Part shown: one piece after another, positions 1 to 64,000 of the stretch | Layout of the letters: each line of letters starts with the position of its first letter | How positions within the stretch are numbered: position 1 is the stretch's first letter | DNA from: Macrostomum lignano | Taxonomy: Eukaryota | Assembly (NCBI GenBank): GCA_002269645.1 | Contig: NIVC01000022.1 | Location: 310,001 to 374,000 of the forward strand | DNA length: 64,000 nt | Direction: 5' to 3' | Made by a program: the position numbers and the translations under genes | Notes under the pieces: model-generated | What the model saw: only the letters and a program-made list of their open reading frames with translations | Told to the model about the DNA's origin: nothing | Database searches by the model: none

Positions 1-627
1 TACATCCCAAATTTTTAATATGAATTGTTATTCTACTAAATTCTATCCTGTTTTAGATCAACTATCAGATTATTTATTTTGTTATAGGTTTGGCATAATC
101 TTAAAAAAAAACTAGGTGTCAATTTGGCATTGGAGGTCTAAATCCAAGATGCTAAAATGAAAGTCAAGATGCTATGGTCCATAGTTTGGAACACTATAGT
201 ATAATGTACCCTAGAATAAAACCAATTTTTGGTGAATGCTAATTGCCAAATACATTAGGCCCTACCTTACGAAAACTTCATATTGTCAATTTTGAAATGT
301 TACTATTGGACTAGTGATTTTGATATTTAATTTCGATTAAATGAAGTTAAAATGTTATAGTAATAATTAGATTTATATTATATTTTAGTTATAATAAAAC
401 AAAAACAAAGTTTGCATTTTTGGTAAAATTTTAGATTAATACCTTGTAAAAAAACATAGAAAATAGTTTTGTATTAAATAGTTTTCAACCAAAAGCCCAA
501 AATCACTTTTTGCATATCAACATATATACCAAATTTCTTGGATATACCCCAGAAATTTCTTGCATAATATATGCCTTCTTCCTGATTATGGGCCTATAAT
601 TGTAATAGTAATATATTAATTGTAATA

Positions 628-1456
628 CGAGGGGTGTCCCAAAAGTTCCCAGAATGTCTAACGTAGCCCTTCAACAGAGCCATGAAATTTCACGCCCATG
701 GTGTCAAATGAAAGGAAATTTTGTCACAAAGAATACAAAGTTAAAATCATGTTGACATCTTCTTTTTATTCAAGAGCTACAGCAAGAAACTTGCGCAAAG
801 GTCAGGGGTAGTGTTACACAACCTCAACAATCTATGGCAATAATTTTTTCATCTCCATTTTTGGAGTTTTTCATTTTGAATTCGTGCTACTGACGTGTCA
901 GAAAGACGTGGTAGTGTCTATGGAAAAAGCAGAAATGCTCATAAAGCTAATCTGAGCGTTTGCGCGAGTGCAGATAATTTGTACCAAGCGCTTGCTTTCA
1001 ACTTGAAATTTCTTTGCAAAAATGAGTTCTCTTCAGAGCCTTGAAAGTCAGCAAAGTCAAGTTTTTGCCCTTTGGTCAGTAGGATGGAGTGGAGCCAAGA
1101 TTTCTGACCACTTATTCTCCATCCACGGTGAGAACAGCCTGAAAAAAACTGCAATTTACGGATGGTTCGAATGCTTTAGAGATGGCCAGTCTGCTGTGAA
1201 TGAATTCAAAATGAAAAACTCCAAAAATGGAGATGAAAAAATTATTGCCATAGATTGTTGAGGTTGTGTAACACTACCCCTGACCTTTACGCAAGTTTCT
1301 TGCTGTAGCTCTTGAATAAAAAAAGATATCAACATGATTTTAACTTTGTATTCTTTGTGACAAAATTTCCTTTCATTTGACACCATGGGCGTGAAATTTC
1401 ATGGCTCTGTTGAAGAGCTACGATAGACATTCCAGGAACTTTTGGGACACCCCTCG
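628..1456 (+). mobile_element. Mariner (Tc1/mariner) derived MITE with ~255-bp terminal inverted repeats and a transposase N-terminal HTH remnant
   Basis: TA|CGAGGGGTGTCCCAAAAGTT at 626-647 and AACTTTTGGGACACCCCTCG|TA ending at 1456-1458. 628-883 is the near-perfect reverse complement of 1202-1456. The internal ORF 1022-1200 (KISDHLFSIHGENSLKKTAIYGWFECFRDGQSAVNE) resembles the mariner transposase first HTH. Confidence 0.9.
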
Positions 1457-2800
1457 TATATTAACTTTAGGTTTTTAACTTAATATTTTTAAACTGAAGC
1501 AATTATTTCAACTTTTTTACATTATATTGGTTTACTTGTTTAATTTCATTAGTCAAATAAATTTGCTACTATTTAGCTAGCAGTCCTGCAGTACTACTGA
1601 TCAAATAAGCTCATTTATATCATTATTTAGCTGGATATAGTTATTTATTTGAGATAATTAAACTTAATATAAAATGATAATTATAACACATTGATTTAAT
1701 AAAGTTATAAATTATGACTTGTCTTTTAGTTTGCTTAATTGTATCTAGATTTTAAAATATTCAAGAAATTATTTAACCATTGCTTTGTTTAAAACTCTTA
1801 GCCCTAATGATTTTATTATAAATAATATATAAATTTTATATTTTAAAATTAGTGACAATCTTATTTGATTGACAGTAGAGCAAGACAACTAACTAGCTGA
1901 CTACTACTAACTAAACCACTGGTGGGGTGCAGTTCATGCTAAGAGGTAAGGTAAGGTTATATACAAGTGCCACAGGATAGGCAAGCAAAAAAGTAAGCTG
2001 CAACTAGCAATAGACAATAGCTCAAGAGCTAAGGCATAGGAGGCTATTGATCAGCCACTTCTAGTAAATGCAGCAACTTAACTGCTAGTAAATGGAAATG
2101 GTTGTGGGCATAGTTGCAAAGCTATAGGATCTTTTTATAGTTACAGATAAGACTATAGTAACTTTTTGTGGATATAGATAAGGTTATAATAACTTTTTGT
2201 AGATATGAATATGGATATAGGAACTTTTTGGATATAGTGGAACTCTAATCTATTATAATCTGAATTAATTTAAGGCTTTCTATAAAGTTTAAAGATTAAA
2301 AGAATAAAATAAAGTATTCTATAATTTTTTATAAGTATAACCAGTATCAATGAAAAAATAACTTTTTGTATGAACAGTTGAATAACAAATGTAAATTAAT
2401 AACCATCTTATAAAATTATTGTGAATAAAAATTTAAGTAGTTTACATAAGCATGATTATAAATGCAAATTTTCCATTAAAATACCAGTAATTTGACCATT
2501 TCTTATGTAAAAAGAAAGACACTTTAATAAAGTTTTGTCTACTTAGTTTTCAGTAGTATGTAAAGGATTATATGACTAAAATCTAGTACATTGATTCCAA
2601 TCTTGCGATTGGGATGCAAAGCAGCCTACCTTGCCATTGGCTAACGGATTTAGAGGGGGAGAGGTGACTGCGGTTAGACATGCACTGACAGAGCAGGTCT
2701 AGAATTTATAAAAGTAGACAAATGGACTGAGGTTCTGGTAATTCGTCTCCTACTTGTCTTTTGCATCTAAATGGGAGCTGCTGCTTGATTTTGTTGCCAA

Positions 2801-2963
2801 ATGTCTCTGTCTTATATCACTCGTCAACAACTGTTGACTGACAGCTCAACTGCTTCAGCGGCTACTATGTACAACAAGATTAGGAACGATGTTATTTATG
2901 AAGAAGAGCTTGATAATTTCACTGAATCCATTTTGACCTTGCCCGTGTCTGTTAGTCTGCCAG
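2801..2963 (+). CDS. Probable upstream/alternative first coding exon of the MAP7-like gene
   Basis: ATG at 2801 and a strong donor CAG|GTAAGA at 2963/2964 (phase 1). Splicing to the acceptor at 4200/4201 (cag|ccATG) is in frame with the rest of the gene. Confidence 0.5.
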
Positions 2964-3019
2964 GTAAGAATTGCCAATTCCTTCTCAGATCTCAGTTAAA
3001 TCTGTAGACTATCTATCAA

Positions 3020-3390
3020 GCAATTGGTCTGTAGACTGTCAATCGACTTTCTGTAGACTGTCTGTAGACTGTCTGTAGACTGTCAATCGACTTTCTGTAT
3101 ACTTTAGACTGTCTGTAGGCTGTCTGTAGACTGTCTGCAAACTGTCAACCGGCTTTCTGTAGACCGTCTGTAGACTTTCAATCGACTGTCTGTAGGCTGT
3201 TTGTAGACGTCTGTAGACTTTCAATCGACTGTCTGTAGACCGTCAATCAACTGCCTGCCGACTGACAGTCGACTTTCTGTAGACTTTTAAATGACTATAG
3301 ACTGTCTAACAACTGTCTGTAGACTGTTTGTAGACTGCCTGTAGGGTGTCGCCTGTCAAACGGCTGCCTGTTTTAGACTGTCAATCAATC
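3020..3390. repeat. Degenerate minisatellite (CTGTAGACTGT-based)
   Basis: Repeated ctgtagactgt / gtcaatcgact motifs. Confidence 0.8.
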
Positions 3391-4202
3391 AGTCAATGAG
3401 GGGCTGTCAAACTCCCATTCTCAAGGCGCCTTCAAGACACACGGCAAAACAACTCTTAGTACAAGTCAAGTTCAGACGGCAAAGTCATCGGGTGATTGGC
3501 GAGGCCAAGGCCCCCAAGTCGGTCCCAATAGTTGCTCGCTCGTACACGGCTCACCCCAATTTTGCTTACCCCCCCCCCCACAGCCAGCTACGAAATGTAG
3601 ATTTTTTTCTCACTTCACTTCCTTGTTCCTCACTCGCTTGAGTGCAGATTTCCACTCTGGTGCCGGTCGCCGGGTGCAAGGGCGGCGTGCGGTGTTACAA
3701 ATTCTTGCGAGCGGTCTGGGGATTGGCTTGTAGCTTAAACAGCGGTAGGGATATGGGGAGATGCAAGCGAATGAGAGAGCACTGTTGAGTTGAAACCGGT
3801 TGGCAGGTAGCTAGCCCAGCCCTCTGAGTCACATTTTGTTTGCGCGGAGGCCCTGGGGGGTAGGGTGTCTGGTCTGTTCTATACTTGGCTTGCCGGCTAT
3901 GGGGTGAGGGGAGCCCATTGTTGTTTGGCCTTCCCCGTGCCTTGCCTCGCTATCCATTCTTTTCTCCTCTTCTCGCCTCATTTTCTCCCATCGATGCGTT
4001 CAGCCGGGCATTGAGTTTCTCCCCTGACTGCTACTTGAAGCTGACATTTAGCTGGAATTCGCATAGCCAATGCATTTTGCAATATGTATGTATGTCAAAT
4101 AGATAGGGCGCTAACTAATTAGCTGACAAGGCATTTTCAGCCATAGTAGTTTTGCTCATTAGTGCGCATCTGTAAATTCCCCGCATGCAAACTCCTGCAG
4201 CC

Positions 4203-17823
<13,621 letters not shown>

Positions 17824-17884
17824 CACTGCTGACTGTCGCTTGTGCTCGCTTGCCGTATTTAGTCGATTGTATCACCGGCACGAA

Positions 17885-18475
17885 GTATCGCTAGTCTGTG
17901 TCTATCGGGCAGGAATAGAATGGATTGCTAGTCTGTGTCTATCGGGCATGAATAGAATGGATTGCTAGTTTGTGTCTATCGGGCAGGTATAGAATGGATT
18001 GCTAGTCTGTGTCTATCGGGCATGAATAGAATGGATTGCTAGTCTGTGTCTTTCGGGCAGGAATAGAGTGGATTGCTAGTCTGTGTCTATCGGGCAGGAA
18101 TAGAATGGATTGCTAGTCTGTGTCTATCGGGCAGGAATAGAATGGATTGCTAGTCTGTGTCTATCGGGCAGGAATAGAATGGATTGCTAGTCTGTGTCTA
18201 TCGGGCAGGAATAGAATGGATTGCTAGTCTGTGTCTATCGGGCAGGAATAGAGTGGATTGCTAGTCTGTGTCTATCGGGCATGAATAGAGTGGATTGCTA
18301 GTCTGTGTCTATCGGGTAGGAAAAGAATGGATTGCTAGTCTGTGTCTATCGGGCAGGAATAGAATGGATTGCTAGTCTGTGTCTATCGGGCATGAATATA
18401 GTGGATTGCTAGTCTGTGTCTATCGGGCAGGAATAGAGTGGATTGCTAGTCTGTGTCTAAATGGATTGCTAGACT
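17885..18475. repeat. 37-bp minisatellite (CTAGTCTGTGTCTATCGGGCAGGAATAGAATGGATTG)
   Basis: About 16 head-to-tail copies without spacers, just 3' of the MAP7 stop. Confidence 0.95.
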
Positions 18476-19529
18476 GGTTTATTTCCACTGTTGCCACCTT
18501 CGCTGCCAGTTGACCCCGGCTGTTCTCATTGTTGTCATTGCAATTTCGGCCAGTTTAAAGTTAGCAGTAGTATGTAGCGGTTAACGATCTGCATTCGCAA
18601 GATTTTACTGCATTCAGTCTGATTCGAACCGAGCTGAATAGAAGCTTCTGCTTCGTTACGCGATCTCATTGCTTCTAGGAGACGAGCTTCCAAGCTTAAA
18701 TTAGCCGCGTCTATAGTTAATGATGCGTTGGAGCTGCAGCAGTGCAGTCTGTGCCCGCACCCAGTTTAGTCAGAAACAGCTCGCTGCTTTTCTAATCTTA
18801 TTTACAAACAATATGTGTATTATGAGCTGCGTATATTGTGATTTCAGCTGTGTTAACTTTTTACTACTGATGGATTTTTGTGGGGAATTTTCGATATATA
18901 AATATTTTTAAATTCCTCTCTAGACTTTCGGTTGAATTTAAAAGCTGTATTAGAGAGAATTATGATTTATTATTCATAGATGACATGTTTCCGATTTACC
19001 CCCTCCAATCGCCGCACTTTCGCCCAGCACCTCTTTCGCCTTTTTTTGTCTTTAGAAAGAACTTTTTTGCCTGTTCATTTCTGTGATCGATTCTTATTTA
19101 TTTCATATTAGTGTTCTCCGGCGTCACTTTTCCATTTAATTGACCCATTACTATATATTACTATTAGTAGTAGTGTGTCTTATATTTGCTTGCACAGCCC
19201 GGCTGTTTGCTACTGGGCGGCTCATCAGCATTGCTCGCTTATTAATAATTGTATCTAATTATATATTATAAAAAATGCTGAGCATTTCGTGTGCCTCTTT
19301 ATGCTAGCTAGAGAGTTGTCTGCTCATGGTGTGCTCACGCCCATTCTGGTCTGCCGCCCTGCCACCCCCCCCCCTGAACTGTCAATCAGACGTTGCTTCT
19401 CGGACCTCTTCGATTTTTTGTTTTTTAAGGCCTGCGCATCTGCTGTCAGTAGGCGGCTGTCTGGTCGGATCGCTGCGTTTCTTATGTACTTTTATTCTTG
19501 GCTCATTTTGCTTATGCCCATTCATCACA

Positions 19530-19609
19530 GCCGGCTCTGTGTCTGTGTGTCTGTCTGTCTGTATGTCTGTCTGTCTGTCTGTCAGTCTGTCTGTCTGTCT
19601 GTCTGTCTA

Positions 19610-19640
<31 letters not shown>

Positions 19641-19716
19641 GTCTATCTGTCTGTCTGTCTGTCTTAGTGTCTTAGTGTCTGTCTTAGTGTCTTAGTGTCT
19701 TAGTGTCTTAGTGTCG

Positions 19717-19796
<80 letters not shown>

Positions 19797-19799
19797 GCC

Positions 19800-19858
<59 letters not shown>

Positions 19859-19930
19859 GTGTCTGTTTATCTGTCTGTCTGTCTTAGTTTGTCTGTCTGT
19901 CTGCCTGTCTGTTTGTCTGCCTCAGTGTCT
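19530..19930. repeat. (CTGT)n microsatellite with CTTAGTGT interruptions
   Basis: Direct reading. Confidence 0.95.
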
Positions 19931-20824
19931 GTCTGCCTGTCCCAGTGTATGTCAATCCAACTCTTCAACCTGCGCAGAGCAGTGTGCAGAGCGCTGTGTC
20001 TCTCTGCTGCAGTTCCCAGTCTCTCAATCGGTCGATCGCGTCTTTCATGCCCAGTCAGATTCCCATGCGGTTGCGCAGTCAGTTTCTATCGAGCCCTGTC
20101 TGGGATGCAAATTGTTAGTGTATTTAGCCAGACTTTGTCCTTGTTGAGGGACAAACTGGCTCCTTTGTGTTCTTGCGCTGTCGCAGTTTTGTTATATCTA
20201 TTTGTTTTTCCCAACGCTATTTACCTGATGACCAGTGATAGCTGCGATATTCGCTCACAATTATTCTCAAGTCCTGCCAGTTCGCTTCAAATGCAAGTTT
20301 AGTAGAGTCTGCAGTTTGCACCAAACAGCTGGCCTTTGATCTGTACTGTAATTTCAGGCATAGCTGCAGTGCTGGGGCTGGTCAGGCTTAGTGGGTGTAT
20401 TTGGCTTTCTCTCTACCTGCCTACTATATTATCCTCATCATGAAAATCGTGCTGTGTCGGCTAACTTCAGCTTTGCTTAATTGCTTTATTGTGCTTTAAT
20501 AACGTATTAGTTATCACCCTTGTTTACTGTTTGTTTGTTTACTTGCTTGTTGTCCCGCGTTATAATTGGCTGCCAACTTTCTATTACTAAACACAGTAGT
20601 ATAATAATACTTATAGTAGTGATAAATAGTATATGCACCAGAGCCAGCCTGCTAGTGCGCGCCTCTGGTTACAGGGGTGTCCGGCTTTGCGTCTTACGAA
20701 ATCAGAAATATAAATAAATAAACAAATTTGCTATTCATTCAGCTGCCATCTCTTACTACTGCTTGCACTTTATGTCTGCTTTTCACCTCTGTTCGCCAAT
20801 CCTGCTGAAGAGATTTCAACGGTA

Positions 20825-21530
20825 GACTGTTAAGGGAGACAGGGAGACTGTTGGGTAGACACGGAGACTGTTGGGTAAACAGGGAGACTGTTGGGTAGAC
20901 ACGGAGACTGTTGGGTAGACACGGAGACTGTTAGGTAGATATGGAAGTTGCTGGGTAGAGAGAGAGGTTGTTGGGTAAACAGTGAGACTGTTGAATAGAC
21001 AGGGAGACTGTTAAGTAGACAGGGGAAATGTTAAGTAGGCAGGGAGACTGTTGGGTAGACACGGAGACTGTTAGGTAGATATGGAAGTTGCTGAGTAGAG
21101 AGAGAGGTTGTTGGGTAAACAGTGAGACTGTTGAATAGACAGGGAGGCTGTTAAGTAGACAGGGGAAATGTTGAGTAGTCAGGGAGACTGTTGAGTAGAC
21201 AGGGACTGTTGAGTAGACAGGAACTGTTAAGTAGACAGGGAAACTGTTAAGTAGACCGGGAAAATGTTGAGTAGGCAGGGAGACTGTTGGGTGGACACGG
21301 ATACTGTTAGGTAGACAGGGTGACAGACACGGGATAGCAGGGTGACAGACACAGGATAGCAGGGTGACAGACACAGGATAGCAGGGTGACAGACACATGA
21401 TAGCAGGGTCACAGACACAGGATAGCAGGGTGACAGACACAGGATAGCAGGGTGACAGACACAGGATAGCAGGGTGACAGACACAGGATAGCAGGGTGAC
21501 AGACACAGGATAGCAGGGTGACAGACACAT
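20825..21530. repeat. Two abutting minisatellites (~21-bp GAGACTGTTGGGTAGACA-type, then 22-bp GGGTGACAGACACAGGATAGCA)
   Basis: Direct tandem copies upstream of KRTCAP2. Confidence 0.9.
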
Positions 21531-21651
21531 TGACAGATATATGAACAGACAGGATCAGTGAGTTAACAGACCAGGTACAGCAGGTATTTCCCAAATCCCT
21601 ACTCAGCCATTCGAATCCCCTGTTCATGCAAGTGCACTCTCAGCGCACTCG

Positions 21652-22071
21652 ATGGCCATCTCCGCCGCAGCGTCCTGCTTGTTCTCCAGCCTGTTCTCCC
21701 TGCTGCTGTTCGCCGGCATGCAGCTGTTCAAGGCCCAGCTAGCCGACAGCAAGCTCGGCACCATTCTTGGCGGCGGCCTTGGCTCCCTGCTATTCATCCT
21801 GCTGCTCACGGCTGTGAATAACTTTGAGAACGCCTTCATTCAGCGCGGATTCCAGTCCCAGCTGTTCCCGGAGGTGGTTGGCAGCCTCGTGCTGGCCTGC
21901 ATCGCCTCTGGCATGGTGCACCGGGTCTGCATCACCACCTGCTTTATCTTCTCGCTGGTGGCTCTGTACTATGTCAACAGCCTGTCGCAGAAGATCTACG
22001 CTGCCCCCGTTGAAGCCGCCGCCGCTGCCGCCCTCGCCAGCGCCAATTCCAACAAAAAGAAGCGAAAGTAG
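21652..22071 (+). CDS. KRTCAP2: Keratinocyte-associated protein 2 (OST complex subunit KCP2), 139 aa, intronless
   Basis: Recognisable motifs SLLLFAGMQ, GGxLGSxLF, NNFEN...GFQ..LFPE, HRVCITTCFIFS..LYY.N, and a C-terminal KKKRK ER-retrieval-like end. Confidence 0.95.
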   Translation: MAISAAASCLFSSLFSLLLFAGMQLFKAQLADSKLGTILGGGLGSLLFILLLTAVNNFENAFIQRGFQSQLFPEVVGSLVLACIASGMVHRVCITTCFIFSLVALYYVNSLSQKIYAAPVEAAAAAALASANSNKKKRK

Positions 22072-22139
22072 ACATTTGACCTTCTTTGTCCGGGTTGACT
22101 AGGGGCGGTTGGGTAGTTTATTGGTCTTATCTGGATGGT

Positions 22140-23632
22140 CTGACAGGTGTGTCTCATCTACGGTCTGCCACATGTGTCTCATCTATGGTCTGACACGTGT
22201 GTCTCATCTATGGTCTGACAGATGTGTCTCATCTATGGTCTGACAGATGTGTCTCATCTATGGTCTGACAGATGTGTCTCATCTATGGTCTGACAGATGT
22301 GTCTCATCTATGGTCTGACACATGTGTCTCATCAATGGTCTGACACGTGTCTCATCTATGGTCTGACACATGTGTCTCATCTATGGTCTGACACATGTGT
22401 CTCATCTATGGTCTGACACACGTGTCTCATCTATGGTCTGACACATGTGTCTCATCTATGGTCTGACAGATGTGTCTTATCTATGGTCTGACAGATGTGT
22501 CTCATCTATGGTCTGACAGATGTGTCTCATCTATGGTCTGACAGATGTGTCTCATCTATGGTCTGCCACATGTGTCTCATCTATGGTCTGACACATGTGT
22601 CTCATCTATGGTCTGACACATGTGTCTCATCTATGGTCTGACAGATGTGTCTTATCTATGGTCTGACACATGTGTCTCATCTATGGTCTGACAGATGTGT
22701 CTCATCTATGGTCTGACAGATGTGTCTCATCTATGGTCTGACACATGTGTCTCATCTATGGTCTGACACATGTGTCTCATCTATGGTCTGACAGATGTGT
22801 CTTATCTATGGTCTGACAGATGTGTCTCATCTATGGTCTGACAGATGTGTCTCATCTATGGTCTGACAGATGTGTCTCATCTATGGTCTGCCACATGTGT
22901 CTCATCTATGGTCTGACACATGTGTCTCATCTATGGTCTGACACATGTGTCTCATCTATGGTCTGACAGATGTGTCTTATCTATGGTCTGACAGATGTGT
23001 CTCATCTACGGTCTGACAGATGTGTCTCATCTATGGTCTGACAGATGTGTCTCATCTATGGTCTGACAGATGTGTCTCATCTATGGTCTGACAGATGTGT
23101 CTCATCTATGGTCTGACAGATGTGTCTTATCTATGGTCTGACAGATGTGTCTCATCTATGGTCTGACAGATGTGTCTCATCTATGGTCTGACACATGTGT
23201 CTCATCTATGGTCTGACAGATGTGTCTCATCTATGGTCTGACACGTGTCTCATCTATGGTCTGCCACATGTGTCTCATCTATGGTCTGACACATGTGTCT
23301 CATCTATGGTCTGACACATGTGTCTCATCTATGGTCTGACAGATGTGTCTTATCTATGGTCTGACAGATGTGTCTCATCTACGGTCTGACAGATGTGTCT
23401 CATCTATGGTCTGACAGATGTGTCTCATCTATGGTCTGACAGATGTGTCTCATCTATGGTCTGACAGATGTGTCTCATCTATGGTCTGACAGATGTGTCT
23501 CATCTATGGTCTGACAGATGTGTCTCATCTATGGTCTGACAGATGTGTCTCATCTATGGTCTGACACATGTGTCTCATCTATGGTCTGACACATGTGTCT
23601 CATCTATGGTCTGACAGATGTGTCTCATCTGT
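22140..23632. repeat. 25-bp minisatellite (GTGTCTCATCTATGGTCTGACAGAT), ~60 copies
   Basis: Direct tandem copies beginning ~70 nt after the KRTCAP2 stop. Confidence 0.97.
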
Positions 23633-24294
23633 AGCATTATTATCCTCTATAGATATGTCTGATCCGGATACAGAGTTCAGCTATTGTACAACAGTTAAGA
23701 TAATTCTCATACGAGTTCTGTCTATGAGTTTGGAAATTACTCTGATCTATATATGAATCAAATTAGGCGTTCAACATAATTAATTATCGCTGTTTTGCTT
23801 CATTATCACTAATCCCATTTCTAAATTTATAAAATTAGAATTCTTTATTCCTGAACAAATTAGCTAATGGTTATTTAGTTATTAGTAGTCTAAAATGGGA
23901 TATTTTCAAACGAAATAAACAAATTATAAATTTGAATCGATGAATGCCGAAACGTGCCAATTCTAATGCCGGCTGCCTCACCCTTGCTTAGCGTGAGCCT
24001 TGGTTTCGGTTAACTCGCACTGAATTTTCATCTGGCTGGCTTGAGACCGAGTTTCCTTATCTGGTGTCGGGTGTGCCTAATTTATTATTAGTCATTTCTG
24101 CTTTACTCTTGTCAAGTTTTGTCTGCTATAATACCATTAGCTAGTTTTTGTGTGTGAGGCTTTTTCGGTTCATTTTATTTGGCTAGCTATCGTATAACTA
24201 AATATAAAGCATTCTAGGATTTTTGGCAAAGAAATTGTTTTAATTCTTCTATTTTGTAAGCCATAAAGACTTCTAGTCAGGCTTGCCAACCACT

Positions 24295-25122
24295 ATCCCA
24301 GATCCTCAGACTGAGCAGCCAGCCTCCCAGATCCTCAGACTGAGCAGCCAGCCTCCCAGATCCTCAGACTGAGCAGCCAGCCTCCCAGATCCTCAGACTG
24401 AGTAGCCAGCCTCCCAGATCATCAGTTGCTGAGCCAGCCTCCCAGATCCTCAGTTGCTGAGCCAGCCTCCCAGATCCTCAGTTGCTGTGCCAGCCTCCCA
24501 GATCCTCAGTTGCTGAGCCAGCCTCCCAGATCCTCAGTTGCTGAGCCAGCCTCCCAGAGTGTCAGTTGCTGGGCCAGCCTCCCAGAGTGTCAGTTGCTGG
24601 GCCAGCCTCCCAGATCCTCAATTGCTGGGCCAGCCTCCCAGAGTGTCAGTTGCTGGGCCAGCCTCCCAGAGTGTCAGTTGCTGGGCCAGCCTCCCAGAGT
24701 GTCAGTTGCTTTGCCAGCCTACCAGAGTGTCAGTTGCTGGGCCAGCCTCCCAGATCCTCAGTTGCTGAGCCAGCCTCCCAGATCCTCAGTTGCTGAGCCA
24801 GCCTCCCAGATCCCCAGTTGCTGAGCCAGCCTCCCAGATCCTCAGCTGCTGAGCCAGCCTCCCAGATCCTCAGTTGCTGGGCCAGCCTCCCAGATCCTCA
24901 GTTGCTGAGCCAGCCTCCCAGATCCTCAGTTGCTGACCCAGCCTCTCAGATCCTCAGCTGCTGAGCCAGCCTCCCAGATCCTCAGTTGCTGGGCCAGCCT
25001 CCCAGATCCTCAGTTGCTGAGCCAGCCTCCCAGATCCTCAGTTGCTGACCCAGCCTCTCAGATCCTCAGCTGCTGAGCCAGCCTCCCAGATCCTCAGTTG
25101 CTGAGCCAGCCTCCCAGATCCT
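24295..25122. repeat. 28-bp minisatellite (GCCAGCCTCCCAGATCCTCAGTTGCTGA)
   Basis: About 29 copies ending ~90 nt before the PCCB ATG. Confidence 0.95.
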
Positions 25123-25210
25123 GTCCTCCCTCCCCGCCGCTCTGAGCCCTACAAAAGTGCATGCAGCGCACAGCCAATGCGTCGAGTTTCCAACGCCCAT
25201 TTATGCCAAA

Positions 25211-28200
25211 ATGCTCCGGTCCGGCATCCGCGGCCTGCTGTCCCTGCCCGGCTCCGCCCTGCCCGGCGCCCTGTCGCTGCGCACGACCTACTCGGCGGCG
25301 CTGACCCTGCGAGTGCGCGAAAAGATCGCGGATACCCGTCGCCGATCGCAAGAGGGCGGCGGCGCCAAGCGGATCGACGCCCAGCACCAGAAGGGCAAGC
25401 TGACCGCCCGGGAGCGAATCGAGCTGCTCATGGACCCTGGCAGCTTTCGCGAATACGACGCCTTCGTTGAGCACGACTGCATCGACTTCGGCATGGAAAA
25501 GTCCAAGACCCCGGCCGACAGCGTGGTGACGGGACACGGCCTCATCCACGGCCGGCCGGCGTTCGTGTTCAGCCAGGACTTCACCGTCTACGGTGGCAGC
25601 CTCTCGCTGGCCCACGCCAAGAAGATTTGCAAGGTTTGCTTGCTGAAAAGTTTTCTTCCGGCATCTTTGTTACATTTTTATTTGTGACGTCATCATTCAT
25701 TATGACGTCATTTTTATCTTGGGTTACGTCATCCACCCATGCCAGCTAAATGGCGTCAAATTTAGAGATTCTTTGTCGAAGTGTCGGACTGTGAATAATT
25801 TTCAGAGAACTATTTCTTTTAGTTAAATCAGGGGTGGGAAAACTCCAACCTGTGGGCCATATGCGGCGCTATATCCGGCACTCAGGTCCTTGGACACTTT
25901 AGACTGGCAATCCGCTCTTCTCAGTTATCTCCTCTCCCCTCCTCCCTCTCCTCTTCTCTCCTCTCATCCCATGTAAACTCTCTTATCTTATCTCCTCTTC
26001 TCTCCCCCCCTATTTCCCCCCCCCCCTATCTCGTATCTTTGATGACGTCATTGTAGGTTTTCTATCTATGACATCATCTTTGGCATGTTTTTTGTTGGAT
26101 GAAGTCATCGTCGTCTAGTTATGACGTCATCGTGTCTACCAATTCTCGCCCCATAGGTGATGGACCAGGCCATGGTGGTCGGCGCCCCGGTCATCGGCCT
26201 CAACGACAGCGGCGGCGCCCGCATCCAGGAGGGCGTGGCCAGCCTGGCCGGCTATGCCGACATCTTCGAGCGCAACGTGCTGGCCTCCGGCGTGGTGCCG
26301 CAGATCTCCATGATCATGGGACCCTGCGCCGGCGGCGCCGTGTACTCCCCTGCCCTCACCGACTTCATCTTTATGGTGGAGCAGTCCTCCTACCTGTTCA
26401 TCACCGGCCCCGACGTGGTCAAGACTGTCACCGGTGAGCCCTGCTGCCCAGCGCCTTCGCCCGGCTCTCTGACTCTCCGTCTGACTCTGACTTCTCTCTT
26501 GCTGACTCTCTGACTCTGATATCCCTCTGTCTGACTCTCTGACTCGGACATCCCTCTACCCGACTCTCTGACATCCCTCTACCTGACTCTCTGACATCCC
26601 TCTACCTGACTCTCTGACATTCTCTATCTGACTCTCTGACATCCCTCTATCTGACTCTCTGACATTCTCTATCTGACTCTCTAACATTATCTGACTCTGA
26701 CATTCTCTATCTGACTCTGACATTCTCTATCTGACTCTGACATTCTCTATCTGACTCTGACATTCTCCATCTGACTCTGACATTCTCTATCTGACTCTGA
26801 CATTCTCTATCTGACTCTCTAACATTATCTGACTCTGACATTCTCTATCTGACTCTGACATTCTCTATCTGACTCTGACATTCTCTATCTGACTCTGACA
26901 TTCTCCATCTGACTCTCTAACATTATCTGACTCTGACATTCTCTATCTGACTCTGACATTCTCTATCTGACTCTGACATTCTCTATCTGACTCTCTAACA
27001 TTATCTGACTCTGACATTCTCCATCTGACTCTCTAACATTATCTGACTCTGACATTCTCTATCTGACTCTGACATTCTCTATCTGACTCTGACATTCTCT
27101 ATCTGACTCTGACATTCTCCATCTGACTCTCTAACATTATCTGACTCTGACATTCTCTATCTGACTCTGACATTCTCTATCTGACTCTGACATTCTCTAT
27201 CTGACTCTGACATTCTCTATCTGACTCTGACATTCTCTATCTGACTCTGACATTCTCTATCTGACTCTGACATTCTCTATCTGACTCTGACATTCTCTAT
27301 CTGACTCTGACATTCTCTATCTGACTCTGACATTCTCTATCTGACTCTCTAACATCAATCTGCTCGCAGCAATCTTTACAGTTTAATTTATCAGAAACTC
27401 TGGGCCTTTTGCTTTGTGTCTTCACCTCACCGTCGCTTCCTTCCCGCCGCACCCAGGCGAGAATGTCACCCAGGAGGAGCTGGGCGGCTCCAAGACCCAC
27501 ACCGTCACCTCGGGCGTGGCGCATCGCGCCTTCGAGAACGACGTCGACGCTCTGGCCACCCTGCGCGAGCTGTACACCTTCTTGCCGCTGTCCAATCGCG
27601 ACAGGGCCCCCATCCGCGAGTGTCAGGTGAGTCCGTTCTCGGAGTTCTCAACCTCTTGATCGATTTTCTAGCAGTTTGACCCAGTTGTTGACTCGCTGAC
27701 CCAGTTTTTGAGTCCCTGACCCAGTTATTGACTCACTGACCCAGTTGTTGACTCGCTGACCCAGTTGTTGACTCGCTGACTCACTGTTTACTTACTGACC
27801 CAGTTGTTGACTCGCTGACTCACTGTTTACTCACTGACCCAGTTGTTGCCTCGCTGATCCAGTTGTTAAGTCCCTGACCCAGTTGTTGACTCGCCGACTC
27901 ACTGTTTACTCACTGACTCAGTTGTTGACTCGCTGACCCAGTTGTTTACTCGCTGACTCACTGTTTACTCACTGACCCAGTTGTTGACTCGCTGACCCAG
28001 TTGTTGACTCGCTGACCCAGTTGTTGACTCTCTGACCCAGTTTTGACTTTCTGAGCCAGCTTTGACTCGCTGACCCAGTTGTTGACTCGCTGACCCAGTT
28101 GTTGACACACTGACACGTTTTCGAATTTAAGTGCTCATTTACCAACCAGGCTTGTGTGAATGATTTGCATGATCAAGACTTCCGACACGCTAAATTTTAA

Positions 28201-30527
28201 AAACCCATTAATTAATCTACTGACACATTTCAATTACCGCATTGACAAAAGCATTTTCAACTTAACTGGATAACTAATGCCACTTGCCTTAATCGATTTT
28301 ATTTGTAATATCATTCTAATTGGCACAAAATGAGTTTAAAATAATATTTTTATATTACAACAACATTTAAACTTGTAGGGTATGGTAAGTGCTTGCAGTT
28401 CAAAATTCGCAATTCAAATCCTTTCTGGGAGAAGCAGACAGCTGATTTTATTTAAATCCACGTATATTAATAAATAATGTAGTAATTATGATTCGTACTG
28501 TATATGGGTACATATTTGCAATTTGATTAGCAAAATTGCCCTTGACAAATGCATTGGCTTGTCTTAATTGACCCATCTCCTGATTCATTGACCCACTCAC
28601 TGACTCATTGATTGACCCAACCACTGATTCATTGACCCACTCACTGACTCATTGATTGACCCAACCACTGATTTATTGACCCTCCCACCGACAGATTGAC
28701 CCAAACACTGATTCATTGACTCACTCACTGACTCATTGATTGAACCAACCACTGATTTATTGACCCTCCCACCGACAGATTGACCCAAACACTGATTCAT
28801 TGACCCACTCACTGACTCATTGATTGACCCAACCACTGATTTATTGACCCTCCCACCGACAGAATGACCCAACCACTGATTCATTGACCCACTCACTGAC
28901 TCATTGATTGACCCAACCACTGATTTATTGACCCTCCCACCGACAGATTGACCCAACCACTGATTCATTGACCCACTCACTGACTCATTGATTGACCCAA
29001 CCACTGATTTATTGACCCTCCCACCGACAGATTGACCCAACCACTGATTCATTGACCCACTCACTGACTCATTGATTGACCCAACCACTGATTCATTGAC
29101 CCACCGGCCACTCCCTGATTCATTGACCCACCGGCACCCCTTGATTCATTGACCCACCGGCACCCATTGATTCATTGACCCACCGGCCACCCCCTGACTC
29201 ATTGACCCACACGTTGACCCGCAGGACTCGCCAGACCGCGTGGTGCCGGCCCTGGACACGGTGGTGCCCCTGGAGACGACTAGCGCCTACGACATGCTCG
29301 ACGTGATTCGTGGCATCGTTGATGAAGAGGAGTTCTTTGAAATCATGCCCAAGCACGCCAAGAACATCGTGATCGGCTTCGGCCGGATGCACGGCCAAAC
29401 CGTTGGTTTCCTTGGTAACCAGCCCAAGGTGGCTGCCGGCTGCCTGGACATCAACGCGTCCGTCAAGGGCGCCCGGTTTGTCCGCTTCTGCGACGCCTTC
29501 AACATCCCGCTGGTGACGCTGGTTGACGTGCCTGGCTTCCTGCCCGGCACCCAGCAGGAGTTCAATGGCATCATCAAGCACGGCGCCAAGCTGATCTACT
29601 CCTACGCCGAGGCCACCGTGCCGAAAATTACCGTCATCACGCGCAAGGCCTACGGCGGCGCTTACTGCGTTATGAGCTCCAAGTGAGTATTTTGCACGCG
29701 TGCTTTTAGTGTATATGACTAGCAGACAAGCCTTCCTTTGGCTTTTCTGACGCTTTTTTATTTTTACTCTAGCCTAGTGGTTAGAGCGTTGGACTCACAA
29801 CTCAGTGGTCGGGGGTTCGATTCTCGACCCGGTCGGAACATTTTTTGTCCTCAAGCAAGACACTTAACTCTGCATTGCTTCAGTTCACCCAGCTGTAAAA
29901 TGGGTGCCAGCATTAGCTGGGGTAATTCAGGGTTTGTGGTGACCCCCCCCCCCAGTCCTTGAGTTTTATTAATTTGTGAAAAAAATCCAATCAGCTTGGA
30001 AATCCTTTAAGTTTTGACTGTTTTCACTATTCAAAGCATATTTTCGATACATATCGGCAATAAAGCCCTCAAAGTGTCAAGCTATATGCCGCACTGCAAA
30101 GTGTTTTTCGATACATATCGAACAACTTTGCCTAGAGTCTGAAAAAAGGTTTGTAACATTGCTTTAACAAAATGATCTCTGTGAAGTATGTTTTCGATAC
30201 ATATCGTTGCAAGCTACTCTACATCTAAATGAAACAATTTTCAGGCACCTCCGCGGCGACGTGAACTACGCCTGGCCAAGCGCCGAAATCGCCGTGATGG
30301 GCGCCCAGGGTGCCGTTAAAATCATCTTCCGCGGCAAGGACCAGGCTCAGGCCGAGACTGACTACGTTGACAAGTTCGCCAACCCGTTCCCGGCCGCTGT
30401 CCGCGGCTACGTTGACGATATTGTGCAGCCGCGCTTCACCCGCCAGCTGATCTGCCGCGACCTGGAGCTGCTGCGCACCAAATCCCAGACCAACCCGTGG
30501 CGCAAGCATGGCAACATGCCGCTGTGA
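25211..30527 (+). CDS. PCCB: Propionyl-CoA carboxylase beta chain, mitochondrial, 536 aa. Exons 25211-25633, 26157-26433, 27457-27626, 29225-29682, 30245-30527
   Basis: Carboxyltransferase motifs [69 protein letters not shown] and KHGNMPL. Phases 0,1,0,2 all match. N-terminus is Arg/Ser/Leu-rich and transit-peptide-like. Confidence 0.97.
25829..25885 (+). mobile_element. Probable hAT (Charlie-type) transposon end fragment in PCCB intron 1
   Basis: CAGGGGTGGGAAAACT...GTGGGCCATATGCGGC resembles hAT TIR plus subterminal motif; no partner end found. Confidence 0.45.
26470..27355. repeat. 20-bp minisatellite (CTCTGACATTCTCTATCTGA), PCCB intron 2
   Basis: Fills almost the whole intron. Confidence 0.96.
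27672..28105. repeat. 20-bp minisatellite (GACCCAGTTGTTGACTCGCT), PCCB intron 3 5' part
   Basis: Direct tandem copies. Confidence 0.93.
28570..29215. repeat. ATTGACCC-based minisatellite with ~81-bp higher-order unit, PCCB intron 3 3' part
   Basis: Direct tandem copies running up to the acceptor at 29224. Confidence 0.93.
29770..29955 (+). mobile_element. tRNA-derived CORE-SINE copy in PCCB intron 4
   Basis: A-box TAGCCTAGTGG (29770), B-box GGTTCGATTCT (~29814). These are followed by TGTCCTCAAGCAAGACACTTAACTC...CAGTTCACCCAGCTGTAAAATGGG, which resembles the MIR/CORE domain. Confidence 0.75.
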
Positions 30528-32020
30528 TGAGGAATGGACTCCGACCGTCTGCTATGATGCAGCTTGCGTTAAACTACTGACAGTAGCGTTTTCTCCCCGT
30601 AGGCTCTCTATATACGAGTAGATAGTTTTTTTACTGAGTAATAGTTATTGTCATATTTGCACCGCATACTACTGATCCACTTTTTGACATTTTCTAATCC
30701 AAATTAAAAGAAAATACTCGTTCGCTTTTTATATTACTTTTATTAGATAAAGTTGATCAGCAGTATAATATAATTAGTTTGGCATTATAAATTAGCAGCT
30801 CCTATCTCTGGCTTCAAAGCCCAATAGCTTCAGTTATAGATGTTGTGACGAAGATCTACTTATTATATCTTGCCATTTTTTTCTGCGCTAGCAGCTCAAC
30901 TTTGAGCACTAAAATAATTGTCAATGCTCCCAGGCAGACAACTGACTGTCTCTGACTCTGTGTGGCTCAGTTCGACCCCTTCTCTCCCCAATGTGTTTTT
31001 GTCTTTGTTCGTTTGCTTTCAGTAGACATCTGTGCAGTCTGTGGCCTAGCTCACTGCTCTAGACAATATTTATCTTTGCAATGGATGGAAAATTCGTTAA
31101 ACAGAAACACACTGCAACAAAGATCGCAAAGTCTTTGTCCTACTTCTAAAGAATCTGAATCCTACAGAAAAATACACGACCGCTCCGCATCGTTTCCAAT
31201 TAGCTGTGTTGTTTTCAAGCTTAGAAGCATTAGTAAAAAAAATATTCAGTATCGGTCCGTTAGTTTTTTATTTTAAAGGCCCACTAAAATAGCTTTTAAT
31301 AACTATAATCCGTGTGCTTAAAAGCGCTGCATGTCTCAGAGCCGGCAACTTTTCTGCCAATAGCAGCAATGCAAAGTCAGTATAAGCCCAATATAGCGTT
31401 GATGAGTCCGTCGGGAGGCCCGTGTGACCCAGTGACCCCGGCAAACACCTGCGCTGTGTCCAGCATGGCTGAGAGGCTGATATGCGAGTGACCTACCAGT
31501 AGATTTAGTAGCTGAAGGCTGGAGTTGAATCCGGCAGGTGCATGCCATGCCATCTTGCAAGAACAGCGAAAGCTGGACACCCGAGTGGGTGCCGAATCAT
31601 GCTGGTAAAATTTGCCTATGTCAGCGACCGAGGGATCTGGCTGGGAAATCCTCGCTGGTGATGAAGCATTGATCTACAGTACAAAAGTACGATCCCGAGA
31701 ACGAGCGCCAGTCGATCAGCCGTTTGTACTTTTCGGACGAAACGATGAACGAATAATGCTTCTAATATTATTTATTACTATAGTTGACAATTTTGTCAAT
31801 AAAACCTTAGAGAATCATAAATAAATCATACGTATCAGAGACGTTCCTGAAAGCAAAAAGGTTACGTATCGGATAGGTAATTTTTCTGCTCTTGCATAAC
31901 TATATATTACATGAATATGTGCAGTTACGCGCAGAACTTCGAACCAAGGACGACTTAAGTAGAAGGACGGGAAACACCGTTTCTTAGAAAATTTTAGAAG
32001 GCAGGTTTCCCGAAAAAATA

Positions 32021-32564
32021 CACTACGGAGATCGGAAGTTTTCATTTTTTCAGCACAAAAATTGCTATTGCTTTTAATAGGACCCAGTGTTCATCTTTTG
32101 ATATGCTGTGCCTTTCTTATTGCTCTATTGATATTCATAAAGCTTTTTATTCAATGAATTAGGATTCATGTGAATTTTTTATTCTACGTACATAATTGCA
32201 CGTACATGTATCAATTGTGCCTAAAAACCATTAAAATGGCACGGCTCAGCTCTTTGGTTTTATGAGTCTATTTTATCATTCTTAGCTGACTGTATAACAA
32301 ATATTTGTAACAGATATGATAAAATAGATTCATAAAACCAAAGATTCGAGCTGTGCCATGCATTTTTATGATTTTTAGTTACGGCCGGAAATGTACGTAG
32401 AATAAAAAATTCACATAGAATCCTAATTCATTTAATAAAAAGCTTTATGAATATCAACAGAGCAATAAGAAAGGCACAACATATCAAAAGATGGATACTG
32501 GATCCTATCAATAGCAATAGCAATTTTTGTGCTGAAAAAATGAAAACTTCCGATCTCCGTAGTG
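32021..32564. mobile_element. 544-bp foldback MITE with CACTA termini
   Basis: TA|CACTACGGAGATCGGAAG ... CTTCCGATCTCCGTAGTG|TA. The two halves (~32021-32285 and ~32300-32564) are imperfect reverse complements throughout. Confidence 0.85.
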
Positions 32565-33737
32565 TATTTTTCGTAGTTTTATTTTTCCGTAGAGTATTAA
32601 TTATAAGGTCCTGTTTTAGTTAGAATAAGACAGCTGGCAAAGTGTGAACTCAGAAAAGTTCTCGAATATCGTAACGTTCATAATTCTGTTGGTTAGACCA
32701 AGAAGTTCTTTGCACATTCATGATCACTTTAAATTCCTTGGAGTTAAATCTGAGTTGAATATAACAAAAATGCTTTCTTTTTTGGAATATGCACTTGTCC
32801 AATATTTTTTAAACGAAATTTAAGTAGCTATTTTATTTAATGAAAGTAAAAAATCATATAGTTAATTGATTATTTCCATTGTCAGTGTCAAGATAAAGGA
32901 ACCAACTTAGTTTTTTCTGTGCATGCGATTTTTTGTATCCTAATAGCTTTTGCGACTGTTACTTTTTAGATTTCCATATATTTATTTTATGCAATACAGA
33001 AATTTAAGGAAAAACCTATACACAGGTACTTCAAAGTATTTTTTCTTAGTCTCGATCGGATAATAAAAATCTTGGATTAAACTGCATATAAATGTATACT
33101 AACAGATAGATGCTTAGAAATTAATTTACTGTAAGTCCTAAACCAGGTAAGCCTTTTTGGCGAGCTGATGTGGCTTTCAATTGAAGATATTGTAGACTAA
33201 AAAAATAATTAGTTTTTTGTCCTAACTTCTACATAGCATCATATTCTTAAGAAAAATGACAAGTAAAGAATAGTTTTGTTTTAGAATAATCTATTTGGCT
33301 ATACTTGTACATTGTACTCTTTGCCTCGAATTGCCTTTTAGAGAAGATTGCTAGCCCAGACCTTTCTATACCAAAAATTACTCTGGATTTTATTATTTTT
33401 CTGAAAGTATTAAATATTTTTTTTATATTTATATTTATATATATCTAATATTTATATTTTATAAATAATAAATATAATATAATATATAAATAATAATAAT
33501 ATAATATATATTATGCAAATTCTCACTCTTTGAAAAGAAGTTTTATTGCTATTAAAATAAATTTGTTTTATTCAAATTTTGCTTAATAAAATTTCATTAA
33601 TTTTGAAGCAAAAATTAAAACAGCTAACAAAAGAACAAAAAAATTAAACACACACAACTTTTTAACAAGTATACAAATTGAAACCTTCAGTAATTTTTAA
33701 TTTCTTCTTTAATTTTTTATCGAAATTTTTTAGCCTA

Positions 33738-36700
33738 ATGGACCAATCTTCACGTCCGGAATCGCCTGTGGATTTCTATTTCGCCCTGCAAGAAACAAAG
33801 CAGAGCCTTGACACTGAATTTGAGAACAATACAAATCTGCGGCACCATGTGCATCAGCTGGTGCGAGCTTTGAAGTGCAGGGCAGATAATGCGGCAGCTG
33901 CAAGGCAGCGCATGGCAGCTGCCATTGCTGCTGAGAACATCCTGCCAGACTTGAGCAAGCTGTCGATGGCCTGTCTTAGCAAAGGTGAAATGGCAGGATT
34001 ATAATTTCTTTTTAGACTCCTTCATTCACTTGAAGGGGTGTCTATGGCCTACAGCAGGACCACCAATAACATCTAGTTTGACACCTGGTCTGGTGCCCCT
34101 GTCACTTGATCTGACCCTTCTGACACCCCATTTAGCAGTCCTGACATCTGATTTATCACTCCTGACACCTGATTTAGCAGTCCTGACACCTGATTTAGCA
34201 GTCCTGACACCTGATTTAGCAGTCCTGATACCTGATTTAGCAGTCCTGACACCTGATTTAGCAGTCCTGACACCTGATTTAGCAGTCCTGACACCTGATT
34301 TAGCAGTCCTGATACCTGATTTACCAGTCATGATACCTGATTTAGCAGTCCTGACACCTGATTTAGCAGTCCTGACACCTGATTTAGCAGTCTTGATACC
34401 TGATTTAGCAGTCCTGATACCTGATTTAGCAGTCCTGATACCTGATTTAGCATTCCTGACACCTGATTTAGCAGTCTTAAAGCCCAATTTAGCATTCCTG
34501 ACACACCCGGTCGGTAGTTCTGACATCCTAGTTGTCTCCTGACGCACCCAATTTGGCACTCCCGATCCCCGATAATCTGACAACCTGTGAACCCCAAACG
34601 CAGCTGGTCAGCAGCAGCTCACCAAAGGCGAGTTCCAGCTGCTGCTGTGCACCCTGCACCTCTGCCACACCTGCACGGACGCCAGCCCTGAGTTCTCGGC
34701 TCATCTGGTCGGCTCGGGTGACGCTCTGCAGCTGCTGAAGTCCCTGCTGGCCGCGTGGGTGCAGCCACACCTGGAGAAACGGCTTGAGCAGCAGTCGGTC
34801 AGAGGCCTCAAGAGCTGCTTGAGCACCGTGTACAACGCGCTGTGGCAGGGCGAGGCCCGTGAAGTCTGCAGCGTGCTGGCACTGAAACAAATCGGCATTG
34901 TGGAAGCAGCCAACCAGCTGTTTCAACTGTCTGACAATAAGTACATCGTCCAGTTCAGCTTCCTCATTCTGGTGTACAGCTGCTCGGATGATGAGGCAGC
35001 CAGATTCCTGCAGCCGGGCGACTCCGGCCAGCAGCAGGAGCGGGTCGGGCGCCAGTTGCGCCAGCTGGTGGCCGGGCTGGGCCGGGTCTGCGCCGCCAAG
35101 CACTGGAGAACAGAAGACGGCTTTAGCATGGATGAGCTGCTTGCCTGTTAGCGGCGGGTCTCTGTGGAATCTTTTTTGTTGAGTTGCAGACTTTGTAGTT
35201 GAGCTTGGACAAGCAATAGACTCTCCGGTGGTGCATAAATATTTGTAGAAGCTGGGCTGTGCTGGAGTCGAAAAATGAAGACAGTTGATTGAGTGGAAAA
35301 TTCCGCGCATGCTCGTAGAATTAATTATAAGCAACATTTATTTACTACTCTACTAATAGTAGAAATACAGGGATAAAATTTTCTATATGCTACTAATATA
35401 AAATTTTCCAGTGAATTTTCTTAGAAATTAAATTGCACTACACGGCCCCACTTTCCCACCGCAGGCGTCCGGCGGTTCAGCCGCCGCCCCGACCACCGCC
35501 CGCTGCTGCTCCGCCAGGACTGTCTGGCTGAGCTGCAGCGGCTGCTGCAGACGGCGGCCGAGCGACCCGCCAGTCAGATCGTTGCCGCCTTCGAAATCGC
35601 GCTCTCGCTTTCATTGCACCCGACATGCGTCGACGCAGTCAGGCGAAGCCTCGGCTCGGAGCTGCAGTCGCTGGTAGTTGAGGGCGGCGGGCGGCTGGCG
35701 GACGCTGTCCGGTGCCTCTTGGGTGAGGATGATGAACAGCTGCAACCAGGGCATCGCCATGGACTTTATGGTGGTGGGAAACAGTCAGGAATTCTACATG
35801 ACTAAATTCCTACATTAATTTGGGAATCGGTATTGTTGGCACTTATTTTGGCGCGACAGACAGGCACTCATTTTAGAGATAGGAATTAGAGAGGAATAGA
35901 GATAGGATTGAGATAGGAAGCTGTCGGTTTTACAAGAACTATGATTGGGCATTGCCAATTTCTCACAGTTTGAAAAAAATTGCTGTTTTTTCTTTTGCTT
36001 TCTACTTAAAGTAGTCTGTCGCTGATTATTTTAGAATCGCCAGAGTCTGACTTGAAAGAGCAGCCGCGGTGGACAACTGATGCTTTTTCTGGTCCAAATG
36101 AAGGTCAGCCATCGCTTTCGCTTTGTCGAGTCGATTGTTGAATGTTTTTAAATAAGTTGTTTAATCAAGTTTTCTGATATTTTAGAACTCCGAACTTCAC
36201 AACGCAAAGCAAGGAGCAAAAATGAGAGAAAGGCGAATTCTCAGGCATCAGGTGAGAACTGGGAAAGAACTGGGTTTTTTCTTCTCAGAACTTCTCAGAA
36301 CTGGGTGGGCCCTGTCTTCGTTTCAACAAGTTAGCGGACTCAAAACGATCTGCTTTAGACTGCGGGGCTCCGTAAAGCGAGGCTGTAACTATACTGTAAA
36401 CGAAGCTGTAGCTTCTCTACGCGAGGCTGTAGCACTGTAGACAAGGCTGTAACTGCTGTAGCTAAGCGAGGCTGTAACTACTGTAATCGAAGCTTTAATT
36501 ACTGTAGGCGAGGCTGTAATTCCTGTAGGCAAGACCGTAACTACTGTAGGTAAGGCTGTAACTACTTTAGGTGAGGCTGTAACTACTGTAGTCGAGGCTG
36601 TAACTACTGTAGATAAGGCTGTAACTACTGTAGTCGAGGCTGTAACTACTGTAGATAAGGCTGTAACTACTGTAGTCGAGGCTGTAACTACTGTAGTCGA

Positions 36701-38419
36701 GGCTGTAACTACTGTAGTCGAGGCTGTAACTACTGTAGTCGAGGCTGTAACTACTGTAGTCGAGGCTGTAACTACTGTAGTCGAGGCTGTAACTACTGTA
36801 GTCGAGGCTGTAACTACTGTAGTCGAGGATAGGCTTACTATCTGCCTGTCACGCACCGATCATAAAAGCCTACCAATTGAATCGATTCCCAGGCCAGAAA
36901 CCCAGCGTTCTCCCATTGGAAAATGGCGCAGCCAGCGCCTACCTGGTGCTGAGCTGGTCCAGACAAGATTCCGATGCCGCACTTGCCAGATGGCTGGTCG
37001 CTAAGCTGAATGAAAACTGGCATCGGGTGAGCGCAGAGAAATCCACATCGTATTGAAACTGTCTAGCCAGCCTGCAGTTGTCCGGGTCTGTCTTAGTTAG
37101 CTTACAGCTGTCCGAGTCTGTCTTAGTTAGCTTACAGCTGTCCGAGTTTGTCTTAGTTTGCTTACAGCTGTCCGAGTCTGTCTTAGCTAGCTTACAGCTG
37201 TCCGAGTCTGTCTTAGTTTGCTTACAGCTGTCCGAGTCTGTCTTAGTTAGCTTACAGCTGTCCGAGTCTGTCTTAGCTAGCTTACAGCTGTCCGAGTCTG
37301 TCTTAGCTAGCTTACAGCTGTCCGAGTCTGTCTTAGCTAGCTTACAGCTGTCTGAGTCTGTCTTAGCTAGCTTACAGCTGTCCGAGTCTGTCTTAGCTAG
37401 CTTACAGCTGTCCGAGTCTGTCTTAGCTAGCTTACAGCTGTCCGAGTCTGTCTTAGCTAGCTTACAGCTGTCTGAGTCTGTCTTAGCTAGCTTACAGCTG
37501 TCCGAGTCTGTCTTAGCTAGCTTACAGCTGTCCGAGTCTGTCTTAGCTAGCTTACAGCTGTCTGAGTCTGTCTTAGCTAGCTTACAGCTGTCCGAGTCTG
37601 TCTAGTCAGCCTATAACCATTCGCTTGTTTTTGCTCTCCAATTACTTTGTAGCAACGTTTCAAAACAATAGTTCCTTTGGCCTTTTTCAAATATTTTCCC
37701 CAGACTATCGACTTGAGCACAGACTCAACTGCCGGACTCATCGATGGCTGCCGTGCCGTGATTCTGTGCGTCTCCAAGCCATACGAATTAAACAGCCTGT
37801 GCGAGTTTGGTGAGCTCGGCATCCTTGATAACTTACTTCAATCTGAATTATTATTTTCTCATAAAAAAGAAACATTACGCTAAAAAGCTACTTGTTAGTA
37901 GTTAACTCGCTCACTAAATCGGTAAAAATCTGGAATTTTTGATTTCCAGAAGCGCACCGGGCGGAGGTGCTGGAAAAACCGCTGGTGCCTCTGCTGTGCG
38001 GCGAAGGCTACCAACCGGGAAGCTGGCTGAGCCCCATCCTGGCCAGGTACTCAGCTCAGGCCGACCTGCTAATTGACTTCTCTAAACAGAGGGACCGCGC
38101 CAAGTCATTCAGCACTTTAATCGGTCGCCTTAACGGTCAGCTTGTCGCCACGTGGACAAAGACTGCTGCGCCAGCAGTTTCAGCAGCAGCTGTCGGTGAC
38201 TTCAGCGGCTGGAGCTCCGCCGAGGTCGGCAGGTGGCTGTCCGGGCACCAGCTTCCAGCTCAGCGGCTGGGCTACCTGAACGGCCGGCACCTGGAATTCC
38301 TGGTGGAGCTGAAGCGGGAAGCGCCCGAGGCATTTTACAGGATGCTGCGAGAGGACCTGCGGCTAGACAACTTCGAGTTGGTGTTTCGCTTCACCACTGC
38401 GGTGAAGAGCCTCGGCTGA
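33738..38419 (+). CDS. ARM-like helical repeat + TIR (TIR_2-type) + C-terminal SAM-like protein, 585 aa. Exons 33738-33984, 34604-35146, 35465-35722, 36893-37026, 37704-37809, 37950-38419
   Basis: Phases 1,1,1,0,1 match. TIR elements are YLVLSWS (betaA), AVILCVSKPYELNSLCEFEA (betaC-alphaC) and KPLVPL...YQPGSWL (betaD). The SAM-like part is WSSAEVGRWL...LNGRHL. The Leu-rich helical N-half is assigned as ARM-like by inference. Confidence 0.8.
34120..34510. repeat. 21-bp minisatellite (CCTGACACCTGATTTAGCAGT)
   Basis: TIR-gene intron 1. Confidence 0.95.
36395..36828. repeat. 21-bp minisatellite (GAGGCTGTAACTACTGTAGTC)
   Basis: TIR-gene intron 3, upstream of the acceptor at 36892. Confidence 0.95.
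37068..37605. repeat. 30-bp minisatellite (AGCTTACAGCTGTCCGAGTCTGTCTTAGCT)
   Basis: About 18 copies, TIR-gene intron 4. Confidence 0.96.
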
Positions 38420-38444
38420 GAGGGCGCTCGGAAATGTAGATGAA

Positions 38445-39315
38445 GATGGGAAGCTGGGGAAGATGTGAAGGATGAGGGAGATAAAAGGATGAAAGAGATG
38501 GGAGGATGAGTGAGATGGGAGGATGAGGTAGATGGAAGGATGAAGGAGATGGGAGGATGAGTGAGATGGGAGGATGAGGTAGATGGAAGGATGAAGGAGA
38601 TGGGAGGATGAGGGAGATGGGAGGATGGGGGAGATGAGAGGATGAGGGAGATGGGAGGATGAAGGAGATGGGAGGATGGGGGAGATGAGAGGATGAGGGA
38701 GATGGGAGGATGGGGGAAATGAGAGGATGAGGTAGATGGAAGGATGAAGGAAATGGGAGGATGAGGGAGATGGGAGGATGGGGGAGATGAGAGGATGAGG
38801 GAGATGGGAGGATGGGGGAAATGAGAGGATGAGTGAGATGGGAGGATGGGGGAGATGTGAGGATGAGGGAGATGGGAGGATGGGGGAGATGTGAGGATGA
38901 GGGAGATGGGAGGATGAGTGAGATGGGAGGATGAGGGAGATGGGAGGATGGGGGAGATGTGAGGATGAGGGAGATGGGAGGATGAGAGAGATGGAAGGTT
39001 GAGGGAGATGGGAGGATGAGAGAGATGAGAGGATGAGGTAGATGGGAGGATGAAGGAGATGGGAGGATGAAGGAGATGGGAGGATGAGAGAGATGGGAGG
39101 ATGAGAGAGATGGGAGGATGAGAGAGATGAGAGGATGAGGGAGATGGGAGGATGAGGGAGATGGGAGGATGAGGGAGATGGGAGGATGAGGGAGATGGGA
39201 GGATGAGGGAGATGGGAGTATGAGAGAGATGAGAGGATGAGGGAGATGGGAGGATGAGGGAGATGGGAGGATGAGGGAGATGGGAGGATGGGGGAGATGG
39301 GAGGATGAGAGAGGT
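38445..39315. repeat. Purine/G-rich 17-bp minisatellite (GGGAGATGGGAGGATGA)
   Basis: Essentially C-free on the + strand; starts ~25 nt after the TIR-gene stop. Confidence 0.96.
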
Positions 39316-39684
39316 AGATGATAAAAGAACAGAGGCTGCGATGGTTACTAAGGACTAAATATTGCCTTGCTACTCTCCCACAGTTTTCTATTTATAACCA
39401 TGTGAGTACGTGAGCGCATGTACGTATTTCTTTGCAGTATTCAGGCTAAATATTTATACTATTTATATCATTTAAAAATCTGTGATTTAGAATTCTGACT
39501 CTGCTCATATCTTAGATATATTTTTATTGTCTTTATTGGACTCTGACAGCTGAAGCTTACAATAAATTTCTCGAATCAGCTTCCATGAACTGCTTTTTAA
39601 TTGAGGAGCTTTTAAATATTTGCGCGCTTTGTGACTTTTTGCTGGTCATTTTTAGTGCATCATGCACAGGTATTGAAATACCCC

Positions 39685-40400
39685 CTCAGCAATCCCCCAT
39701 CTCCATCAGCAACCCCCCAAATCCCTATCAGCAATCCCCAATCCCTATCAGCAATCCCCAATCCCTATCAGCAATCCCCCATCCCCATCAGCAATCCCCA
39801 ATCCCCATCAGCAATCCCCAATCCCCATCAGCAACCCCCCAAATCCCTATCAGCAATCCCCAATCCCTATCAGCAATCCCCAATCCCTATCAGCAATCCC
39901 CATCCCCATCAGCAATCCCCAATCCCCATCAGCAACCCCCCAAATCCCCATCAGCAATCCCCAATCCCTATCAGCAATCCCCAATCCCCATCAGCAATCA
40001 CCAATCCCTATCAGCAATCCCCAATCCCCATCAGCAATCTCCAATCCCCATCAGCAATCCCCAATCCCTATCAGCAATCCCCCATCCCCATCAGCAATCC
40101 CCAATCCCTATCAGCAATCCCCCATCTCCATCAGCAATCCCCAATCCCTATCAGCAATCTCCAATCCCCATCAGCAATCCCCAATCCCTATCAGCAATCC
40201 CCCATCCCCATCAGCAATCCCCCATCCCCATAAGCAATCCCCAATCCCTATCAGCAATCCCCCATCCCCATCAGCAATCCCCAATCCCCATCAGCAACCC
40301 CCCAAATCCCTATTAGCAATCCCCAATCCCCATCAGCAATCCCCCATCTCCATCAGCAATCCCCCATCCCCATCAGCAATCCCCAATCCCCCATCAGCAA
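39685..40400. repeat. C-rich ~20-bp minisatellite (CCCAATCCCCATCAGCAATC), G-rich on the - strand
   Basis: Direct tandem copies. Confidence 0.96.
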
Positions 40401-40518
40401 TCGACTCAGGCTCCAAATCACCTCGACCATTCAGATTTTACAATTCAGTTCAAATTTGAAGTCTATAAATTTTATTGAGAATTTCACGCTATTAGTTTAT
40501 AATATTGGCTACGCGCTA

Positions 40519-42816
40519 CTAGAAGTAGTGCAAAATCTCGGTGGTGTTGACGAAATTGGCGAACAACATCATGGCCTGGCACAGGGTGAGGCGGTGGATG
40601 CCGTGCAGGTCGTACTGGCTGAGGATGCCCTCGGCCTCCTTGTGCTTCAGGTCCACTCCGTTCTGAGCGTACAGGTACACCAGCTTGCGGAGGCTGAGCA
40701 GCTGGAACTTGTCCAGCAGCTGGGCGATGCTCTGGTACATCAGCTTCATCTTGCGCAGTGTAATCACCTGAGTGAAGACCGGACGGCGAGGGTCTCGCGG
40801 TGGGGGGGGGGGCGAAACAACAGACACAACAACCCATCAGACACAGCACAACAGACACAACAACCCAGCCGACACAGCACAAGAGACACAACAGCCCAGC
40901 AGACAGAATTCAACAGACAACAACTCAGCAAACACAACAACCCATCAGACACAACACAACAGACACAACAACCCATCAGACACAACACAACAACCCAACA
41001 GACACAATAACCTCAGACACAACACAACAGACACAACACAACAGACACAACAACCCAACAGACACAACAACCCAACAGACACAACAACCCAACAGACACA
41101 ACAACCCAACAGACACAACAACACACCAGACACAACAACCCAACAGACACAACACAACAGACACAGGACAACAGACACAACCCAACAGACACAACAACCC
41201 AACAGACACAACAACCCAACAGACACAGCACAACAGACACAACAACCCAGCCGACACAGCACAAGAGACACAACAGCCCAGCAGACAGAATTCAACAGAC
41301 AACAACTCAGCAAACACAACAACCCATCAGACACAACACAACAGACACAACAACCCATCAGACACAACACAACAACCCAACAGACACAATAACCTCAGAC
41401 ACAACACAACAGACACAACACAACAGACACAACAACCCAACAGACACAACAACCCAACAGACACAACAACCCAACAGACACAACAACCCAACAGACACAA
41501 CAACACACCAGACACAACAACCCAACAGACACAATAACCTCAGACACAACACAACAGACACAGGACAACAGACACAACCCAACAGACACAACAACCCAAC
41601 AGACACAACAACCCAACAGACACATCACAACGGACACAACAACCCAACAGACACAACAACCCAACAGACACAACAACCTCAGACACAATGCTCCAAACTT
41701 CCTCACTGCCTACCTGACTCTCAGTGCTGAGAATGCCGAAGAAGCCGTCCACCAGCTGCTGGAAGGTGAGCTCCAGGTTGCCCATGGACACCAGCGGCAG
41801 TTCGTCGGGCTGAGGCGAGTAGTGGCTGTAGAAGCCGGAGGCGAACTGCAGCAGCCGGCGGGAGGAGCAGTTCACGCCGAACAGGCAGAGGCAGTAGGCC
41901 AGCTGGGGCAGCCTGCGGCGCAAGAATTCACATTTGAAGTCCTTCTTTAAGTTCATAGATAGGCTGTGGCCACCCAACCACATCGTTGACATCATCCCAC
42001 AATCAGGGCTGATGCCCCGAGTCCCTCCGATCCCCGACTCCCCAACTGGGATTCTGATGCCCCGAGTCCCTCCGATCCCCGAACTCCCAGACTGGGATTC
42101 TGATTCCCCGAGTCCCTCCGATCCCCGAATTCCCAATCTGGGATTCTGATCCCCGTGTCTCGATCGGATCCCCGAACTCCCAAACTGGGATTCTGATCCC
42201 CGTGTCTCGATCGGATCCCCGAACTCCCAAACTGGGATTCTGATCCCCGTGTCTCGATCGGATCCCCGAACTCCCAAACTGGGATTCTGATCCCCGTGTC
42301 TCGATCGGATCCCCGAACTCCCAAACTGGGATTCTGATCCCCGTGTCTCGATCGGATCCCCGAACTCCCAAACTGGGATTCTGATCCCCGTGTCTCGATC
42401 GGATCCCCGAACTCCCAAACTGGGATTCTGATCCCCGTGTTAAGCGGGGAAGCATCGCAGACGGTGCTGCCCAGTGTCGACCTGAGCTTCTCGTCCAGGT
42501 CGAATCTCTGGTCCAGGATGAGGCGCAGCAGATCGGTCAGGGACTCCTTCTCCCCGCCAGTCATGTACAGGTCGCTGGCAGGGTAGGCCAGCACGTTCAG
42601 TTGGTTGCTGCGCATGATTTTGCCCTTGACGAAGTAGAGCTTCTGGCGCAGGATGGTGAGCTTGTTGACGCCCTCGTTGAGCATGAGCAGCTGCGGCTCG
42701 CCCAGATTGCTGGCGTAGTGAACAGCGATGCACTCGCCGGCTGAGTACACCTGCGAGATCTTGGCATCCAGCTCGGCCAGCTGCTGCATCAAATCCGAGC
42801 TGAATCCGGTTGACAT
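40519..42816 (-). CDS. Uncharacterised ~277-aa protein with a degenerate EF-hand-like C-terminus. Exons 42816-42482, 41963-41714, 40767-40519
   Basis: Three GC-rich, codon-biased segments joined in phase (2,0). The second junction (CAG|GTAGGC; CTCAG|GTG) is strong. The first donor (AG|GTCGAC) is weak and the 5' end is uncertain. EAEGILSQYDLHGIHRLTLCQAMMLF is EF-hand-like. Confidence 0.55.
40815..41690. repeat. CAACAGACACAA-type minisatellite with internal larger duplications
   Basis: Fills the intron; the block CAGCAGACAGAATTCAACAGACAACAACTCAGC occurs twice (~40897 and ~41280). Confidence 0.93.
42010..42440. repeat. 47-bp minisatellite (CTGGGATTCTGATCCCCGTGTCTCGATCGGATCCCCGAACTCCCAAA) plus degenerate copies
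   Basis: About 6-7 near-identical copies and about 3 diverged ones. Confidence 0.95.
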
Positions 42817-43169
42817 CTGAGCTGTTGAGCTGCCCAATCTGTGACAGTCTTGAATAGGAATTGCCTGGCTTGTCAGCTAAAGTTTTGCACTGCTTTTACA
42901 TCTGTAGCCGTTTCTTTAATTTAAACTGGGTCCGAATGCAGAGCTGTTATTTTAGGCCATAGACATACTCGATGCCGATCGACTATTCGATGCTGACTAC
43001 CCCTGACTGTAGCAAGGGATGCTACTCAGACCAGAGGATGTTACTCAGGGGAGCAGTTTTATTGGTGCGGTGCATAGTGGGGTTTAGGAAACAAAAATGT
43101 TCTCATGGTCTCAGAGGGCATTCGGCGCCATGCTTTCTGAGCGTCACAACAGCAGTAATGTCTCAATAT

Positions 43170-44094
<925 letters not shown>

Positions 44095-44419
44095 GTAATC
44101 TACAACAATATTTTGTTTGGAATAGTTTTTGTCAAAATTCTAAGATTTAATTGATGCAGCCAAATAAAGAAAAGCATGTATTTTTATACACTGGGGCATA
44201 CCATGGAACCTTACATTGTACTCAGAAAATATCGTGTTTCTAGGGAAACGCTTGCAATGAACTCGGCAGGCTCGAACATAAGACTGAGTGGCACTGGCTG
44301 CTGAAATTTGGTTTGATCAGCGAATCTCGCTGCAGGCAAGGAAAATGACCCTGTTGAAAAAAACTGAAACAGGATGAGAGGTTGAGACCGTCGGTGAAGT
44401 CTAGCACAGCAGTTTAGTA

Positions 44420-45659
44420 CTAATAGTAGCCAGACGTGGGCGTGGTGCCGTACATGATGGAGCGGCACTCGTCCTCGTGCTGACTGAGCGCGTGCCAGGG
44501 CACGGCGGAGTGGCAGTAGCGGCACTCCTTCACGTGCCGGTTCTTCTCCAGCCGCTTGAGCGGGTGGTTGCGGCTGTACCAGTTGCGGATGAGGTAGCCG
44601 GGCTCCGTGCCTCTGGCCGTGTCGTTCGTGGCCGCCTCCACCTGGAAGGTGTCAATCAATAAATTTGCCTTTGTTCAGTATGCCAAGCCGTCCAGAAATT
44701 ATTGACATAATGAGGCGGGTGGATAATGAGGTGGGTGGATAATGAGGTGGGTGGATAATGAGGTAGGTAAAGCAGTGGAGGTATTTGAGCAAAGAGGCAT
44801 ATAGGGATGAGGCAGATGGTTGATGAGGTAGATGGTGATGAGGTAGATGGTGATGAGGCAGATTTTGATGAGGCGGATGATGATGAGGCAGATGTTAATG
44901 AGGCAGATGTTGATGAGGCAGATAAATATGAGGCAGATGATGATGAGGCAGATGTTGATGAGGCAGATAGTGATGAGGCAGATGATGATGAGGCAGATAG
45001 TGATGAGGCAGATGATGATGAGGCAGATAGTGATGAGGCAGATGATGATGAGGCAGACAGTGATGAGGCAGATGGTGATAAGGCAGATGATGATGAGGCA
45101 GATGGTGATGAGGCAGGTGGTGATGAGGCGGATGGTGATGAGGCAGATGATGATGAGGCAGATGGTGATGAGGCGGATGGTGATGAGGCGGATGAGTGAC
45201 AACACCTGCGCCCGAGAGCAGACGCAGCGCATCGCTCACATCCTTCTTGCACTTGGCCTGGTGGGTGAGCAGCGAGGCGGAGCCGAACTCCACGCCGCAG
45301 TAGCGACACGGCGTGCCCTTGGACTGCGAGTCGGCGAAGTCGAACTCCAAGTTGCGCTTGAGAAACTCTGGGATCGTGGCGCCCATGTCGCGCAGGTATT
45401 TCTGCTCCCCATCCTGCCCGGAGGACCAGCTGAGCGGCACCGGCATCATGATGGCCGGCTCCTCGCCGAGGAAGTTTCGAACCCCGGACGGCAGCTCGCT
45501 GGTCATCTGGAACTGGCCGACATTCGTCAGTTGCTCGGGGCCGAACGGGCTCGGGCGCGAGTAGGTCGACTGACGCGACGACGAGGCCTTCTCCGCTGAG
45601 CTGTCGAATTTCACCCGGCGGCTGCTGCCGGCGCTGTTGCGGCTGTTGCTGACCGACAT
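44420..45659 (-). CDS. 213-aa protein with two C-x2-C-x11-H-x3-C (C2HC/TRAF/UBZ-like) zinc fingers. Exons 45659-45240 and 44641-44420
   Basis: CRYCGVEFGSASLLTHQAKC and CRYCHSAVPWHALSQHEDEC. Donor GAT|GTGAGC and acceptor TTCCAG|GTG, both phase 0. Confidence 0.75.
44705..45198. repeat. 15-bp minisatellite (GATGATGATGAGGCA), intron of the zinc-finger gene
   Basis: Direct tandem copies. Confidence 0.93.
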
Positions 45660-45924
45660 TTCTTGAGTTCAGGGCGAATTTGCTTGCTGAGTTTTTTTTT
45701 TTTAACGCTTGGCACTCGAGTTGTACTTTTAATAGCCGGATTAGATATGAGTATCCCGGTCTCGGACATAGACTATAGATGGGGCCTTTGGTGTGTCTGC
45801 CATTTTCAGGGCTCAGAGTAGAGAAGCGCAAAGTGTTTTATAAGCTCGAAATTTTATTTGAAGTGTTGAACTCGTAAAGTGAAGAGTCTTCAAGGATGTG
45901 AAATTTTGAGCTTCCCAAAACGGT

Positions 45925-46430
45925 GTCCCAAGGAGGCGGGGGTCAGGAGGTGCATGAAGACTGTCAGGAGGCAGAGGTCAGGAGGTGCATGGAGAGTGTC
46001 AGGAGGCAGAGGTCAGGAGGTGCATGGAGACTGTCAGGAGGCAGAGGTCAGAAGGTGCATGGAGACTGTCGGGATGCGGGGGTCAGGAGGTGCATGGAGA
46101 CTGTCGGGATGCGGGGGTCAGGAGGTGCATGGAGACTGTCAGGAGGCAGAGGTCAGGAGGTGCATGGAGAGTGTCAGGAGGCAGAGGTCAGGAGGTGCAT
46201 GGAGAGTGTCAAGATGCGGGGGTCAGGAGGCAAGGGGTCAGGAGGCAAGGGGTCAGGAGGCAAGGGGTCAGGAGGCAAGGGGTCAGGAGGCAAGGGGTCA
46301 GGAGGCAAGGGGTCAGGAGGCAAGGGGTCAGGAGGCAAGGGGTCAGGAGGCAAGGGGTCAGGAGGCAAGGGGTCAGGAGGCAAGGGGTCAGGAGGTACAT
46401 GAAGACTGTCAGGAGACAGGGGTCAGGAGT
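45925..46430. repeat. G-rich minisatellite (38-bp GGTCAGGAGGTGCATGGAGA-containing unit, then 15-bp GGGTCAGGAGGCAAG)
   Basis: Direct tandem copies. Confidence 0.93.
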
Positions 46431-46689
46431 TACTTGAGCAACGGCATCTCTTGAACCCGGCTGTGAGAACAGACAACTTTCATATTGATTTTGGTAGTTC
46501 ACAGCTGAACTTCAAAACGAATTTGGTCACCATGCTGCAGCAGTTATATTTAGAATCGATTTTTTCTGGCAGTTAATGACTAAAAAATAAAGAATAGAAA
46601 AACAGTGCCAAGAAAATGATCAACTGAGCCCTTCTTTGCTTTCAGCGATTGTTGGCCAGTCAAAGTCAAAGAAAAATGTCGACAACTGC

Positions 46690-49600
46690 TCAAGCATCGG
46701 ACTCGGTCACCATGGACTTCCTGACGGGAGGGGTCCGGCAGCTGTACACCGCGGACACCAGGCCGATGAAGGCCAGCAGGATGAGGCAGAGGCTGCCGGT
46801 GGAAATGCCGGCGTGCACGTACGGGCTTCTGGTGATCTGAGGCGATGGTGAGTGAGGCGTTAAGGTGCGTTACGGGACAGTGGGTGTATCAGGGGGACAG
46901 TGGGTGCGTCAGGGTACAGTGGGTGTATCAGGGGGACAGTGGGTGCGTCAGGGTACAGTGGGTGTATCAGGGGGACAGTGGGTGCGTCAGGGGACAGTGG
47001 GTGTATCAGGGGGACAGTGGGTGCGTCAGGGGACAGTGGGTGTATCAGGGGGACAGTGGGGACAGTGGGTGCGTCAGGGGGACAGTGGGTATATCAGGGG
47101 GACAGTGGGTGTGTCAGAGACACAGTGGGTTGTAGGCACCTGCTGCCCAGTGCTTGCATTCGCTCTCTACATGGGTGTGTCAGGGAGACAGTGGGTGTGT
47201 CAGGGAGACAGTGGGTGTGTCAGAGGGACAGTGGGTGTGTCAGAGGGACAGTGGGTGTGTCAGGAGGACAGTGGGTGCGTCAGGGGGACAGTGGGTATAT
47301 CAGGGGGACAGTGGGTGTGTCAGAGACACAGTGGGTTGTAGGCACCTGCTGCCCAGTGCTTGCATTCGCTCTCTACATGGGTGTGTCAGGGAGACAGTGG
47401 GTGTGTCAGGGAGACAGTGGGTGTGTCAGAGGGACAGTGGGTGTGTCAGAGGGACAGTGGGTGTGTCAGGAGGACAGTGGGTGTGTCAGGAGGACAGTGG
47501 GTGTGTCAGGAGGACAGTGGGTGTGTCAGAGACACAGTGGGTTGTAGGCACCTGCTGCCCAGTGCTTGCATTCGCTCTCTACATGGGTGTGTCAGGGAGA
47601 CAGTGGGTGTGTCAGGGAGACAGTGGGTGTGTCAGAGGGACAGTGGGTGTGTCAGGAGGACAGTGGGTGTGTCAGAGGGACAGTGGGTGTGTCAGGGGGA
47701 CAGTGGGTGTGTCAGGGGGACAGTGGGTGTGTCAGGAGGACAGTGGATGTGTCAGGAGGACAGTGGGTGTGTCAGAGGGACAGTGGGTGCGTCAGGGGAC
47801 AGTGGGTGTATCAGGGGGACAGTGGGGACAGTGGGTGCGTCAGGGGGACAGTGGGTATATCAGGGGGACAGTGGGTGTATCAGGGGGACAGTGGGTGCGT
47901 CAGGGGACAGTGGGTGTATCAGGGGGACAGTGGGGACAGTGGGTGCGTCAGGGGGACAGTGGGTATATCAGGGGGACAGTGGGTGTGTCAGGGAGACAGT
48001 GGGTGTGTCAGAGGGACAGTGGGTGTGTCAGAGGGACAGTGGGTGTGTCAGGAAGACAGTGGGTGTGTCAGGAGGACAGTGGGTGTGTCAGGAGGACAGT
48101 GGGTGTGTCAGGAGGACAGTGGGTGTGTCAGAGGGACAGTGGGTGTGTCAGGAGGACAGTGGGTGTGTCAGGAGGACAGTGGGTGTGTCAGGAGGACAGT
48201 GGGTGTGTCAGAGGGACAGTGGGTGTATCAGTGGGACAGTGGGGACAGTGGGTGCGTCAGGGGGACAGTGGGTATATCAGGGGGACAGTGGGTGTGTCAG
48301 AGACACAGTGGGTTGTAGGCACCTGCTGCCCAGTGCTTGCATTCGCTCTCTACATGGGTGTGTCAGGGAGACAGTGGGTGTGTCAGGGAGACAGTGGGTG
48401 TGTCAGAGGGACAGTGGGTGTGTCAGAGGGACAGTGGGTGTGTCAGGAGGACAGTGGGTGTGTCAGGAGGACAGTGGGTGTGTCAGAGACACAGTGGGTG
48501 TGTCAGGAGGACAGTGGGTGTGTCAGGAGGACAGTGGGTGTGTCAGGAGGACAGTGGGTGTGTCAGGGGGACAGTGGGTGTGTCAGAGGGACAGTGGGTG
48601 TGTCAGGGGGACAATGGGTGTGTCAGGGGGACAGTGGGTGTGTCAGGAGGACAGTGGATGTGTCAGGGGACAGTGGGTGCGTCAGGGGGACAATGGGTGT
48701 GTCAGGTGGACAGTGGGTGTCATAGAAGGCATAATAAGTGTGTCAGGGGGACAGTGGGTTTCATAGAAGGCATAATAAGTGTGTCAGGGGGACAGTGGGT
48801 GTCATAGAAGGCATAAAAGTGTGTCAGGGGGACAGTGGGTGTCATAGAAGGCATAATAAGTGTGTCAGGGGGACAGTGGGTGTCATAGAAGGCATAATAA
48901 GTGTGTCAGGGGGACAGTGGGTGTCATAGAAGGCATAATAAGTGTGTCAGGGGGACAGTGGGTGTCATAGAAGGCATAATAAGTGTGTCAGGGGGACAGT
49001 GGGTGTCATAGAAGGCATAATAAGTGTGTCAGGGGGACAGTGGGTGTCATAGAAGGCATAAAAGTGTGTCAGGGGGACAGTGGGTGTGTCAGGGGGACAG
49101 TGGGTGTGTCAGAGGGACAGTGGGTGTGTCAGGAGGACAGTGGGTGTGTCAGGGGACAGTGGATGTGTCAGGGGGACAATGGGTGTGTCAGGGGGACAGT
49201 GGGTGTGTCAGGGGGACAGTGGGTGTGTCAGGGGGACAGTGGGTGTGTCAGGAGGACAGTGGGTGTGTCAGGGGACAGTGGGTGTGTCAGGGGGACAATG
49301 GGTGTGTCAGGTGGACAGTGGGTGTCATAGAAGGCATAATAAGTGTGTCAGGGAGACAGTGGGTGTCAAGGAAGGCATAATAAGTGTGTCAGGGGGACAG
49401 TGGGTGTCATAGAAGGCATAATAAGTGTGTCAGGGGGACAGTGGGTGTCATAGAAGGCATAATAAGTGTGTCAGGGGGACAGTGGGTGTCATAGAAGGCA
49501 TAATAAGTGTGTCAGGGGGACAGTGGGTGTGTCAGAAGGACAGTGGGTGTGTCAGGAGGACAGTGGGTGTGTCAGGGGACAGTGGGTGTGTCAGGGGGAC

Positions 49601-50067
49601 AATGGGTGTGTCAGGTGGACAGTGGGTGTCATAGAAGGCATAATAAGTGTGTCAGGGGGACAGTGGGTGTCATAGAAGGCATAATAAGTGTGTCAGGTGG
49701 ACAGTGGGTGTCATAGAAGGCATAAAAGTGTGTCAGGGGGACAGTGGGTGTCATAGAAGGCATAATAAGTGTGTCAGGGGGACAGTGGGTGTCATAGAAG
49801 GCATAATAAGTGTGTCAGGGGGACAGTGGGTGTCATAGAAGGCATAATAAGTGTGTCAGGGGGACAGTGGGTGTCATAGAAGGCATAATAAGTGTGTCAG
49901 TGGACGCCATTGTGATTCTCAGGCCTCTTTGTGTCCAGATCAAAAAACTCACTCACTTTAGACCCGTACGCCATATTGTACCAGTCGCCTTTGAGTCCGG
50001 GACTGTCTTGAGTCAGCGCCTGTGCGGTTGTCATGACAACAGGCAGCAGTGACAAATGTCGCCACAT
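46690..50067 (-). CDS. 85-aa predicted type I membrane microprotein (signal peptide + single TM). Exons 50067-49957 and 46836-46690
   Basis: MWRHLSLLPVVMTTAQALTQDSPGLKGDWYNMAYGSK|ITRSPYVHAGISTGSLCLILLAFIGLVSAVYSCRTPPVRKSMVTESDA*. Donor AAA|GTGAGT and acceptor CCTCAG|ATC, both phase 0. Each exon is below the ORF-track cut-off in this frame. Confidence 0.7.
46875..49900. repeat. 3-kb compound minisatellite (20-21-bp GGGGACAGTGGGTGTGTCAG, with 41-bp and ~206-bp higher-order units)
   Basis: Fills the single intron of the microprotein gene. Confidence 0.97.
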
Positions 50068-50689
50068 CTCACCGTAGTCCTCACAACAATCCTAAGCTAG
50101 TTGCTACGTGTTTAGTGAGCTCGTAGGCAACGAGAGAAATCTGCTTTATAGTCATATTTATCAGCTTAGCTTTAGTGACGGATTGTCTATGGCAATTCTT
50201 GATTGAACTACTTGAACTTTGAAATTAAATTGTAGCGTGGCTGTTACAAAAATTTTCATTTGTCATTGATTTTTTGAACGAGAAATATTTTAGTCGAGCA
50301 AAAATCAATAAGAAAAACGACAACTTTTTCCCAGTGTCAGGTGTAGATAAAAGTTTTAAAATCAACAAGCTCACAAGCTAGCTTTAGAAGATCTCCAAAA
50401 TAAAAACCTGAAAAAATCAATCATTGCAGTGTTTTGAAATTCGAATTTCATAATTAATTTATCTATGGTCAAAGCTTTGGTCTATGGCCAGTTGACCATT
50501 AGTCTATGGTCAAAGCTATGGTCTATGGCCAGTTGAACGTTAGTCTGTGGTCAAAGCTATGGTCTATAAATAGCCCCAAGTACAGCATTTATAAACCAGC
50601 CAATATAGTTCGGTTGGGTGTAAATCGCTGAAAGAGCCGTCGAGCATTGATCATGATCGGCCCTCTCCGCAGACTCGTCTGGTACTTTC

Positions 50690-53200
50690 GTAAACTCATT
50701 TTGAAATATTTTAGTCTGAAGTCCATGTGCTGAATCTGCAGAGCCATGCACTCCACTCTCGCAGTTGGTCTCGATCCTGGCGCCAGCATGTTGACGAGCG
50801 GTCTGTGATCCGAAATTTGGCGCACCGTGCAGGTAAGTAATGGAAACGCAGACACCCGAATTTCACTGCTAGTGCTTCCTTCTCCGTCTGGGAATACCTT
50901 CACTCGACGTCCGAGAGTGTCCGGCTGGCATAGGCCACCGGCCTTGACGTACCTCGGAGTGTCGCTGAGCCAAAATCGCTCCAAGACCTCTGGGTCCTGC
51001 GTTGACAATGAGCTCAGTCTGCAGTCTTTAACTGAAAAAGCTCAGGGCCTCTGCATCCGTGATTCGGAGTTAGAGTTTCTGAAATGCGGTTTCCTCGACG
51101 TCACCCCAGCACCATGCGGTGTCCTTCTTTGTTAGCCGCCGCAGGGGCTCGGCAATTTTGGCCAAGTGCGGAGTGAACACCGCCAGGTAGTTGACCAGGC
51201 CTAAGAAGGATCTCACTTGGCTGACTGTCTCCGGCGCCTTGAAGGCCCTGACTGTCTCGATTTTGTCCTCGGTTGGCTGGACTTCATTAGCAGACAGTGC
51301 ATGCCCATGAATGTGATTTCGTCCCTGGCGATCTTGCACCTGCTGGGTTTGACAGTGATGCCATGCTGCAGTAGTCAGGTAAGACAAGCAGACAGATTTT
51401 TGTTGTGCTCCTCAAGTGTGTTGCCGAATACCACGATGTCGTCGTGGATCCACTTGACTTTTTCGAGACCAGCTAGAACTCCCGACATGACGCTTTGAAG
51501 AATTTCCTGCGCTGTGGACAGGCCCATGCACAGGCGTTTGAGTCGCCGCAGTCCTCGAGGAGTGGAAAAGGTCAGTAAGTTTATGCAGCTCTCGGCTATC
51601 GGGATTTGATAAGAAGCCTTTGCTACGTCCAACTCCGAGAAAATCTGGCGCCTGTCATGCATCCGGTTACCTCCTCGAAATTCGGGATCTGATGTCTCTC
51701 CCTGACGACGAATTTGTTGACGTCTCGAAGGTCCTAGGTGATCCGCACTTCTCCTGACTGCGCCTTCGGCACTACGACCATTCTAGCCACCCATGGGGCC
51801 GCCCCGCTCGACGGCTCAATGATATCTAGGTCCTCCAATAGCTGAAGTTCTTTGTCGACGGCTGCAGCCAGGTGTATCGGAACCCTTGATGGCGCGTGGC
51901 AGACAGGCCTTGCATCGTCGGTCAGATGGATGGTTGCGGTGTAGTTCTTGACGCATCCAATGCTGCCAAACACCTGGGAGTGATCCTGGAAGATTCGGCC
52001 GAGCTGCAGATGGTCGGGCAGGGTGCTGTCGGTAGAGCGGCCTTCTTTGGAAAGTAGATCGATTGGGTTTTTCGACCCACCTAGGGTGGAGCACTTGAGC
52101 TGCCAAACTGTTGCTGGGTGAACCGATGCGAAGGATCTGCATTTCGCCGGCTGTTTTCCTTCCTAAGACAGTTGCTCCGTTGCCATTGAAGACGAAGGGA
52201 GCGTCCGAAGTTACATGTACTTCAAAGACATTGACCGGCAGTGTCACCTTGCCGAGTAGCTGAAGCCGACAGTCGCTGCCGTAGGCGAAAAGTCTGTTGC
52301 TTGCAGGTTGCAGTTTTGGTTTTCAAGACTTGTAGCTTTTGACGCCCATGATGTTGCATCCAGCTCCGCTGTCGATGAGAATTTGCATGGAAGTTCCTCC
52401 AATCTCGACGGCTACTCTTGCAGCCGCTGGGTCGCTCGCAATTTAAAGACGGCCTCTCGGTCGGTATTGATCTCCTCCGTTGGGATGGCGTTGAGCTGAC
52501 CTGCCTTGCCGGTTCTGCGTGCGCGAGCGAAGTGCCCGATCTTGCCGCACTTTCTGCAAGACTTCCCCTGGCGACATCGCATTCAGCATGGCCGGTCCTG
52601 CCGCATCTCTAGCATGTTGTGAGCGGGGCCCTGTGCGCTGTCCTCTGCGCTCCACCGATCGCTGCGACACTGTCTGCCGTTGGTCGGCTGGCGGTCCCCA
52701 TTGCCTGCGCCTGCTGCTCCGCCGCCTCACTGGCCCGGATCTTGAGCAATGTGTCTGCCAGGCTGATGTCGCCCGACTGCAGAAAGTCGCGCCTCGTCTT
52801 CTCCGACCGGCAGTGCGCCACGACCTTGTCCCTTATCAGGGAGCTGGTCAGATTCCCGAACTGGCAGGGCTTGGCGAGTTTCTTCAGGCGTGAGTACCAT
52901 GCGTCGATGCCTTCACCCTCGAGCTGACGACTGGCTTCGAACATATATCGCAGGAAGACGATGTTGTTCTTCTTGTCTAAGTGGTCCTAAATGTTCTTTG
53001 CCAGATCCTTGGCCGTGTCTCCCCGCGCAATTTTATTTTAGTGACGGGTGAAGGCATCGAACTAATATGTGGATGTAGAGTAGGATTTCCTGGGCCTGGC
53101 TCTCGTTCTTGATTCCGGCTGCTACAACGTAGCTCTCCAACCGCCGGGTTCAGGACTTCCACCGTTGGGCTACTGCATGAGGCTTGCTTTCTGCCTTGAA
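50690..53200 (-). mobile_element. Decayed Ty3/Gypsy LTR retrotransposon internal region (gag, zinc knuckles, protease, RT, RNase H; no integrase or LTR pair seen)
   Basis: Gag ~52980-52610. Knuckle CRKCGKIGHFAR ~52560-52525. Protease IDSGAGCNI ~52375. RT: PWVARMVVVPK, ELDVAKASYQI, TFSTPRG, WIHDDIVV, VRSFLGLVNY. RNase H: ELIVNAGPRGLGAILAQ...YASRTL...SQTEKEALA...SDHRPL ~51030-50790. Many frameshifts and stops. Confidence 0.92.
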
Positions 53201-53554
53201 CACACTGGGAGTTTTAAAGTAATTAAAAGTCCATTTGAGCAGGAAGTGTTCTCAAGCACAACGTACTTTTTCTTTAGCCCTCGTGACTCAAATAACGCAA
53301 TAAGCGGGCCGGTACGTATTTATTAAAGTACAAAATAAAGTGTACACTAATATAATAAAAATATTACTAAAACTAAAATGTACTCGTAGGACTTAAAATG
53401 TGCTATTAAAAGTTACTTATGCTTGTACAGGTGCATGCGTTCGTCCTTACTATTAAACTACACTTCTGCTTGGATGACTAGCGAATCCTAGCAATAGGCC
53501 GGGGCAACCCGGCAACAGGCTGCAAAGCGAGCGGAAGAACCTCGTCTAACTATC

Positions 53555-54919
53555 CTACTCGTCCTTGTCTTTGCCGAACTCCTCGACCTCTTCCTCCTCG
53601 CCCTCCACGCTGTCGACGCCGACTTCTTCGTAGTCCTTCTGCATGGAGCCGAGTTCCTCGCGGGACTCGGCGAACTCGCCCTCTTCCATGCCTTCGCCGA
53701 CATACCAGTGCACGAAGGCGCGCTTCGAGTACATGAGGTCGAACTTGTAGGCCAGCCGGTCCCAGGCCTCAGCGATGGCGGTGGTGTTGCTCAGCATGCA
53801 GACCGCTCGAGGCACCTTCGCGAGGTCGCCTCCGGGCACCGCGACGGGCGGCTGGTAGTTAAGGCCGACCTTGAAGCCGGTCGGGCACCAGTCCACGAAC
53901 TGGATCTCGCGCTTGTTCTTGATCTTCTGGATCGAGTCGTTGACCTCCTTGGAGGAGACGTCGCCCCGGTAGAGCAGGCAGCAGGCCATGTACTTGCCGT
54001 GCCGGGGGTCGCACTTCACCATCTGGTTGCCAGGCTCAAAGCACGCGTTCGTGATGTCCCTGACCTTCAGCTGCTCGTGGTTGGCCTTCTCTATCGAGAC
54101 GATGGGAGCGTAGGTTGCCAGGGGGAAGTGGATCTTGGGGTAGGGCACGAGGTTGGTCTGGAACTCGGTGATGTCCACGTTGAGCGAGCCATCGAACCGC
54201 AGGGACACCGTGATGGAGGACACGATCTGCGCGATCAGGCGGTTCAGGTTGGTGTAGGTGGGTCTATCGAGTTCCAGATTTCTTCTGCAGACATCGTAGA
54301 TGGCCTCGTTGTCCACCATGAAGGCGCAGTCGGTGTGCGGCAGGGTGCCGTGGGTGCACAGGATGGCGTTGAATGGCTCCACCACGGCCGTGGACATCTG
54401 CGGCGCCGGGTAGACGGCGAACTGCAGCTTCGCCCGCTTGCCGTACTCGGACGACAGCCGGTCGCACAGCAGCGAGGTGAAGCCGGAGCCCGTGCCGCCG
54501 CCGAAGGAGTGAAATATCAGGAAGCCCTGCAGGCCTGAGCAGTTCTCAGCCAGCCGGTTGACAATCTCGCGCACGGTGCCAATCAGCTCCTTGCCGACTG
54601 TGTAGTGGCCTCTGGCGTAGTTGTTGGCGGCGTCCTCTTTGCCGGAGATCAGCTGCTCCGGGTGGAACAGCTGGCGGTAGGTGCCGCAGCGAACCTCGTC
54701 GACCACGGTGGGCTCCAGGTCCACGAAGATGGTGCGCGGCACGTAGTGACCGCCGGGGGTCTCGGAGAAGAACGGCTCCTGCGAGTCGTCGCATTTCTCC
54801 CTGCCGGCCATCATGAGTCCGTCGGGCTGGATGCCGTGCTCGAGGCAGTAGAGCTCCCAGCAGGCGTTGCCAATCTGGATGCCGGCCTGGCCGACGTGGA
54901 TGGAGATGCACTCGCGCAT
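53555..54919 (-). CDS. TUBA: Divergent alpha-tubulin, 454 aa, intronless
   Basis: [30 protein letters not shown] and [15 protein letters not shown]; uninterrupted ORF; AATAAA on the - strand at 53319-53324. Confidence 0.98.
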
Positions 54920-56426
54920 GCTGCAAGCTGGGAGGCTTCAGGTGGTTTGGGCCGGCGGCACGGGCTAAATTTGGCTCGTTTTCTGCAGAAGGCAAGAAAT
55001 TGAACCCTTTGATTGCGGCTCTGGGCCGCCGGGCGCGGCTTCATCTGGGCTGCGGTGTACAGGAGCGCTTCGCTGCTGCTGTCTATGGCCCAGCCCAATA
55101 TAGCTGGGACAGAAATATCCTAGCGAGGAGTTCTAAAAATAGACAGCGCTTTATATTGGAACACGGTGCTTCCCACCTGGCAACATGACTATAAAAATTT
55201 CCCAAAACGATTTACCCATTAGGCTTTTCACATTACCTATTCCAGAACCAGAATCGGTTCGGATCTTTCAAGAAAAAACAGTATAACTATTTAACTTTGT
55301 TGAATGTTTAACTGCCTTAACAATGTTTCCCTTCGCACAATTTGTCACTTTCTTCTTGGCTATATTCCAATTCAATAACCACAACTGAAGCCCTTTTTTG
55401 GTTCTTGCCGGAAGAGTTTTGATGCCGTCGTCAGCATCTGCTTTGGATCCAAGCTGTATGCTGATTTCCAGGAGCACATTTTATCGTACAAGGTTGGTTG
55501 CATTTGAGCATGGCCATGCTGCACAGCAAATTGCCATCTGCGATACTTTCAGCTGTTGTTTACAATAGCTTTCACCTGTGACTTTTTTAATTTTGGTAAC
55601 TAATTTTTTAAAGATTATTTTGGTTTAACTATATAACTGATATGCCCAAGTTGAACTGGCGCTAGAAACTGCAAGGTTTTTACAAATTGAGAAAAAACAA
55701 GTTTATAACTAACAGATTATATTTATTGAAAGCCAAGACCAGACTGCAATATGCAACGTCTCTATGTTACATATTAGATTCTCAGACCACCTTTGATAGC
55801 TGATAATGATTTGTATTTCACAAACAGAAACAAGTTACAGCTTGTTTACAATCGCAGCAGCTGCAAAGTTAAACAGCCTATTTTAATAATAAAGACTGAA
55901 AGAAGTGAATTAGCTACTGACAGTAGCTAGTGAAAAATACAAAGTCATTGAACTAAAATAATTGGCGTAAAATCTATTGTGTTCACCCTTCTCAACTAAA
56001 CCTGCCGGTGCATGTTGCAGATATATATTAACACCGCAAATAAGAAACATCAATTAGGATCATTTTTCAGAGCTGAGACATGCAAGGCATATGAGGAGTA
56101 AAGTAAGAATAGAATCCAGCAAAGTCTAGAAATACTGCATTCACACCCCAGTGGACATTTGCCATCGAGTAAACCATTTTGCGACCAATTTTAATTACTA
56201 TTTTATTTTACTCTAAAACCACAGATACCAGAATAACAAGATCTCGCAACTCGCAATTAAAAGGTTGTGAAATGTAGAACGTCTACTCATTTTTTAATTG
56301 TTTGCCTGCACAGTGTCACTCACTTCCTTCTTCGGGGTTTGGCGGCCTCGGGACCACACGGGGTTAAGACTGAACAGCGAGTCAACAAGTTTTTAACTCG
56401 ATGGATGAAATTGAACGCAATTCAGC

Positions 56427-57130
56427 GAAGCTCAGCCTAGGGGGCAGGCCCAATCTAGCTCAGCCAATGAGAGAGCAGTAAGGAGAGAGTTCAAAGTCAG
56501 ACGGACGAAGCTCAGCCTAGGGGGCAGGCCCAATCTAGCTCAGCCAATGAGAGAGCAGTAAGGAGAGAGTTCAAAGTCAGACGGACGAAGCTCAGCCTAG
56601 GGGCAGGCCCAATCTAGCTCAGCCAATGAGAGAGCAGTAAGGAGAGAGTTCAAAGTCAGACGGACGAATTAACTCAGCCTAGGGGGCAGGCCCAATCTAG
56701 CTCAGCCAATGAGAGAGCAGTAAGGAGAGAGTTCAAAGTCAGACGGACGAAACTCAGCCTAGGGGCAGGCCCAATCTAGCTCAGCCAATGAGAGAGCAGT
56801 AAGGAGAGAGTTCAAAGTCAGACGGACGAAGCTCAGCCTAGGGGGCAGGCCCAATCTAGCTCAGCCAATGAGAGAGCAGTAAGGAGAGAGTTCAAAGTCA
56901 GACGGACGAAACTCAGCCTAGGGACAGGCCCAATCTAGCTCAGCCAATGAGAGAGCAGTAAGGAGTTCAAAGTCAGACGGACGAATTAACTCAGCCTAGG
57001 GGCAGGCCCAATCTAGATCAGCCAATGAAAGAGCAGTAAGGAGGAGTTCAAAGTCAGACGGACGAAACTCAGCATAAGGCAGGCCCAATCCAGCTCAGCC
57101 AATGAGAGCAGTAAGGAAAAAGGTCAAAGT
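56427..57130. repeat. 80-bp tandem array (~9 copies), each unit carrying two CCAAT motifs and AGTTCAAAGTCA
   Basis: Unit GAAGCTCAGCCTAGGGGGCAGGCCCAATCTAGCTCAGCCAATGAGAGAGCAGTAAGGAGAGAGTTCAAAGTCAGACGGAC; starts at 56427, 56507, 56587 and so on. Confidence 0.95.
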
Positions 57131-57538
57131 CAATTGTCTATCGGCCTGACTGGGGACTGGGGCGCCCAACTTTTCTCTTTTGCTCGCTATGTACACATAC
57201 TGGATTTGAGTGTACCTTTTTAATACGGTGAATATGCTAATTTAATGGGTCTGCTTTTAGAAAGCCGGAGGCGATTGTTGCAGCTTTAAAAACTTTATAA
57301 AAATCCTGAATATTTAATCGATTTTAAATTTTACTATTATTAAGGCAAAAATACGCTTGTTTACTACTGAAAAAGTAGATAACCGCATTTTGCAAGCGAC
57401 ATCTAGTTATTCAAGTATTATATGACTAAAACAAAAAATTAATTATGAATAGAGATAATTCAGTTAGCTTTGAAGTGAAAACGCATTACTGACTATTGGC
57501 AAGCGAGTAGCCGATTGTGTTTTTAGTAAATAAGCATC

Positions 57539-60435
57539 TTAGTAATTGTCATCGCTGCTGGAATCGTATTCTTCATCACTTTCGCTGTAATCACTTTGTT
57601 CTTCGGACAGGTCGAAGATCGAATTGTCGAACTGGGAGCCGTCGAGTGAGTCAGAATCGGAATCGTCCGAATCGGCATCTTCAGATTCGGTATCGTCAGA
57701 TTCGGTATCCGTATCGGCATCTTCAGAGCTAGAATCGGCATCGTCAGAATCCGAATCGACATGGCCGACATCGACATCGTCAGATTCGGCATCGGCATCG
57801 TCAGAGTCGGCATTGGCATCATCAGAGTCGGCATCGGCATCGTCAGAGTCGGCATCGGCAGGGCCGGCATCGTCAGAGTCAGCATCGGCAGGGCCGGCAT
57901 CGGCATAGGCGTAGGCAGGGCCGACATCGGCATCGGCATAGGCAGGGCCGGAATCGGCATCATCAGAGTCGGCATTGGCAGGGCCGGCATCGTCAGAGTC
58001 GGCATCGGCAGGGCCGGCATCGTCAGGGCCGGCATCGTCAGAGTCGGCATCGGCAGGGCCGGCATCATTAGAGTCGGCATCGGCATAGGCAGTGCCGGCA
58101 TCGGCATCGTCAGAGTCGGCATCGGCATCAACATAATCGAAGTGAAAGTTGGCGTCGGCGTGTGAGTCGGCATTGTCCGCATTGACATCGTCAAGTTGCG
58201 AATAATCATTGACGTCACGAGAGTCGGCATCAGCATATATATCGTCGCTGTGATAGTCGGCATCAGCAAAGGAATCGTCGCCGTGAGAGTCGGCATTGGC
58301 ATCGTTGAGTTGAGCATCAGCATCGAGGTCATGAAAGTCGGCATCAACATAGGCATCGTCGCCGTGAGAGTCGGTATTGGCAACATCGAGATGGGAGTCA
58401 GCATCGTGGTAATGAGAGTTGGCATTAGCATCCACATCGTCGCCGTGTGCGTTGCCATTGAAATTGTCGACGTGAGAGTTTTCAGCGTCTTCAGAGTTGG
58501 AATCGACGCCAGCTTCAACGTCGGAGTCCGTTTCGAAAGTGTTTGTGTCGATCTGAACAAATGGCAGAGCTTGCGGCTGCAAGTCGACTTGGGCCTCCTG
58601 AGCTTCGAATTCACCTTCCTCGAACTCGAACAAGTCGGCAAAGCCGAACGCTTGGTCGATTTGGCCGCCGTCGCTTCCGCTGTCGCTGTCGTCTTCATCA
58701 TCGTCGTCATCCTCGTCGTTGCCGAAATCGTTGTTGACTTCGTCGTCGCTGATGCCGGTGTCGGTGGCTGCATCGGCGGCCGTGGGGTCGGCGACAGCCG
58801 CCGGAAGCTCCGGCAATGGCTCATCGTTAGTGACAATGTCGGAGGCGACGCCGAGGCGCAGGTGGATGGAGCCAAACGGCCGTCTGTCATACGGGCACAG
58901 CCGGCTCTGGCCGGTCCATGCGCGCAGACAGGGCGGACAGAACTGATGTCCCGGACAGGTGTCCGGCGTGGCTACAGGGCCGGAGAGTTGTTCCAGGCAG
59001 ATCGGGCAGGACACCTGAGCGGAGGAAGAAAAGGGGAATACAAAATAATTTGTCTTCTAACAGTTGCTGCAGACTCAGAAGGAGCAAAAACAAGGCAAAA
59101 GGAGTGCCGATACGAGCAATGTAGCGAAACTGACGCCTAGCATAAGCGCCGATATGTAGCGAAACTGACGCCTAGCATAAGCGCCGATATGTAGCAAAAC
59201 TGACGCCTAGCATAAGCGCCGATATGTAGCGAAACTGACGCCTAGCATAAGCGCCGATATGTAGCGAAACTGACGCCTAGCATAAGCGCCGATATGTAGC
59301 AAAATTGACGCCTAGCATAAGCGCCGATATGTAGCGAAACTGACGCCAAGTAAAAGCGCCGATATGTAGCGAAACTGACGCCTAGCATAAGCGCCGATAT
59401 GTAGCGAAACTGACGCCAAGTAAAAGCGCCGATATGTAGCGAAACTGACGCTTAGCATAAGCGCCGATATGTAGCGAAACTGACGCCAAGTAAAAGCGCC
59501 GATATGTAGCGAAACTGACGCCTAGCATAAGCGCCGATATGTAGCGAAACTGACGCCTAGCATAAGCGCCGATATGTAGCAAAATTGACGCCTAGCATAA
59601 GCGCCGATATGTAGCGAAACTGACGCCTAGCATAAGCGCCGATATGTAGCGAAACTGACGCCAAGTAAAAGCGCCGATATGTAGCGAAACTGACGCCTAG
59701 CATAAGCGCCGATATGTAGCGAAACTGACGCCAAGTAAAAGCGCCGATATGTAGCGAAACTTGGCGCTAAATCCAATAAAGACAGCCTAAATAAGTGGCA
59801 CGAAACAGAGCCATCTGCTCAGCCCCTCTCACCTGCAGCCTAGCAGACTCAACAATCTCCTCATTGCCCGGGCGCCGAATTCTTAATTTGGCCAGACTGG
59901 CGCCGCAGCCTAGGCCCGGACAGCGGCCGGCGCGACCGGACGGCGCCGAATCGAGCCAAGTGGCCAGACAGGCCAAGTGGCAGCGGTGCAACTGGCAGGA
60001 CTCGGCGCTGACCACACCTGAGGAGTCTGCGGCAATGCCGCCAGCCAAGCAGATGGCGCAGGTATCGGCCGGGAGAGTCGGTGGCGACCCGGGTCGCTGT
60101 TGGGCATTGTCGGCGCCGAGGCGGGGCAGCTTGCTGGCGGTCGGGCCCAGCGACAACCATGATGCTGATGATGATGATGATGATGATGAAGTTGATGGCG
60201 CGGTGATGTCTGCTGGTACAGGCCGCTTCTTCGGCCGGCACAGCTGGCAGAGCGGGCGGCCACTGGATGATGAGAAAGTCGCAGAGGTGGCAGCGGCCGG
60301 CTGAAACAGGCTGCCAGTGCAGTGAGGATGAGCGGCTAGTAGGCAGGCTGAGCAGCGCAGGTGAGCAGCTCCAGCGGCAATGCCAGCCTCGCAGCCAATG
60401 CAGGTGAGGGCCTCGCCGATGGCAACAGCAGCCAT
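57539..60435 (-). CDS. PHD-RING-RING protein (putative E3 ligase) with a long Asp/Ala/Ser acidic tail, ~692 aa. Exons 60435-59833 and 59014-57539
   Basis: PHD-like CIGC...CSACLLAAHPHC...CQLC. RING1 CAIC...CQLHRCHLAC..W...CPGLGC. RING2 CPICLEQL...TPDTCPGHQFCPPCLRAW....CPYDRRPF resembles the PHRF1/SCAF11 RING. Donor CAG|GTGAGA and acceptor CGCTCAG|GTG, both phase 0. Confidence 0.8.
59118..59762. repeat. 35-bp minisatellite (ATGTAGCGAAACTGACGCCTAGCATAAGCGCCGAT), ~18 copies, RING-gene intron
   Basis: Head-to-tail copies with two alternating variants; no spacers. Confidence 0.96.
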
Positions 60436-62294
60436 GCTGGACTCCAAGAGTGTCAGCAATACCTCCAGAGGGTCCCGTTGGAATTCAGCAGGGTAAATGC
60501 TAATTAGGTTGCTGAATCATCTAATAGGTGCAGGAAACAGAAACAAGTGTTGCACACAAGGGTAAACTCCTGTCTGAACTGCTATATTTGTCAGACTTTT
60601 ATAGTTTGTGCTACTTTGACTTATTATTATCTAGATTCAATAGTCTTGGACATAGTTGGAAAAGATAATATAAAAATCCTACTTGATTTATTTCCAAAGT
60701 AACTTTAAAGTTGTTTTATCAAAAGGTTTTGCTTTAACTATTAGTTGCAGCTAAGACTATGGTTAACAAAGATGCTCTTTCAACATATTGTTTTTAATTT
60801 GCTATATGCATATAGAAAAAATAGCATTTTGCCTATAAATGTTTGAATAAATAACAAGTGGTACAAAAACAGAGTAAAATATAAGGGCAAATAGCCCAAT
60901 GCCAAGTAAAATGGAATTCCTAGGAAATTAAGGCATATTACCTTAGAAAAATAAGTATGATGCATCAATAAGTCATAATAGATCATAAATCCACAAAGGA
61001 AAATAAGCTAAGAACCTCTTGATCTTTATGATTCTTTAGTAATGCCATTTTGGGAAATGTATTATATTGACAATAGGCCCCTAGCTTATCAACTTGGGTC
61101 TTGGGGGAGGCAAGCAAATTTTTCCCAAAAAGAGCCACCACTTTACCTTCCTCCCCTGGGTTTTTAACCTCAAAAATCTGCCCCCATCAACAAATTTCTA
61201 GTTGCACTACTAAAGAAAAACTTAACAACTTGACAACAAAACTAGAATAACATAGAAGAAAAAATAGGCCTACAACAATTAGATATATAACAATATATAG
61301 TTGTTGTCATTTATGCCTATTTAATATTTGTCAAACACTAAAGACTTCTGAATTGACTTACTTTGAGCAAACCTTAACATATAATGTTAGAGCTTGTAGG
61401 CATATTTGCCAGATCTATAATGTTAAGCACAATGCATTATGGCTTTCAATTTAGACAATAAAGAAATGCCTATTATTTTTAGGTCCATAGATTTTAATAG
61501 ATTCGATATTAGGGATATTGTTACCTTGTGTTAAGATAAGAACATAGTTGCTATAGATAGTATAGGTAGGCCTAGTTATCCCCTTTCTTAGAAAAGTTTA
61601 ATAGAATTAGAGCAGTACCAATGCATTATGCTAAAATCTTACAAATGCATATTATTAAGCTTATTATTGTTAGGGGTATTGTCCCCACTTCCTACACTGT
61701 TACTAGGTGATATATCAAATTAGGTCATTTATCTATCCATTTATTTAATAGATTATTGTCCATTGACAAATTGGTAATTGAATATCTCAAAATACTAAAA
61801 CTGACACGATGTTTGTATGTATATGTGCATATGTGTGTTTGATGACATTGATATATAGGTCTATATATATAAAATTAAAAATAATTTTAAATGATATCTA
61901 GAATTTTTTTTATTATTTTTAGATAGGCCCTATTCATTCTTCATATTTCTAATATAGATAATAGCTGGCAACATCTTGTCTTGTGCACCACCATAGTTTG
62001 GAAGGCAATGTGTATACTAGGATTTCCTAGCATACAATAAGGGTTTTACCATTTTTTAATATACATCAAGGTATATCCTGGCATATATAAATAGCAGCTA
62101 AATTGTATTAAATGACAATTTTTGTATTGGCACACAAACCTAGCATACAAACAAGGTCTTGCCATTTTTTCTGGCATTAAACCCAGACCCAGCATATATA
62201 CAATTAACATAAATATATGATCCAAACTATGACCTGGTAGAACAGCACGCTTGATAATGAGAAGTAAAAGAAAGGAGATTGCGAGCATTTTCAT

Positions 62295-62338
62295 TAGAAC
62301 GACATGTTTCGCCTAACTTTAGGCATCATCGGGCAGAT
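62295..62338 (-). ncRNA. Degenerate minimal hammerhead ribozyme motif of Penelope-like-element type
   Basis: The - strand reads CCGATGA T GCCTA-AAGT-TAGGC GAAA C-AT-GTC G. It has the core, a 5-bp stem II, a palindromic ACATGT stem III and a GUC cleavage triplet. U4 is replaced by C and stem I is very short. Confidence 0.5.
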
Positions 62339-62459
62339 TGGAATTTATTTAATTTAAGTCAAAACGAAGAGTATAAATACATTTCAGTGGCAGATAGTCA
62401 GTGATGCACAAGATTGTAATAACAAAACACGGGGGGAGTCAACAGATCAAAACCGAGAC

Positions 62460-62494
<35 letters not shown>

Positions 62495-64000
62495 AAAAGA
62501 GAGAGAGAAAGAGCCGGGTAGTGGGTGTACGTTTAGAACACTCTCAGGAGAGCATCGGCCCCGGAATAACCCAACTGTTTATTTAAAGTTGGTTGCCAGT
62601 TTTTAATGTACATAGCTTCAATAATCTTAAGGCGATGATCGATATTGCAACTGTGTATGATAGTAAACTATGACCTGTACTGCCTAGGCCTATGCACCTT
62701 CCCCTAAATCTGCCAAATGACTGATTAAAAATGAATTTGTAATCTTATCACTATCATTCTCATTTCCATTATAACTTAGGCCTAGGCCTATATTAGGACT
62801 ATAATATTTATGTTATATAATATTTTGTGGTAGTAATAGACAAAGTCAAAAATAACTGTCAATAGGCCCAACCCTTAAGGCCTAGGCAGGCTTAGCTTGA
62901 AAAGGAACTAAATAACATGTAGCTTAAGCATAGGCTCTAAGGTGGAAGGCCTAAGGGTTTGTTGGCATTAGGGGAATGCCAGTTTTAGGCAGTTGATATA
63001 CTGTTATACATTTGTACATTTGTGCAATTATTAGGGCCTTTTTAGTTAAAATAGGCCTAAGGAATTAAATAGATCTATGACTATGTACTATATATATAGA
63101 TATTATAATTTAATTATTAATTTACTATATTTTATTTAAAATTATTAATATAAGTTTAATGACCATAAGCTAATGCATGGTTTTAAACTTTAATTAGGCC
63201 TAACTATTTTGAGAGAGAGGTTTTGACGTTTGAGTTTATTTTCTCGAGTCAAACCCAATTTAATATAAAAAACTGCAAGTATGAGAGGTTTCCTTTCAAT
63301 TTTCAGTCATTTACACAAACTAAACCATTAAATTAAAACTATAACACAACATAGTGTACAAATTATCCGTATTATTATAACTTGATACCCATATTATGGC
63401 GCCGCCATCACCATAATTTCTGCACACCCAAATTTAAAAAGCTGGTGCTGGCCAGATATAGTGTAAACTTTTAATTGTAAGTCCTTAAAGGTACGATGTC
63501 CATTAAAACATAAAAAACTTTGAGTGTTTATTATATCATTTAGTTTGCAGATAAATTCGCAAAGTAAAAAATAAAATGTGTTATTCTGTGTTACGAAATT
63601 TAAATAAAATATAGATGAGAAATCAAGTACGACGTAATCAGTGGTATCTCCGATATCTCTCACCTGCTGCCGCACCTTACTCGCGCGCGCATATATAACG
63701 TAAAAATCGAACACAAATGGTTTGTTTTTTTGGCCCAAGGGTAGCTAGCCCCTATCCATGAATATGAATATGATTTACAGTCGTAGCTAATTAATTTCCT
63801 GTAACTCCCCATACTTCCCAAGTTCCCATAACATTTAAATTTAATGATGTTGAATCCAATCCAATGGCAACAGTTCTTCGATCATGCGTGTATTAATAAT
63901 GAAATAAAGAGTGACATCACTATAGTTTTGCTTACCTAACCCACCTAATTTAGGCTGAATATCACTATTAGACTATTCACTGATTCATTGACATTGTCAT

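What the first reader, a model, noticed from the sequence alone, without database searches (positions are those of the whole stretch)
33738..38419. ARM-TIR-SAM protein: SARM1 parts in a different order, with the candidate catalytic glutamate retained
SARM1 is ARM-SAM-SAM-TIR. This 585-aa model is helical repeat -> TIR -> single C-terminal SAM-like domain, with no transmembrane segment or LRR. The alphaC motif reads SLCEFE across the exon 5/6 junction (GAGTTTG|AA), matching the SxxCxxE pattern that holds the catalytic Glu of NAD+-cleaving TIR domains in SARM1, plant NLRs and bacterial Thoeris. The Glu is only visible after splicing. It is a candidate SAM-oligomerising, ARM-gated NADase in invertebrate immunity or cell death. 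Similar architectures may occur in other invertebrates; enzymatic activity is inference.
Basis: partly seen in the sequence, partly recalled or inferred. Interest (0 to 1): 0.72.

Follow-up and report, generated by a model that had tools for sequence, protein, structure and literature searches.

The report
Divergent flatworm ARM-TIR-SAM gene
This is a real gene of the flatworm Macrostomum lignano that encodes an unusually diverged copy of an already catalogued, widespread but functionally untested animal protein family (armadillo repeats, then a TIR domain, then a SAM domain); the glutamate that SARM1-type enzymes need is present, but that alone does not show it is an enzyme.

Summary
The gene is real. 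The correct model has 8 exons and 630 aa, identical to NCBI PAA93734.1 (Macrostomum lignano).

Confirmed:
- The order ARM repeats, TIR, single C-terminal SAM.
- No transmembrane segment or LRR.
- Junction 37809|37950, which splits the GAA codon of E475.
- E475 aligns with SARM1 E642 (hhalign probability 95%).

The architecture is not new. At least 130 relatives share TIR then SAM, in molluscs, brachiopods, nemerteans, amphioxus and flatworm paralogues. Earlier surveys call them 'ARM-TIR' and 'TIR-SAM'. A 2026 preprint already lists this TIR as glutamate-positive but untested.

That glutamate occurs in over 70% of all TIR domains, so it predicts little. In the preprint, four isolated TIRs from the core family were inactive in E. 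coli and one related oyster TIR made cADPR.

This copy is a strong outlier:
- It keeps 34 of 65 family-conserved positions; its paralogues keep 57-61.
- It lacks the invariant Tyr (SARM1 Y568).
- Its BB loop is shortened and lacks the glycine.
- All SAM positions are intact.

Best reading: a SAM-oligomerised TIR signalling protein with doubtful catalysis. It is a new member of a known kind, of modest interest.

The parts
33738..33984 (+). Exon 1 (start codon ATG 33738-33740; aa 1-83, start of the ARM-repeat domain)
   Evidence: open frame with a GT donor; the translation is identical to PAA93734.1; conserved in copy L001.
34604..35146 (+). Exon 2 (ARM-repeat domain)
   Evidence: AF2 helical repeats have pLDDT mostly above 90.
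35465..35722 (+). Exon 3 (last ARM repeats, to about aa 350)
   Evidence: A weak importin-alpha ARM alignment covers aa 326-373 and runs across the exon 3/4 junction.
36035..36103 (+).
   Evidence: In frame, AG/GT, phase 1. Present in NCBI PAA93734.1 and in UniProt A0A1I8IT36. Conserved in L001. AF2 pLDDT is below 50.
36186..36251 (+). It is included in some annotated models and not others.
   Evidence: In frame, AG/GT, phase 1. Present in the 630-aa NCBI models. Absent from UniProt A0A1I8IT36. Conserved in L001.
36893..37026 (+). Exon 6 (end of the linker, then TIR beta-A and alpha-A; the TIR starts near 36928)
   Evidence: 'YLVLSW' replaces the family motif 'HVMISYxW'.
37704..37809 (+). Exon 7 (TIR beta-B, shortened BB loop at 37704-37730, alpha-B, beta-C and the start of alpha-C, '...NSLCEF' plus the first base of the Glu codon)
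   Evidence: The exon is 100% identical in copy L001.
37809..37951 (+). Split codon of E475: G at 37809 and AA at 37950-37951, across the 140-nt intron 7 (37810-37949, GT...AG). This is the candidate catalytic glutamate.
   Evidence: One search gives the codon coordinates. One search aligns it with SARM1 E642. Searches show Glu in 99% of the family at this column. Searches give the published 0.2 A structural match to ThsB E85.
37950..38419 (+). Exon 8 (rest of the TIR to about 38164, a short linker, the SAM domain at 38192-38416, and the stop TGA at 38417-38419)
   Evidence: All ten family-conserved SAM-region positions are kept.

Best explanation
Identity (high confidence). This is a Macrostomum lignano gene with 8 exons encoding a 630-aa cytosolic protein. 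It has N-terminal armadillo repeats (aa 6-350), a disordered linker (351-406), a TIR domain (407-546) and one C-terminal SAM domain (556-630). It is a lineage-specific, strongly diverged paralogue of a widespread ARM-TIR-SAM family found in molluscs, brachiopods, nemerteans, amphioxus and flatworms. It is not a SARM1 orthologue.

Mechanism (inferred). The fully conserved SAM domain drives homo-oligomerisation, or hetero-oligomerisation with the canonical paralogues in the same animal, and so brings TIR domains together. The ARM repeats act as a protein-binding or autoinhibitory module.

Catalysis in this copy. The alpha-C glutamate (E475) is retained. However, the family-invariant Tyr (SARM1 Y568) is lost, the BB loop is 4-7 residues shorter and lacks the glycine (SARM1 G601), and 'GWLG' has become 'SWLS'. 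I therefore think the TIR of this copy more likely works as an assembly or regulatory subunit with weak, altered or no NAD+ cleavage than as a SARM1-like NADase.
For: Identity.
- The translation matches PAA93734.1 exactly.
- A second copy has the same exon structure.
- There are four genomic copies in this species.

Family.
- 284 homologues have E <= 1e-3.
- Source names cover several phyla, and all are 'uncharacterized'.
- In the 71-member alignment, Pfam finds TIR_2 in 71, Arm in 35 and SAM models in some.

Domains.
- ARM: E 4.5e-36 against PDB and Foldseek matches to APC-ARM.
- TIR.
- SAM.

Glutamate. E475 aligns with SARM1 E642.

Divergence.
- The window protein keeps 34 of 65 family-conserved positions. 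Paralogues P0006, P0008 and P0013 keep 57-61.
- The hhalign alignment leaves a 4-residue gap opposite SARM1 E596-E599 and puts T445 opposite G601. SARM1 residues E596, K597 and G601 are reported as important for catalysis (PMC7075850).
- AF2 confidence drops to 58-66 over beta-B and the BB loop.
- All ten SAM-region positions are conserved.
- Between two recent copies, the TIR and SAM regions carry 2 nonsynonymous changes in 505 sites. The ARM and linker regions carry 17.5 in 919 (Fisher p = 0.027).
Against: - E475, C472, Y466, A476, K484 and P488 in alpha-C to beta-D are all retained, as is an Asp that aligns with SARM1 D594 in two of three alignments. A working but remodelled active site is therefore not excluded.
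- W416 could stand in for the missing Tyr.
- A related oyster TIR (26% identical to the window TIR) makes cADPR in a Glu-dependent way.
- The negative results for core-family TIRs came from isolated domains without the SAM, and the assay covered only three cADPR isomers and NAD+ loss.
- Oligomerisation, hetero-oligomerisation and any ARM role are inferred by analogy, not shown.
- I had no model coordinates, so the pocket geometry was not inspected.
Confidence: 0.45

Rival explanations
1. This is an active NAD+-cleaving or cyclising TIR enzyme, a functional analogue of SARM1. SAM oligomerisation assembles the composite TIR active site, E475 is the catalytic residue, and the ARM domain holds the TIR inactive until a signal arrives.
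For: - E475 aligns with SARM1 E642 and lies 0.2 A from ThsB E85 in the preprint's structural screen.
- The family TIR profile matches enzymatic TIRs best: Cat1 1.5e-9, RPS4 6e-7, plant ADP-ribosyl cyclase 6e-6, TIR-1 and SARM1 about 1e-4. TLR1 scores 2e-3 and MyD88 0.03.
- The family consensus keeps the equivalents of SARM1 Y568, D594, G601 and E642 at 89-100%.
- An oyster relative makes cADPR in a Glu-dependent way.
- The domain set is the same as SARM1's, and hSARM1 is the top Foldseek hit for the full-length model.
Against: - The Glu is present in over 70% of all TIR domains and does not track activity.
- All four tested TIRs of the core cluster were inactive.
- This copy lacks the Tyr and the BB-loop Gly and has a shortened BB loop.
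- The Trp of the SARM1/plant 'W-x-x-x-E' motif is Asn in the family and Leu here.
- No sequence similarity to SARM1's ARM domain was detected. The ARM best hits are Vac8, ODAD2 and beta-catenin.
- The top SARM1 Foldseek hit has a TM-score of only 0.23, because several separate domains match.
Confidence: 0.3
2. This is a redundant duplicate drifting towards loss of function in a recently polyploid genome. It still has an open frame but is under little constraint.
For: - There are four near-identical copies in the assembly, one of them a truncated model of 553 aa.
- dN/dS between two copies is about 1.16 overall (19.5 nonsynonymous against 5.5 synonymous changes) and about 1.3 in the ARM region.
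- The ARM 'A-x-N-D-x-N-K' motif, the N-terminal myristoylation signal and many TIR motifs have been lost.
Against: - The 1893-nt frame and all 14 splice sites are intact in two copies.
- TIR and SAM are significantly better conserved than ARM between copies (p = 0.027).
- Every SAM family position is kept.
- AF2 folds all three domains with confidence.
- The dN/dS value rests on only 25 substitutions.
Confidence: 0.12
3. This is a classical non-enzymatic TIR adaptor. It signals only through heterotypic TIR-TIR contacts with Toll-like receptors or MyD88, and the conserved Glu is structural.
For: - Animal ARM-TIR proteins have been proposed as adaptors or regulators in immune-gene surveys.
- Scaffold TIRs (TRIF, MAL, MyD88, Hydra TRR-2) are among the Foldseek hits, with scores similar to the enzymatic TIRs.
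- M. lignano has LRR-TIR proteins that could act as partners.
Against: - Sequence profiles rank enzymatic TIRs above TLR and MyD88 TIRs.
- The family conserves several residues of the SARM1 pocket, not only the Glu.
- The shortened BB loop would also disturb classical TIR-TIR assembly.
Confidence: 0.13

Closest known systems
ARM-TIR(-SAM) family of invertebrates. Earlier names and sources: 'ARM-TIR' proteins in mollusc immune-gene surveys (PMC9334734); the 'TIR-SAM' combination in amphioxus (PMC2575513); the TIR cluster represented by Arion A0A0B7AZE4 in Hurieva et al. 2026 (bioRxiv 10.64898/2026.04.20.719644). It is probably one of the 'ecTIR-DC' families of Gerdol et al. 2017. That last link is from my memory; the paper is not in the library.
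   Same: - The same three domains in the same order.
- The N-terminal region alone finds 25 family members.
- The TIR and SAM regions together find 130.
- The SAM signature W..V..WL...G...L...AP..FY is fully kept.
- The alpha-C core C-x-x-E-A is kept.
   Different: - Only 34 of 65 conserved positions are retained.
- There is no N-terminal MG myristoylation signal; 38 of 71 relatives have one.
- The BB loop is shorter, the invariant Tyr is lost, and the ARM 'NDxNK' motif is lost.
- Its TIR is so diverged that the preprint places it in its own cluster, A0A1I8IT36.
SARM1 / dSarm / TIR-1 (ARM-SAM-SAM-TIR NAD+ hydrolase)
   Same: - The same three domain types.
- The Glu aligns with E642, and an Asp aligns with D594.
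- hSARM1 is the top Foldseek hit for the full-length model.
- Both TIRs are of the TIR_2 type.
   Different: - The domain order is permuted: the TIR is internal and the SAM is C-terminal.
- There is one SAM domain, not two.
- The SARM1 BB-loop motif E(R/K)LEAG is absent, and W638 is not conserved.
- The SAM is closer to liprin, ETV6 and SHANK SAMs than to SARM1's (E 0.09).
- The ARM is closer to Vac8 and beta-catenin.
- TIR identity is only about 18%.
Oyster (Magallana gigas) A0A8W8J0Z4, a 639-aa TIR protein shown to make cADPR (Hurieva et al. 2026, Table S4 #153)
   Same: - A related TIR subfamily ('HVMISY...VWMDIEQM...C.REA.YA...GWL').
- It is 41-43% identical to family members P0054 and P0061, and 26% identical to the window TIR (E 2e-9).
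- Its activity depends on the Glu.
   Different: - It keeps the full-length BB loop and the Tyr.
- The window TIR is closer to the four inactive TIRs (E 6e-13 to 3e-10) than to this active one.

Membership tests
SARM1 orthologues | Domain order ARM, SAM, SAM, then a C-terminal TIR | tested here: not met
   The order is ARM (6-350), TIR (407-546), then a single SAM (556-630). It is collinear with the genome and conserved across phyla.
SARM1 orthologues | SARM1-type TIR motifs: the BB loop E(R/K)LEAG, 'SYRR', and W638 four residues before the Glu | tested here: not met
   The hhalign alignment has a 4-residue gap opposite E596-E599, T445 opposite G601, no Tyr opposite Y568, and Leu at the W638 position. 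The motif definition is from PMC7075850.
SARM1 orthologues | An ARM domain with the NMN/NAD+ allosteric pocket | tested here: inconclusive
   No sequence match to SARM1's ARM was detected. The closest ARM proteins are Vac8, ODAD2 and beta-catenin. Pocket residues could not be compared because no model coordinates were available.
ARM-TIR-SAM family (ARM-TIR / TIR-SAM proteins of invertebrates) | N-terminal armadillo repeats homologous to those of family members | tested here: met
   The N-terminal 395 aa alone hit 25 family members at E < 0.01. The family profile matches ARM proteins at 4.5e-36. AF2 plus Foldseek match APC-ARM with a target-normalised TM-score of 0.55-0.60.
ARM-TIR-SAM family (ARM-TIR / TIR-SAM proteins of invertebrates) | A central TIR_2 domain with the family signature (HVMISYxW, VWxD, MxGS, SxNCRxEAEYA, GWLG) | tested here: inconclusive
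   The TIR is homologous (158 of 165 proteins hit). However, only the C-x-x-E-A core, Y466, K484, P488, Y495 and W500-L501 are kept. The remaining family-signature motifs are changed or deleted.
ARM-TIR-SAM family (ARM-TIR / TIR-SAM proteins of invertebrates) | A C-terminal SAM domain with W..V..WL...G...L...AP..FY | tested here: met
   All conserved positions are kept. The sub-alignment is 24-42% identical to the window SAM. The profile matches SAM structures at E 8e-6. AF2 pLDDT is about 97.
ARM-TIR-SAM family (ARM-TIR / TIR-SAM proteins of invertebrates) | An N-terminal MGxxx[S/T] acylation signal (present in about half of members) | tested here: not met
   The window protein starts MDQSSR. 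Of 71 relatives, 38 start with MG.
Catalytic (NAD+-processing) TIR domains | A TIR (flavodoxin-like) fold | tested here: met
   The TIR-only AF2 model has pLDDT 81. Foldseek top hits are mostly TIR domains, including all of the best-ranked ones, with TM-scores up to 0.70.
Catalytic (NAD+-processing) TIR domains | A glutamate on alpha-C at the position of SARM1 E642 / ThsB E85 | tested here: met
   hhalign gives probability 95.2% with E475 opposite E642. The preprint's TM-align gives Glu 187 of A0A1I8IT36 at 0.2 A from ThsB E85. Residue 187 of that entry is E475 here.
Catalytic (NAD+-processing) TIR domains | An intact BB loop and AA loop that complete the composite active site on oligomerisation | tested here: not met
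   The BB loop is 4-7 residues shorter, its Gly and Ser are deleted, and the AA-loop Tyr is missing. AF2 confidence is low in this region.
Catalytic (NAD+-processing) TIR domains | Measured Glu-dependent NAD+ consumption or ADPR/cADPR production | not testable with these tools
   The preprint's Table S3 marks this TIR 'no', which I read as not tested. Four core-family TIRs were inactive and one oyster relative was active.
SAM domains | A small helical bundle whose sequence profile matches SAM | tested here: met
   Helices 564-573, 586-598, 600-609 and 616-629. The profile matches liprin-beta, ETV6, SHANK and SARM1 SAM domains. Pfam SAM_1, SAM_2 or SAM_3 hit 3-9 relatives each, but not the window protein itself.
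SAM domains | Self-association into a polymer or ring | not testable with these tools
   No multimer prediction or experiment was available.

The most novel reading that the evidence does not exclude
The ARM-TIR-SAM family may be a second SARM1-like class of SAM-assembled, often membrane-anchored (N-myristoylated) NAD+-processing immune sensors in invertebrates. On this reading, the Macrostomum copy is a pseudo-enzyme subunit. It has kept a perfect SAM domain but a degraded ARM and TIR. It would co-assemble with the catalytic paralogues and tune or poison their activity, as a natural dominant-negative regulator.
Probability: 0.1. Interest if true: 0.6.

Novelty: new member of a known kind. Interest (0 to 1): 0.3.

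Why it matters
Until recently SARM1 was the only animal TIR enzyme known. A 2026 preprint reports that many animal TIR domains make cADPR.

The ARM-TIR-SAM family has the same three building blocks as SARM1 in a different order. It is widespread in invertebrates and has no known function. If its TIR needs the C-terminal SAM to become active, that would explain why isolated TIRs of this family scored negative. It would also give a second, independent example of SAM-driven TIR activation.

This flatworm copy is a naturally degraded version that keeps only the SAM intact, so it could serve as a natural control or regulator. M. lignano can be studied by RNAi. In itself, though, the gene is an ordinary, already annotated family member.

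Tried and rejected
1. The three word-index homologue searches (full length, TIR plus SAM, and the family profile) returned only M. lignano copies and one snail protein. The family appeared only with the exhaustive HMMER search.
2. Pfam run directly on the window protein gave only a sub-threshold TIR_2 hit, with no Arm or SAM. The domains had to be established through family profiles and structure prediction.
3. The full-length Foldseek search was dominated by ARM proteins, plus a low-TM multi-domain SARM1 hit. It did not inform on the TIR, so a TIR-only model was made. That search did not separate enzymatic from scaffold TIRs.
4. I considered a SARM1 orthologue with mis-ordered exons. I rejected it because the order is collinear in two genomic copies and conserved across phyla.
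5. I considered the BB-loop deletion being an artefact of the exon 6/7 junction. I rejected it because the deletion lies inside exon 7, the model equals the annotated protein, and exon 7 is identical in the second copy.
6. dN/dS between copies rests on only 25 substitutions, so it is suggestive only.
7. A literature search for the gene identifiers found nothing. Gerdol et al. 2017 (the ecTIR-DC classification) is not in the library, so I could not check which ecTIR-DC family this is.
8. No model coordinates or PAE values were available, so I could not examine the Glu orientation, pocket geometry or ARM-TIR contacts.

Full report
**What is there.**

The window is eukaryotic DNA with GC-rich exons, AT-rich spacers and introns full of minisatellites. 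On the + strand, an ATG at 33738 and a TGA ending at 38419 bound a spliced frame.

The eight-exon, 630-aa translation is 100% identical over its whole length to NCBI PAA93734.1 (BOX15_Mlig026716g1) of the flatworm Macrostomum lignano. UniRef names this protein only 'TIR domain-containing protein'.

A second genomic copy, fetched as L001, has the same eight exons with every GT-AG site intact. Exon 4 is also present in an older UniProt model, but exon 5 is not. Exon 5 may therefore be a cassette exon. Both mini-exons fall in a linker that AlphaFold2 predicts as disordered.

The base G at 37809 joins AA at 37950-37951 to make the GAA codon of E475. Intron 7 is GT...AG, 140 nt long and 98.6% identical in the second copy. 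The residues after the junction continue the family motif C-x-x-E-A.

**Domains.**

The protein alone gives only a sub-threshold Pfam TIR_2 match (E 4.3e-5, 24.4 bits against a cut-off of 28), with no Arm or SAM match. An exhaustive HMMER search found 284 homologues at E <= 1e-3. Most are 600-750 aa long.

I built a 71-member alignment of full-length relatives. Three sets of results came from it.
- ARM: its profile matches solved ARM-repeat proteins at E 4.5e-36 (Vac8, ODAD2/ARMC4, beta-catenin).
- TIR: its TIR part matches solved TIR domains. Enzymatic ones rank first: Cat1 1.5e-9, RPS4 6e-7, a plant ADP-ribosyl cyclase 6e-6, and TIR-1 and SARM1 at about 1e-4. TLR1 scores 2e-3 and MyD88 0.03.
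- SAM: its C-terminal part matches SAM domains: liprin-beta 8e-6, ETV6 1e-5, SHANK 2e-4 and SARM1 SAM 0.09.

AlphaFold2 with this alignment gives mean pLDDT 82 and pTM 0.76. The model has helical repeats at 6-350, disorder at 351-406, a TIR at 407-546 and a small helical bundle at 556-630 with pLDDT about 97. Foldseek against PDB returns human SARM1 first (E 6e-5), but with a TM-score of only 0.23, because several separate domains match. APC-ARM follows with a target-normalised TM-score of 0.55-0.60.

A TIR-only model has pLDDT 81. It hits mostly TIR domains, including all of the best-ranked matches: TRIF, SARM1, SPARTA (TM 0.64-0.70), MAL, RPS4 and Hydra TRR-2. There is no transmembrane segment or LRR.

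**The glutamate.**

A profile-profile alignment of the family TIR with human SARM1 TIR gives probability 95.2% and E 2.7e-8. It places E475 opposite E642. It agrees with Table S4 of Hurieva et al. 2026 over residues 563-700, the part that table lists.

Glu occupies this column in 99% of the 70 aligned relatives. The same preprint screened about 16,000 eukaryotic TIR models by TM-align against ThsB E85. It lists UniProt A0A1I8IT36, a fragment model of this gene, with 'GLU 187' at 0.2 A. Residue 187 of that entry is E475 here.

**Why that is weak evidence for an enzyme.**

[quoted passage not shown] That includes TLR1, 2, 6 and 10, for which no activity had been reported (PMC7075850).
- The 2026 preprint tested four isolated TIRs from the core ARM-TIR cluster: Chlamydomonas, Branchiostoma lanceolatum, spotted gar and Phallusia. 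None made a cADPR isomer or depleted NAD+. The Branchiostoma domain is 97% identical to two B. belcheri members of the cluster represented by my family member P0015.
- A related oyster TIR was active and needed its Glu.
- The authors note that isolated domains lack native oligomerisation. That caveat matters here, because the constructs lacked the SAM.

**This copy is an outlier.**

Of the 65 alignment columns conserved in at least 80% of relatives, the window protein keeps 34. Its M. lignano paralogues keep 57-61.

Lost:
- The invariant Tyr after the beta-A Ser, which corresponds to SARM1 Y568.
- 'HVMISY'.
- The BB-loop Gly and Ser, within a deletion of 4-7 residues. In the SARM1 alignment there is a gap opposite E596-E599 and T445 opposite G601. 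SARM1 residues E596, K597 and G601 are reported as important for catalysis.
- 'GWLG', now 'SWLS'.
- The ARM 'A-x-N-D-x-N-K' motif.
- The N-terminal MG acylation signal that 38 of 71 relatives carry.

Kept:
- The alpha-C core: Y466, C472, E475 and A476.
- K484, P488, Y495 and W500-L501.
- Every conserved SAM position.

Between two 97%-identical genomic copies, dN/dS is about 1.2 overall. TIR and SAM together carry 2 nonsynonymous changes in 505 sites, against 17.5 in 919 for ARM plus linker (p = 0.027). Only 25 substitutions are involved, so this is suggestive only.

**Interpretation.**

The gene is a lineage-specific, diverged paralogue of a conserved ARM-TIR-SAM family. It is not a SARM1 orthologue.

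I infer that the SAM brings TIR domains together and that the ARM repeats bind a protein partner or restrain the TIR. For this copy I rate a regulatory, weakly catalytic or non-catalytic role (0.45) above an active SARM1-like NADase (0.30), a pure TIR-TIR adaptor (0.13) and a decaying duplicate (0.12). None of the mechanistic steps is shown.

**Comparison with what is known.**

- 'ARM-TIR' proteins are a named class in mollusc immune-gene surveys, with 11 genes in Aplysia (PMC9334734).
- An expressed 'TIR-SAM' combination was reported in amphioxus in 2008 (PMC2575513).
- 'ecTIR-DC' families conserved across invertebrates were defined by Gerdol et al. 2017, as cited in PMC6321704. That paper itself is not in the library.
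- The preprint's cluster tables already contain this protein's TIR and its paralogues.
- Named relatives come from bivalves, gastropods, a nemertean, Lingula and Branchiostoma. All are 'uncharacterized'.

The C-terminal SAM is under-annotated. The preprint lists only 'TPR' (the ARM clan) for most members.

**Verdict.**

For this particular copy, the missing active-site loops weaken it. This is a new member of a known kind, and I score interest at 0.3.

Noticed in passing
window 34120-34504, 36378-36828, 37059-37603, 38444-39313: Three introns of the gene each hold a minisatellite: 21 bp x 18, 21 bp x 21 and 30 bp x 18. A 17-bp x 51 array begins 25 nt after the stop codon. Intron lengths differ between the two genomic copies (641 against 513 nt and 677 against 525 nt), consistent with changes in repeat copy number.
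   Followed up: partly
window 36186-36251 (exon 5) and 36035-36103 (exon 4): Both mini-exons are phase-1 symmetric, so skipping either keeps the frame. Exon 5 is absent from UniProt model A0A1I8IT36 but present in the NCBI 630-aa models. It may be an alternatively spliced cassette exon that encodes a basic disordered stretch.
   Followed up: partly
window about 25100-29700, + strand: The upstream neighbour on the same strand looks like a propionyl-CoA carboxylase beta / carboxyltransferase gene (ORFs at 25157-25687 and 29240-29686). An older UniProt model (P0002, Pfam PF01039) fuses it to the first 249 aa of the TIR gene. This is probably a read-through annotation artefact.
   Followed up: partly
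family alignment A1 (relatives, not the window): 38 of 71 ARM-TIR-SAM relatives begin with MG, 36 of them fit MGxxx[S/T/A/C/G], and 10 have a nearby Cys. This suggests N-myristoylation, with or without palmitoylation, and membrane anchoring for much of the family. The window protein starts MD and lacks the signal.
   Followed up: partly
Hurieva et al. 2026, Tables S2 and S4: Green-algal proteins (Chlamydomonas, Gonium, Ostreococcus) sit in the same TIR cluster as the animal ARM-TIR proteins. The Chlamydomonas TIR is 58% identical to an amphioxus TIR. This points to horizontal transfer or very strong conservation.
   Followed up: no
window 53555-54919, - strand: A single uninterrupted 454-aa ORF reads as an alpha-tubulin ('[15 protein letters not shown]...'), an intronless gene. 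The identification is by eye only.
   Followed up: no
window 57539-59014, - strand: A 491-aa ORF starts with a RING-finger-like Cys pattern (CPICLE...CPPCL) and continues into a long Asp-rich repetitive tail.
   Followed up: no
window 5800-6900, 16660-17420, 19600-19900, 43060-44000: Long arrays of a GTCT/CTGT-type repeat recur across the window on both strands. They read as 'CLSVCLSV...' or 'DRQTDRQT...' in ORF lists and inflate the ORF list with artefacts.
   Followed up: no
M. lignano assembly GCA_002269645.1: Four genomic copies of this gene are annotated (Mlig026716g1, g2, g4 and Mlig004768g1), about 97% identical at the protein level. I take this to reflect recent genome duplication in this species, which is background knowledge rather than something tested here. 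One model is truncated to 553 aa.
   Followed up: partly
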